Below are positions 1 through 64,000 of a stretch of 64,000 bases of DNA, in pieces. Position numbers and translations under genes: made by a program. The stretch spans positions 2,752,001-2,816,000 of the forward strand of contig OZ240241.1 of the NCBI GenBank assembly GCA_965198115.1. Direction: 5' to 3'. Below the pieces are notes generated by a model. The model saw only the letters and a program-made list of their open reading frames with translations, searched no databases and was not told the origin of the DNA. This stretch comes from Candidatus Latescibacterota bacterium (GTDB lineage Bacteria; Latescibacterota; UBA2968). How positions within the stretch are numbered: position 1 is the stretch's first letter; every line of letters begins with the position of its first letter.

Positions 1-1
1 G

Positions 2-130
2 GACTTCCGGGTCCGCTACTCGCGCTCTCTCACCGACTGGATAGTCGTCGATGAGGGGGCACGGCTCGACTACAGGTACGCGGCGGGCGGCGTTGTGTTC
101 TTCTCTCTAGGGGTCCACGTCTTCGACTGA
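2..130 (+). CDS. 3' end of a hypothetical protein entering the window (DFRVRYSRSLTDWIVVDEGARLDYRYAAGGVVFFSLGVHVFD*)
   Basis: Open frame 2 from the window edge to TGA at 128-130; alternating hydrophobic pattern and near-terminal Phe resemble a beta-barrel C-terminus (weak). Confidence 0.35.
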   Translation, partial: DFRVRYSRSLTDWIVVDEGARLDYRYAAGGVVFFSLGVHVFD

Positions 131-601
131 CCACACCCCGATCCTGGGTAGGCACCCTCTAGTGGGCCCTGGAGCCCGAGCATCCGACCCGTCCGGCTCG
201 TCCAACCAAGCGGTCCGCCGCGAGACCGCCCGGACCGGGCGGGCCATCCGTCAGGCGGGGCACCCGGGTGCTCGGGGAGTATGGCGACCGACAGGCCTGC
301 CTCAAGCGGATCGTCGAGTTGAAGGACCTCCACCGATTCTCGAGCGCCGGAACGATGATCGACGGCCTCAACGGCACGGCGCACGAGACGGCTCCCTGGA
401 GGCGGATCTTGAACGCGGATCGGCGAGGGTGGGTGCTGATCGGCGAGTGCACATCAGACATGTGGAATCCACCGTCGTTCAGGAGTTCCAGATAGGTTCA
501 TAACATCCTGTAATTGCAACGCTTTAGGCCGTACATCCCGCGTCTCGACCCGCCAGCGCCGTCCCTTGTAATCCACTGCCATTCCCCGTTATGATTGGGG
601 A

Positions 602-930
602 ATGGATAATGTGATGACTCCGCCCGCCGTGCGCTGGAAAACCAAGCCGAAGGGCCGCCATCCCCACAAGGCGCTGTCGGCCGCCTTCGTGCGCACCGCC
701 CCGGTCGGCCGACACTGCGACGGCAACGGCCTGTACCTCTACGTACAGCGCACCGGAACGCGAAGCTGGATTCAGCGGCTCGTGATCCGGGGCCGCAAGC
801 GCGAGATCGGACTCGGCAGCGTCGCCCTAGTCTCGCTGGCCGAGGCCCGCGAGCAGGCGCTGGCCAACCGCAAGCTCGCACGCGCGGGCGGCGACCCGCT
901 CGCCGAGAAGCGCCGTTCCGTGGGCATACC
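602..930 (+). pseudogene. Truncated P4-like tyrosine integrase (Arm DNA-binding domain only)
   Basis: GRHCDGNGLYLYV..GTRSWIQR..GRKREIGLG..VSLAEAREQA..GGDPL is the integrase arm-binding domain; homology stops at GIP (about 930) and the catalytic domain is absent. Confidence 0.85.
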
Positions 931-1125
931 CGGTCTGCCACTGCCTCCAGACCCAACGGGATCAACGCCTGGATCACCGACAAACGCGTCTCCAAATCGA
1001 TGACATCGCCCTCAACCTTGACTTCACCATCGCCTACAAATAGCTTCTCCATCTGGGCTCCTTTCTTACGGGTATACGCTCCTACACGTCTACCCAACGT
1101 AAGTTTGGAGCCCTCTAAGTTTCAC
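930..1125 (-). mobile_element. 5' fragment of an IS256-family element (different from the two full IS256 copies)
   Basis: Minus-strand MEKLF...IDLETRLSVIQALIPLGLEAVAD resembles the N-terminus of IS256/mutator transposases; cut by IS1182 on one side and fused to the integrase on the other. Confidence 0.55.
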
Positions 1126-1129
1126 CTAG

Positions 1130-2511
1130 GAGCCTGTCGGGTTACACACCCGGAAGCTCGTTGAGATTAAGTCCAGCTGAGTCTGTCAGCGACCGGTTAC
1201 CTTCGTTTTTTCCTTGAGCCGAGTTCCTCTTCGGGATCAGGTAGCCAATGAGAGTCGATAGAGTTTCAGAAGGTTGTGTGTGAGACAGATCAGGTTCCAT
1301 TCTCTGATGACTTTGTGGATTCGGCGGAATGAGAATCGGGTGAAGTTCCGAACGGATTTGATCTGTCCAAACACGGGTTCGATGATCTGTTTTCTTTTCC
1401 AGTAGGTGCAGCGACCTTTCTGTGTGAGAAGCTTTCTCGCCATTTTGTCTTTCGTCGTTGCGCCCTTGGGGATCCGTCCCCTGGGGCAGGTCGCGATGGG
1501 CGTTCCATGTTTCTGTTTTGTCGTCGCCACATAGAGGTCGACGCCATCTGATTGAACCTGATCGACCTGACTTTGGTTGAAGTATCCGGTGTCGGCAGTG
1601 AGGTGCTTGGGTGTCGTGCCGCCCATATTCGCTCTGATCTGGTTGACCATAGGTGTCATCTGGTTCTTGTCATCAGCTTCTTGGGTGACGTCGGCAGCAA
1701 CGACAATCTGGGCCTTGTCATCCACAGCAGCTTGGCAGTTGTAGGCTTGAAGGAATTGGCCCCCTGAGACCATGATCCGTGAGTCGGGATCGGTGAAGTT
1801 CAGTTGTTCCTTTCAGTCGGGCTCTTTCGATGGAGGCTTGGGCTTACGTCCACGACCGCCGCGGCGCTCCCGGGCCTTTACCTTCTCTTCATACGCTGCC
1901 TGCTTCTCAGGAAACTCAGCCTCCGCTTCGGCTTCGATCTCGGCTATTGCGTCGCGGATTACTTTGAGTCGAGTCTCCCGGTGCTGCAACTCCTCGGGCA
2001 ACTCGTCGCCGCGGTTGTCCTTTCCGTAGAGTTCGTCTTCGGCCGCGTCAGTGGCTTCGGCCTCGGTCAAGAGTCTGCGCACTTCGGCCTCGATCTCGGC
2101 TTCTTTCTTCTTCATCCGGCCGTAGCTCATCGCTTTGTGTTTTGAGGCATTTGCTTTGACTTTCGTGCCATCCAACGCCACGTGTCCCAGCTTCACCAGA
2201 CCTGCCTTCACGCAGAGACACAGCACTTGCCTGAACAGACCTGAGAGGGCATCCAGATGCCGTTGACGAAAGGTCGATATCGTGTCGTGATCAGGATGCT
2301 GATCCAGGCTGAGCACACGGAAAGCAACCGAGTCATAGGTCGCACGCTCGATCTTGCGGGAACTCCTGATGCCTTCACAGTAACCATACAGCAGTAGGCT
2401 CACCATCATCCGGGGATCATACGGTGGCTGGCCACCTTGAGACCCATCGTAGGTCTCGTAGATCGCGGACAAATCAAGTTGTCCGACGATATCCAGAATG
2501 AAGTAGGTCAC
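1130..2511 (-). mobile_element. IS1182-family element, 5'-deleted; transposase has an in-frame stop
   Basis: GQPPYDPRMMVSLLLYGY..SSRKIE, LDGTKVKANAS, TDPDSRIM, ADTGY, RKQIIEPVFGQIK motifs; ORFs 2511-1813 and 1773-1237 are in the same frame, separated by TGA at 1813-1815; end ...ACAGGCTC at 1130 abuts CTAG (1126-1129); left end and first codons missing. Confidence 0.9.
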
Positions 2512-2999
2512 TCGGGACGCCGTCCCATCTCTCCGTCCATAAGAAACAGGCCGTCGCCGCTGTCCCCCAGGAGCTTAAGCTTTCCTACTGCTTCATTTGT
2601 CAGCGTCTCCTCTTTTACCTGCGCTTCCACAAACCACTGCAAAAAGACATGGCTAGCGTGATCCCGGTGCTGGATGCTGATCTCCACCAGCCTGTTGATT
2701 TGGGCGGAAGCCTTCATCTCGTGTAAGTGTGCGATCTCGAATGCCTCCAGCGGTTCGTCCCACTTCACATCAGGAGCGTCTAACTCGCTCAGCTCCACCG
2801 TGCCTTGCCGTTCGATAATAAAATCGAAGATCTTCATGGCGTGCACCTGCTCCTGCTTAGCCTGCACCCGCGCCCAGTGGGCAAACCCGCGCAACCCCAT
2901 CAGTCTGAACTTCGCAGACATGGCCAGGTAGTTGTATGTCGTGAAGAATTCTGCATTCAGCTGCCTGTTGAACTCGTTCTGAATAGTTTCGTTGATCAT
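2508..2999 (-). CDS. ftnA: Non-heme ferritin (FtnA-like)
   Basis: ATG 2999 with GAGGA RBS; NAE17..Y24LAM..E50QVH53AMK..HE94..FLQWFV..Q127..E130 ferroxidase layout, 163 aa. Confidence 0.9.
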   Translation of the reverse strand: MINETIQNEFNRQLNAEFFTTYNYLAMSAKFRLMGLRGFAHWARVQAKQEQVHAMKIFDFIIERQGTVELSELDAPDVKWDEPLEAFEIAHLHEMKASAQINRLVEISIQHRDHASHVFLQWFVEAQVKEETLTNEAVGKLKLLGDSGDGLFLMDGEMGRRPE

Positions 3000-3315
3000 T
3001 TGAGAATCCTCAGCGAAGGAGGCACGAATGGATATACATCTCTCATTGAGAAAGGGAGCAAAACCGGGAATCGTGACGCTTCGGCCATAGTCCAGATCCA
3101 CTCCTTCAATTCGGGGCGGCCTCACCGGGCCCTCGCAAAATTAAAGGAGTGGGGGCACAATTGTTAGCTAAACAGCTGCTGCTTGCAGGGGCCACCAGCC
3201 TGCGTTTCAGCGAACATTCATTTGAGTGTATGAAGCGGTGTGCAACATTATCCAGCCTCACTTACACACACACCCCATAAACATTCAGTTATCTTACATA
3301 TTATATAATTATTGC

Positions 3316-3344
3316 TTGCCATTGACTTGACTGCTCGATAAATT
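3316..3344 (+). promoter_or_regulatory. Putative sigma-70 promoter TTGCCA-N17-TAAATT preceded by an AT-rich tract
   Basis: Hexamers at 3316-3321 and 3339-3344 with 17-nt spacing in the most AT-rich part of the region; predicted start about 3351. Confidence 0.4.
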
Positions 3345-3770
3345 TTGATCGAAATGAGGACAACCTCACGGCAAGCCGCCCAAGAGGTCTCTCGCATTGA
3401 AGTGTACTTCTTTCCGCGTCAACGGAAGATACACTCCGTGAAGGCAGCCAGGAATGAAGTGACTTCAACCGAGTTTAGATGGAATCCGTCAGACCGCGGG
3501 CGTGAGTTGCGGGCCGAACGCCAAATGAAAGGAGGGACCTTGCCACCTGGCTTTTTCTCAGTGCCAATCAAGGATGCGCCGAGACCCTCAAAGATTGGCG
3601 CTAAAGAATCCTCGCCTCAATTGGGCGAAGCAGTTTAAGGTTCGATCTCGGCATCGGCGCGAGTCCATCGTTCGGATCATCAGATGGAACGTGGGTTTGA
3701 TATCGAACGATGCAAGTAGGACAATCGGGTATGAGAAATCGGACCCGATCGGCTGTACGCAGGTTTATAG

Positions 3771-3993
3771 GACCGGTTCGTGTAGATCCCCCTTCGGCGG
3801 CTTCCTGATCGCTTTAACGTCAAACCCCAACGTTTCCCCTGGTCAGATGCCGCTGCACGATCTGGCAGCAAGATGGATTGGCTATGACCGGTTCGTGTAC
3901 ACCTTCGGCGGCATATCCGATCGCTTCAAACGTAAACCCCAACGTTTCCCCTGGTCGGATACCGCGGCACGATCTGGTAGCAAGATCAGATTG
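3771..3993 (+). repeat. Imperfect tandem repeat, two units with 115-nt period, each folding as a long hairpin
   Basis: GACCGGTTCGTGTA at 3771 and 3886; shared core AAACCCCAACGTTTCCCCTGGTC and GCACGATCTGG.AGCAAGAT. Confidence 0.9.
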
Positions 3994-4083
3994 ACTTCGA
4001 ACCATCATCAGGAGTGGCCTCATTACGCTACCTCGCGACGATTAGATTCTTGTCCAGTTGAGGACCAGCGATGGAAGAAAGTC

Positions 4084-4130
4084 GAAGCCGCATTCACAGG
4101 CACGTATTGGATGCGGCTTCATTTTGTTTG
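4084..4130 (+). terminator. Intrinsic terminator-like hairpin
   Basis: GAAGCCGCATTCA / TGGATGCGGCTTC 13-bp stem followed by ATTTTGTTTG. Confidence 0.6.
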
Positions 4131-4211
4131 TCCACGGAACTTCCATACCCCGTGACGAAAACAACAGAAAGGGTTTGAATCGGGTATAACGAGAGCAGAG
4201 GGGTATGCAGA

Positions 4212-6475
4212 ATGAACGGTCGCGAATCATCTCCTTGGCAGGAAAAGGCGGTTCAAGCCTACATAGCCGATGTAGCCCGACACCCTCGCCTTTCTCGTAG
4301 CGAGGAAAGCCTTCTTAAAGACCGGCTGCAATCCGGAGATCCGGCAGCCCGCCGGCGTCTGATCGAAGCCAACCTGAGATTCGTCATTGCAGTGGCCCAG
4401 CAGTATGCCAACCGAGGGATGCAGTTCTCCGATCTCATTAGCGCGGGAAACCTGGGCTTGATAGCCGCGGCCGGAAGATTCGATCCAAAAAGAGGATTCC
4501 GGTTTATCTCGTACGCCGTCTGGTGGATCAGGCAGGCGATTCGCGAGGCCATTCGCAATGGGGGGCAAACGATCAGACTGCCGGCCAGCCGAATCGATCT
4601 GCTACATCACATTGCGAGGTGGAGTTCAGGTCAATAGGTGTGTAAAAGAAATCAGGCGGCCATCTTCCCGGCTTCGACCTGCGGTCCGGTTGAGTGTTTC
4701 TGATCGTAGACTTGTTGTAGCAAGTGTGGCGCGGTGAGTTTCCTGAATCGGCTCTCTGCGACCTTGAGCGTACGCCAGATGAGAGTCGTGGCGTTCCTGA
4801 CTTTCTTGAATCGCCTGGCGGCGTTTGTGCGAAGCCGAACGGAAGCAAAGGGGCTCTCGACGACGTTCGTGGTTCTCAGGTGTTTCCAGTGTTCCTTCGG
4901 GAAGTCGTAGAACGTGACCATCCGATCCCAGTCTCTTTCGAGCGTCTCCACGGCGGCAGGGAACTGTGAGCGATACCGTGCGGCAAAGCGTTTCCGGAGC
5001 TTCTCGGCCTCCTTTTTCGTGCCGGCATAGGGGATCTGGACGAGCAGTGCGCGGGCTTCAGCCTGTGCACGCTTGGCGACCTTGTCGAGCACGTTGAGGA
5101 TCTTGTGGTTCCAGCACCGTTGTTGCCGGCTCTCTGGCCAGACCTGATCAACGGCCGCCCAGATGCCCATATTCCCGTCCGCGGCGATCAGGACAGGATG
5201 TTCGAGCCCGCGATCCCGGAGATCCCGGAGCACCGTGAGCCAGGATTCTGTAGACTCTCGATAACCGGGTTCTATCGCCAGGATCTCCTTGCTGCCGTCG
5301 CTCATCGCGCCGATCACGACCAGCAGACACGCCTTCTCGCGCTCGAGCCCGGCTTTGACGTAGATGCCATCAGCCCAGGCGTAGACCAGTTCGCGATTAT
5401 CCAGACGCCTTTCTTTCCAGTCCTGGAAGTCGACCTCCCACTTCCCTCGAAGACGAGCGATCGAGGTCGGCGAAAGCGGCGCGCCATCACCGAGCAGCGC
5501 ACGCAAAGACAACTCGAAGTCGCCCTGGGAGAGACCGTGGAGATAAAGGTCGGGAAGCAGATCTCCAATGGCCCTGGTTCTCCGGGCGAACAGGGGGAGG
5601 ATGCGGCTTTCAAACCGCTCTTCCAGACCACGAACCCGGGGACGCCGGACCTTGATCGTTCCGCAGCTCGTCGAGAGACGCCGGGGCTTGCCGTAGCCGT
5701 TCCTGTAGCCCGTGGAGCTATCGACCTCGGCTCGGCGCTCATACCACGACCGGCCCAAGAACGCGGTCGCCTCCTCCTCCAGAATGGACTGGAACCGGCC
5801 CTGGATCTCTTCACGGATCCAATCGTCAACCGTCTCCCACGTCGGCATGGACTTCAATGGGGCTCTATGCGTATGTTCCTTCACGGCGATCCTCCTTCCC
5901 AACCGGGCCTCTCACCCGGTTTTGTGTGAATCAACTATCTCACGGGAAGGGTAGGGTCGCCCTTTCTCTTTTTCCACACCTTTTGATTATAGCTCGCGAG
6001 GTGTACTGAGGATCTTGTTCAGTTCTATCAAGGCGGGGGGCACGAAGGTTTTGCTCCGACCCACGAGGAGGTCGCAGATAAATGTGGAATAACCACGGAG
6101 CACTTTGAAGAGACGCTAGCCATGGGGCAAGGTGTATTCTCCTTGAATTACCGACCCGACGGTAGTGAAGGAAAGGAGTTGATAGACATTCTTGCCGATC
6201 CGAATCAAGACCTCCCTGATCAGGTCATGTCCGTCGAAGCCCGGAGGCAGGACATCGAAGAAGCACTGTGCGGTCTCGACGATCGGGAAGGTAAGGTCAT
6301 TAGGCTTCACTTCGGACTGGAGGATGGATCGTCCAGAACTTTGGCAGAGATCGGTTCGATTTTCGGTCTGTCTCGTGAGAGGATCCGCCAAATCAAAACC
6401 GAAGCGTTGAGAAAACTGCGAAACCCAAGTCGAGGCGCCAAGCTGTTTGTGCACTACGCCGAAGCGATAAATTGA
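4212..6475 (+). pseudogene. RpoD/SigA/RpoS-family sigma-70 factor interrupted by IS256
   Basis: Region 2 LIEANLRFV..DLISAGNLGL..FDPKRGFRFISYAVWWIRQ (4212-4621) and region 4 TLAEIGSIFGLSRERIRQI (6004-6475); removing the IS and one TSD restores one frame of 293 aa. Confidence 0.93.
4622..5995 (-). mobile_element. IS256-family element copy 1 (1374 bp; transposase 4652-5902)
   Basis: YRNGY, WADGIY, ADG, QRCWNHK, RTTNVVES motifs; imperfect IRs GAGTTCAGGTCAATAGGTGTG / GAGCTATAATCAAAAGGTGTG; 8-bp TSD GCGAGGTG at 4614-4621 and 5996-6003. Confidence 0.97.
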
Positions 6476-6560
6476 ACCACGGTGTGACGTGCCCACAGGA
6501 TTCCCACAGAGCTTGGGCACCTTCTCCCTTTCTGATGGTCCGTAGCTAAGGAGGTACCAG

Positions 6561-7222
6561 ATGGGGGTCATAACGATCTCAAGGCAATATGGCAGTGGCG
6601 GACTCGCCATCGGCCGTATGGTCGCCGAAATCTTGAGCTACCGATATATCAACAAGGACCTGGTGATCGAAGTTGCCCGTGAAGCGGAAATACCACTGTC
6701 TGACATAGAGCGATTTGACGAGTGCCCTGAGTCCGCTGCCACGCGTCTAGTGAAGAAGCTCCTTCTTTCACCCTACCCTTCGAATTTTACAGGGGAATCG
6801 ATCGAGGAGCCGTTTCAGTACGCCTTTCGCGATGGCTTTGGATCGACGATCCTCGTGTATCCCTGGCTGACGAGGATGATTTCGTTCGGCTGACCCAGCA
6901 AGTAATGATCAGGATGGCAAATCAGAATAAGATTGTACTTATAGGGCGTGGGGGTCAGGCCCTGTTATCGGGTCGATCAGATACGTTACACGTAAGAATC
7001 TTTGCCCCATTTGAGCATCGCGTTGAAGCTGCCATGGCCGATGACGATATTTGCAAGGAAGATGCTGAGTGCCTCATACGAAAGCTTGACGGAAATAGAG
7101 AACGATATCTCAAGCGGCACTACGCAATCGATTGGAAGGACCCACGACACTACCACATGACCGTCAACACAGGCCTCGTAGATATAGCAAAGGCTGCGCA
7201 GATGATCGTTTGTGCGGCCTAG
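6561..7222 (+). pseudogene. Cytidylate kinase-like family protein, one frameshift (about 6780-6850)
   Basis: VITISRQYGSGG P-loop variant; second frame VLIGRGG..LHVRIFAP..DWKDPRHYHMTVNT; AGGAGG RBS. Confidence 0.85.
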
Positions 7223-7649
7223 TCTCTGGCCGTCAAACCGAAAAACGACCATCGGACGAGATACCCCACTGCGAGTTCGGAGAAAAACACCAAGGGTTCC
7301 ATCCCAGTCGCCAGCTGGGTGGCGATCTTCGTTCCTGGGATGGGTCTGGAGAAGGTCGGTGCATCAGCCTGGTCATCTCCGATAGGAGAACCACGCGTCA
7401 GCGATCGCGTATGGCCTCTTCGAGCGGATGGTCGATGCTGGGGGTCGCTCGAAGCGCCCGACGTTCCGGCTCGGCCATTCCGTAGAACATCTGTACTTCA
7501 CACGCGTGAGATGGAAGCCCCATAGCTTCGACGAGCACGAGCGCGTGTGACAGCGAGCGCAGGCTATGACTGGTGAAGGCGGGTGAGAGCTGTTCAATGG
7601 GTAACTGAAGCGGTTCACTCGCTTGAGCTATTGGAATAGTAATTTAAAT

Positions 7650-9069
7650 GGCTCTATCCGGGTTTCTCAACGGTGAAACTATAGAATGACAAGGTCATAG
7701 ATCGTTCCCTACGCTTGGTTGTGTGTGTAGGACAATCAAAGCGAAGGGGGTGCGACCTATGACCGGGAGCAGATTACTATCGAAACTGCTGAGATTCAAG
7801 GGGTTCCGTGTTGTCAGCTGGTGGTTTGAGGGGAGAAGCTGTTTCGTCATCGCCGTAAAGCCACATAAGAATGGTTGTTGTTGTCCGGAGTGCGGCCGTC
7901 GAGGTAAAATCGTCCGCACAATGCCCCATCCGCGTCGGTGGCGTGACATTCCGGTGTGCGGGTGGAGGGTCTGGCTTCTCTACCATCCTCGGGAGATTCG
8001 GTGTCCTACCCACGGTCGTGTGGTCGAGGAGATTCCGTGGGCGGAGCGGTTCTCTCGGGTGACGTATCGCTTCGAGTATGCCATGCTGCGCTACTGCCAG
8101 ACCATGACGCAGAAGGCGGCGTCCGAGTTGCTGCGCATCTCTGCCTCGACGCTGTCGGATCTCCTTCACCGATCCATCACGCGGCTTCGTGAAGGTCATC
8201 GTATCCGAGGGCTCAAAACCATCGGGATCGACGAGATCTCCTACGCCAAGCGTCACAGGTACGCCACGCTCGTTTACGATCTGGACCGCTCCTGCGTGGT
8301 GTGGGTTGGCCGCGGCAGGGCGCGTAAAACGATCGATCGGTTCTTCACAGAGGCTCTCAGTCCCTACCGGAGATCCAAGATCGAGTGGGCCTGCTGCGAC
8401 ATGAGCGAAGCTTACATCGGAGCCATCCAGGAACACTGTCCGAATGCCAAGCTGGTCCTCGATCGCTTTCACATCGTCAAGGCTCTCAATGCCGCCGTTG
8501 ACGAGGTCTGTAAGGACCAGTGGCGTAAAGCTGCCCCGGATGAGCGCAAAGCCATGAAGGGCCTCCGATGGCTCCTCTACCGGCACTCAGCGACACGCTC
8601 CAGAGGGGATACTCGGACACTCAAAGCACTGGAGAAGGCGAACTACCGAATCTATAGAGCCTGGAGACTCAAGGACGAGTTCGAGCAGTTCTGGGAATAC
8701 AAAGCGCCCTGGGCTGCCGAACGCTTCCTGAAATGCTGGACGACGTCCGCACTCAGAAGTCGACTTGAACCCCTGCGAAAGTTCGTCAGGACCCTGCGAC
8801 AGCACTTCTTCGGCGTCCTCGCATTCGTGAACACGCGTCTTACCAACGCCATCGCCAAAGGCCTCAACCGAATCGTCCAAATCGTCAAGAACCGAGCCAG
8901 CGGATTCCGCACACTCGACGCATTCAACGATATGATCTTCCTTACCGTCGGAGACATAAACATCCCTGAGCAGATTCCGAAGAGGTTCCGCACACTCTAA
9001 CCGCGCCCCCATGCCAGGAACCACGGCACCTTCACCCACTTCATCTCGTTGAGAGATCCAGATATAGCC
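7650..9069 (+). mobile_element. ISL3-family element copy 1 (1420 bp; transposase to 9000)
   Basis: CPECG..CPTHG zinc finger, IGIDE, CCDM, DRFH motifs; ends GGCTCTATCCGG / CAGATATAGCC; flanks ATTTAAAT and AATTAAAT (near-TSD, 1 mismatch). Confidence 0.97.
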
Positions 9070-9144
9070 AATTAAATACATGTGTGCCTGACGGCGAGGC
9101 GGAATTATGTCTCAAACACATCGTAAACGGGTGTAGAGTTTAAA

Positions 9145-9169
9145 TTTGCGAAGCGAGCGGCTTCGCAAA
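9145..9169. other. Perfect 10-bp inverted repeat (terminator or operator)
   Basis: TTTGCGAAGC-GAGCG-GCTTCGCAAA. Confidence 0.5.
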
Positions 9170-9281
9170 CTTCATCTTGTCACGACCCCTCGATCCAGTA
9201 CCTTAGGTACCAGGATAGATCGCTCTGCGAGGAGAGCGTAGACCTCGGATCGTAAGATTCTGACGTGAGAAAGGAGTTGCT

Positions 9282-10207
9282 ATGAAATCGAGAGCCAGGC
9301 CAGGGTTAGCGGTCGTGTTCCTCCTGACCACGTCCGTGTTCGCTTCGGAGGACGAAATCCGCCCTCCTCACGTGTTCGCCAAGGTGACGGACTGCCAGAA
9401 TCAGATCGAACAGATCCGACTGGAGATGGGAAAGCCTGAAAACCTCCCCCTCGGAGTCGAAGTGAATGACGCGGAACCGCGGGAGGTCTATTACCAAGCT
9501 CTCACGCTTTTCACCAAAGCCAACCGCCTCTCGTACGATCTGACACGTACCGACGCAACTGCTCCGGCTGTGCCCACGGGCCCGATCGAGCCGAAGCACG
9601 TCTTCACGTCGTCAACGCCGCACTCGAACGATTCCTCCACATTCAAGATGTGCTCGGAATCCGACCGAGTGAACTGGCCACGCCCCCCGAACCAGGGAGG
9701 GAGCCGACCGACGTGTTCAACGCACTCCTCGAGACCAATCGTCAGTTGAATGTGTTGCTCGACAGCCCCGTCGCCCCCGCCGACGTTTTCCAGCAAGTGA
9801 CCAATTCCGTAGGTTACGCGGCTTCGCTATTGTCAGCCTACACGGGCGCCCAGCAGATTCCGGATGTCCCCGAATTCGAAGGGCAGAAGCGTCCCTTGGA
9901 CGTCTACCGCAGGTTGCTGAATTGCGTGAGGCTGACCGAGCAGATCGTCCAGGCGTCGAACCAGAAAATGCTCTTCCTCGTGGATCGAAACATCGATTTC
10001 GATGAGGTGACGCCGAGCGATGTCTACGATCTGGCATCGTTGATTCTATCGGAGCTCTCCTACCTGCACTCCGTTTCACCCAGCCTATCTTCGCCTCAAA
10101 GGGCGTACAATCCAGGTCGAAAATTCCCGTCTCACGTCTATCAGCGAGCAGGAATCCTCGAAGCTCAACTCGAAAGCATTCTCGCCCAGCACCAAAGCGC
10201 CGAGTGA
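9282..10207 (+). pseudogene. Exported hypothetical protein with repeated P-x-D/H/E-V-F/Y helical motifs; frameshift about 9606
   Basis: AAGGAG RBS and signal peptide; ORFs 9282-9749 and 9650-10207 join by restoring one C (TTC CAC GTC GTC AAC). Confidence 0.7.
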
Positions 10208-10229
10208 TCGACGCAAAGCAAGGGAAGGG

Positions 10230-10783
10230 ATGAATGTCTGGGGTAAGACCTTTTCGCGCCGGGCGCTAGTGAGCCTTATCGCGATCGTACTCAGTCTGGG
10301 AGCACTGGTCTACACGCGCTTCATCGCACAGCGAGTTTCGCGACTGCGTGGTCCAACGGTGGTCACATCGGCCAGCATGTTGAGTGGCATCCGTGGCTCC
10401 ACTACAAGCTTGAGAGGATGGATTCTTCTGGGCGATCCCATCTTTAGACAAGAACGAGAGCAGGCGTGGAAGGACGAAATCGATCCGGCGCTCAGGCGTC
10501 TACAATCGCTCAGCGAGAACTGGACCAATCCCGACAACGTCGTCAGACTGTCCGAGATTTCACAAATCCTCGAAGGATTCCGATTCATCCAGTGGTGGAT
10601 CGAAGACGTCGCCCACACACCAGGCAATCGCCCCGCGCTGCACGCTCTACGAGACGCGGGTCAGGCCGGCTGCTCGAGAAGCGATGACGACTATAACGAC
10701 GATGATCGATCTGGAAAAATGAACCAGGGTGGTCAGTTACCGACTCTGGCCGACTTCCGCGCGGCCCTCGCTCTCAGCGAGAT
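10230..10783 (+). pseudogene. N-terminal sensor part of a methyl-accepting chemotaxis-like receptor; frameshift about 10660, truncated by the ISL3 fragment
   Basis: TM helix followed by PT..SLRGWILLG..ER..AW..WTNP.N..RL periplasmic helical-bundle pattern; sequence switches to IS DNA at 10784. Confidence 0.6.
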
Positions 10784-11011
10784 CAACCATTCTTATGTGG
10801 CTTTACGGCGATGACGAACCAGCTTCTCCCCTCAAACCACCAGCTGACAACACGGAACCCCTTGAATCTCAGCAGTTTCGATAGTAATCTGCTCCCGGTC
10901 ATAGGTCGCACCCCCTTCGCTTTGATTGTCCTACACACACAACCAAGCGTAGGGAACGATCTATGACCTTGTCATTCTATAGTTTCACCGTTGAGAAACC
11001 CGGATAGAGCC
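10784..11011 (-). mobile_element. Partial ISL3 copy (left 228 bp, inverted)
   Basis: Reverse complement of 7650-7877 including the left IR ending ...CGGATAGAGCC at 11011, next to an A6 run. Confidence 0.95.
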
Positions 11012-12528
11012 AAAAAAGGTAGTCTCCTTGTACAAGTGTTTGTTTTTCCCTACATTAGGGCTGACACATCAAAACAACCACTTGGAAGGAACTACCGTGA
11101 TAGAACCTAGTCAGATCCGGTTACCATTCGCAAGCATTTCGGGCAAGGTAGTTGAGGCTGATTTTGCCGGTGGCGCCGTCAGGAGTGACGGTGGAGTTCT
11201 GTTGCTTCGCGCCCTTGAGTCTCAGATGGGATTGATCGCCAGAATGGTAGATGCTTTGCGAGATCGTCGTCACCCAAGCTATATCGATCACACGCTTTTG
11301 GATCTTGTGAAGCAGCGTGTTTTTCAGATCGCTTGCGGCTATGAAGATGCCGTCGATTGTGATGATGTGCGACGCTCGGATTTGTATCGGCTCGCACGGG
11401 CTTTTGTAGACGGGTTCATCGCATCGTATGACCAGGCACCCCCAAGCATCATTCTCGATATCGACGACACGGATGACCCAACGCACGGTGCGCAACAATT
11501 TTCACTCTTCAACGCGTATTACAATGAACACTGCTATATGCCGCTACATATCTATGAAGGCCAAAGCGGCAAGCTCATTACGACGATCTTGAGACCCGGG
11601 CATCCGACGAACGGTAAACAGGTCGTTTCTATTCTCAAGCGCTTGGTGGAACACCTACGCGGATCTTGGCCAAACGTGGAGATCATCGTTCGCGCAGACT
11701 CAAAGTTCAGCTCACCAGAGATGCACGATTTCTGCGAAGACAACGGTATCTACTACGTTCTGGGCCAGGGCGCCAACTCCAAGCTCAAAGCGGCTGGACA
11801 AAACCTGATGGACCAAGCGCTACGTCTGAGCGAGCATAAGGAGACGATTCGCTTGTTCTCATCCTTCTCATATCAGGCTGGCACCTACCGGCAGCCTCGC
11901 CGGATCATTCACAAGGCTGAAGTCACAAACGGCGAAGCAAATCCAAGATACCGCGTGACCAATTTACAGAGTAATCGAGACGGCTTTATCTATGATCGTA
12001 TCTACTGCGCAAGGGGACGCACGGAAGGCTTCATCAAGGACCACAAAACATTCCTTCACTCCGATCGAACATCGTGCCACAAGTTTGAAGCCAACCAGTT
12101 CCGACTCTTTCTACACAGTGCTGCATACGCCTTGCTTCACGCACTCCGATCACAGGGACTCAAGGGCACCGCGTGGACCAAACCTCAGGTCAACACGATA
12201 CAGAACCGTTTCCTCAAAATCGGCGCGAGAGTCATTGAAAGCGCACGAAGAATCCGATTCCATTTTCCAACATCGTATCCACTCAAAAACGTCTTGGTGT
12301 CAATCATCACCAGGCTCGAAACGAACACGCAGTAACAACGCCGATCTATACCGGGGACAGCTATGTACACGTCGCAAAACAACACCTGTTCCGGACGAAA
12401 ATCGTGACTCTTGCGACTCGTAGAGACCGCTTACGGGACCTTGGACATCCGAAGAAGCCGAGAACAAATCCTGTGCGTGATCACATCACTCCAAAACAAC
12501 CTAAACTCAAATTCATGCATGATTCAGG
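11012..12528 (+). mobile_element. IS1380-family element, left IR missing; transposase (GTG 11097-12335) has an internal in-frame deletion
   Basis: F.GG..SDGG.LLL, ACGYED, LDIDDTDDPTHG.Q, VRADS, YCARG..E..IK, RTSCHKF.ANQFRL motifs; right end ATGCATGATTCAGG at 12528 followed by CTAG. Confidence 0.9.
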
Positions 12529-12737
12529 CTAGTTTCCCCCATTCATCCCTCCAGAGCGAAAGCACAGAGCGTAATTAGGCTTTGGTTCGATCCTGTGTGA
12601 AATGTGACCGCCACAAGTTGATCTCGTCGTGTGATCGTCAGACGGACTGACACCCGCGTTGACCAGTGGTTGACGTTTCCCCGTCCGTCTCACATGTTAC
12701 AAGTAAGGACTTACTTGGACTCGTTCCCGTGGTGTCC

Positions 12738-13352
12738 ATGGAAGCCAGACGATCAGATCCGAACTTCGCCCCGGACAAAATCCGCATCGCACGGGACAGC
12801 GAAGGTATTTTCATCCAGGTCAATGGGACAAAGTCTCGTGTCGCCCGTGTCGCGTGCGCCTTTCCCCGCACAGACCCCGACCACTATGTCAGCTTCCTCG
12901 ACGAGATGGGTCACGAGTTGGGCGTGATCGAAGACCCGAGCAGGCTGGACGCCGAATCGAGAACATTTCTCAAGGCAGTGTTGAAGGAAATCTACTTTGT
13001 GCCCACGATATCGGAAGTGCAGTCTGTGACGACGCAGGGCATTGCACACAGGTTCGGTGTCGCGACCGATGACGGCGACCGCGAATTCACCGTCGAGAAC
13101 CTGGACGCTCTCGACGGCTCTCACCCTCCGGGTATTCTCATTCGCGGCGCAGATGGAAAGCGATACCAGATCGACGACTACTGGGAACTCGATGGTGACA
13201 GCCGTGAACGCATGTCACACATGGTCCCTAGAAGGGTGCTCCAGGCACGCTACGGACGGAGCATGATGGGCGGTAGCAGCAGGGGGAGAGGCCGTGGTAG
13301 TGGTAGAGGGGGTAGCAGCTCGAGCAGCGGCGGCATGATGCGTTTCGGATAA
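12738..13352 (+). CDS. DUF1854-like protein with a Gly/Arg/Ser-rich C-terminal tail
   Basis: AFPRTDPDHYVSFLD..G.ELG.I.D...LD.ESR..L...YFVP.I pattern; start uncertain (12666 or 12738). Confidence 0.7.
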   Translation: MEARRSDPNFAPDKIRIARDSEGIFIQVNGTKSRVARVACAFPRTDPDHYVSFLDEMGHELGVIEDPSRLDAESRTFLKAVLKEIYFVPTISEVQSVTTQGIAHRFGVATDDGDREFTVENLDALDGSHPPGILIRGADGKRYQIDDYWELDGDSRERMSHMVPRRVLQARYGRSMMGGSSRGRGRGSGRGGSSSSSGGMMRFG

Positions 13353-13428
13353 AAAGGAATATTCGGCTGCCGCTACATCTTGCTCTGCGCGGTGTTACGA
13401 TCGCTCGTTGTTTCTCAATTCTCGATTT

Positions 13429-14817
13429 TCACTCCTCGATTCCCAACGGTTCCAACTCGCCGAGCATCGTCGGTACCAACTCCGACACGGTTGGATGGAT
13501 ATGCATCGCCCGCTGGACAACGGTGTAGGGAGCCCTCGCATACATCACGTCCAGAAGGGCGTGCACAACCTCGTCCCCGCCGATGCCCAGAATCGCCGCT
13601 CCCAGGATTTCACCGGAATCGGCATCCACGAATACTTTCATGAATCCATCCGTCTCGCTCCGCTCTCTGGCGCGCCCGACATCCGCCATCAGCCGCTTCC
13701 CCACGAGTATGTTGCGTCCTGATTCGCGCACCTGTTGTTCCGTCATGCCGACGCGACCCAATGGCGGATCGATGAACAAGCCGTAACACGGAATCCGATC
13801 GCTCACGCGGCGAGGGTCGTTGTCGAACAGGTTTGCGGCGGCGATCTCGAAGTCGTTGTAAGACGTGTGCGTAAAGGCTCCACGCCCGTTGCAGTCTCCT
13901 AAAGCCCAGATTCCAGAAACGTTCGTGCGAAGCTCGTCATCGACGATGATGAATCCCCGTTCGTCGGTCTCGACTCCCACGCGATCCAGTCCCAGGTCGT
14001 CGGTGTTGGGCCGACGACCCGTGGCAACGAGCAAGTGGCTACCGGCAACTTCCTCTGCAACACCCCCCGCACGAACGTGAACGACCACCCCTTCGCCTTG
14101 TTTTTCGATCCGGTCCACGCCCGTGTCCAGACGAACGTCGACCCCCTCGTTGGCCAAAATCTCCAGGATGGCTGCTGACACGTCCGCATCCTCACGCGAG
14201 ATCAGAGCGGGGCCACGCTCGATGACCGTCACCTGGCTTCTGAACCGACGATACATCTGAGCAAACTCAAGGCTGATGTAACTCCCCCCGATGATGACCA
14301 GATGTTCCGGAAGGAAATCAACGTCCATCATGGTGGAATTCGTCAGGTAGTCCACTTCCTCCAACCCCGGAATCGGCGGGGCGAAGGCACGGCCCCCCAC
14401 GTTGATGAAAACCTTCTCGGCCTCGAGGAATTCCCCGTTGACGACCACTCGATGGGGCTCCTCGAAACGACCGTGGCCTTCGTAGGTCGTGACATTCTCC
14501 AGACCCTTCATCCACCCTTCGACGCCCGACGTCGACCGTTCCACGATAGCGTCTTTTCTGCGCTTCACCTGCGCCATGTCGACGTGGATCGGCCCGTTGA
14601 TCATCACACCGAAATCGCCACCGCGATGCGCGACGTGGGCGACCCTGGCACTCGCCACGAGCGTCTTGGTCGGGATGCATCCGACGTTGGCGCACGTGCC
14701 TCCGTAGAGATGACGCTCGATCACAGCCACCTTGAGACCCTCATCGTTCATACGGTCGGCCAGGGCTGGCCCAGCCTGTCCGGTCCCGATGATGACCGCA
14801 TCATACGTTGTCGACAC
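13429..14817 (-). CDS. Pyridine nucleotide-disulfide oxidoreductase (MerA/RclA-like, no C-terminal Cys pair)
   Basis: GTGQAG FAD motif, GGTCANVGC redox disulfide, GRRPN, HIHPT..E. Confidence 0.92.
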   Translation of the reverse strand: MSTTYDAVIIGTGQAGPALADRMNDEGLKVAVIERHLYGGTCANVGCIPTKTLVASARVAHVAHRGGDFGVMINGPIHVDMAQVKRRKDAIVERSTSGVEGWMKGLENVTTYEGHGRFEEPHRVVVNGEFLEAEKVFINVGGRAFAPPIPGLEEVDYLTNSTMMDVDFLPEHLVIIGGSYISLEFAQMYRRFRSQVTVIERGPALISREDADVSAAILEILANEGVDVRLDTGVDRIEKQGEGVVVHVRAGGVAEEVAGSHLLVATGRRPNTDDLGLDRVGVETDERGFIIVDDELRTNVSGIWALGDCNGRGAFTHTSYNDFEIAAANLFDNDPRRVSDRIPCYGLFIDPPLGRVGMTEQQVRESGRNILVGKRLMADVGRARERSETDGFMKVFVDADSGEILGAAILGIGGDEVVHALLDVMYARAPYTVVQRAMHIHPTVSELVPTMLGELEPLGIEE

Positions 14818-15105
14818 TCGATTCCCCTTTGAAAGCGATTGAACTCCGTCTGCAGTCCGCTCAGTAGCGGGATTGGATGCCCCCCACTAAATGTCGGAGT
14901 CAGCGGTGTGTCAATACGGAAGGGCGAGCTGGAGAGCTGGCGTGGTCAGTGCTTCGAGCTCGAACCTTGTGCTAATTCAACACAACGCGCTCGCCAGCCT
15001 CTTCGCCTGCTCGCTCAGATTAGCCAGATCACGTGTTGCAAATTGCACCAGATGGGGTTTTATTTCACTCGTTGGGTCGGGATCACGCCATAGAGGAACG
15101 ACAGA

Positions 15106-16416
15106 ATGGACAAGCCAGAACAGATCAAGGGCAAAATCCTCATCGTGGATGACAACACCCAGAGCGTGGACCTGTTGGCAACGATGCTGACCCAGGAGGG
15201 TTACACGGTCAACAAAGCATACAATGGGGCCGAAGCCTACGCGCAAGTCGAAGCCGAATTGCCGGATCTGATCCTCCTCGACATCAAAATGCCCGGAGCC
15301 AGTGGATTCGAGGTCTGCAGATCATTGAAACAGAATCCAGAAACGAGCGACATCCCAGTCATCTTCCTCAGTGCGTTGGGAGATCTGGACAACAAGCTTC
15401 AGGCATTCGATGAAGGGGGCGTCGACTACGTGACCAAACCCTTCCATCACCAAGAGGTGAGTGCGCGTGTCCGCGCCCACGTCACGATTCGCAGACTTCA
15501 GGAGAAGCTGAAAACACGCTACGATGACCAGACGTCGGAATTATCCATGGTCAACGACGCCTACCGGCGCTTCGTCCCTCACGAATTTCTGAACTTCCTG
15601 AACAAGGAAAGCATCACACAGGTCAAGCTGGCCGATCACGAAGAACGTGAGATGACCATCATGTTCGCGGATATCCGAGATTTCACGCCTCTCTCGGAGA
15701 GCATGAACCCGCAGGAGAACTTCAGGTTTCTGAATTCGTATCTGAGCCGTGTCAGCCCGGTCATCGGCCAGCACAACGGCTTTATAGACAAGTACATCCG
15801 TGATGAAATCATGGCGCTGTTTCCGCGATCACCCGACGACGCGGTCCAAGCTGCGATCGCTTTGCAGATCGAGGTCGCCCTCTACAACCAACATCGCGGA
15901 AACTGCGGCTACGATCCGCTCCGCATCGGGATTAGCCTGCACACGGGAAGACTGATGCTCGGGATCATCGGTGAGGACAAACGGATGGAGGGAACCGTCA
16001 TCTCCGACGCCGTCAACCTGGCATCAAGGTTGGAAAGCTTCACCAAGCTCTACGGTGCCTCAATCATCGCCAGCGAAAACACGGTTAGCGGCCTCAGGGA
16101 CCAGGAGCGCTACCGGAATCGTTACCTGGACGAGGTCCGTGTCCGAGGTCGGAAGGGCAGCATCAAGCTCTACGAAATTTACGATGGCCTGCAGACAGCC
16201 GAAGTCGACAGCAGGGACGAAACGAGATTCCTTTTCACGCACGCCCTCGCGCTTTACCAGGCAGGACAACTGGTAAAAGCACGAGAGAGATTTGCCGAAG
16301 TGATCAAGCTCGACCCGAATGACAAGGCAGCGCACGTCTTCCTCGGGCGCATCGAGCGCTACGAACAAGAAGGACTGCCAAAAGGCTGGTCTGGCGTGCA
16401 AGAATTCGCGCACTGA
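15106..16416 (+). CDS. Response regulator receiver fused to class III adenylate/guanylate cyclase with a TPR-like tail
   Basis: ILIVDD..DLILLDIKMP..KPF receiver; MFADIRDFT, DKYIxD, ISDAVNLASRLE cyclase motifs. Confidence 0.92.
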   Translation: MDKPEQIKGKILIVDDNTQSVDLLATMLTQEGYTVNKAYNGAEAYAQVEAELPDLILLDIKMPGASGFEVCRSLKQNPETSDIPVIFLSALGDLDNKLQAFDEGGVDYVTKPFHHQEVSARVRAHVTIRRLQEKLKTRYDDQTSELSMVNDAYRRFVPHEFLNFLNKESITQVKLADHEEREMTIMFADIRDFTPLSESMNPQENFRFLNSYLSRVSPVIGQHNGFIDKYIRDEIMALFPRSPDDAVQAAIALQIEVALYNQHRGNCGYDPLRIGISLHTGRLMLGIIGEDKRMEGTVISDAVNLASRLESFTKLYGASIIASENTVSGLRDQERYRNRYLDEVRVRGRKGSIKLYEIYDGLQTAEVDSRDETRFLFTHALALYQAGQLVKARERFAEVIKLDPNDKAAHVFLGRIERYEQEGLPKGWSGVQEFAH

Positions 16417-16439
16417 CGCAGCGGCCGATCGCGATCCCG

Positions 16440-18117
16440 TCACTCAGTCGGAATGATGGGAAGCAACAGATGCGACGCCTGGCCGTTTGAATGAAGCACC
16501 GTTTGACTCGCCCGACGCGGCTCTGTATCCGATCCCGCATCCCGTCCAGTGTTCAGGTTGCGGTCGAAGCGAGGAAAGTTCGACGACGAGATTTCGAGTC
16601 GAACGCGATGTCCTTTCCTGAACACGTTGCCAGTAACCCCCACGTCGATTTCGTATTCGTAGGTCTTTCCTGACTCCAGTAGCGTCGGGTCCGTGAAACC
16701 TTCCCTGCAACGTGCCCGAATGATCCCGTCACAAAGGTTCATCGCGTAGCCGGTTGGTGCCACATCCACGAGCTTGGCCGTCCAATCCGTGTCGACACCA
16801 TCTGTCGCCGCGAAGAGCACCGCACGGATCGGCCCCGTCACTTCCACATCCCTTTCCAGAGGCTCGCTCGTGTAGCAAAGCACGTCGCTCCTCATTTCGA
16901 CTGATCGCTGGTCGTAGGGGCCCCACGGCACGATGTGGGGTGAACAACAGGTATTCCCACCGGTCGTCGGAACCGGATAGAGCGGATCATAAACGAAGTG
17001 ATCCGCCGGCTCATCCCCCGGTGGATCGGTCGACAGGGCACCGTCGCCGATCAGCGTGTTGGCGCCTCCTCCCGAATGCAGATACCATTTCTGCCACTCT
17101 GTTCGGGCAAGCGGCCATTCGTATTCGTCGCGCCACACTCGGCTTCCCATGATGAACAACCGGATCGGCGGTTCGTCAACGATTCCGCTGTCAACGCCCT
17201 TGAGCCAATGGTCGAACCAGCGTAATTCCATCGCATCCAGGTCGACGACGGAATGCTCGCCGAAATCGATGTCGCCCGTTCGTGATGACTGACTCAACGC
17301 GTGAGGCCACGGCCCCACGATCAGCTTACTCTGCTTCGCCTCCGGCGTGCGACCGTGCTCAATCAACCCGTTGTAGTTCGTGAACGTTTGGGGCGCATAC
17401 AGATCGTACCACTCACCCATGTTGAAGGCGGGTACGGCGATCTCTCCGAAATGCTTCTCATCGTTGAAGGTTTCCCAATAGTCGTCGTTAGACCGGATGC
17501 TCGATCCAGTCTTTCCAGAAATCGAGATCACGACCGGCGAGTTTGTCCATCTGATCCAACGGAAGAGCGTGGAAGGCATTCGTCCAGTTGTGGAACTCGA
17601 TCGTCCGAGCCGTCCGGGCATTGGTGCGCATACCCCAAGTCATCAACACGCTGAGCTGGAGTGCTCCTCCTGGATAAACGAGCCCGCTGTAATAGTCTGT
17701 ACAGATCACGCGAGGCACGATGCACGTCAGGTAATTGCTCCGCTGCGGCGCGCTCCTCCACTGGACAGCGCCCACATAAGACCCCCCCGACATGCCGATC
17801 TTTCCGTCACTCCACGACTGCTGCCCGATCCACTCCTGCGTGTCATAACCGTCCGCGTCTTCGCGGAAGGGGTAGTATTCGCCGTCCGAATCCCAGCGCC
17901 CCCGACAGTCCTGCAGCACGCAGGCATAACCACCGTTTGCCAAACCTCGTGCCTTCTCGACCATCGGATCCCCGTTGTTGCTGTAGGGCGTGCGCATCAG
18001 AATGGTCGGAAACGGTCCGGACCCCTTGGGGAGATAGATGTCCGAAGAAAGCTCGACGCCATCTCGCATCGGCTGCTTGACGTTCAACCGCATTTCGACA
18101 TTGTAGTGTGGAGTCAC
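16440..18117 (-). pseudogene. CocE/NonD family hydrolase, frameshift about 17490
   Basis: MRDGVEL, RTPY, GGSYVG nucleophile, GEWYD, GPWPH, SSSNFPRFDRN; two overlapping ORFs join by removing one G. Confidence 0.9.
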
Positions 18118-18134
18118 CCAAGGCTCCTTTCGGG

Positions 18135-19154
18135 TCAGAAACTAGTCGTCAGGTCAGTGTACGCCTCACGCCAGCGACGAGCGAGCGTCAATTCTGCCTT
18201 ACGCTGTTCGTAGCCGGCCGCGTCATCATCTGGGCGATGATCGCGATACCAGTCGACGGTCATCTCGATCCACGTTGCGAGGGGCGTGGTTCGGAATCCG
18301 AAGTCGCGTTCCGCCTTCGACAGATCGTGCACATACGGAATCGGCCGGCACAATGGAGGCGCATACGCCTCCAGCGAACGTAATATCACCGACTTGGGCA
18401 CGTAGGTTATATCGAGCTCGGACCCTGCCGCGTGCCAGATCAGACGCGCCCATCGATCGGGAGTCGCGATGTCCTGCATCGCGATGTGGTAAACCTGGTC
18501 TTGCGCGGCCGGCGCATCGATCGCCCGGATAAAGTTCTTAGCCGCATCCCCCGAGTAGAGCGTTCGAAACGACGCCTGCTCTTCCATCGGCAACACCACA
18601 CACTGGCCGTCCAGTGCCCGCTGTACCCACCACCACATCCGTGCCGTAGGGTCATCCCACCCCATAACAGCGGGAATCCTGACGATCGTGTAAGGCACGG
18701 CGCTGTTTTCCTGAAGCCATTTTTCGCAGTGTCGTTTACCCACACCGTAGGGATCCTCACCCTCTGGATAGGTATAGTCGAGGTTCGACCAGTTCACGTC
18801 AGATTCCCGAAAGGGACAATGGGTTGCGAAGTCGAGCTTGCCGTCGAGGTAGACGGACCCCGTGCTCACCACCAGATATCTCCCGACGCGGCCTTCGAAG
18901 ATCTCGGATGCCAACTCGACGTGTGACTTCTCGAACGCCTGTGTATCGATCACGGCGTCGAACGTCTGTCCACCAAGCCCTTCGCGAAAAGACACAGGAT
19001 CCGTTCGATCGCCGGCGATGTGGTTTACGCGATCCCACCACGTTGGTCGCGTTTTTCCCCGGGAGAACACGGTGACCTCGTCACCCCGGTCGAGAAGCTC
19101 CTCCACGACCAGCCGTCCCATGTACCGCGTCCCACCGATGACCAAGATCTTCAT
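18135..19154 (-). CDS. NAD-dependent epimerase/dehydratase (atypical SDR)
   Basis: ILVIGGTRYMG Rossmann motif, STGSVY, YGVGK. Confidence 0.88.
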   Translation of the reverse strand: MKILVIGGTRYMGRLVVEELLDRGDEVTVFSRGKTRPTWWDRVNHIAGDRTDPVSFREGLGGQTFDAVIDTQAFEKSHVELASEIFEGRVGRYLVVSTGSVYLDGKLDFATHCPFRESDVNWSNLDYTYPEGEDPYGVGKRHCEKWLQENSAVPYTIVRIPAVMGWDDPTARMWWWVQRALDGQCVVLPMEEQASFRTLYSGDAAKNFIRAIDAPAAQDQVYHIAMQDIATPDRWARLIWHAAGSELDITYVPKSVILRSLEAYAPPLCRPIPYVHDLSKAERDFGFRTTPLATWIEMTVDWYRDHRPDDDAAGYEQRKAELTLARRWREAYTDLTTSF

Positions 19155-19309
19155 CCTCAGTCCTCCACGTCCAAATTACTGTCTTATCCAGTTGCGAACG
19201 CTCAGCGCTGCAAGGCGCCACTGATACTCAGGTATCGCTTTCACCAGATGCGTGGGTACTCCCCTATCCCTTCTCCCCAACTAGGGGCTGGATCACGGGG
19301 TTTAGCACC

Positions 19310-19346
19310 CTCCGTGTGCTCCGTTTGCTCCGTGTGCTCCGGGGTT
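19310..19346. repeat. 9-mer short tandem repeat tract
   Basis: CTCCGTGTG CTCCGTTTG CTCCGTGTG CTCCGGGGT. Confidence 0.8.
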
Positions 19347-19498
19347 CCGGGTCTTTCCAATGCCTCAATACATTCTGAAGTGTGATCCAGATCGCTTGCC
19401 CGATTGCCCGGATGAATGCATACTTGATGCATGCCTTCCCCCGCCATACGGCGGCCGGCCTATCGACGCCCCCGCCGGAAGGACAAGGAGGTAGTTCC

Positions 19499-20017
19499 GT
19501 GTCTACGACTCTCATAGCCGTTCTCGGTCTCGTCTGCGTCTTCCTCGCGGTGCTCAATGTCTACCAGCACCTTGCCAGGAAGGGTGCCCAACGGCTCGCA
19601 GAAATCGTCTACATCATCAGCCGAAACGTAGCCGATCGAGCGCGAGAAGTTCGCCGCCACAAGAAAGACGTCGAAATCGTCGAAGCACAACTACAGGATG
19701 TCCTGACCACCGCCCGAACCTTGCTGCTCGCACTCGGTCGAAATGAGGAGACACTCGACCCCGATCCTACCGTCACCATCTTCAACGGGTCCGGTGACCT
19801 GTCCAAGGAAAGCCTCCTGAGAATGGCCGACCGAATCCTCTTCTCGGTTCGCGAGGAAGATCCAGAAGCCAACCAGAACGAAGTTGCATCTCGAACGCTG
19901 GAACGCTTCCTGGTCAAGGTTCCGAACATGGACGAGGACAAGGCGCAAAAGATCATTCGCGTCGTAGCCAACCAGGGTGAAGACGAAGTGGAGCGCGTCT
20001 CCAAGCGCATGAACTAG
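19499..20017 (+). CDS. Hypothetical protein with N-terminal TM helix and helical body
   Basis: AAGGAGG RBS before GTG 19499; hydrophobic LIAVLGLVCVFLAVL. Confidence 0.7.
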   Translation: MSTTLIAVLGLVCVFLAVLNVYQHLARKGAQRLAEIVYIISRNVADRAREVRRHKKDVEIVEAQLQDVLTTARTLLLALGRNEETLDPDPTVTIFNGSGDLSKESLLRMADRILFSVREEDPEANQNEVASRTLERFLVKVPNMDEDKAQKIIRVVANQGEDEVERVSKRMN

Positions 20018-20739
20018 GGCGCCGCCTCCGTTCCCAACCGGCAATAGGCCTCGGCGCGTTCGCACGGCTTCATCCACGCCGTCATCTGAGCCTCCAGTCC
20101 ACGATATTTTGCGATAATCTCGTAGCGTTCCGGCAATTCAGGCTGCGAGGCCAGCTGGCGCAAAGCCTCCTTTTTCCTCTCGAACACAGCCGTCACATCC
20201 ACATACAGATTCGGCACGTAGCCCACGACGGGCGACGCCCCCGCGATCGGTTCGAAGCAGACGACCTCGGGCGCAGCACACGGCGGATGCTCGGTCTGGA
20301 TCCCCGGCCGGAAGCAATAACGGCAGGCCCAAACGACAGCTTGCACGGTTTCCACGTGGTCTGGGTGGAGAAAGTCGTCGATCCAGTGGCTTAGCACCAA
20401 ATCCGGTCGAAAACCTCGGATGATCTCAAGAATTCTGTGTCGACGTTCGGGTCCGACAAGGAGTGGACTGTCATCGAAGTCGAGACAGTCGATCGGTGCT
20501 CCGAGAACCTCTGCCGCTGCGTCGATTTCGTTCCGACGTAGAGTCTTTACTTCGTCGAGTGAAATATCCGGGTGGTCATTCCATACCGCGGGAGACTCAC
20601 ACTTCTCCCCATAGGTCAGGTCGTAGATGTGAACCTGGCATCCTGCGTCAACTAATCGGAGGATCGCCCCTCCGGCCCGTGAACAGAAGTCGGCAGCGTG
20701 GGCACTGAATACCAGAACACGTCTGTCAGGTCGAATCAT
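20014..20739 (-). CDS. PIG-L family deacetylase, GalB (4-oxalomesaconate hydratase)-like
   Basis: SAHAADFCSRAGG resembles GalB SAHSADFVWRAGG; GEKCES, HPDH. Confidence 0.8.
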   Translation of the reverse strand: MIRPDRRVLVFSAHAADFCSRAGGAILRLVDAGCQVHIYDLTYGEKCESPAVWNDHPDISLDEVKTLRRNEIDAAAEVLGAPIDCLDFDDSPLLVGPERRHRILEIIRGFRPDLVLSHWIDDFLHPDHVETVQAVVWACRYCFRPGIQTEHPPCAAPEVVCFEPIAGASPVVGYVPNLYVDVTAVFERKKEALRQLASQPELPERYEIIAKYRGLEAQMTAWMKPCERAEAYCRLGTEAAP

Positions 20740-20920
20740 CGCATCTTGCTCCTTTCTCCCTCAGGAAGGATCGAAAAACGGGCGGAAAGCCTCAAAGACT
20801 TTCAGAATCAGTGGTTGCAGTTCGCCACGATTGACTTATGGAATGAATTCCTGTAACTGCGCAGGTACCGAGATTTAGGACCGTACTTACCTCACGCGGG
20901 CTGACCAGAGGACAAGCCTT

Positions 20921-21241
20921 ATGATCTGGGCTCTTGGCGCCGTTGTCTGCTGCTCCCTGATCTATCTTTACATCATCATGATGAAGTACAGCCGCTTCAT
21001 CGAGGGGTCGCAGCCAAAAATCAAGCAGCTCGAAGAGCGAAACGGGAAGCTCTACGACGCCATATCGAACGAAACCAAGCTGTCCAGACAGGCTAAGGAG
21101 ATGTGCGAGGAAGCGCGTGTGTCCATCTCGAACATCAAAATGGACATCTCGAACATCGAACGCCAGATTACGAACGCAAAGAGTGTAGAAGAGCAGCTCG
21201 AAATGAAGAGCTACAAGAAACAATTCAACCGGGACAAGTAA
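20921..21241 (+). CDS. Small membrane-anchored coiled-coil protein
   Basis: GAGGA RBS; N-terminal TM helix followed by heptad-like helix. Confidence 0.75.
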   Translation: MIWALGAVVCCSLIYLYIIMMKYSRFIEGSQPKIKQLEERNGKLYDAISNETKLSRQAKEMCEEARVSISNIKMDISNIERQITNAKSVEEQLEMKSYKKQFNRDK

Positions 21242-21248
21242 ACCCGCC

Positions 21249-21533
21249 ATGTTTCTCGAAGTTGCTACACTGATCCTGCTCGCCCTGGTCCTGCTCTCCA
21301 AGTGGTGGACTTCCAGACATACACAAAAGTTGAGTCTCGAGCTGACTGAGTTGGAAACCACGCATTCGAAGCTTCAATCCGACCATTCCGCCCTCTACTC
21401 ACAGCGCCAGTCTGCGGAAGCTCAGCTGAAAGATCTAGAAGTAGAAAAGACGAAAACCGAGGAGCAGCTCGAGGAACTGAAGGACGACCTGGACGATCAG
21501 CTCGACAGGAACGAGGACCTCGACGATAGATAA
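21249..21533 (+). CDS. Small membrane-anchored acidic coiled-coil protein
   Basis: N-terminal TM helix followed by Leu heptads (LSLELTELETTHSKL..LKDLEVEK..LEELKDDLDDQL). Confidence 0.75.
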   Translation: MFLEVATLILLALVLLSKWWTSRHTQKLSLELTELETTHSKLQSDHSALYSQRQSAEAQLKDLEVEKTKTEEQLEELKDDLDDQLDRNEDLDDR

Positions 21534-21562
21534 GCCTCCTACAATCAGAAGGTGCAGAAAGA

Positions 21563-21607
21563 AAGCCGGCCGATGCGTAAATCTACGCTCGGCCGGCTTC
21601 ACTTTTT
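21563..21607. terminator. Bidirectional intrinsic terminator
   Basis: AAGCCGGCCGA..CGTA-AATC-TACGC.TCGGCCGGCTT with T-run downstream and A-rich upstream, between convergent genes. Confidence 0.75.
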
Positions 21608-21938
21608 ACCCAATCCTGTTTTCGCTCACCCTCGTAGATCGCTCCAGATGTCACCTGGATCGGTACATTCAACCGATTCGACGGAGCCGTCTCTCAGAAC
21701 ATCGAGATACGGCAGCTCTGCGTGGAAATTCGAGTAGGGCCCCCACATGACCGCCTTTTGGGTGTCCGTCATACCGTCGATCACTTCGTCCTCCCAGTAG
21801 GATTCCGGTGCCGCAAGGTTTTCAGCGATACCCGAACGCGTCGATGAGCGGGACGTGTATTTGTAGAGGACAGATCGACGCTGGTGCGCCGCCTGCCACG
21901 GAAACGTACCGTGCGTTTGGGCACCATCCATAAAAAAA

Positions 21939-23358
21939 GGCTCTATCCGGGTTTCTCAACGGTGAAACTATAGAATGACAAGGTCATAGATCGTTCCCTA
22001 CGCTTGGTTGTGTGTGTAGGACAATCAAAGCGAAGGGGGTGCGACCTATGACCGGGAGCAGATTACTATCGAAACTGCTGAGATTCAAGGGGTTCCGTGT
22101 TGTCAGCTGGTGGTTTGAGGGGAGAAGCTGCTTCGTCATCGCCGTAAAGCCACATAAGAATGGTTGTTGTTGTCCGGAGTGCGGCCGTCGAGGTAAAATC
22201 GTCCGCACAATGCCCCATCCGCGTCGGTGGCGTGACATTCCGGTGTGCGGGTGGAGGGTCTGGCTTCTCTACCATCCTCGGGAGATTCGGTGTCCTACCC
22301 ACGGTCGTGTGGTCGAGGAGATTCCGTGGGCGGAGCGGTTCTCTCGGGTGACGTATCGCTTCGAGTATGCCATGCTGCGCTACTGCCAGACCATGACGCA
22401 GAAGGCGGCGTCCGAGTTACTGCGCATCTCTGCCTCGACGCTGTCGGATCTCCTTCACCGATCCATCACGCGGCTTCGTGAAGGTCATCGTATCCGAGGG
22501 CTCAAAACCATCGGGATCGACGAGATCTCCTACGCCAAGCGTCACAGGTACGCCACGCTCGTTTACGATCTGGACCGCTCCTGCGTGGTGTGGGTTGGCC
22601 GCGGCAGGGCGCGTAAAACGATCGATCGGTTCTTCACAGAGGCTCTCAGTCCCTACCGGAGATCCAAGATCGAGTGGGCCTGCTGCGACATGAGCGAAGC
22701 TTACATCGGAGCCATCCAGGAACACTGTCCGAATGCCAAGCTGGTCCTCGATCGCTTTCACATCGTCAAGGCTCTCAATGCCGCCGTTGACGAGGTCCGT
22801 AAGGACCAGTGGCGTGAAGCTGCCCCGGATGAGCGCAAAGCCATGAAGGGCCTCCGATGGCTCCTCTACCGGCACTCAGCGACACGCTCCAGAGGGGATA
22901 CTCGGACACTCAAAGCACTGGAGAAGGCGAACTACCGAATCTATAGAGCCTGGAGACTCAAGGACGAGTTCGAGCAGTTCTGGGAATACAAAGCGCCCTG
23001 GGCTGCCGAACGCTTCCTGAAATGCTGGACGACGTCCGCACTCAGAAGTCGACTTGAACCCCTGCGAAAGTTCGTCAGGACCCTGCGACAGCACTTCTTC
23101 GGCGTCCTCGCATTCGTGAACACGCGTCTTACCAACGCCATCGCCGAAGGCCTCAACCGAATCGTCCAAATCGTCAAGAACCGAGCCAGCGGATTCCGCA
23201 CACTCGACGCATTCAACGATATGATCTTCCTTACCGTCGGAGACATAAACATCCCTGAGCAGATTCCGAAGAGGTTCCGCACACTCTAACCGCGCCCCCA
23301 TGCCAGGAACCACGGCACCTTCACCCACTTCAGCTCGTTGAGAGATCCGGATATAGCC
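21939..23358 (+). mobile_element. ISL3 copy 2 (1420 bp)
   Basis: Near-identical to copy 1; left flank ATAAAAAAA. Confidence 0.97.
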
Positions 23359-23367
23359 TAAAAAAAA

Positions 23368-24787
23368 GGCTCTATCCGGGTTTCTCAACGGTGAAACTAT
23401 AGAATGACAAGGTCATAGATCGTTCCCTACGCTTGGTTGTGTGTGTAGGACAATCAAAGCGAAGGGGGTGCGACCTATGACCGGGAGCAGATTACTATCG
23501 AAACTGCTGAGATTCAAGGGGTTCCGTGTTGTCAGCTGGTGGTTTGAGGGGAGAAGCTGCTTCGTCATCGCCGTAAAGCCACATAAGAATGGTTGTTGTT
23601 GTCCGGAGTGCGGCCGTCGAGGTAAAATCGTCCGCACAATGCCCCATCCGCGTCGGTGGCGTGACATTCCGGTGTGCGGGTGGAGGGTCTGGCTTCTCTA
23701 CCATCCTCGGGAGATTCGGTGTCCTACCCACGGTCGTGTGGTCGAGGAGATTCCGTGGGCGGAGCGGTTCTCTCGGGTGACGTATCGCTTCGAGTATGCC
23801 ATGCTGCGCTACTGCCAGACCATGACGCAGAAGGCGGCGTCCGAGTTACTGCGCATCTCTGCCTCGACGCTGTCGGATCTCCTTCACCGATCCATCACGC
23901 GGCTTCGTGAAGGTCATCGTATCCGAGGGCTCAAAACCATCGGGATCGACGAGATCTCCTACGCCAAGCGTCACAGGTACGCCACGCTCGTTTACGATCT
24001 GGACCGCTCCTGCGTGGTGTGGGTTGGCCGCGGCAGGGCGCGTAAAACGATCGATCGGTTCTTCACAGAGGCTCTCAGTCCCTACCGGAGATCCAAGATC
24101 GAGTGGGCCTGCTGCGACATGAGCGAAGCTTACATCGGAGCCATCCAGGAACACTGTCCGAATGCCAAGCTGGTCCTCGATCGCTTTCACATCGTCAAGG
24201 CTCTCAATGCCGCCGTTGACGAGGTCCGTAAGGACCAGTGGCGTGAAGCTGCCCCGGATGAGCGCAAAGCCATGAAGGGCCTCCGATGGCTCCTCTACCG
24301 GCACTCAGCGACACGCTCCAGAGGGGATACTCGGACACTCAAAGCACTGGAGAAGGCGAACTACCGAATCTATAGAGCCTGGAGACTCAAGGACGAGTTC
24401 GAGCAGTTCTGGGAATACAAAGCGCCCTGGGCTGCCGAACGCTTCCTGAAATGCTGGACGACGTCCGCACTCAGAAGTCGACTTGAACCCCTGCGAAAGT
24501 TCGTCAGGACCCTGCGACAGCACTTCTTCGGCGTCCTCGCATTCGTGAACACGCGTCTTACCAACGCCATCGCCGAAGGCCTCAACCGAATCGTCCAAAT
24601 CGTCAAGAACCGAGCCAGCGGATTCCGCACACTCGACGCATTCAACGATATGATCTTCCTTACCGTCGGAGACATAAACATCCCTGAGCAGATTCCGAAG
24701 AGGTTCCGCACACTCTAACCGCGCCCCCATGCCAGGAACCACGGCACCTTCACCCACTTCATCTCGTTGAGAGATCCGGATATAGCC
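23368..24787 (+). mobile_element. ISL3 copy 3 (1420 bp), head-to-tail with copy 2
   Basis: Separated from copy 2 by TAAAAAAAA (23359-23367); right flank ATAAAAAA. Confidence 0.97.
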
Positions 24788-25492
24788 ATAAAAAAGATCA
24801 CATCCCCGGCTTTCACCTCCGCTTGTCGCACTGCAAACTTATGGTCGCGGAAATATTTCAGGTCGTCGGGCATGTGATAATTGGACTTATGGCTGCCCGT
24901 TACATAAGCAAACCCGCCATCACCCAGCCTGGCGTCGGCGAACTGCCAGGACACGGTCACACCACCACAGAATGAGCGACTACTTTGATGATGATAGGCG
25001 ACATAGGGTTTATGCCGGTTTCCAGACCCGTGGAGCCGCAGCCCCTCGACACCGCGCGTGTGGGCGAGCAGTTCTGGCCCGTGATCCAGGCGGAACCCCC
25101 TCCCACACATCTCGATCAGCCTCGTCACGACCGCGGGATGGATGAGCATCTTTCTGAATGGTGTCGAAAGCGGCTCCGGAATCTGAAGGAAAAACGGATA
25201 CGCGTTGTCCGTCCTCACAACCTTTCCCTGGAATACCTTGCGTTTGCCACCATCCGAGTTGTCGAGCCCTTCCCGTAACAACTGCTTGGAATACGCCTCG
25301 ATCGCCTCGTTGGCTTCCCGCACCTCTTCCGTCGTAAGCACGTCCCGCACCACGAGGTAGCCTGTCAGGTCCCAGAAGTACCGCTCTTTCTTGTCCATCA
25401 CGACCATCCTTCAAACATTGTTCGAGTATTCATCACTCTCTGATTCTGGGATCTCTTGGTTCCCAGTCCTGATTCCCCCGAAACGGTAGTCC

Positions 25493-26359
25493 TCACCAGG
25501 ATTCTGCCCCCAACAGCTTCTTCCCGAGCTCTGTGAGCTCTGCGCGTTCCCCCCGCTTCTGCTCCCATCCCCGCGGGTCACCTGGCCAACGCGGCGTCGG
25601 GCGGCATTCTCGCCAGGCCGATACGCGTTCCTCACGTGCCGCCTCATTCTCGAAATTTGCCGGACTCATCGTAATGTACTGCGCAAGTCGCGGACGGTCG
25701 GTGCTGTTTCGACCGTTGCCGTGGGCCAGCAGTCGATGCCAGATCAGCAGGTCTCCAGCCTTGCCGGATATCGCTTCGACGGTCAGGCCGTTCAAATCGG
25801 GTTGACGCGTGTTGCGATCTTGGGGCTGGGACTTCACCCACTCATCGAACATGCGGTGGAACCCGGGCACGCACTGGAATCCGCCCTGATCTTCACTCGT
25901 GTCGGTCAGATAGAGAACCCCCTGAACACCGAATGGAATCTGATTCTGCGATGTGTCGACGTCCCAATGAATCATGCCCGGATGGTCCCACTCAGGCATA
26001 TCATCACGTGCGGGAGGCTTCATGTTCGCTCGATCCAGGCTGACCCAGAGCCTGTCCTCCCCGAGGATCTCCCGAAACGCCTCGTAGACACGGGGACACT
26101 GTCTGTTGTCCCACAGTGCCTGCTGTTGATACACCTCCACCATCCCCGCCAGTGAAATAGGGGAGGGCGGCTCACCGTCACGTCCACGGGGCGGATGGTG
26201 ATACCACTGCTCCGGATCCTCCCCATCCACCTGGAGGAAGTCCCAGATTGTTCGGACCATCGCCTCCAGATTTTCTTCTGGAACGGCACGCGGGACGATC
26301 ACATACCCGTTCTGTTCCCAGAATGCACGATCCCCATCACTCAGAACGGCCATGCGCAT
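25493..26359 (-). CDS. Phytanoyl-CoA dioxygenase (PhyH) family protein
   Basis: FWEQNGYVIV, IHWD, QGVLYLTD..GGFQCVPGFH, GDLLIWH..LAHGNG..R (2-His-1-carboxylate). Confidence 0.9.
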   Translation of the reverse strand: MRMAVLSDGDRAFWEQNGYVIVPRAVPEENLEAMVRTIWDFLQVDGEDPEQWYHHPPRGRDGEPPSPISLAGMVEVYQQQALWDNRQCPRVYEAFREILGEDRLWVSLDRANMKPPARDDMPEWDHPGMIHWDVDTSQNQIPFGVQGVLYLTDTSEDQGGFQCVPGFHRMFDEWVKSQPQDRNTRQPDLNGLTVEAISGKAGDLLIWHRLLAHGNGRNSTDRPRLAQYITMSPANFENEAAREERVSAWRECRPTPRWPGDPRGWEQKRGERAELTELGKKLLGAESW

Positions 26360-26383
26360 CCTCGATCTTCGATTCTACAGGCT

Positions 26384-27370
26384 CTATGGCACGAAAACTT
26401 CGTTCACGTCGCTGGGCTCGAACCCTTCTCCGACCCCTCCCCCGATCACATAGATTCGATCTTCAAAACCGATAGCGGCCATCGCTTGTCGAGGCGTAGG
26501 CATCGGAGAAGGCAGGATATCCCACTCATCCCGCCCCGAGTTGTAGCGCCAAACCTCGGGGCGCACTTCCACCGCGGAGGGAAAGCCCACAGGGGATCCA
26601 CCGAACAGGTAAATACGAGAACCCAGGGACACCGCAGCCAGACCACTCAACGGCACTGGCATGGGGCCGGCCGAGTGCCACCGGTTCGTAGCGGGGTCGT
26701 AGACCTCAACAACATTCAGGGCAATGTCATCCCCGTTTCGTCCCCCAAACGTGTAGATCAAGCCTTCGTGCGCGGTCGCTGCCAGGCGGTCTCGTGCTGT
26801 TGGCATGGGAGCGAGGCTCGCCCACTCGCCGGCCACCGGGTCAAAGGCCTCGTTCAGGTTCGTTTTCCCAAGGGCCAGGTTTCCGCCCCCGATGGCGTAG
26901 ACCAAGCCCCCGAGCCCCACGACAGTGTGGGCCCCCCGAGCCGTGGGCATCCGACGTCCCGAGGACCAGGATTCCTCCAAAGCATTGTAGATGAAGACAC
27001 GCGAGCTGGCGTCGCCGCTCCCCGTGAATCCCCCCGTCACGTAGAGTCGATTGCCCACGACAGCGCCACCCGCGTGTTCACGGCCACGCGGGATGGGCGT
27101 TCCGGCCACCCAGACGTCGGTATTCGGATCGTAGATACTCACATCCCGGATCACCGCCCGGTCGCTGAAAGTCCGTCCCAGACCGCCGATCAGGAAGATG
27201 GAACCGCCCAGGGCAACGCCTAGCAAGTTTTGGCGGCTGGAAGACAGGCGGGAGGCCACCAACCAGACATTGCCTCCAGAACCAACAGGGTCTGGAACCG
27301 GACCACAGCCGGGCGACAAGAGCAAGGGAACCATCAGCGTGCAACAAGCAAGTACTCGGATCACCGTCAC
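26384..27370 (-). CDS. Kelch-repeat beta-propeller lipoprotein
   Basis: Six repeats of R..A....IY..GG...YDP....W; signal ending LLLSPGC. Confidence 0.88.
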   Translation of the reverse strand: MTVIRVLACCTLMVPLLLSPGCGPVPDPVGSGGNVWLVASRLSSSRQNLLGVALGGSIFLIGGLGRTFSDRAVIRDVSIYDPNTDVWVAGTPIPRGREHAGGAVVGNRLYVTGGFTGSGDASSRVFIYNALEESWSSGRRMPTARGAHTVVGLGGLVYAIGGGNLALGKTNLNEAFDPVAGEWASLAPMPTARDRLAATAHEGLIYTFGGRNGDDIALNVVEVYDPATNRWHSAGPMPVPLSGLAAVSLGSRIYLFGGSPVGFPSAVEVRPEVWRYNSGRDEWDILPSPMPTPRQAMAAIGFEDRIYVIGGGVGEGFEPSDVNEVFVP

Positions 27371-27647
27371 CCCTCTTCTACGCCTGTCCCCCACCACCAT
27401 CCCGGTCAACGAAAACGGGGGTGCGGCCTCGCCGTTGTGTCCCCCCCGGTGGTGATGCCAGCTGCTCCGGCAGCCACATCGAAAAGCGGGACCTACCGAT
27501 CGACGATTTTTCTGGCCCCGCAAGAGTTACGACCACCCCGAGCACGAGGCCCGGACCGCCGAGTCGATTCGCCAGACGATCGAACACATCCGCACAACCC
27601 AACCCGACGACGTCTGAGTGATGGCATCGATCTTCGATCCTCAATAT

Positions 27648-28639
27648 CTACGGTAGGTAGACCTCGTTCGCCCGGCTTGGATGAAACCCGACCTCGTCGC
27701 CCCCGCCGATCAGGAAGATACGATCCTCCAGCAGCACGGCCGCCATGCCGTGTCGCGGCGTTGGCATCGCAGAGGGCGAGAGTTCCCATTCGTCTCCCCC
27801 CGGATCGTATCGCCAGACCTCCGCACGCAATTCGGGCGTGAAGCCCGTCGTAGTTCCTCCGAACACGTAAATAAAGTGGCCGAGGGAAACCGCCGACGGC
27901 GCCCTGAGGGGCAGAGGCATGGGGCTGGCCGAACGCCAGTGGTCAGCGCGAACGTCGTAGATCTCGACCACGTCGACCGCGGTATCCTTACGGGCTCCGC
28001 CGAAAGCGTAAATGCTCCCCTCGTGCGCGGCCGCCGCCAAAAGGTTGCGTGGGGTTGGAAGCGGCGAAAGTACCGCCCATTGGCCCGTCGATGGGTCATA
28101 CCGCTCGTTGGCCGCCCTGTCGCCCGCCTCGGCATCCCAGCCGCCAATCGCGTAGATCGATCCCCCGTGCACGACCGCGGCCAGCGCGCCGCGCGGGGTC
28201 GGAAGGCTGGCCCCCTCGGTCCAGGAATCTTCGGTGGGATCGTAGACATACACCGTCGAACTCGTGCGACCCATCCTCGTGAAGCCGCCCAACGCATAGA
28301 GCCGATGGTCCACAACCACGCCGGCCAGGTGACGCCGGGCGCTCGGGATGGGCATGCCCGGACCCCAGACGTCCGTTCCAGGATCGTAGACGCTGACATC
28401 GCGGAGAGTGGACCTATCGCCGAGTGATCTCCGTAGCCACCGATCAGAAAGATGAGGTCGTTCAGGGTAGTCGCGGCAAGATTCTGACGTCGGAACGAAA
28501 TGGGAGACCGTAGGACCCACTCGCCGCCTGGATCCCCAGGCCCGGTCACTGCCCCTGAGCGCTTCGGTAACGGGCCGCACGCACCCATTGCCAAGGCTAA
28601 CGCGATCGGAGCTCGAAGCAGGTAAGGGGCACAGAACAC
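27648..28639 (-). pseudogene. Kelch-repeat lipoprotein paralogue, frameshift about 28430
   Basis: Lipobox LAMGAC in ORF 28639; repeats continue in ORF ending 27648; collinear with the adjacent Kelch gene (both end ..S..NEV(F/Y).P). Confidence 0.85.
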
Positions 28640-28642
28640 GGC

Positions 28643-29720
28643 TCAGTCCGTTCGCTTCAATCCGCCGACGAATCCCCTGTTGTGTGGCTTGAGGCTCGCA
28701 TCGGTCCCGAGCGAATAATGCTTGCTCATGTCCGGCGAAAAGCGTCGAGCCGGCGCGTCCTTGCCCATCACTTCGGCAATCGCCCGAACGTGATGCGGCG
28801 CCCCCCTACAGCAGACACCCTGATACCGAATGCCAGCGTCGAGCGCGATCTTTGCCACTTCCGCCACCTCGAATCTGTTACACGTGAACGGATCGAGCGC
28901 GATCGGGAATGGACGATCTTCCGGTATGACCGTGCAATCCGTATCGGCGAGGGCCTGGAAAACCGGCATGTCGGGTGACGTCCGATACGGTACGGGTAGC
29001 ATCGCGACTTCACACGACACAGCCTCGCGCACTCGGAGGGCAATCGGCAGCATCGTAACGGGACCTCGCGTGCAGTTCAGACCAACAACCGGCGGCCCCA
29101 TTGTCCTCGAGTCCCTTCGCCGCATCCACGATCGTCGTGTCGTCCCTCAGGATGTGCTCATCGTGACAGGCGAGCGTGACAACCGGCGTCAGATCGGCAC
29201 GTTTGATCGCCTCCAGTGCCGCCAGCGCCTCATCATAGTAGTAAAGCGTCTCTGCGATCATGAAATCCACACCGGCATCCGCCGCCCAGGCAATCTGCTC
29301 TTCGAACATGGGTACGACGACAGCCGCGGAGCCTTCAGGATCGGCAGGATCCCAAACGTTCGTATTGCAGATGTTGCCGGCCACCAGGGGACGCTCGCCG
29401 CCCAATTCAGCTGCCTCGGCCGCAGACTCCTTCGCCAGCGACAGAGTCTGTTGTTGCATCGGCTGGAGCAAATCCTCCTTGCCGATCAGCCTCAGCTTCT
29501 CCCGATGCGCGTAGTAGGTCAGCGCCTCGACGACATCGGAGCCTGCTCGGATAAACTCTCGGTGCAGCTGCTTGACCGCATCTGGAAACTCGATCACCAC
29601 CTCCGGAACGAACGCACCTGCCTGCATGTAGCCGCGCCGCTCCAGCTCGAAAAGGTAGCCCTCCGCACAGATGGCTCCACCATCCGCCAGTCGTGTCATC
29701 AGATCTCGACAGTCGCTCAA
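28643..29720 (-). pseudogene. Homocysteine S-methyltransferase (BHMT-like), frameshift about 29093
   Basis: CAEGYLFELERRGY..GAFVPEV, AGSDVVEALTYY, IAET, VVGLNC, GVCC zinc ligands. Confidence 0.88.
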
Positions 29721-29772
29721 CGAGTCACTCCTTCAATCCTACAGGAAACGAGTTTACGAAGTCGACGGCGCC

Positions 29773-31770
29773 TCAACCGTGGTCGCGTGGAATCGACCGA
29801 GTCCACGATCGTTCGAATAGAGTACGTGAATCCTCAGTCACACGCAGCTGATTTTCAACGTGGAAGTTGTGCGCATCTGCCGTCATGCGACTCCATACGC
29901 GGACCGCCACATCCCACCTCTCGCGTCCTATATCGATATCCCGCGTGCTGATGGTCTCGGCCGAGAACGGATCGTGAGGTGCGATTCGATAGACATCCTC
30001 CGCACGTTCGGCATACTCCAGGCCGTTCATCAGGCGGAAGGTTCCGATGTCGGTGGTAGATCGCGTTTCGGTCTTTTCTCCACGGCTCACCACGCGTCCA
30101 CGGGAGCTCTCCTGCAACGTGATGCGTTCGATGGGCGCCGAAACCTCCGCTTCCGGAAACGTGCGTGGCAATAGAGTCTGGCCCGTCGGCAACTGGAGCG
30201 AGCTGGCCGACAGATCGATTTCGAGCCTGGGCGTTCCGGGTGGGGGCCAGGCGAACGGCCAGCAGGTCGAAGAAATCGACAAGCGCCATCGGTGGCTCGG
30301 CAGAATCCGATACGCGATCGCCATGAGCTGCATCTGAATGTCAAACGGTTCTCCGGGCACGATCGGCGAAGGATGCTCGTGAGAGTCCCGGTGTGTCAGG
30401 TTGAGGAAGCCCCACGACACGAGTGAAGACGTGCCGTCCGGCCCTACATCGCACAAGCGGGCACAGACGAGAGCGGTCGGTGAGTCCGACACGAGCCGGA
30501 GACGCAGGACGGGAAACCCGAGCACGACCATCGGGTCGGCCTGGGGCGAAGCGTCGTAGGAGAGGGTACGAGCGTCATCAAAAGCCTGGTCTTCCGCGAA
30601 ATCCTCGATCGCCCCGTAGGAACACCAGTTTCCCATGAGGGAACCCACATCCTGGTCCGTTTGGACGACCTCGGAGCCGGTAGAGACCCTCGATCCGAGA
30701 GTGCGCTCTCCGTCGCTACGGGTGGGATAAAGCACGGCTGCCTCGTGATCGGACGGCCAGTCGACGTCGTACCAGCCTCCGGGAAAAGTCTTTCCGTGTT
30801 TGTGGAACGGCTCTCCATCCTGAACCCAGACCGACAGAGCTGGGCCCTCCGTGATGCCTGTCTCTTCGCCCTTCAGGCACCAATCCCACCATCTCAGGCT
30901 CTCCTGCAGAAACCCAATCGCAGGCCCTGGCAACCCTTCCTCGGGAAAGTTGTGTGCCCACGATCCGATCATCCCCTTGCGGGGGCACGTCAAACGCTCG
31001 AGCAGACGGAAGACGGCGTCCGTGTAGGCGTCCGCCCAACCTCCGACCGCGTAGACCGGGCACGTGATGGAGGCATAGTCCTCGCAAACGGACCCCTGCT
31101 GCCAATAGGCGTCGCGACGCTGGTGTGAAAGCCACCGCTCGACCGACGGTTCCATGGACTCCAAACGCTCGAGCCACTGATCGCGCCAGCCTTCCCCGAC
31201 GACTTCCGGATCGGGGGGACGCGCGTCGTAGGCCAACATCGTCGAGCTCCAGTAAAGCATCTTCTCCGCCAGGGCGCACCCACCCCTGTAATGAACGTCG
31301 TCGGAGTACCGATCATCGGTCGAACAGAGTGTGATGATACCTCCCAATTCGGGCGGCCTGTGGGAGGCGACCTGGAGAGAGTTGAACCCGCCCCACGACT
31401 TACCGAACATGCCCACACGCCCCGTTGACCACGGCTGTGCGGCGATCCAGCTCAGCACCTCCAGGCAATCGGACTGCTCTTGTGGAAGATACTCGTCAGC
31501 CAGAAAGCCGTCCGAGTCCCCGCATCCTCGCATGTCCACCCGAATAGAGACGTATCCGTGACCCGCAAACCACGGATGTCGAAGCGCGTCGCGCACGACC
31601 GTCCCGTCGTTCTTGCGATACGGCAGGTATTCCAGCAGTGCGGGTACCGGATTCTGTTCGGCATCCTGCGGCAACCAGATCCGAGCGGCCAACCGGGTCC
31701 CATCCTCCAGGGGAATCCAGATGTGCTCGATCGTGCGGATCGTTCGGGGAAAGTCGTGACGTATGTTCAT
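29773..31770 (-). CDS. CocE/NonD family hydrolase (peptidase S15)
   Basis: EYLPYRK, GKSWGG nucleophile, DDVHYRGG, GGWADAY. Confidence 0.92.
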   Translation of the reverse strand: MNIRHDFPRTIRTIEHIWIPLEDGTRLAARIWLPQDAEQNPVPALLEYLPYRKNDGTVVRDALRHPWFAGHGYVSIRVDMRGCGDSDGFLADEYLPQEQSDCLEVLSWIAAQPWSTGRVGMFGKSWGGFNSLQVASHRPPELGGIITLCSTDDRYSDDVHYRGGCALAEKMLYWSSTMLAYDARPPDPEVVGEGWRDQWLERLESMEPSVERWLSHQRRDAYWQQGSVCEDYASITCPVYAVGGWADAYTDAVFRLLERLTCPRKGMIGSWAHNFPEEGLPGPAIGFLQESLRWWDWCLKGEETGITEGPALSVWVQDGEPFHKHGKTFPGGWYDVDWPSDHEAAVLYPTRSDGERTLGSRVSTGSEVVQTDQDVGSLMGNWCSYGAIEDFAEDQAFDDARTLSYDASPQADPMVVLGFPVLRLRLVSDSPTALVCARLCDVGPDGTSSLVSWGFLNLTHRDSHEHPSPIVPGEPFDIQMQLMAIAYRILPSHRWRLSISSTCWPFAWPPPGTPRLEIDLSASSLQLPTGQTLLPRTFPEAEVSAPIERITLQESSRGRVVSRGEKTETRSTTDIGTFRLMNGLEYAERAEDVYRIAPHDPFSAETISTRDIDIGRERWDVAVRVWSRMTADAHNFHVENQLRVTEDSRTLFERSWTRSIPRDHG

Positions 31771-31772
31771 CG

Positions 31773-32612
31773 TCAGGCGTAGACCGTCAGGCGAACGGGA
31801 TTATCGGGATTGACGGCCCAAAGCTCACCCTGATCGCAGACGCGATGGGGTTGGACCGGTGTCTCGGGCACCTTCCAGTCGGGTCTGTACTTCTGAATCA
31901 GCGGAACGATGTTCCGATGCGCGATCCGGTCCTTGAGATCGTCCTCGATGTTAGCCTCTTCGATCGTCTTCTGCAGCAAACGATAGTCGTAATATGGCAG
32001 ATCGGCCCCGAAGATCAGCCGGTCCTTACCGAGTTTGTCCGCAGCCCGCTTGAAGTCCCATTCGGACCCCTGGCCATCGGGATATTGCACGACCTCGAAC
32101 CATATATTCTCGAACTTCGCCAGGTGTTCCTCCGCAAAGCTGCTCGCGTGGCAGATGAACGTCGTGGTGGGGAACATCCTCGCGATGTCCACCATCAGCG
32201 GATTGTGCATGTGAAGGTTGACCAGCCCGTCGCGAGCAGCCGCTGCCTCAACGAACGGAATGCACCAGGGCCCGATCGGGGGGTGACCCATCAGCCCGCA
32301 GAGTCCATAGTCCCGCATCGCCTTCTCCGCCTCTTCGATTCCCAGCTTCCCGAATCGTGACTCGATCAGGGCCAGACCGATCGGAAATCGATCGGGGAAA
32401 TCCTGACACGCACGCCTGATCACCTCGTTCTGATGCCGGATATCCTCGATCCCGTGAACGATCGGGCTGCCCACCGCCGTCGGCGCGCTGATGGCAACGT
32501 AGATGTTCGTCTCTGAGAATCGCTGAAGACACATGGCCGTCGTCTGGCCGACCGGCGGAACGCGGTCGATCGTCCGACCGATGTGGTTATGACAGTCTAC
32601 GTAGGGTCTCAA
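31773..32612 (-). CDS. Amidohydrolase family protein (amidohydro_2)
   Basis: DCHNH metal motif, ICH, LIFGADLPY. Confidence 0.85.
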   Translation of the reverse strand: MRPYVDCHNHIGRTIDRVPPVGQTTAMCLQRFSETNIYVAISAPTAVGSPIVHGIEDIRHQNEVIRRACQDFPDRFPIGLALIESRFGKLGIEEAEKAMRDYGLCGLMGHPPIGPWCIPFVEAAAARDGLVNLHMHNPLMVDIARMFPTTTFICHASSFAEEHLAKFENIWFEVVQYPDGQGSEWDFKRAADKLGKDRLIFGADLPYYDYRLLQKTIEEANIEDDLKDRIAHRNIVPLIQKYRPDWKVPETPVQPHRVCDQGELWAVNPDNPVRLTVYA

Positions 32613-32653
32613 TTCTGACTCCCTGTGTGGGTTGTTTCGGTGGGGCCTCCACT

Positions 32654-33723
32654 TCAGAGTGCCGTCACATCCACTGCCTTCCGCGACTCACTCGCCAGGC
32701 GCGCCGCCTCGATGATCGCAAGATTGTGCCGGGCGTCGGCCAGCGTCGTCGGCAAAGGTTCGTCCCTTGTCATGGCCGTGAACACTGCCTCGAAATACGC
32801 TGCGTGTCCCGATCGGCCCTGGGCGAGCGGATCCATGTGGGCGAACTCCGGAATCGCGATCTCGTGCCAGTCGCCTTCTTCCTTCATCCGCGTGAAGACG
32901 CCTCGGCCTCGACGATCCACACGGATTGCCCCATCCCGACTGTGTACCTCGCAAAGGTTGGGCGTTTCGTTCGGCCCGGCAGCTGCTGCCCCCCACGACG
33001 TCGACAGTGTGGACACCGCCCCGCTTTCGTGTTCAAACAGAAGCAGGGCTAAATCATCGACATCGAGTCCGAGGAAATCGGAACGCAGCCGCCCTTCCAC
33101 GTACCGAATGGGGGAACCCATCATCGTCTCCAACACGTAGATCTCGTGATAGGCCGTGTCGCTGATGCACCCTCCGCCCGAAGAGGCGCGACTCCGCCAC
33201 ACGGTCTCCGGATCGGCCTGTTCCCTCGACTTACAGAACAGCGATTTGGTACGACCGTAGACGCGTTCACCGAACCCATCCTTCAGCAATGCGAGGGCTC
33301 GTCGCGTGCCGGGGGTGAACAGGAAATTGTGGCAGATCGTGTAACCCCCGCCGTTCCGATCGACAGCATCCGCGATCCGATCTGCGTCCTCCAGCGACAT
33401 CGCCATCGGCTTTTCGCTCACCACGGTCACACCGGCTTCGGCTGTCGCAATAGCTTGTTCCGCGTGAAGATTGTGTGGCGTCGCGATCAGCGCTGCATCG
33501 ACCTTCCCGCTGGACAGCACCTCCCGGTAGTCCAGATACCTTCCTTCAACCGGAATGCCCAGACAGACACCGACCGTCTCGAGAGTCTCTTCCACCACAT
33601 CGGCGGTGGCCGCCACCGAAACACGCCATCCAGTGCCTCGATGCCAGGTATGTGGGCCTTCTGACTGATCCCACCACAACCAATCAACCCAAGTCGAACC
33701 ACGTGTTTCTCCTTCATCGACAT
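32654..33723 (-). pseudogene. Gfo/Idh/MocA oxidoreductase, frameshift about 33620
   Basis: GLIGCGGIS in one frame; IATPHNLH..EKPMA..GGGCISDTAYH in the other. Confidence 0.88.
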
Positions 33724-33846
33724 CTCGGAAGCCACTTCGCGCAAAACCCTCTATCCACGACCGACACTTCGACTCCCGCTCAGTGTGACGGTGCATCCGG
33801 CCAACGGTTTTCCCGACAGGACCGCACCTTTCTAAGCCGCAGTCAC

Positions 33847-34686
33847 TCAATCAGGCGATGGGATCCGATCGAATCGTGGTCTCGGGTGATGAATCCAATG
33901 CCCGCTGGGATCCCGGCCACGACAGACGACGGCCGATTTCAGATTCCACCCGCGATAGGCGCGAACGTCCGGCGGCACGAACCGCATCGTCAACCCGACT
34001 CGCTTGCGCTGAGACCGATTCGGGTCCGACCCGTGCAGCAGCAAATCCGTGTGAAGCGACATCTGCCCTGCCTTCAACGCTACCGTGGCGGGTGCGTCTC
34101 CGTAGCGCAACGCATCGTGCACCGTCTGGTTCAGGACGTTCTGTTCATCGATGTGGCTGCGTTCGAAAGCGATCTGACCGTGGACGTGTGACCGCGGTAT
34201 CAACTGCATTGCCCCATTCGTCGTATCCGCGTCATCCAGCGCCAGCCACACGGTCACCGTTTTGCTCGGGGTCAGGGGCCAGTAGGAAGCATCCTGATGC
34301 CACGAAACGCGCTTCGCATCTCCAGCCATTTTCGCGAAATAGTGCGTGCCCCAGCAGACGAGATCCGGTCCAAGGAGATCTTCCACGGCGTCGAGTATAC
34401 GAGGTTCGTTGATCAGGTCCCAGATTGGGCCGCAGTGCCGATGCCAACCGTTGATCGAGTAGGACGTCCATCCCTTTTCGAGGGCTATCGCCATCAGGTC
34501 ATCGAAATAGGCGCGATGACCGACGATCTCGGCTTCGCTGAACACATCGATCGGAAAAACGAAGCCGCGTTTGTTGAAATGCCCGATCTGCTCCCGTGTT
34601 AGAACCGTGGGTGAATGGTTCTCTATCGGATGAAACGAAAGATCTCGCGCCAACCCCGGCATCGCGTCGTGAACAGCCTCACTCAA
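33847..34686 (-). CDS. Phytanoyl-CoA dioxygenase (PhyH) family protein
   Basis: WHQDASYWP, VWLALDDA..NG, LLHGSDPN..R. Confidence 0.92.
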   Translation of the reverse strand: MSEAVHDAMPGLARDLSFHPIENHSPTVLTREQIGHFNKRGFVFPIDVFSEAEIVGHRAYFDDLMAIALEKGWTSYSINGWHRHCGPIWDLINEPRILDAVEDLLGPDLVCWGTHYFAKMAGDAKRVSWHQDASYWPLTPSKTVTVWLALDDADTTNGAMQLIPRSHVHGQIAFERSHIDEQNVLNQTVHDALRYGDAPATVALKAGQMSLHTDLLLHGSDPNRSQRKRVGLTMRFVPPDVRAYRGWNLKSAVVCRGRDPSGHWIHHPRPRFDRIPSPD

Positions 34687-34710
34687 GACGCACCACCTAA
34701 TTTGCCCTCT

Positions 34711-35895
34711 TCATTCTGCATTTTGCATTGCGGCCGCCACGACGTTGGACACGCGCCGCAACAGCCTCCCCTCCCCGACCATCTGATTCGTCAGGATCAC
34801 GCAAACGGTCTTCGTCGCCGGATCCGCCCAGGCCACCGTCCCCGTCGCCCCGGTGTGACCGAACGTCTCCGCCGAGCACAGGTTGCCGAAGTAGTTCCAC
34901 ACTCTCGAATCGCGCAGCCCCCAGCCCAGCCCCCAGGGGGCTCTCAAGGAGACGTTGTGATCGAGGCGCATCCGGCGACGGGTCGCAGGCGAGAGGACGC
35001 CACCTCCTGATAGTGACACGTGGAGGAGTCGCGCTACGTCCCGACCGGATGCGTGTAAACCACCCCAGGGACATCCGAAGTTTCGCCAGTAGTCGCTGTT
35101 AGGACCCCAGTCGCTCGTAAACGCATCCGCCGAAGGATCGACCCCACAGTAGACCGTATCTTCTATGCCCCCCGGACCGACCCCAAGGGTGGTTCGATGC
35201 ATCCCCAGCGGCTCGAAGAACTCTGTCTTCAAAAAGTCTCGCAACCGTTGACCCGTCAGGCGTTCCACGATCTCTGCCGTCAACAGGGTTCCCTTGCTCT
35301 GATACCTGAAATCCGATCCGGGTGGAAACAGGAGCGGCGTCTTGAGAGCGTGTTCGACGAACACTTCCTGCGGCTCGTGGGCCTGACGCAGCGCCGTGTT
35401 GTTCGGAAGCATATCGGGCATGCCCGACGTATGCGTCAGCAGATGCAGGACCCTCATCCCAGCTCGGTCTTCGCCCTCAAACTCGGGTAAGTGCTCATAG
35501 ACCCGATCCGACAGGGAGACCAGCCCCCGCTCGACCAAGTACATGAGGGCCGATACAGTGACCGGTTTGGTGATCGATGCCAGCAGGAAGATCGAGTCCG
35601 CATCCGCCGGAAAGCGGTGGTCCGTCGGATGCTGAAACCCGAAGCCGGCTTCGAGGATCGGCGCTTCGTCTTGCCACACGACAAGACACGCCGCGCTAAT
35701 CTCCCGCCGATCCACGGCCTGTTGAACCAGGTTCTCTGCGATGGTAAGATCAGGCAAACGTGCGCTCCGCCTTTTCAGTGCCGGGAGACTCCAGGAGCAG
35801 GCGCTCCTCCCCAAGTCCTCCGGGGCAAGAAGGGATCCCGGCCAACGGCCTGCCGGGATGACGGACACAGCCAACCTGGTCACGAAGGACTTCAA
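34711..35895 (-). CDS. Serine hydrolase (beta-lactamase class C-like); start uncertain
   Basis: FLLASITK (SxxK), LLTHTSG, YQS, FGHTG. Confidence 0.88.
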   Translation of the reverse strand: MKSFVTRLAVSVIPAGRWPGSLLAPEDLGRSACSWSLPALKRRSARLPDLTIAENLVQQAVDRREISAACLVVWQDEAPILEAGFGFQHPTDHRFPADADSIFLLASITKPVTVSALMYLVERGLVSLSDRVYEHLPEFEGEDRAGMRVLHLLTHTSGMPDMLPNNTALRQAHEPQEVFVEHALKTPLLFPPGSDFRYQSKGTLLTAEIVERLTGQRLRDFLKTEFFEPLGMHRTTLGVGPGGIEDTVYCGVDPSADAFTSDWGPNSDYWRNFGCPWGGLHASGRDVARLLHVSLSGGGVLSPATRRRMRLDHNVSLRAPWGLGWGLRDSRVWNYFGNLCSAETFGHTGATGTVAWADPATKTVCVILTNQMVGEGRLLRRVSNVVAAAMQNAE

Positions 35896-35920
35896 GAGCT
35901 CGAATCACCTTCTCTCCCTC

Positions 35921-36931
35921 CTATCCGATCTCATCTTCTGCGCGTTTCTGCAATGCCCGCATGTAAGCAATCGTATACGCGGTGCCCAACCGGTTGTCGT
36001 CGCACATCTGAGGGATGTGGTCGGGAATGAGCGTGCCGTCGTAGCCGACTTCGGCCAGCGCCTTCATCGCTTGGTACATATCGAAGTAGCCGTCGTCCAC
36101 GAACGTCTCCACGAAGTGAGGGAGCGGACGATCGACCGTGCGGTAGTGCACCTTGAAGATCCTACCCTGACCGCCGAAATGCTGAATTGTCTCGACCACG
36201 GCCTTACCCATCGCGTCTCCGCCCTCGAGCCAGCACCCGATGCAGAGGCACAGTCCCACGTTCGGGCTGTCTGCGATCTCCATCGCTCTCTGATACCCAT
36301 CGAATCCACTGAAAATCGGTCTGGGCACGCCGCCCAACGGCAGTCCGGGTGGATCGTCCGGATGAATTCCGATCCTGACGCCAGCGTCTTCGGCCACGGG
36401 GACGACTTCCTCGATGAAGGACTCGTAGTTCGCCCAGATCTCGTCCTCGCTGTACTCTCGCTCGTGCGTCAACCCCGACCCTTCATAGCCCCATCCGAAA
36501 GACTCCTCGAGGCGGTCACTGTCGAACGCCCGTGCTGAAGCGCCTCCACGCGTCGCCTCCCGTGGCGTACTCCAGACACCGTTGGCCATATGGGCGTAGG
36601 TCGTATAGGGAATGTCCGCCTGCCCCAGATTCCGAATGTGCTGCTTGTACTCTTCGACCTTCTCATCCCTGTTGGGAAAGTTCAGCGTGATCGCGTCGAC
36701 GTTGTGAACGCTTCCGTTTCCCAATCCGTAGAGGTTGATCCCGCCACGTTCGAAATGTTCGCGCCGACTGCGGTAGTATTCGGGACTCGCCTTTTCGGGA
36801 TCGATCCAGATCACGGCGTACTCAACGCCCATCTGCCGAACGAACGTCATCTCTTCATCGGTCGGCTCCGACGACATCTGTGCCGCTACTTTGAGTCCCG
36901 GTTCGATGTCGATGTGACTTTTGCCAGTCAT
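35921..36931 (-). CDS. Mannonate dehydratase (UxuA)-like protein
   Basis: IHPDDPP, CIGCWLE, FVETFVDDG..DM, IPDH. Confidence 0.85.
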   Translation of the reverse strand: MTGKSHIDIEPGLKVAAQMSSEPTDEEMTFVRQMGVEYAVIWIDPEKASPEYYRSRREHFERGGINLYGLGNGSVHNVDAITLNFPNRDEKVEEYKQHIRNLGQADIPYTTYAHMANGVWSTPREATRGGASARAFDSDRLEESFGWGYEGSGLTHEREYSEDEIWANYESFIEEVVPVAEDAGVRIGIHPDDPPGLPLGGVPRPIFSGFDGYQRAMEIADSPNVGLCLCIGCWLEGGDAMGKAVVETIQHFGGQGRIFKVHYRTVDRPLPHFVETFVDDGYFDMYQAMKALAEVGYDGTLIPDHIPQMCDDNRLGTAYTIAYMRALQKRAEDEIG

Positions 36932-36994
36932 ATTCCTCTCTCCCCTGATTCATTTTATCCTTCGCCTGTCGTTTTCCGGAGTGTCAGTTTCCCG

Positions 36995-38838
36995 GGTGCC
37001 GACCATATGCATCTGTCGGTGGGAATGCTGATCCCCTTCGTCATTCTGCTCCTCGCGAATGTCTATTTCGAGTCGAAAGGAATCGGGCTGTCCCCCTCCG
37101 AGCTATTGACCGTGTGCTGTATGTCGATGGTGGCGGCGTGGATGCAGGGCGAGGGCCTCTCCGGCTACCTGCTCGGGGTGATCACGGCCCCCCACTACTT
37201 CGCCTCACCCGAGAATCGATGGGAGGAACTGCTGCTCCAGTATCTCCCGTCGTGGGCCATCATCCCCGATCGAGAACTGGTACGCGGCTTCTACGAAGGC
37301 CTGCCGCCGGGGCAGTCAGTGCCCTGGTCCGCTTGGGTGACCCCGGCGTTGTGGTGGTCGTTGCTCATCGTTTCGGTGCTCACCGTAAACTTGTGCGTCA
37401 GTGTGCTGTTCCACAAGCAATGGATGGATTACGAGAAACTCGCTTTCCCCATCGCGACGGCGCTTCTCCAGCTTACGGGAGCCGCTGGTGAATCCGGCAA
37501 GCTCTCCGTGCTTCTGAAACATCGTCTGTTCAGGATCGGATTCGCGATCACCTTCTGCATTTTCTGCTGGAACATCACCACGTGGTTTATCACGGGCCTT
37601 CCCCTCTTCCCGATTCTCAGCGGCAGGCCCGGAAAGTACATCTACACCCTGAGTCCCCACTTTCCCAACGTCATCTTTGCGTTCAGTCTGATGACCTTCA
37701 CGTTCGGCTACTTCACCAGATCCGAGGTCCTGTTCAGCATCTGGTTCTTCCATTTTCTGGCCATCGCGCAGGCGGGGCTCTTCAACCGACTCGGATACGA
37801 CCTCGGCAGCTCCGACCCGTGGTGTTCGTTCCATCCTGCTGTGGGGTGGCAGGGCTTCGGGGGGATGATCGTGCTCGTCGGCTGGGGCATCTGGACGGCA
37901 CGTGAGCATTTTCGAGACGTTTGGCGGCACGCGGTCGGAAGAACCAGCGGCGGTGATACGGAAGAACTGATGGTCTTACCGAACGGCGGTCCTGCTCCTC
38001 TTTCTGGCACTCGGGTTCGGCGCTTTGTGGTTGACATGCGCAGGGATGGCGTGGGCGCCTCTCCTTGCATTCGGATTCGGAACGGCCGTGCTCTATATCG
38101 GGCTATCCCGCATTATCGCAGAAAGCGGGTTGGTTGCGATGCGTGGACCGCTCACCGCCCAGGCATTCGTGTGGCACATTTTCGGCATCGCGGGTCTGGG
38201 CCCGTTCAGCGCCGCCGCGCTATCGCTGACCTTCGCCTGGTTCTGCGACGCAAGGGGTCTCGCGGTAACAATGTTCGCCCACGTCCCGCGCTTGGGGGCG
38301 GCTATGAACAGAAAGGCCCGTCGTGCGCTGGGCCCGTCGTCGGTCGTCGCTTGCGTGGTGGGCGCCTTCGCCGTCTGTGCCTACGTCATCTATGAAGGCT
38401 ATCACGCGACGGGAGGCTTCAATTTCGGAACCGTCAGCTTTGCGAGCACGGGCAGTCAAAACGGGTTCGGGATTTCCAATGTGACCGCCGGAAGGATTCA
38501 GCAGGGTACCTTCGCCACGGATTGGACGCGCGTCTCCTACCTGGGGGTCGGAGCCGTGTTCACGGCCCTGCTGTTCTGGCTTCGGTATCAATTCCCCGGG
38601 TTCCCCATCCACCCCGTTGGATTCACCGTCGCGGCCGCCCCCCCGCTCGGCAATACTTCGCTCACGATCTTCCTGATCTGGGCGCTCAAGTCGCTCATCC
38701 TCAAGATCGGCGGTCTGGAGCGGTATCGCGCGTCGATCCCCCTCTTCCTCGGTTTCTTGATCGGCTACCTGGGTGGGGTTGATTGTAGACATCATCTGGT
38801 TTCCTGGGCAGGGTCATCAGATGAATATGGCCTGGTAG
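36995..38838 (+). pseudogene. DUF6785/DUF6784-type polytopic membrane protein copy 1; 5'-truncated and frameshifted (about 37972 and about 38775)
   Basis: Aligns to intact copy 2 from ADH(M/A)H onward; QW..EKLAFPI and FPIHP.G motifs; true end VDIIWFPGQGHQMNMAW* at 38838. Confidence 0.85.
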
Positions 38839-38955
38839 CGTTCGTGCCACGCCTTTACCCAGGACCGACACTTCCCCTCACATTCATTCGGAGCAGGCTC
38901 GCGCTCAGTGTGACGGCGTCCTCCCGCTGATGACTGAATCCGACTTCACTTTCCA

Positions 38956-40899
38956 TTGACAAAGCGCGCCTTCATTGTCGGCCTTCTCCTCTCGGCCTGG
39001 GCCAATCTCTGGCCTACCTACACGAGCCTGGTCCTCCACTCCTCCCGCGCAGATCACGCGCACTTCCCACTCGCCTCGTTCATCCCCTTTCTTGCACTGC
39101 TTTGCGGGAACATCCTGCTGGAGCGTCGAGGAATCGGGTTCTCTCCATCCGAATTGTTGACCATCTGCTGCATGTCCACCGTGGCCGCGTGTATGCAGGG
39201 GGAATGGCTCTCCGGCTACCTCCTCGGCATGATCACGGCTCCCTACTACTTCGCCACACCCGAGAATCGATGGGAGGAGTTGCTCCTTCAACATATCCCC
39301 TCCTGGACCGTCATCCCCGATCGTGAGCTCGTGCGCGGGTTCTACGAGGGACTCCCACCGGGTCAGCCCGTTCCCTGGGGCGCCTGGTTCACACCAGTCT
39401 TCTGGTGGGCCCTATTTCTCGGGGCGCTCCTGACAGCGAACCTCTGCCTCAGCGTACTGCTCCGGAAACAGTGGATGGAGCACGAGAAACTCGCATTTCC
39501 GATCGCCACCGCCATCCTGGAACTGACGGGCGCAACGGGACAATCGGGGAAGATCGCCGCGCTCATCCAGAATCGGCTGTTCCGCATCGGATTCCTCGTC
39601 ACGTTCACCATCATCGCCTGGAACATCACGACGTGGTTCGTCGTGGGCATGCCGACCCTTCCGATCCTCAAAGGTCAGGCGGGACGCCACTATCTCCCGA
39701 TCGCTCCTGGATTCCCAGATTTCCGCGTGACTTTCAGCACCATGACCCTCACCCTCGGCTACTTCACTCGGTCCGAGATCCTTTTCAGCATCTGGCTGTT
39801 CCACTTTCTGGCCATCGCCCAGGCCGGGATCTTTAATCGGCTCGGCTACGACCTGGGAAGCTCAGACATCTGGTGTTCGTTCCATCCCGCAGTCGGCTGG
39901 CAGAGCTTCGGCGGCATGATCGTCCTCGTCGTCTGGGGTATCTGGATCGGACGCGGCCACCTTCGCGACGTGATCCGTCACGTGACCGGACGCGCGACAG
40001 GCGGCGATGCCGGCGAGATGATGTCCTATCGTGCAGCCGTCGCGTTCTTGTTGCTGAGCAGCGGCGTAATGGCCGCGTGGCTTCATCATTCGGGCATGTC
40101 GTGGGGACCGGTCGTCACTTTCGGGTTCGGTATCTTCGTCCTCTACCTGGGGCTCTCTCGTATCATCATCGAGAGCGGTCTCGTGTTCCTTCGTGGACCG
40201 ATCACGGCCCAAGCCCTGACGTGGCACCTCTTCGGCATCGCCGGAGTGGGCCCGGCAAGTGCCGCCGCCCTCGCGCTCTCCTTCGGCTGGTTCTGCGACG
40301 GGAAGACCTTCGGCATGACCATGATGGCTCACGTCCCGCGACTCGGCGCAGCCATGCGCCCGGATACTCGGCGCCCCCTCGCACCGAGTATCCTGATCGC
40401 ATCCCTCCTTGGCGCCCTGACGGTCATCGCCTACGTCGTCTACGTGGGCTACCGCACGACGGGCGGGCTCAACTTCGGCCACGTCAGCTTTATGGGGTCA
40501 GGCGACCTCAACGCGTTCGGAATCTGCAAATTCACGGCTTCTCGCGTTCAGCAGGGAACGCTCGGAACGGATTGGACGCGGGTCTCCTTCCTCGGTATCG
40601 GCGCCGCCTTCACTGCCCTCCTATTCTGGATACGCTACCTGTTTCCAGGCTTTCCGATCCACCCGATCGGCTTCACAATCTCCGCCGCCGCTCCCCTGCA
40701 GAATACGGGCTTCAGCATATTCCTGATCTGGGCTGTGAAGTCGCTGATCCTCCGAATCGGCGGGCTCGAACGATACCGAGCGACCGCCCCCCTCTTCCTC
40801 GGCATCCTGATCGGGTTCGTCGCCGGTGTCGCCCTCGGCATCGTCGTCGACGTCATTTGGTTCCCTGGTCAGGGTCACGAGATCCACCTCAGCCACTGA
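38956..40899 (+). CDS. DUF6785/DUF6784-type polytopic membrane protein copy 2 (intact, putative transporter)
   Basis: 647 aa with many TM helices; ELLTI, PENRW, RKQWMEHEKLAFPIA, PIHPIG, GGLERYR..PLFLG; family name from motif recall. Confidence 0.85.
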   Translation: MTKRAFIVGLLLSAWANLWPTYTSLVLHSSRADHAHFPLASFIPFLALLCGNILLERRGIGFSPSELLTICCMSTVAACMQGEWLSGYLLGMITAPYYFATPENRWEELLLQHIPSWTVIPDRELVRGFYEGLPPGQPVPWGAWFTPVFWWALFLGALLTANLCLSVLLRKQWMEHEKLAFPIATAILELTGATGQSGKIAALIQNRLFRIGFLVTFTIIAWNITTWFVVGMPTLPILKGQAGRHYLPIAPGFPDFRVTFSTMTLTLGYFTRSEILFSIWLFHFLAIAQAGIFNRLGYDLGSSDIWCSFHPAVGWQSFGGMIVLVVWGIWIGRGHLRDVIRHVTGRATGGDAGEMMSYRAAVAFLLLSSGVMAAWLHHSGMSWGPVVTFGFGIFVLYLGLSRIIIESGLVFLRGPITAQALTWHLFGIAGVGPASAAALALSFGWFCDGKTFGMTMMAHVPRLGAAMRPDTRRPLAPSILIASLLGALTVIAYVVYVGYRTTGGLNFGHVSFMGSGDLNAFGICKFTASRVQQGTLGTDWTRVSFLGIGAAFTALLFWIRYLFPGFPIHPIGFTISAAAPLQNTGFSIFLIWAVKSLILRIGGLERYRATAPLFLGILIGFVAGVALGIVVDVIWFPGQGHEIHLSH

Positions 40900-41122
40900 G
40901 TCGTCGGCGCATTAAATCTGCTGCCACCTTGCGTGCCACTCAGCTGTTTCGTAGTCTGAACGGCCCCCGCACTACGATTTCCTCACGTGTCGAGGAACGA
41001 CTATGAGAATCAGACTGAACATTAGTCGTGGCTTATGGCGTCGTAACTATGCGCCGACGTCGTGCGTGCTTTGAAAGCGCCTTCGACAACAGCGGCGCGC
41101 GGGTTCGTTCTTTTCCTCGGTA

Positions 41123-41168
41123 CTCGGGGCGTTGCCCCGGGCTAAGAGATGCAGCCCTTTCAGGGCTG
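41123..41168. repeat. REP-like paired palindromes
   Basis: CTCGGGGC-GTT-GCCCCGGG and CAGCCCT-TTC-AGGGCTG in an intergenic spacer. Confidence 0.6.
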
Positions 41169-41219
41169 AAACCAACGGCTGTCCCCTGCTCGCCGCAGCC
41201 GCACCAACGGCGCTTGAGC

Positions 41220-41254
41220 CTGACAACTGAAGACTGACGACTGACAACTGAACT
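41220..41254. repeat. 7-mer short tandem repeat abutting a start codon
   Basis: CTGACAA CTGAAGA CTGACGA CTGACAA CTGAACT then TTG. Confidence 0.8.
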
Positions 41255-43197
41255 TGACTAAACGCGCCTTCACCATCGGCCTGCTCCTTTCGGCGTGGGC
41301 CAACCTCTGGCCGACCTACACCAGCCTGATCGTCCACTCCTCACGGGCCGATCACGCACACCTTCCGCCGCGATGTTCATCCCGTTTCTCGCCATCCTCG
41401 GCGGGAACGTCTTCCTCGAACGACGGGGGACAGCCCTATCCCCTTCCGAACTGCTCACCATCTGCGGTATGTCGATGGTCGCAGCGTGCATGCAGGGCGA
41501 GTGGCTGTCCGGCTACCTCGTCGGGATGATCGCCGCACCGCATTTACTTCGCCACTCCGGAGAACCGTTGGGAAGAGCTTCTCCTACAGTACATCCCCTC
41601 GTGGTCCGTCATCCCCGATCGGAGCCTCGTCCAGGGCTTCTACGAGGGGCTCGCTCCCGGCCAGGCCATTCCCTGGAGTGCGTGGATCACACCCGTGTTC
41701 TGGTGGGCCCTCTTTCTCGGCGCCCTGCTGACGGCGAACCTCTGTCTCAGTGTTCTGTTTCGTAAGCAGTGGATGGAACACGAAAAGCTTGCCTTCCCCA
41801 TTGCCAGTGCCCTGTTCGAGCTGACAGGCGCGACGGGGGAATCGGGCAAGATCGCCGCTCTGCTGAGGAATAGGCTCTTTCGTGTCGGCTTCTTCATCAC
41901 GTTCAGCGTCGTGGCGTGGAACATCGCAACCTGGTTCGTCACGGGAATGCCGATGATCCCAATTATGAACGGCCCGGCCGGCCACTTCAAGGTGACCCTC
42001 GCACCGGGGTTCCCGCAGTTCGTCACCGCCTTCAGTCTCCTGACCTTCACCTTCGGCTACTTTACGCGATCCGAAGTCCTGTTCAGCATCTGGTTCTTCC
42101 ACTTTCTGGCCGTCGCACAAGCCGGCGTTTTCAACCGAATCGGGTATGACCTCGGAAGTTCGGACATCTGGTGTTCGTTCCACCCCGCCATCGGATGGCA
42201 GAGCTTCGGAGGGCTGATCGTGCTCGTGGCGTGGGGAACCTGGATTGGACGCGATCACATCCGAGACGTAATCCGACACGCCTTGGGTGGAGCGCAGGGC
42301 GGCGACAGCGAGGAAATGATGTCCTACCGGAGCACTGCCATCCTTCTGGTTGGGACGGTTCTCTTCCTAGCGATCTGGCTGAATCGATCGGGTATGGGCA
42401 TCGGACCGATTCTCGCTTTCGGGTTCGGCACGCTGGTACTCTACCTAGGTCTCTCGAGGATCATCATCGAGAGCGGCCTCGTCTTCCTGCGCGGCCCCAT
42501 CACTGCGCAGGCTTTCACGTGGCACCTCTTCGGCATCGCCGGAATGGGTCCCTTCAGTGCGGCCGCCCTCGCGTTGTCTTTTGCGTGGTCCTGTGACGCC
42601 AAGACGTTCGGAATGACGATGATGGCCCACGTCCCTCGCCTGGGGGCCGCGATGAACCGACGGAGTCGACGGCCGCTCGCTCCTGCCGTCCTGGTTGCTT
42701 CCCTCGTCGGCGCCCTGACGGTGATCGTCTACCTTGTCTACGAGGGTTACCACGCGACGGGAGGATTCAATTTTGGCGCGGTCAGCTTCAAGGGAACGGG
42801 AAGTCTGAACGCCTTCGGCGTCTGCAAATTCACGTCCGCACGAATCCAGCAAGGTACATTCGGTACGGACTGGTCTCGCGTTTCCTTCCTCAGGATCGGC
42901 GCCGCCTTTACCGCCTTTCTCTTCTGGCTTCGCTACCAGTTTCCCGGCTTCCCGATCCATCCGATCGGCTTCACGATCTCCGCCGCAGCCCCGCTGCAGA
43001 ACACTGGACTCACGATCTTCCTCATCTGGGCGCTGAAATCACTCATCCTGCGGATCGGAGGACTCGAACGGTATCGAGCCACGGCCCCACTTTTTCTGGG
43101 ATTCATGATCGGCTTCATTGCCGGGGCGGCACTCGGGGTGGTCGTCGACACGATCTGGTTCCACGGCCAAGGCCACGAAATCCATTTCGCGTATTGA
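41254..43197 (+). pseudogene. DUF6785/DUF6784-type membrane protein copy 3; two compensating frameshifts (about 41364 and about 41544)
   Basis: Same start MTKRAF and same 1944-nt span as copy 2; three ORF pieces are collinear with copy 2. Confidence 0.85.
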
Positions 43198-43210
43198 TCA
43201 GGAGAGACCC

Positions 43211-43310
43211 GTGCCTACGGAGATGGAAGAATATCTGCTCGATCTTCGTGGTTATATCATCATCCCGAAACGCACTCGAACCCGATCTGATCGATGATCT
43301 GCACGAAGGT
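43211..43310 (+). pseudogene. N-terminal remnant of a PhyH-family gene
   Basis: AGGAG RBS, then MPTEMEEYLLDLRGYIII.NALEPDLIDDL, like the PhyH start ERYFWDLTGYLVVRDVL; ends abruptly. Confidence 0.55.
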
Positions 43311-43383
43311 CCCCGATACCCCCCGACACCCGAAGTGAGAACAAAAAAAGACCCGAGCTACGATGCTCGAGTCTCTTCCGTCC

Positions 43384-43409
43384 AAAAAGTGGCCCCGGGG
43401 CCACTTTTT
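43384..43409. terminator. Bidirectional terminator (perfect palindrome)
   Basis: AAAAAGTGGCCCCGGGGCCACTTTTT between convergent genes. Confidence 0.8.
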
Positions 43410-43432
43410 CAATCGCCCTGAACTCTCATTTC

Positions 43433-46400
43433 TCATCCCGATGTGAAGTCCACGCCAAAATTCGGCACCCAAATCAGAAAGTCGAGGAACCCCACGAACC
43501 CGTCCCCGTCTAAATCGAAGATCACGTCATAGTCCGCATCGCCCACACGGCTTGACCACGCCACCCCGAAAAGGAAGAAGTCGTTCAGATTAACGATCCT
43601 GTTTTTGTCGAAGTCACCGGGTCGGTCGAGCACGACCGTCACCACTTGAGTGCCCGTAGCTACCCCACCGAACGGATCCGTCACCGAGAGTTCTACGACC
43701 ACGATCCCCTCGGCGCTTGGCTCCAGATCGATTTCAAGCGTCGTGCCGATCGCGCGCGCGCCGATCACCGGACCCGTCACGGATTCAACCGCCCACACCA
43801 ACGCGGTCGAGTCATCAGGATCCGCCACCAGCCCTGCCAGTTCGATGACGAGCATCTCTCTCGGCAGAGCCTCGAGTTCCGCGATTTCTTCGATCACGGG
43901 GACCTGGTTCTCACCCGCGATCAATATGACCACCGTCCCGTTTGTCACAGTGCCCGAATCATCTGCCGCCGTGTAGGTGATCGTGTCCTCGCCCTCGAAC
44001 GCGTCGGGGGTCGCATAGTCGATCACGCCATCCTCGTTCACCTCGGCCACGCCCGACACGGCATCCGCGTCGACGAGATGCACATCGTCCCCGTCTATGT
44101 CACTGACGAGCTGCAACACGGGGACCACGACGCGACTGCCGCCACGAAGATGAAGCGTGTCGGTTCCCGCGATGGGCGCGTCGTTCACCGGGCTGATCTT
44201 GATCACAGCATCTGTTGTATCCGCACCCCCGCCTGGATCGCGCACGACCGTCCCGACGCGGAATGTCCCGAACGCATCGGGTGGGGGAAAGAATCGGGCG
44301 ATCAGGTTGTCGCCGAGCGCTGTCAGTCCGACCTCGAACAGGCTGTCACTCGATTCGAATGTCCAGGTCAGATCGTCGAAGGGCGTGTCGGGATCTGTCA
44401 CCAGATCGTTCAGCGCGACGGATGCGCTGCCGTCCTCTTCAGCCTCCAGCAGCGGGAAGATACGCAGCCGCGGAGGCCGATTGCCGAAGGTCAGTTCACC
44501 CAGAGGCCGAAGCGTAAAGGGCGACCCGGACGACAGATACTGGCTGTTGCGAACCGGGAATTCGTTCAACACGACCAAAGCTGTTCGGTCATCCAGAGTG
44601 GCCTCTACGACGAGACTCAGACGCGCCAGGAGCGTCGACGACGTCAACGGGTTGAAGAGAGACGTCGACAAGCTCAGCACCCCGTCGGATTCCACAAAGT
44701 CATTGATCAGGACGATGGCGTTTTCCGTTGCGCCGATGCGTTCGAAGGGTGTCTGCGCGGTCAGCGGGGCAAGGAACCGAGTGTCCAACCGTATGAACAG
44801 GTCCGCACCTTCGACCGAAACACCCTGGGGATTTACGACCACGTCCACGACGACCGTGTCTCCGAGCTCCGGCAGCGACAGCGAGTCGACACGCACCAGC
44901 TCCACCGTCGAGACTCCCGATTTCGAGGTACCTCTAGCGCCTGAAGCAGAATCGGGACGCGCTCACGACCCAGTACGTTCGTCGAAACCCAGAGCGTATC
45001 CGATCGTGGCTCCACGTCGGGCGGCAGGTAGAAGACCGACAGACTCCGCTCATCCCCAGGAAGGATCAGCGAATCCAACAAGCCTACCGTGAACGCCGTA
45101 TCGGCCCATTCGGGTTGGCCAAGCCGCAGGGTGTCGTTGCCGCTGTTTCGGAAAGTCACGCGCTGCGTGTCCCGTATGCCCACATCGAGACTGCCAAACA
45201 CCAGCACGCCCGGCTCGAGCTGGAGGTCCGGGCCGAGCCCCGTCCCAACCAGCGTGACCGATGGCGGAGGTCCCTCCGGTCCGCCCTGGCCAGCGTTGGA
45301 CGCAGCGACAATCACCTCCGCACGTGGCCCAGGGCGCGTTGGGATGAACAGAACCGTGATCTCCGCTGACGAGCCCGGTGGCACGGCAAAGTCCAACGGG
45401 TCGACAAGAAACGGCGTGTCGGGGCCGTGCGTGATCGACACAAAGAGCGTGTCCGACCCCGGGTTGTCGACCGTCGTCGATCGCGAAACCGAATCGGCCA
45501 CGGCCACCGCTCCAAAGTCGATCTCTACGTCCGCCAGGGCGATGTCCGGGTGTCCGCCAACCACGAGTAGAGGAACGAGCAGGTCTGGGCGACCGGGCGC
45601 ATCGTGCGTGATCAAAAGGTCCTCGACTCGCTTGCCTGGACCGTCCGAAACGAACACAACCAGCAGAGTCCCCTGTGCCCCCGGTTCGATGATCAGCGTA
45701 TCCGGGTCCACGCGGAAGGATACCGAGACAGGTTGGGGCGTGAGCACGATTGGCTGGTCCGACTGATTGTCGACAATCAGCGTGTCCCGCACCTCCCCAC
45801 CCAGACCTGGATTCACGAAGACGAGCTCTCGCTGCACGGTTCCGAAAGATACACCGACACCGTTCCCCTCGAAGTCAGCACGGAGAAGCTCAACGAAGGG
45901 ATCGTCGTGCTCGAGAACCAGCGATCCCGCGAACGGACCCGGCCCATCGGGATCGAACGTCACCAGCAGGTCGAACGCTGCCCCCAGCTCCACAATCCCC
46001 GGGACGTCTCCCACGCTGAATCCTGGCCCCTCCAACACCACCTCCGTCACCTCGAACGGGACCGGTCCTCCATTGAGCAGAACCACCGGCACGATGGCCG
46101 GGAACCCGGGCTCGACGTCTCCGAACGAGACGATTACGGGCTCGAGGGTGACCGCGCGCAACCCGGCCACACCCTCGAGCGCGAGCGAATCTGGACTGGT
46201 AGCCGCATCGTGCGACACCACCAGCTCGGCCTGGTAGAACCCGGTATCCGACGGGACGATTCGCAGTTCGATGGGTCCTTCCCCGCCGGGTAAGATCACC
46301 AGACTGTCGATGACGGGAACCACGTTCGGATTCGACGAAGCGATGGAGTCGACGTGGAGTGTGTCGTCACCCGTGTTGGCCAGGCTCACCACGAGGGTGA

Positions 46401-47191
46401 ACGTCTCACCTACCTGGAGGTCGGGCAACACGAACACCGAATCCGATAGCGAGGCCATCGGTTCGGGGGGCGGCGTGGCCAGACCGGATACGGGCACCCG
46501 TGTCGGCGAGGAAGAACCGTTGTGAACGATCGACAACGTGTCGATGAAGACGCCCAGCGTGTCGGGCGCGAAAATCACGCCGATGGCACCGTGATTGTCG
46601 GGAAAACGTGACGACCAAGGAGTCCGGCGAAGCGGAAAACGCCGAATCGACGAGCGTGGCCCCCGTGATTCTGAGGGTATCGGTGCCCAGTGTCTCGAAA
46701 CTCACAAACAGCTGTTTCTGAAATCCAATCCGCACCTCCCCGAAGTCGAGTGCGGGAGCCCCCAATATCAACTCGACATCCGTCCCGAAGCCCTCGATCG
46801 GAATGATGAGCGGATTGGCCGTCACGGGATCATCGTGCGCGACAACCAGTCCCCCCGTTTCGCCCCCGACGAAAAAGGGCGTGAAGGTCACACCGACCAC
46901 CAGACTGTCGCCTACCGGCACGCTCTGAGAACTATCCGGGAACGCGCCGAACGGGTCGGCCGCGGTGATGTCCATCAGGTTCAGCAGAGCGGTCCCCACG
47001 TTGCGGATAGCCACGAATACCGTATCAGTCGTCCCGACCGCAGTGCTGTCGAAATCCAACGAGTTAATCGACGCCTCAATCGTAGGTTGGGATCGGGCCT
47101 CGGTAGCCACCAGGCACGCAGCCGCCGCGACCAGCAACAGGACCCGGGAACACCGCCCCGGCCACGATAGGTGGTATGTGCGTGAGTCCAT
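43433..47191 (-). pseudogene. Large secreted multi-Ig-domain protein (choice-of-anchor D-like repeats, cohesin-like, cadherin/Big-like, C-terminal dockerin/EF-hand-like); frameshifts about 46590 and about 44925
   Basis: Signal peptide; repeated LDFG.V......I.N.G...L.....F.P...G..L...H; VNDAP/NQVP cadherin linkers; GDFDKNRIVNLNDFFLF..FDLDGDGFVGFLDFLIW..FG. Confidence 0.8.
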
Positions 47192-47325
47192 CACTTCATT
47201 CTGTCTTGGCAGTTTCTCATCTGTTCAAATATAATAGTAACCACAGCTTACAGCGCGTGCCCCACGTCACAAGGCACGCAGGACCGAATCCTACCCCACT
47301 TTACCCAACCAGAACGGAGTTACGT

Positions 47326-49533
47326 ATGTCGAACGATACACTGACTACCGTTGGAAAGCGCGTCGGACGGCTCAACGGCCCCGACATCGTGACCGGCCGC
47401 ACGGCCTACGCAGACGACATACACCTGGCCGGTATGCTCCACGGACGCGTTCTCCATAGCCCTCACGCCCACGCACGAATTCGATCCGTGGACGTCGATA
47501 GGGCTCGCGCGTTCCCCGGCGTCGTAGACATCATCACCGCGAAGGAGACATCGAAGGGGTCAACGCTTTTCGCCAGCAAAGAGGTCTGCTACGAGGGACA
47601 GAAGGTCGCGGTCGTCATCGCTGAAGATCCCGACATCGCAGAAGACGCGTTAGAGCTTATCGAGGTCGATTATAGAGTTCTCCCTTCGACGACGGATCCT
47701 TACGAAGCCATGTCACCCGATGCCCCACCCGTCATTCTCGATGCACCAACTGAGGATGTTTTCGATGACGACGGCCGAAGGTTGAGCAACATCGCGGATT
47801 GGAGCGAACACATCGACGGGGATGTGGAAGCGGCTTTTGCCAACGCCGACGCCATCGTCGAGGCCGAATATCGCGCTCCCTTCTGGCATCAGACCTACAT
47901 GGAGCCGAATTCCTGTACCGCCCGTGCCGAACCGGACGGGCGGATTACGCTCTGGACGTCGTGCCAGGGCTCCTTCAACATTCGCGACGCGGTATCGGGC
48001 GCGCTGGATATCCCCCAGGGTCGTATCCGCGTCATTCCGCTCGAAATGGGTGGCGGCTTCGGTGCAAAAAACGGCCCCTTCACGGAACCCCACGCCGTTC
48101 TCGGAGCCATCCGCACGGGTCGCCCGGTGAAGATCCTCATGAGTCGGGAGGAGGAGTTCATCGACGGGCGACCGGCACCCGGCTGCTGGGTTCGCTTGAA
48201 GACCGCCGGCAAGAAAGATGGCACCATCACCGCGGTCGAGGGTCGCATCGCGTGGGATGGCGGCGTTTCTGGCAGGAGCGGAGCCGTCGTTCGCCTGATC
48301 GGTCCGTATCTCATCGAGAACGTCAAGCTCGAGGCCCTCGGAGTTCGAACCAACAAACCCGCGCCCGGTGCCTTTCGTGCTCCCGGCGCACCCCAGATGG
48401 CGCTGGCGCGTGAATCCAACCTCGACATGCTTGCCCGGGAACTCGACATCGATCCGATCGAACTCCGGATGAAGAATGCCGTGGGCCCCGGCCACCGCTC
48501 GCCCACAGGAGCACCGATCCCCCACGATTGGCTGCGAGACACTCTGCAGGCGGCCTCCGACACGGCAGAGTGGGGAAAGAAGAAACTCAAACCCAACCAG
48601 GGCGTAGGAATCGCCTGCGGAGACTGGCGTAACGGCTCCGGCGCCACCAACGCATTCGTCACCTTGTCTTCGGACGGGTCCGTGTCCGTCCTGACCGGCC
48701 AGGTCGATATCACCGGTCTCCACACGGTCATGGCGCAGATCGTGGCCGAAGAGCTTCACGTGCCCGTCGACAGGGTCAAGATGACCCTTGGGGACACCGA
48801 CAAGGTCCCCTACACCTCGTTGAGTGCCGGCAGCAAGGCGGCCTATTCCGCCGGAACAGCCGCGAGAAGGGCGGCTGAGGACGCGAGAGAGCAGCTGCTC
48901 AAAGTTGGAGCCGGTATCCTCGAGGCAGCCGTAGAGGACGTCGAAATCGGAGATGAATGCGTGTTCGTCAGCGGGTCACCCTCGCGTTCCGTCTCCTTCG
49001 GGGATGTAGCCTCAGAAGCGGAAGGCTCCCCGAATGGACCGATTTCCGGAACATCCATCGTGGGCTCGATACCGAGCTACGCATCCTACGCCGTCAACGT
49101 CGCGACCGTCGAAGTCGACACTGAAACGGGCCACGTCAAGCTCATCGATCTCGTCGCCGCGCAGGACGTGGGCAAAGCCCTCAACCCCATGCTCGTCGAG
49201 GGACAGGTCGAGGGCGGCGCAGTCCAATCCGTCGCCTACGGCCTGATGGAAGGAATGATCTACGACGATGAAGGGCGCGTGGGGAATCCGAATCTCCTCG
49301 ACTATGCCATTCCGACCATCGGGGACGTACCGAAAGTCAAGACCGTGCTGGTCGAGACGCCGTGTGATCACGGGCCGTATGGTGCGAAAGGCGTCGGGGA
49401 GCCACCCATCATTCCGGGTGCGGCAGCCATCGCCAACGCCATCTACGACGCCGTCGGCGTCCGAATCACACAGATCCCGATCACACCCGAGCGGGTGGTC
49501 CGGGCCCTCAAGGAAAATGGGGGTCCATCGTGA
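47326..49533 (+). CDS. Xanthine dehydrogenase-family molybdopterin-binding large subunit
   Basis: GGAG RBS; SPHAHARI, QTYMEP, MGGGFG.K, GAFRAPG, GQVEGG, GAKGVGEP. Confidence 0.93.
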   Translation: MSNDTLTTVGKRVGRLNGPDIVTGRTAYADDIHLAGMLHGRVLHSPHAHARIRSVDVDRARAFPGVVDIITAKETSKGSTLFASKEVCYEGQKVAVVIAEDPDIAEDALELIEVDYRVLPSTTDPYEAMSPDAPPVILDAPTEDVFDDDGRRLSNIADWSEHIDGDVEAAFANADAIVEAEYRAPFWHQTYMEPNSCTARAEPDGRITLWTSCQGSFNIRDAVSGALDIPQGRIRVIPLEMGGGFGAKNGPFTEPHAVLGAIRTGRPVKILMSREEEFIDGRPAPGCWVRLKTAGKKDGTITAVEGRIAWDGGVSGRSGAVVRLIGPYLIENVKLEALGVRTNKPAPGAFRAPGAPQMALARESNLDMLARELDIDPIELRMKNAVGPGHRSPTGAPIPHDWLRDTLQAASDTAEWGKKKLKPNQGVGIACGDWRNGSGATNAFVTLSSDGSVSVLTGQVDITGLHTVMAQIVAEELHVPVDRVKMTLGDTDKVPYTSLSAGSKAAYSAGTAARRAAEDAREQLLKVGAGILEAAVEDVEIGDECVFVSGSPSRSVSFGDVASEAEGSPNGPISGTSIVGSIPSYASYAVNVATVEVDTETGHVKLIDLVAAQDVGKALNPMLVEGQVEGGAVQSVAYGLMEGMIYDDEGRVGNPNLLDYAIPTIGDVPKVKTVLVETPCDHGPYGAKGVGEPPIIPGAAAIANAIYDAVGVRITQIPITPERVVRALKENGGPS

Positions 49534-50423
49534 ACGCTTTTGAATACTTTCTCCCAAAAACCGCGAAAGAAGCGGCCAAACTTCTAAAAAAGCATCCCGA
49601 TGCCATGGTGCTGGCCGGCGGCACGGATATGCTCGTTCGCATGAAGGGACGCTTCTACAGACCGTCGACCATCATCGACGTCAAGCGACTCCCGAAAGCC
49701 GACGAAATCAGTTTCACGGTCAAATCCGGACTCAGCATCGGTCCGGCCGTCAGCATGCGCCAGGCCGAACTGTCCCCTGCGGTTCTCACGCGATGCCCGT
49801 CGATCGCGCAGGGCGCGGCCTTCGTCGGATCCATCCAGATCCGAAACCGAGCCACCGTCATCGGTAACATCTGCAACGCCGCTCCCTCAGCAGACACGGC
49901 ACCAGGAATCATCGTCCACGGGGGCAAGGCCCGTATCGTCGGGCCTAACGGCAGACGGACGATGGACGTCGAAGACTTCATCAAGGGCCCCGGAAAGACC
50001 GACCTCCGCCGAGGAGAATTCGTTGCCGGAATCCAGATACCCACGCCTCCAGCTCGAACGGGCTCAGCCTACGTCCGGCATACCCCTCGGGTCGCCATGG
50101 ACATCGCCGTTGTCGGTGTTGGGGCGATGGTCACGCTGGCGCCCAAGCGCGACGTCTGCCAGGACATCAAAATCGTGCTCGGAGCGGTTGCTCCCGTTCC
50201 ACTGAGGGCTGTCCAGGCCGAAGCGCTGCTGATAGGTCAGGAACTCACAGCCTCGAGGATCGAGCAAGCGGCCGCTGCGGCCGCTGCCGAGGCAAAACCC
50301 ATTTCGGACGTTCGTGCCTCAGCTGATTATAGGCGCGAACTGGTCCGAGTACTCACGCAACGAATGATCTCGGCCGCATCGGACAACGCCCGAACGCCGA
50401 TCGCAAGAAGGAGGGCGGCGTGA
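49530..50423 (+). CDS. Xanthine dehydrogenase-family FAD subunit
   Basis: LAGGTD, QIRNRATVIGN..A.PSAD, SDVRASADYR. Confidence 0.93.
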   Translation: MNAFEYFLPKTAKEAAKLLKKHPDAMVLAGGTDMLVRMKGRFYRPSTIIDVKRLPKADEISFTVKSGLSIGPAVSMRQAELSPAVLTRCPSIAQGAAFVGSIQIRNRATVIGNICNAAPSADTAPGIIVHGGKARIVGPNGRRTMDVEDFIKGPGKTDLRRGEFVAGIQIPTPPARTGSAYVRHTPRVAMDIAVVGVGAMVTLAPKRDVCQDIKIVLGAVAPVPLRAVQAEALLIGQELTASRIEQAAAAAAAEAKPISDVRASADYRRELVRVLTQRMISAASDNARTPIARRRAA

Positions 50424-50914
50424 AGCACGACATTTCTTGTACCGTAAACGGTCAACGCCACGACATATCCGTCGAACCCCGTAAAACCCTGCTCGCCGTG
50501 TTGCGGGACCAGCTTCATCTAACGGGCACGAAGGAAGGATGCAGCACCGGCGATTGTGGCGCGTGTACGATCATCATGGACGGCGACACCTACACCCCCT
50601 GTCTCGTACTGGGCGTCGAAGCCGACGGCAGAGATATCACGACGGTCGAAGGCATCGCGGACGGCGCGAAGTTACACCCCTTCCAGGAGGCCATCGTCAA
50701 GAGCGGCGGCCTTCAGTGCGGGTTCTGCACGGCGGGAATCGTCGTTTCTGCTGTTTCGCTCCTCGATGAGAACCCGGAGCCTTCTGATGAAGAAATCCAG
50801 AGGGGCCTGGCCGGCAATCTCTGTCGGTGCACCGGCTACACAAAGGTGCTCGAGGCCGTACACGACGCGAGCAGACTGATGAAAAGAAGGCCCGGCCGGA
50901 AAACGGCGAAATAG
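50420..50914 (+). CDS. [2Fe-2S] small subunit
   Basis: GCSTGDCGAC, QCGFC, NLCRCTGY. Confidence 0.95.
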   Translation: MKHDISCTVNGQRHDISVEPRKTLLAVLRDQLHLTGTKEGCSTGDCGACTIIMDGDTYTPCLVLGVEADGRDITTVEGIADGAKLHPFQEAIVKSGGLQCGFCTAGIVVSAVSLLDENPEPSDEEIQRGLAGNLCRCTGYTKVLEAVHDASRLMKRRPGRKTAK

Positions 50915-51082
50915 AATAGTCCACCGGACCTCACACGTATCACGAGCGGCCCGCGTCTTACCAGGCGTGGGCCGACTGTGTTCGGGGCCATCAAACCTTG
51001 ATCCAGAGGTAGGCTCGATGTCGGACTTACCCGACCTCATCTACATCTTCGATGGGCACGACGGCGTACGGAAGGCCGACTC

Positions 51083-52452
51083 CTGAGCCCCTCCAGCGCG
51101 AGCGATACGGATACCCTTTCACGGGATGCCGAGATCCTCCCCGAGACGGAACGCCGCTCCGGGCAGAGGCGTCTGATCGGCATGTCCGTCCTGAGCGAGA
51201 GCAGCGACGCGTTCATCACCTCCATCGCCCCCCTGTTCTTGCTTACGATCGGCGCCTCCTCCATCCACATAGGCCTGTTGGCGACGAGCGAACACATCCA
51301 GAAAATCGCCCGATTCGTCGGTCTGCGGCTCGTCCGAACGTTTGGAAAAGCCAGACTCATGGCGCTCAGCCGGTTGGTGGCGGCATTGCCTGTCGTCGCT
51401 CTGGTTCTCGTCGCCGCGTTCGGTGTCTCGTCGAGTTACGTGGTGATCCTCGCGATCGGCATCCTCGCCCTCCGGGAGTTTCTTCGCCAGATGGGAAACA
51501 CCGCCTGGTGGCCACTTATCCAGGACAACGCTGCCGGGGACCCTACGGAGCCTTCATGGCGCGCCTGCGCATCCGTCAACGGAGCGCATCCCTGTTTCTT
51601 CCGGTCGTCATCGGCTGGTATCTGGGCACAGCGCCATCCCCGCAGCGCTTCGCCCTTCCGTTTGCACTCGGCATCGCAGCTTCAGTCTTGGGGGCACGGT
51701 GGGCGTGGTGGGTGAGCGAGGGACCACCGCTTCGGCAGGCCGAGGGAGGGGTCGTTCGCCGTCTGCTTCGCGCGTATCGGTTGCCCCCGGTGCGCTGGCT
51801 CTCGCTCCTGATGTTCCTTCACCGGGGCATCACCGCCGCCACATATCCCCTTTTTGTCGTCGTCCTCACGCGTCACGGTATGTCGGCCATGATCTTCGTC
51901 TGGCTGACATCGGCCGCCGCATTCGGCCAGGTCACGAGCCTGACCGCCTGGGGACGGTGGGTGGATCGCCACGGGAGCCGACCCACGCTTTCACTGGCTC
52001 TCTGCATCCAGGCATCCATCGCCGCGGCGTGGATCTGGCTACCCGCGGAACCCGGGCCGTGGCAACTCATCTGGGGCTTCTCGTTCTACATCATCTGGGG
52101 CTTCTCGTTCTACATCATCTGGGGCATCATGGAAGGAGGCATGAATCTCGGCAGGACACGTGCGATGATGGTCGCCGTCTCCGGAGATCACCAGGTCGAA
52201 GGGTTCAACGCGATCATGTATGCGAGTGCCGTGGGGGGCATGATCGGGGGGATCGGTGGCGGCGTCCTGCTCGACTGGCTCGGAGAACGTTCGACACCAG
52301 GTCTGGGTCTACCGGCCGACCAGACATATCTGCTTGCGGCGCAGGCCGGCATGTTCGTGGTTTATTGGGTCAGCCGGCGGCTCGTCGGGGCTGATACGCA
52401 ACCAACGCTACGCTCACTTGCCCTGAATCGTCTGAAGAGGAGCACGGATTGA
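51083..52452 (+). pseudogene. MFS transporter; frameshift about 51542 and a 24-bp internal duplication; start uncertain
   Basis: About 12 TM helices across two frames; WGRWVDRHGSRP motif A. Confidence 0.75.
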
Positions 52453-53723
52453 GATTCCGTCTACTCGTCCTGGCAGTCACGTTTGCCTGCACACCGAAAA
52501 CCGCGGTCCAGAGCGACCAGCTGCTTCGGGTCATGTCCGAGGCCTGGATGTTCAAGAAATACCCGCTCCGGGAGGCCGTCGCCCGCTTCGAAGCCAACCA
52601 TCCCGGGGTGCGCGTCGAACTAATTAAAGCACCCGATGGCTCGCCCACCCGATTACTAGTTTCGATGATGAGCAACCGCAGCGACTTCGATCTCTTTTTC
52701 GGAACGGTCGAGAACACCGTCGCCATGTGGGCGGCACGAGGCCTGCTGCTCCCGTGGAACGACATCGCAGTCGACCGTCCGTCCCTGCAGCGCGATGCTT
52801 TCATCCCCGTCTTCTACGACCTGAACCGATTCGGGGAACACCAGTACGGTATCCCGATCACCGCCGAGATCATCCTCTTCAGCGTGAACAAGCACTTCGC
52901 GAGGGAGGCCGGTCTTCTCGATGAGAATGAGAACGTGATCCCAGCCCGGACGTGGGAAGACGTGTTCGACTATGCCAGACGCACCACACGGAGGGATCGC
53001 AAGGGCAATATCAAGACCGTCGGGCTGTCCATGAACTGGACGAACTCCAGTTCGATGTTGTATGCTGCGATCAAGGCCGAACACGGCAGGATCGTCAACC
53101 CGGAATCCGGATTGCCCGACATCACCTCGGACGAGATCAGACGTCTCCTTGCACTGACCCAGCAGGGCGCGGCCGAAGGCATCACCACCCTGGCCGCGAT
53201 GACTGACGTAAACCAGCCGCGCTCCGACCTCAAGGCGGGTCTCGTCTCCATGATCCTCACCAGCCATTCGCGATATCTCGAGGCCCAGGAAACCCTCGGA
53301 CCCAACAGTACGACCATCATGGCCGTGCCCGGGGCAGCAGGGAGCGTCACGGGGGGAGCCCGAACAGCTGTTATCCCCCGCAACAGCCGCGCCGTGAACC
53401 TCGCCGTCGCCTTCGTCCAGGAGGAAATGCTGGCACCCTATTTCTCCCGCTTCGCCTGGGAGAAATACGGTAAGCTCCCCTGCATGCTCCACGTCTTCGA
53501 GACGCTCGACGAACCGGAGGCCCACATCCTGGCCGATCTGGCCACGCGCTCGGCCCGGGACCCGATGTTCCGGGACGACTTGCCCATGGTCGACGCCGTG
53601 CGGCGGAACATCCAGAGCTTCCTTTCAGGTCAGATGGAAATGGACCCGATGCTCGCCCGTCTGGAACGGGAACTGTCGCAGCTGAACCTGTCCGACATCC
53701 GCGAACACTTTAGAGAACATTAG
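52449..53723 (+). CDS. Carbohydrate ABC transporter substrate-binding lipoprotein
   Basis: Lipobox VTFAC; FEANHPGVRVE, QYGIP, P.TWED; adjacent permeases. Confidence 0.88.
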   Translation: MRFRLLVLAVTFACTPKTAVQSDQLLRVMSEAWMFKKYPLREAVARFEANHPGVRVELIKAPDGSPTRLLVSMMSNRSDFDLFFGTVENTVAMWAARGLLLPWNDIAVDRPSLQRDAFIPVFYDLNRFGEHQYGIPITAEIILFSVNKHFAREAGLLDENENVIPARTWEDVFDYARRTTRRDRKGNIKTVGLSMNWTNSSSMLYAAIKAEHGRIVNPESGLPDITSDEIRRLLALTQQGAAEGITTLAAMTDVNQPRSDLKAGLVSMILTSHSRYLEAQETLGPNSTTIMAVPGAAGSVTGGARTAVIPRNSRAVNLAVAFVQEEMLAPYFSRFAWEKYGKLPCMLHVFETLDEPEAHILADLATRSARDPMFRDDLPMVDAVRRNIQSFLSGQMEMDPMLARLERELSQLNLSDIREHFREH

Positions 53724-53828
53724 GAAATTCAGGAATTATGAAATTACCGTATTGGTCAATCCTTTTTCGAACCCGTTGCCAGACCGCGATTTCCTGATTC
53801 CTAATTGCTCAATTTCCTAATTTCCTAA
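53721..53828. repeat. Inverted 8-mer repeat arrays (intercistronic hairpin)
   Basis: AGGAAATT CAGGAATT ATGAAATT ... ATTTCCTG ATTCCTAA TTGCTCAA TTTCCTAA TTTCCTAA(TG). Confidence 0.75.
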
Positions 53829-54694
53829 TGCTTTCCCGTTCTACTCCCTACGCCTTCGTGCTCCCGGCCGCGGCTTTCCTCGCCTGCTTCGTGGCGTATC
53901 CGCTCGTGTGGTCGCTCTATCTAAGCGTGACCGACTACAACCTCATCTGGTCGAACACGACTCGGTTCGTCGGACTGCAAAACTACGTCCGGGCCCTGGG
54001 TGATCCGATCTTCCTCCGCGCTGCGGCCAACACGTTTCTTTTCGCAGCGTTCCACGTGCCGGTCACCGTCGGATTGTCCCTGCTCCTGGCCGCGCCTATC
54101 CAGGCGGCCGGCAAGTTCGGGCGTGTCTGCCAGACGATGCTCTTTATCCCGGTTCTTGTTCCGGAGGCGATGGGCGCCGTCATCTTCATCTGGATTCTGT
54201 CCGAGCGCTTCGGACTTCTGAACAACTTCGTGACGATGGTGATCGGAGAACCGTTCTTCGTCAACTGGCTGGGGCAACCCGGCTGGTCGATGGCGGCCAT
54301 CATCCTCACCAGCTACTGGGGCATCGGCGTGAGCATCGTTCTTTTCGTCGCCGGGCTGGGAAACATCCCGAGGAGTCTTTACGAGGCCGCCGCCATCGAC
54401 GGCGCAGGACCGATCGATCGCTTCTGGCACATCACCCTACCCGGTGTGCGTCACACCACAACGGTTGTGTTCATCCTGTCTCTCATCGGATCGCTCAAGG
54501 TCTTCGCCTTGCCGCTGGTCATGACGAACGGCGGCCCCGGTGTCTCGACCCTCAGCCTTTACCAATGGGTGTCCAGCAACGCCTTCCAGTATTTCAACAT
54601 GGGTTATGCGTGCGCCATGGCCTTCCTCCTCGGCGCCATCATCATCCTGGCCAGCGCTCCGCGCCTCATTGCATCTCGCAGGGAGGACACGTGA
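53828..54694 (+). CDS. Carbohydrate ABC transporter permease
   Basis: FVGLQNY, LYEAAAIDGA..FWHITLP EAA motif. Confidence 0.93.
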   Translation: MLSRSTPYAFVLPAAAFLACFVAYPLVWSLYLSVTDYNLIWSNTTRFVGLQNYVRALGDPIFLRAAANTFLFAAFHVPVTVGLSLLLAAPIQAAGKFGRVCQTMLFIPVLVPEAMGAVIFIWILSERFGLLNNFVTMVIGEPFFVNWLGQPGWSMAAIILTSYWGIGVSIVLFVAGLGNIPRSLYEAAAIDGAGPIDRFWHITLPGVRHTTTVVFILSLIGSLKVFALPLVMTNGGPGVSTLSLYQWVSSNAFQYFNMGYACAMAFLLGAIIILASAPRLIASRREDT

Positions 54695-55523
54695 AAAGCA
54701 GCCGCATCGAAGGTTTCATCGTCCGCGCGCTTCTGATCGTTTTCTGCGTCGCCTTTCTCGCCCCTCTGTTCTGGGTCGGCGTCACCAGCCTCAAAACCAA
54801 CGACGAAATTTACGACGCTGCCAATTTCCACATTCTTCCGCAGAACGTGTCACTGGAACACTTTGCTCACGTCTTCAGCCAGCTCGAAGACTTTCCCGTC
54901 TACTGTTTCAACACCGCGAAGATCACGACTGCGACCGTGTTCGTCGTCCTCCTCATCTGCACACTGTGCGGTTATGCCCTCGCCAAACTCGATTTCAGGG
55001 GGCGGGACGCCTTCCTCTCCTTCATCCTCGTCATCATGGCCCTCCCCTGGATGGTCATGCTCACGCCCATCTACCAGCTCGAAGTCGCCCTCGGTCTGCT
55101 CAATACGCTACCCGGCCTGATTCTACCCTACGCCGCCATGTTCCTGCCCATCGGGATCCTGATCATGCGCTCGGCATTCATCGCCGTTCCAAACGAGCTA
55201 CGCGAAGCTGCCCAAATGGACGGGGCCGACGAGTTCCGCATCTGGTGGAGCGTCATGCTGCCCATCGCTCGACCTTCGATGATCGTCGTCCTCCTCATGA
55301 CCTTCCTTTCCTGCTGGAAGGAATTCACCTACGCCGTCACCCTCAATTCCCTCCCCAGCGCCACGACCCTCGCCGTCGGAATCACCTACCTCAAAGACGA
55401 GGCCCAGTCGTGGGCTTTCGGCACGCTCTCCGCCGCCATCGTCGTCGTTCCTCTGATCGCCGTCTTCCTTTTTTACAAAAGCGCATCATCGGCGGACTTT
55501 CCGAGGGTGCTCTGAAAGGCTGA
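54691..55523 (+). CDS. Carbohydrate ABC transporter permease; one-base shift in the T-run about 55470 near the C-terminus
   Basis: ELREAAQMDGA EAA motif; canonical end FLQKRIIGGLSEGALKG* is in the shifted frame ending 55523. Confidence 0.88.
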
Positions 55524-55603
55524 ACACGAAGACGCGAAGGGAAAGCGCGGTCGGCGGACGGCGGTCGGTAGAAGCATCCAGCCTTCACTCGTCTGGAAAA
55601 TAG

Positions 55604-55633
55604 AAAAGACTCCCGTGTTGTTTCACACGGGAG
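55604..55633 (-). terminator. Intrinsic terminator for the minus-strand gene
   Basis: CTCCCGTGT-TGTTTC-ACACGGGAG with A-rich flank. Confidence 0.65.
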
Positions 55634-55668
55634 CCTTCCTTCAGTGTATTCTGTGTGTTCTGTGGTTC

Positions 55669-56547
55669 CTAATCGTCCGCAGCTGCTGTTGCCTCTCCTG
55701 ATTCTGCTTTGGCGATTGCTGCGATTGTATGCTCGACATTCAACGCGATTTGCTCCTCGTACTTCGGAAACATCCCGGCGATCGTCGCGTCACCCGGCTT
55801 GATGTTGGCGAATACGTATTCGAACGCCTTGCGTACGTCCGCCTGGGTACGACACTTTCGCGTAGCTGCCAAGAATTTAAATGCCAGGCACTGCTTTTCC
55901 GTCTGGTTGATGAACCGAATCATCTTGGGTGGATCGTCTTCGTTGAATTCCTCGAACGCCCCCTTGTTGAACGGATCGACCAGAGCGCTCTCGCGACCCG
56001 ACCTGTTCAGGTTGTAGAGGCACGTCATGTAAAAATCGACGTCCCACCCCTTGTCCTCTATGTAGTCGAAAACTTCAGGAAAGTGTGATCCGATGCCCAC
56101 CTGGACGCCCGTGTCTCGCATACACTTCAGGTAGTCTTCCGCATCGTCGATCCGGCCCTCGAGCCAGAACTTGTCCGTCCGTGACCCGTGATGGTAGATC
56201 GCCTGCGCCCCTGTCGCCGCGATCACACGAATATTCTCGAAAACGTCGTACATCTCCGACGCGGTCTGCGCGATGAAGTGCAGCTGGCCGTCCTCACGCT
56301 TGAACAGCTCCCGCCAATAGAGAATGCGATGAAAGTCACCCCGAGCCTGGAGCGTGTTGATGCCCTGCTTCTGCACTTCGTGAAGAAAAGCCACGACCTG
56401 TTCGTCCGTGTAATACTCGCGCATGTCCTGGCTGAGCTCGGGCGTAAAGTGGGAGTTTCCGCACAGCGGATTCCCGCCACTCATGAATCTCGTAATCTCG
56501 ATGTCCGAGTTGCCGAGTTTGACTTTGGGTAGGGCGTTCACGACCAT
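55669..56547 (-). CDS. Aldo/keto reductase-like hypothetical protein
   Basis: GGAGG RBS; LPKVKLG...ITRF..GGNP..G.SH, GIGSH.PE, AFKFLAA. Confidence 0.7.
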   Translation of the reverse strand: MVVNALPKVKLGNSDIEITRFMSGGNPLCGNSHFTPELSQDMREYYTDEQVVAFLHEVQKQGINTLQARGDFHRILYWRELFKREDGQLHFIAQTASEMYDVFENIRVIAATGAQAIYHHGSRTDKFWLEGRIDDAEDYLKCMRDTGVQVGIGSHFPEVFDYIEDKGWDVDFYMTCLYNLNRSGRESALVDPFNKGAFEEFNEDDPPKMIRFINQTEKQCLAFKFLAATRKCRTQADVRKAFEYVFANIKPGDATIAGMFPKYEEQIALNVEHTIAAIAKAESGEATAAADD

Positions 56548-56633
56548 AGCCTCCGCGTTGGATTTAGTAGCAACGTATTGATTATAAAGAGGCCTCAACC
56601 TTCCGGCAACCTCCTATACATCCTGGTGCCCCA

Positions 56634-57781
56634 ATGACAATCACCGACATGAAAGTCTATGCCGTCGACGCGGGCGATGTAGGGCGCGAGCCCGTCACCT
56701 GGACCTATCTCCGTCTCGACACGGACACGGGCATCACCGGGTGGGGCGAAGCCGGCGCCTGTTTTCGGGATGCCGCGCTTGTCTGCCGGACCGGGCTGGA
56801 AGAGGTTCGCGACCTACTGATCGGCGAGAATCCAGCCGACATCGACCGCATCTGGCACAAAGTCTATCGACGCTTCACGTATTTCGGTCACGCGGCTTCG
56901 GAACGTCCATCGCGGCGGCCGTCGATCTCGCACTCTGGGACATCAAAGGCAAGGAAGTCGGCAAGTCCGTCTACGACCTTCTCGGGGGCCGATTTCGCGA
57001 AAAGATCCTCCTCTACAACAACACGTGGTTCATCGGTGCAGAAACGCCCGAGCAATTCGCGGATTGTGCCAGGAAGAACGTCATCGACGAAGGATACACG
57101 GCCTGCAAACTCGACCCCTTCCTCACGATGCGGCCCTTCCATCGCATGCATCAGGACGGCCAGATCACCGAAGAGGGCGAGCAACTCGGCTACGACATCG
57201 TCGACGCTGTCCGTGCAGCGGTCGGTCCCGGGCACGAGATTCTGATCGACGCACACGGGCACTACAACGTGCCGACGGCTATCCGCCTCGCGAACACCCT
57301 CTACGAGCTGTTCGGCATCCATTGGTTCGAGGAGCCCGTTCCCCCTGAATCGACCGACGCCCTCCGAACGGTCCGTGAAAATACCGACGCCCCGATCTGC
57401 GTCGGTGAAAGGCTCCACACGCGGTGGGACTTCGTGCCCATTCTCCAGGACGGCCTGACCGACTACATCATGCCCGACACCCTGTGGACCGGCGGAATCA
57501 CCGAGGCACGAAAAATCGCCAACCTCGCCGAGGTCTACAGCGTACCCTTCTCTCCTCACGTCGTGCCGATGGGCCCTCACGAAATCATCGCGGCCGCGCA
57601 CGTCTGCTCCACGATCCCCAATTTCTATCGTCTGGAAAGTGGATTCCACGGAATCCCGACCTTCAACGAGATGCTCGACGAACCGATTCGTTTCGAAGAC
57701 GGTCATCTCATTCTGAACGGGAAGCCCGGACTCGGATACGATCCGATAGAATCGTGGCTGGAAGCACACCTGATCGACTGA
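56634..57781 (+). pseudogene. Mandelate racemase/enolase-superfamily dehydratase (DgoD-like), frameshift about 56888
   Basis: TDTGITGWGE, DLALWDIKGK, KLD, IDAHG, WFEEP, GERL. Confidence 0.9.
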
Positions 57782-57789
57782 AAAAGTAA

Positions 57790-60048
57790 ATGTCCAACAT
57801 CGAACGTCCAACGCCGAGCGTCGAACGGGGTTCGACATCAGCAGCCGTCCGAATGTGCTGGGTTTCCCTGGCAGCCTGGTTCGCCTGGGCATTGACGGTT
57901 TGCGCACAACCCATAATCGGCTTCAGCGAGACCGGCGCGAATGCGCAGCGCGACCTCGAGGCGCGATTCGATGGACACCTGCACGCAGATTCGCTTCGCG
58001 CGTGGATGAAGTTCATGACCGCGCATCCGCACCACGTGGGGTCGCCGCACGGCAAGAGGGTCGCCGGTTTCATTGCGTCGAAATTCGAAGCGTGGGGGTT
58101 CGACACCCAAATCGAGACCTACCATGTCCTCTTTCCAACGCCGAAAACACGTCATCTCGAGATGGTCGCACCGACACGCTTCATCGCCCGACTGCAGCAG
58201 ACCTCGCTCCCGGAGGACACGACTTCGGGTCAGCCCGACATGCTTCCGCCTTACAACGCTTATTCCGCGGACGGAGACGTGACGGGCGACGTCGTCTACG
58301 TCAATCAGGGGCTCCCTCCGGACTACGAGGAACTCGCGCGGAGAAACATCGACGTGCGCGGCAAAATCGTCATCGCCCGGTATGGTGGATCCTGGCGTGG
58401 CATCAAACCCAAGATCGCGCAGGAGAGAGGCGCGCTCGCCTGCATCCTGTACTCGGACCCGAGAGACGGTGGGTTCTACGCGGGTGATGCGTATCCAGAG
58501 GGACCGTGGAAACACGACACGAGTGTCGAGCTTGGCTCGGTTTTGGACCTGCCGCTGCGTCCGGGTGATCCTCTGACACCCGGCATCGGCGCAACGAAGA
58601 ATGCCAAACGTCTGTCGCGTGGCGATGCCGAAACGCTTCTCAAGATCCCGATCTTGCCGATTTCGGCTGACGATGCTGTACCCATTCTTCGTGCACTCGG
58701 AGGCCACGTTGCGCCTCCCAGCTTCCGCGGTGCGCTGCCCATCACATATCATACAGGACCGGGCCCTGCGCGCATCCATCTCAAACTAGCGTTCAACTGG
58801 GACATCGTTCCGGCCTACAACGTCATCGCTCGTCTCGAAGGCACCGAGGGTCCACACGAATGGATCATCCGAGGCAATCACCACGATGCGTGGATCCACG
58901 GCGCTGACGACCCGATTGCAGGACTGAACGCACTCCTAGCGGAAGCACGGTCGATCGGGCTGCTCGCGCAGTCGGGCTGGCGCCCGAAGCGAACCCTTGT
59001 GTTCTGTGCGTGGGATGCCGAGGAGCCGGTCCTGATCGGATCGACGGAATGGGTCGAGCACCACGCCAAGGATTTGAGCCGAAAAGCCGTTGCCTACATC
59101 AACACCGATTCGAACGGTCGCGGATTTCTCTACGCAGGCGGTTCACCGGCGTTAACGAAGCTCGTCAATCAGGTTGCCCGCGACGTAGTCGATCCACAGA
59201 CTCGTGTTTCCGTTCGCCGGAGGCGACAGGCTGCAGCTATTGTGGGTGGTGATCGGGAAGCGAAATTGGATTCGTTCGGCCTAGGCGCTATGGGGTCTGG
59301 ATCGGACTATTCGCCTTTCTTTCAACACCTTGGGATTTCGTCCATTAGTCTCGGCTATGGAGGCGAGAACGAGGGCGGATCCTACCATACCGCCTACGAT
59401 TCATTCGATCATTACACCCGATTCGGCGATCCTACGTTCGAATATGGCGTGACGCTCGCAAAGACGGCCGGCCGGCTCGTACTCCGAATGGCGAATGCAG
59501 AGCGACTGCCGTTCGAGTTCGAGCCCTTTGTCGAGACGGTCGTGGACTATGTGGAAGACCTCGTCGAGTTCACGGATGATCTGCGGGAAGAGACCGAGGA
59601 TGCCAACGAACTGATTGACGAAGGGCTTCACGAACTCGCGCTCGATCCTACGAAGAGGATCGATCCCCCACGAAAGAAATCCTCTGTTCCCCACCTTAAC
59701 TTTGCGCCTCTGAAAAATGCGGTGGAGACGCTCGAAATCAGTGCGGATACCTACGCCGCAGCTGCGAGGGGGCGCGATCCCAGATCCACAGAAGAACTCG
59801 ATCGATTCCTTTACCAGGCCGAACGAAAATTGACACGCGAAACCGGCCTCCCTCGCCGTCCGTGGTTCCGCCATCACATCTACGCACCGGGTTTCTACAC
59901 CGGCTATAGCGTCAAAATCCTTCCAGGCATTCGCGAAGCCATCGAAGAAAGAAACTGGGAAGAAGCCCAGGACTACATCCACATCACGGCTGATGTCCTG
60001 CTCGATTACGCCCGGCACATCGATCTGGCAGCGGCCCAGTTCGAATAG
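57790..60048 (+). CDS. M28 metallopeptidase, glutamate carboxypeptidase II / transferrin-receptor-like; true start probably about 57853
   Basis: PA domain, GNHHDAW, GADD, WDAEE, GSDY, YHT.YD, RPWFRH. Confidence 0.92.
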   Translation: MSNIERPTPSVERGSTSAAVRMCWVSLAAWFAWALTVCAQPIIGFSETGANAQRDLEARFDGHLHADSLRAWMKFMTAHPHHVGSPHGKRVAGFIASKFEAWGFDTQIETYHVLFPTPKTRHLEMVAPTRFIARLQQTSLPEDTTSGQPDMLPPYNAYSADGDVTGDVVYVNQGLPPDYEELARRNIDVRGKIVIARYGGSWRGIKPKIAQERGALACILYSDPRDGGFYAGDAYPEGPWKHDTSVELGSVLDLPLRPGDPLTPGIGATKNAKRLSRGDAETLLKIPILPISADDAVPILRALGGHVAPPSFRGALPITYHTGPGPARIHLKLAFNWDIVPAYNVIARLEGTEGPHEWIIRGNHHDAWIHGADDPIAGLNALLAEARSIGLLAQSGWRPKRTLVFCAWDAEEPVLIGSTEWVEHHAKDLSRKAVAYINTDSNGRGFLYAGGSPALTKLVNQVARDVVDPQTRVSVRRRRQAAAIVGGDREAKLDSFGLGAMGSGSDYSPFFQHLGISSISLGYGGENEGGSYHTAYDSFDHYTRFGDPTFEYGVTLAKTAGRLVLRMANAERLPFEFEPFVETVVDYVEDLVEFTDDLREETEDANELIDEGLHELALDPTKRIDPPRKKSSVPHLNFAPLKNAVETLEISADTYAAAARGRDPRSTEELDRFLYQAERKLTRETGLPRRPWFRHHIYAPGFYTGYSVKILPGIREAIEERNWEEAQDYIHITADVLLDYARHIDLAAAQFE

Positions 60049-60415
60049 AACGGCCCCGCCGACTGCTCGACAGGGCTGCAACACCAACCGTCTCCTTCCT
60101 GTTCCTACAATCGCCTAAGTACGCCCTCTCCTTGGGCCAACGCTTCGTCAGGAAGGGAACGTATCCGATCCTCCAGCCTCCACGTCACTCTGTTTCGGGC
60201 ATTCGGTGACCATTTTGCGTGCAGCTCACAGATCCTCCTAGCGTAATAGGCCGCCCAAACGATCGGGAACAGGTCCAGTTCGTCTTGCGGGAGAGAGCGC
60301 ACGGTGAGATAGCCCCTGAGCAGAGAGACCATTCTTCATCCGTCAGGTCCCGGTGTAGCGGCGTGAGGTGCCACTGCGTGCGAGTCATAACGATGTCCAT
60401 CAGCGCAGGAGCGTA

Positions 60416-62963
60416 GTGTCACGTCCCAGGAATAACTAGAAAAATATTCGATTCTGTCGTATGGTTCCTCAAGCACTCATTCTTGGGAGGAACCGATGGC
60501 TAGAGGTCGTCCGTTACAGCCACTGAACATCAGTGATGAGGTCCACGATCAACGAGCTCAGGTCAATAGGTGTGTAAAAGAAATCAGGCGGCCATCTTCC
60601 CGGCTTCGACCTGCGGTCCGGTTGAGTGTTTCTGATCGTAGACTTGTTGTAGCAAGTGTGGCGCGGTGAGTTTCCTGAATCGGCTCTCTGCGACCTTGAG
60701 CGTACGCCAGATGAGAGCCGTGGCGTTCCTGACTTTCTTGAATCGCCTGGCGGCGTTTGTGCGAAGCCGAACGGAAGCAAAGGGGCTCTCGACGACGTTC
60801 GTGGTTCTCAGGTGTTTCCAGTGTTCCTTCGGGAAGTCGTAGAACGTGACCATCCGATCCCAGTTTCTTTCGAGCGTCTCCACGGCGGCAGGGAACTGTG
60901 AGCGATACCGTGCGGCAAAGCGTTTCCGGAGCTTCTCGGCCTCCTTTTTCGTGCCGGCATAGGGGATCTGGACGAGCAGTGCGCGGGCTTCAGCCTGTGC
61001 ACGCTTGGCGACCTTGTCGAGCACGTTGAGGATCTTGTGGTTCCAGCACCGTTGTTGCCGGCTCTCTGGCCAGACCTGATCAACGGCCGCCCAGATGCCC
61101 ATATTCCCGTCCGCGGCGATCAGGACAGGATGTTCGAGCCCGCGATCCCGGAGATCCCGGAGCACCGTGAGCCAGGATTCTGTAGACTCTCGATAACCGG
61201 GTTCTATCGCCAGGATCTCCTTGCTGCCGTCGCTCATCGCGCCGATCACGACCAGCAGACACGCCTTCTCGCGCTCGAGCCCGGCTTTGACGTAGATGCC
61301 ATCAGCCCAGGCGTAGACCAGTTCGCGATTATCCAGACGCCTTTCTTTCCAGTCCTGGAAGTCGACCTCCCACTTCCCTCGAAGACGAGCGATCGAGGTC
61401 GGCGAAAGCGGCGCGCCATCACCGAGCAGCGCACGCAAAGACAACTCGAAGTCGCCCTGGGAGAGACCGTGGAGATAAAGGTCGGGAAGCAGATCTCCAA
61501 TGGCCCTGGTTCTCCGGGCGAACAGGGGGAGGATGCGGCTTTCAAACCGCTCTTCCAGACCACGAACCCGGGGACGCCGGACCTTGATCGTTCCGCAGCT
61601 CGTCGAGAGACGCCGGGGCTTGCCGTAGCCGTTCCTGTAGCCCGTGGAGCTATCGACCTCGGCTCGGCGCTCATACCACGACCGGCCCAAGAACGCGGTC
61701 GCCTCCTCCTCCAGAATGGACTGGAACCGGCCCTGGATCTCTTCACGGATCCAATCGTCAACCGTCTCCCACGTCGGCATGGACTTCAATGGGGCTCTAT
61801 GCGTATGTTCCTTCACGGCGATCCTCCTTCCCAACCGGGCCTCTCACCCGGTTTTGTGTGAATCAACTATCTCACGGGAAGGGTAGGGTCGCCCTTTCTC
61901 TTTTTCCACACCTTTTGATTATAGCTCCGATCAACTCGAGTCATTGTCTCGTTCGCGTAGCATGTCTCACGCTTTGGTGCGTCGCGCGAAGATCGTCTTG
62001 ATGAGCGATTGCGGTCTGACCAATCAGGAGATCGCGGAACGAGTCGGGTTGTCCGGAGCGTCTGTCGGCAAGTGGCGTCGTCGCTTCTGCGAGCAAGGCT
62101 TGATGGGACTGTATGACGAATTGCGTCCTGGAGGGCCACGGTCGGTCAGCGACGAAGAGATCTCCTCCCTCATCTACAAGACGCTCAAGAAGCAACCGAA
62201 GGGTGCCACCCACTGGACCTGTCGTTCGATGGCCGACGAGACGGGGCTCTCCAAGTCCTCGGTTCAACGTGTATGGAAAGCTTTTGGACTGCAACCGCAT
62301 CGACAGAAGCACTTCAAACTGTCGAACGATCCCTTCTTCGTCGAGAAAGTCAGGGATATCGTCGGTCTATACCTGAACCCACCGGACAACGCGATGGTGC
62401 TCTGTGTAGACGAGAAGAGCCAGATTCAAGCACTCGAACGGACACAACCGATTCTTCCTTTGGGTCTCGGATACGTCGAGGGCGTCACTCACAGCTATAT
62501 CCGGAACGGCACGACCACCCTCTTTGCAGCGCTCAACATCGCATCCGGCAAAGTTCTGACTCAGTGCAAGCCCAGACACCGCAACAAAGAGTTCCTTCAG
62601 TTCCTCAAGCACATCGACAAGAACGTCCCAAAGGATCTCGACATCCATCTGGTCGTCGATAATTACGGCACGCACAAGCACCCGAACGTCAAGCGTTGGC
62701 TCGCCTCACGGAAACGATATCACGTGCACTACACACCAACATATGCCTCCTGGCTGAACCAGGTAGAGATCTGGTTCGGTATCATCACCCAAAGAGCCAT
62801 TCGACGAGGCACCTTCAGAAGCGTCAAGGACCTGATCGCCTGCATCAAGAAATTCACTGATCACTACAACGAGAATTCTACACCCTTCGTCTGGACCGCC
62901 ACGGCAGATTCAATCCTCGAGAAAGTCCATAAACTTTTGAAGCTTATACGCGGGACGTGACAC
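60416..62963 (+). mobile_element. IS630-family element; transposase (60496-62960) interrupted by IS256
   Basis: IRs GTGTCACGTCCC / GGGACGTGACAC with TA duplication (60414-15, 62964-65); CVDEKSQIQAL, DNYGTH, SWLNQVE; N-terminus MARGRPLQPLNISDEVHDQ joins LESLSRSR. Confidence 0.96.
60554..61927 (-). mobile_element. IS256 copy 2 (1374 bp; transposase 60584-61834)
   Basis: Near-identical to copy 1; 8-bp TSD CGATCAAC at 60546-60553 and 61928-61935. Confidence 0.97.
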
Positions 62964-63629
62964 TAGTGACATCCGCCGAAATCCGTGAAGCGCACCCTGC
63001 CATTCACGTCCAGCACCGCGTTCCACCCTCTGACGTCTCCGTGGCACAGAATCCAACAGCACGTAGCTCCATCCGTCACAAACTCACGCAGCTGGTCCAG
63101 CAGTCCACGCAGGTGAACACTCAGATCGGATCTGAGATCCGCGCCCTCACAGTATTCGATCGCTGACAGCACGTAGTCAGCAACCGACTTGACCGTGGAG
63201 GGGAATGGCACTAAGTCGACGGCTGATTCGTGCAAGGCCGCGAGCGCTGCCCCTATCTCGTTAAGATCCTCGAGTTCGTCGGCATCGGTCTCGCCGAGAA
63301 AGGACTCGACGGAGAGGGTGAAGTCTCCACAGCCACAACTGAGTTGCCCATCGATCGTGGGAACAATCGATGGGCAGGGCGCACCAGACCTGGACAGGTG
63401 GTCGAGGAATTCTACGATCGTGAGTGGTGGCGTCGGTCCATCCCACCCCGGATTTGATCGGAAGACCAGACGAGGGCCTTCGTCCTGGTCGAAGAAAAAG
63501 ACGCATCGGCAATTCGCCCGCTCGACCTCCGTTGCCTTCATTCCCCAGAACGTCTGTAGTAGCTCCGTGACATATGCCGGTTCCAGGGTCGGGCCTACAT
63601 CGGATCGGCTTCGCGGGTACCTTTTCATC

Positions 63630-64000
63630 CTATTTGCTCGGGTCTACCTCCGCTATTCGGGTCTGATAGGGAAGGCAGGCGTCGATCTCGTTTTCGATCG
63701 CCTTTATCAACGACGAGATTTCTCGTCCCGTTTCTTCGTCGATCCCCGGCTGACGATTGGGTGCGCGCTCGATCGTAGTGGTAAAAACACCTCGACGCTT
63801 GAGTATGTAACGCATAAACGGGTGCGATTCGAGGTTGATCAGCGGCAGTACGCGACGGTGCAATTCACGTGCACGCTCCTCCTCCCCATCCCACCAAAAC
63901 TCGACGACTTTGGTCAACACATCACCCAGCTCGCACGCCGGCATGCATCCGTTCGCTCCCCGACGCAGCTCATCGGGCAGGTTCTTACCCGCTGCGCCCC
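63630..64000 (-). CDS. Dihydrodipicolinate synthase (DapA) family protein, 3' part
   Basis: ..ELRRGANGCMPACE..A.ELH.RVLPLI..LKRRGV..R.P; runs off the window edge. Confidence 0.7.
   Translation of the reverse strand, partial: GAAGKNLPDELRRGANGCMPACELGDVLTKVVEFWWDGEEERARELHRRVLPLINLESHPFMRYILKRRGVFTTTIERAPNRQPGIDEETGREISSLIKAIENEIDACLPYQTRIAEVDPSK

Follow-up and report, generated by a model that had tools for sequence, protein, structure and literature searches.

A structured RNA family in Latescibacterota with an SD site, a start-Pro-Pro micro-ORF and a covarying hairpin: a candidate stand-alone ribosome-pausing RNA

Short ORFs whose proline codons lie just ahead of a terminator-type hairpin or overlap it, in a geometry that is sensitive to EF-P, have been described for pyrL, including a polyproline-pyrL reporter (PMC5021804), and for Salmonella mgtL (PMC12856214). 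These leaders precede a fixed regulated gene. The RNA family described here has the same kind of short proline ORF and hairpin but variable, often convergent neighbours; it differs further in placing Pro-Pro at codons 2-3, in its tandem modules, in its 5' rod and, in one copy, in a 3' extension of 500 nt. The fthC uORF motif (PMC11109978) likewise has a conserved Shine-Dalgarno (SD) site and start codon between hairpins and ends in a terminator; it is confined to Streptococcus and to one downstream gene, and by the definitions of that paper the present family is nearer to an sORF/sRNA candidate. In rnTrpL (PMC6614838), which is tied to trpE(G) and to Trp codons, there is a precedent for a leader-peptide RNA that also acts free, as is proposed below.

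The general outline of the family (rod-shaped, at least 200 nt long, with its own promoter and terminator) is also that of 6S RNA (RF00013; PMC8876501), Ms1 and CoRP (PMC11077062); unlike these as they are described there, it has no closing stem or central bubble and no Rfam score, its rod is dispensable, and its core is codon-like. With GOLLD, ROOL and OLE, whose multimers are built by kissing loops (PMC12286853), it shares size (640-780 nt), the combination of a conserved with a variable part, and candidate complementary or palindromic loops; it differs in having no Rfam match, no tRNA nearby, no representative found in viral contigs or phage records and a core of only ~270 nt. Neither an Rfam match nor the typical context of GOLLD, ROOL, OLE or HEARO (tRNA islands, prophage, HNH gene) was found. 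A conserved linkage to one sigma clade, as would be expected of a sigma-associated RNA of the dCas12f-sigmaE type (PMC12259090), was not found for this family.

The locus lies in the window (the whole stretch of DNA that was analysed, 64,000 nt of Candidatus Latescibacterota contig OZ240241.1), in a gap between a ferritin gene and an RpoD/SigA-like sigma gene (Table 1). A preliminary description, made from the letters alone, had placed here a candidate large RNA of no known family, either stand-alone or an array of modules, set between a promoter-like site and a terminator-like hairpin in a gap without credible protein. A stand-alone large RNA of no known family is supported and the array is not. 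The RNA of the window copy is real, and is folded better than its shuffles: on the + strand the 780 nt of 3351-4130 reach -291.5 kcal/mol (z -4.0; none of 20 shuffles is as stable), the - strand fold having z -2.0. No shuffle did as well as the native sequence for either the 5' rod (z -4.1) or the 3' extension (z -3.9, and -3.4 once the terminator is removed); the single modules first drawn by hand are mostly unremarkable when folded alone (z -0.2 to -2.6). The hairpin at the end of the block is indeed a strong terminator (Table 1), and the two long ORFs of the gap have no Pfam match. The promoter-like site is present too: taken alone it is at chance level (2 found, 1.0 +/- 0.9 expected), and it recurs at the equivalent position in 25 of the 29 loci examined, many of them near-identical kin, mostly in the form TTGACA-17/18-TATATT or TACATT. 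Rfam gave 0 matches at E<=5 for window 1-12000 and two chance matches to snoRNAs for 3340-3600; 14 homolog loci had 0 gathering matches. What we take to be resemblances to T-box, SAM-I and c-di-AMP RNAs have no Rfam support. SRP, RNase P and tmRNA were considered as identities and rejected, all three being located elsewhere.

Table 1. Features of the RNA and its surroundings, in window coordinates
Feature	Position	Strand	Evidence and remarks
Sigma70-type promoter, TTGCCA-17-TAAATT	3316..3344	+	TTGCCA 3316-21, TAAATT 3339-44; predicted start near 3351
Whole RNA, ~780 nt (~640 nt in one-unit homolog)	3351..4129	+	Folding; RNA-library contigs 3363/3364 to 4090/4103
5' rod	3369..3516	+	P0 3369-72/3513-16, P2 3377-81/3498-3502, P3 3386-90/3491-95
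Shine-Dalgarno site AAAGGAGGG	3528..3536	+	G-rich block at -10 to -6 kept in 42 loci
Micro-ORF TTG-CCA-CCT-GGC..., fMet-Pro-Pro-Gly, 32 codons	3540..3638	+	Conservation confined to first codons
Family hairpin, starting ~+21 from start codon	3561..3601	+	Covariation, pair probabilities; U-tract absent in window copy
Small hairpin, palindrome CAATTG at loop	3610..3630	+	Candidate kissing loop
3' extension hairpin	3666..3712	+	Pair probabilities; loop complementary to repeat-unit loops
Short hairpin, like second hairpin of genus g4 copies	3724..3749	+	Pair probabilities, comparison
Repeat unit 1, rod hairpin	3768..3882	+	Sequence repeat
Repeat unit 2	3883..3992	+	One compensatory change versus unit 1, CTGATC/GGTCAG -> CCGATC/GGTCGG; missing from main RNA homolog
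Intrinsic terminator	4084..4129	+	z -3.85, probability ~1; RNA contigs end inside
Ferritin, divergent neighbour	2508..2998	-	Pfam Ferritin
5' half of RpoD/SigA-like sigma paralog	4212..4621	+	Pfam Sigma70_r2
IS256-family element inside sigma gene	4622..5995	-	Pfam Transposase_mut; 8-bp target duplication 4614-21 / 5996-6003
3' half of sigma paralog	5996..6475	+	Pfam Sigma70_r4

In the window copy a single SD-start-hairpin module is followed by further hairpins over ~500 nt and by a terminator of its own. In its full fold the base helices of the rod (P0, P2 and P3) have pair probabilities of 0.77-0.88. The helices first drawn by hand fared unequally: GTGCCAATC/GATTGGCGC (pair probability 0.6-0.9) and CATCGTTCG/CGAACGATG (0.6-0.96) hold, and the inner helices of the two repeat hairpins are well populated in the partition function; GGTTCGAT/ATCGGACC is unfavoured (0.05 or less), CTTCGA/TCGAAG has probability 0 and overlaps the terminator, and AGCCAGG/CCTGGCT, also of probability 0, clashes with the covariation-supported fold and has two 3' bases changed in the RNA homolog described below, with no partner change among the differences listed. 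In place of an array of ~110-nt modules there is a single duplication (3768-3882 and 3883-3992, 83% identical over 119 nt): the five supposed modules align with 43% column identity, and the main RNA homolog carries a single repeat unit. The loop at 3683-3700 is complementary to the repeat-unit loops (3821-3829 among them), with a predicted duplex of -18.7 kcal/mol and 58 of 5000 shuffles as good; this is the best of 45 pairs, one hairpin's self-pairing aside, and significance is lost after 45 loop-pair comparisons. The 500-nt extension is probably an added hairpin scaffold, in which kissing loops would perhaps join hairpins; multimers held by kissing loops, by analogy with the large RNAs named above, are a lead only.

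Parts of the stretch occur in 22 of the 23 sequencing runs listed, and four RNA runs were compared in detail. A ~89% identical homolog appears as contigs of 547-638 nt in three sponge metatranscriptomes of one study: one of 638 nt (depth 67) maps from its first to its last letter to 3364-3870 plus 4003-4103, one of 630 nt (depth 40) maps to 3363-4090, and one of 547 nt (depth 60) starts at 3423. Two of the three thus span from ~3363 into the terminator; IS256 contigs listed in the same runs have depths mostly of 2-9. The joint 3870 -> 4003 corresponds to a single repeat unit, and minor contigs spanning 3727-4065 and 3919-4072 indicate that the two-unit form exists too. A further run, from a second study, has cover over 3483-3721; beyond 3600 two of its contigs diverge. 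None of the homolog's differences listed (40 of 112) falls inside P0, P2 or P3; in the micro-ORF there is a synonymous Pro change at 3548 (CCT -> CCC) and a Gly -> Asp change at 3550 (GGC -> GAC). In the RNA runs, where the absence of a contig is uninformative, there is almost no cover over ferritin or over those parts of the sigma gene that are unique. The homolog contigs are consistent with a discrete, abundant RNA and fall short of proof, since contigs give neither strand nor level and DNA carry-over is possible.

Judged by model searches and covariation, the window copy represents an uncatalogued family of structured RNAs in its long form. One weak BLAST match (L004), the one true match from DNA searches of 61 and 168 genomes, yielded a search pattern, which picked up mostly one copy per genome in the window's own family and several in the order. 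The first 250 nt of the window RNA are a member of a family present in 65 of 132 class genomes by model R2 (56 of the 65 at E<=1e-5, many being training sequences), the class being assigned as Latescibacterota by the labels of neighbour proteins (Candidatus Latescibacterota or Handelsmanbacteria, two relatives). With model R1 (E<=0.05), matches occur in 66 of 151 genomes of the phylum, among them 28 of the 29 from the own family; neither model found the family in most of genera g7, g27 and g31. Within the window's own genome, BLAST and nhmmer searches with the gap returned the internal repeat only, and a paralog at genome position 4508929 was picked up by the family model alone. This paralog, the second, short copy of the genome (G000:C1:4508780-4509050, L252), stands directly before a CBS-domain gene, has no clear U-tract, and is the best candidate for a cis-acting version. 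Two further candidates (L002, L003) were discarded as lying inside coding sequence, and those weak matches to the 3' extension that were inspected are chance. Exact-pattern scans had 1 true case among 27 matches in genome contigs, 2 true and 1 doubtful among 29 in metagenome contigs, and 0, 0, 2 (chance) and 0 matches in viral contigs; blastn against phage and plasmid records gave no family match. Seven marine Verrucomicrobia records (L090-L092, L094, L104, L107, L112) match the 3' strand of the rod plus GGAGG-N-GTGCC; L090 reaches E 0.0014 with R1, having been selected with the same pattern, and the set is either chance or a distant relative.

Literature searches found no description of the family, and supplements or further papers could contain one. 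The main text of a genomic-language-model survey (10.64898/2026.10.21.760802) mentions no sigma, proline, uORF, CBS, ferritin or Latescibacter, and its supplements could hold the cluster; the main text of PMC11109978 has no mention of Latescibacter. An unannotated RNA family is present in about half of the genomes of a class, with an unusually legible design that is directly testable, and its 640-780-nt form is an added candidate for the short list of large bacterial RNAs.

The family core consists of an SD site, a start codon (ATG, GTG or TTG), CCR-CCN (Pro-Pro) and a covarying hairpin from ~+21; a covarying 5' rod usually precedes it, and the whole is flanked by a sigma70 promoter and a terminator. 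In the base helices of the rod, 11 of 15 pairs have two-sided changes among 21 sequences, and covariation is 0.485 against 0.261 +/- 0.020 for shuffled alignments (0 of 500 as high; slid controls <=0.198), the structure having been derived from the same alignment and kin not being independent. The +21 hairpin has two-sided changes in all 9 of its pairs among 32 sequences, with covariation of 0.594 against 0.246. In many copies the rod ends in a two-hairpin tip; it is missing in genus g30 and some other copies. The +21 hairpin of single-module copies is a U-tailed terminator. Tandem SD-start-hairpin modules, two or three in number, occur in G156, G047, G035 and G052; the G156 locus (L248) has three SD-ATG modules, two of which encode Met-Pro-Pro-Asp-Cys 116 nt apart, and no 5' rod. 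Four CBS-linked loci (L306 in G030, L307 in G018, L239 in G005, L241 in G009) have an extra upstream micro-ORF ending Pro-Asp-Thr/Ser-stop, followed by the Met-Pro-Pro module.

The SD site and the 32-codon micro-ORF (3528-3638), like the IS256 element that splits the sigma gene, had gone unremarked in the preliminary description. Codon use was tabulated for 42 loci, left from 65 candidates after setting aside 9 without the start pattern, 3 dropped by hand (among them L271, which on second inspection seems to be a true member) and 11 near-identical kin. Codon 1 is ATG in 39, GTG in 2 and TTG in 1; codon 2 is CCA in 32 and CCG in 10; codon 3 takes all four CCN endings (CCG 26, CCT 11, CCA 3, CCC 2); codon 4 is Asp in 16 and Gly in 12. 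Part of this conservation arises by construction, because the family searches were seeded on ATGCCACC and the start-finder required [A/T/G]TG-C. Base +21 is G in 36 of the 42, and the stretch from start codon to hairpin is without indel. Independent support comes from the two codon changes of the RNA homolog (CCT -> CCC and GGC -> GAC) and from fourteen model matches that had not been used in training, which comprise seven with ATG-CCR-CCN and the hairpin, one with Ser-Pro and six that look like chance. Two of the 9 excluded loci, L256 (G010) and L263 (G007), are real paralogs that have the same 5' rod and GTG-GCG instead of Pro-Pro; in them the hairpin is shifted exactly one codon outward, and they offer natural controls. 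Among the long ORFs of the window's genome, Pro-Pro at codons 2-3 is found in 4 of 1146; the genome has the anti-SD in its 16S, EF-P and CsrA. Put to the leader-peptide test, the family has a conserved SD, a start codon and stall-prone codons. Its micro-ORFs run to 6-32 codons, and past codon 5 nothing is kept beyond the bases that the hairpin dictates. It is therefore the act of translation, rather than the peptide, that looks selected. The start codon of the window copy, TTG, is a weak one, and the full fold predicts partial pairing of the SD-start region.

What stands beside the RNA varies. Over 53 loci the next gene encodes a CBS protein, epimerase, dehydrogenase, redoxin, PTPS, sigma (2 loci) or others, and no consistent co-oriented downstream gene was found among them. 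Pfam identifies a convergent next gene at 8 loci from 4 genera, and most of genus g4 has one too (opposite-strand ORFs). A ferritin gene is upstream in G114, G116 and the window, a sigma-type gene is upstream in G060 and G054, and no tRNA was found near the RNA. The functional tie to the adjacent sigma gene that had been proposed for the RNA is not borne out: 1) sigma lies directly downstream in only 2 of the 53 loci, and the sigmas concerned, those of the window and G042, are not sisters in a 66-row tree (both are long branches of unsure placement); 2) no such RNA was found upstream of the 29 best sigma homologs and the 9 own paralogs, nor any conserved linkage to one sigma clade; 3) the window's sigma gene is split by IS256. 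This sigma has no close relative among the sequences searched (best identity 47%), and none was found in viral contigs.

What might such an RNA do? An SD site, a start codon, two Pro codons and a hairpin at fixed distance likely make a ribosome pause right after initiation. The ribosome would load at the SD site and start codon and begin to translate the micro-ORF. By the toeprint rule, a P site at +7 puts the leading edge of the ribosome near +22; with the second Pro codon (codon 3, base +7) in the P site, the leading edge would come to lie near +22, where the hairpin begins, and the slow chemistry of Pro-Pro-X would fall together with the hairpin's predicted position at the mRNA entry channel. 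Pausing or drop-off at Pro-Pro would presumably depend on EF-P and prolyl-tRNA, and the 5' rod probably leaves the SD site accessible and protects the RNA at its 5' end. The account in PMC4140641 has PPG pausing with Pro-tRNA in the P site when EF-P is lacking and PPD among the pauses seen in vivo; it also has most PPX motifs giving no strong pause in vivo, upstream residues being of consequence. The tripeptide has no upstream residues to offer, and this counts against the present proposal.

We favour, with confidence that is evenly balanced, a stand-alone RNA that would load a ribosome, pause it at Pro-Pro against the hairpin, and so hold, or report on, ribosomes and EF-P. Convergent neighbours, tandem modules and a terminator that is out of reach in the window copy (at 4084, >440 nt past the stop of the micro-ORF at 3638) argue for a free RNA, and it is on these that our even weighting of the stand-alone reading is based. 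Present in abundance, the RNA might, when growth is slow, hold ribosomes or EF-P or make its own stability depend on translation capacity. One can carry the thought further, into territory that we regard as speculative and rather improbable: a class-wide RNA that traps ribosomes as fMet-Pro-Pro complexes jammed on the hairpin, a translation brake released by EF-P, and hence a 6S analogue for ribosomes where 6S is unrecognised, its long form multimerising through kissing loops as a ribosome-holding scaffold. The known proline-sensing leaders each act on a single neighbouring gene; a free-standing one, if true, would add a new means of sensing or holding ribosomes. As it stands, this is a new RNA family and a variant of the leader-peptide RNAs that sense ribosomes; it would become categorically new if a trapping role were shown.

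An alternative that we think possible, though on balance unlikely, is a cis-acting, translation-coupled attenuator of the pyrL type: fast passage through Pro-Pro would melt the +21 hairpin and allow read-through, a paused ribosome would permit termination, and the free RNA would be the terminated leader. The U-tailed +21 hairpins of single-module copies suit this reading, as do the micro-ORFs, which often stop at codon 7 or 10 on the hairpin's 5' strand; a CBS-domain gene is directly next in five loci by Pfam and in four more by sequence, and in the window 83 nt separate the terminator from the sigma start, a promoter scan having found no site between. A polyproline stall upstream of the pyrL terminator is described as raising termination without EF-P (PMC5021804). 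Yet the next gene is convergent in at least five genera, downstream function is inconsistent, and both the window copy and the two-module copies lack a U-tract at the +21 hairpin, their terminator being far beyond the micro-ORF. Attenuation may be restricted to the CBS-linked subfamily: its copies look cis-acting, and for them the pyrL (PMC5021804) and mgtL (PMC12856214) leaders, so far as these papers describe them, lend support to an attenuator.

Decidedly less probable is a divergent 6S-like RNA, whose rod would mimic an open promoter and bind RNA polymerase holoenzyme, with GGAGG...CCAC as the 3' central-bubble motif; a 6S-like decoy had also been suggested from the first inspection. RF00013 has no match in the window's genome, nor in 114 others of the class; SRP, RNase P and tmRNA lie elsewhere; and the family has mostly one to three copies per genome with their own promoter and terminator. 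The sequence GG(A/C)GGACA(C/A)CCAC is present in sub-threshold 6S matches from two distant families of the phylum. The 6S reading keeps some weight because RF00013 matched none of the class genomes searched, only six genomes of two distant families, all below cut-off. It fails on structure: the covarying helices make up a 5' rod and a local 3' hairpin with an open SD-start linker between them, and the closing stem and two-sided central bubble that define 6S in the account of PMC8876501 are missing. Partial complementarity of the 5' and 3' ends can be made out by eye in some copies only, copies of genus g30 and others have no rod at all, model R1 does not match the six 6S-like loci, and the codon pattern is left unexplained. 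Those six loci (L197-L202; 23-43 bits, with promoter-like and terminator-like flanks) are themselves probably true unannotated 6S RNAs.

It is more doubtful still that the RNA serves as a stable mRNA with the short peptide as its product: the SD is strong, there is a start codon, and many copies would yield peptides of 6-12 residues starting MPP(D/G), but length varies from 6 to 32 codons and, hairpin-dictated bases aside, nothing is conserved past codon 5. Least credible is a CsrA sponge whose GGAGG sites titrate CsrA, which the genome encodes and for which tandem GGAGG modules exist in several copies: GGA is not enriched (18, with 13.8 expected), the GGAGG sites lie outside short hairpin loops (CsrB and RsmZ sponges have many GGA motifs in hairpin loops), and start codon, Pro-Pro and fixed hairpin distance go unexplained.

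Window 1-12400 and 22000-24700 form an IS-rich island, with transposase fragments at 1237-2511 and the IS256 element in the sigma gene; a transposase-like ORF lies at 7723-9000, two more ORFs equal to it in length (425 aa) are found at 22012 and 23441, and there is another transposase-like ORF at 11028-12335. After the sigma gene comes a cytidylate-kinase-like gene (6561-7222) split in two ORFs; an intact gene of this kind near the RNA and sigma in G042 (L189) hints at a shared island origin. The window's genome (G000) has ~11 RpoD/SigA-like paralogs without region 1.1, several of them on very long branches. Between the ferritin start and the RNA promoter, at 3098-3152, there is a 14-bp inverted repeat (93%), possibly a regulator site or a hairpin.
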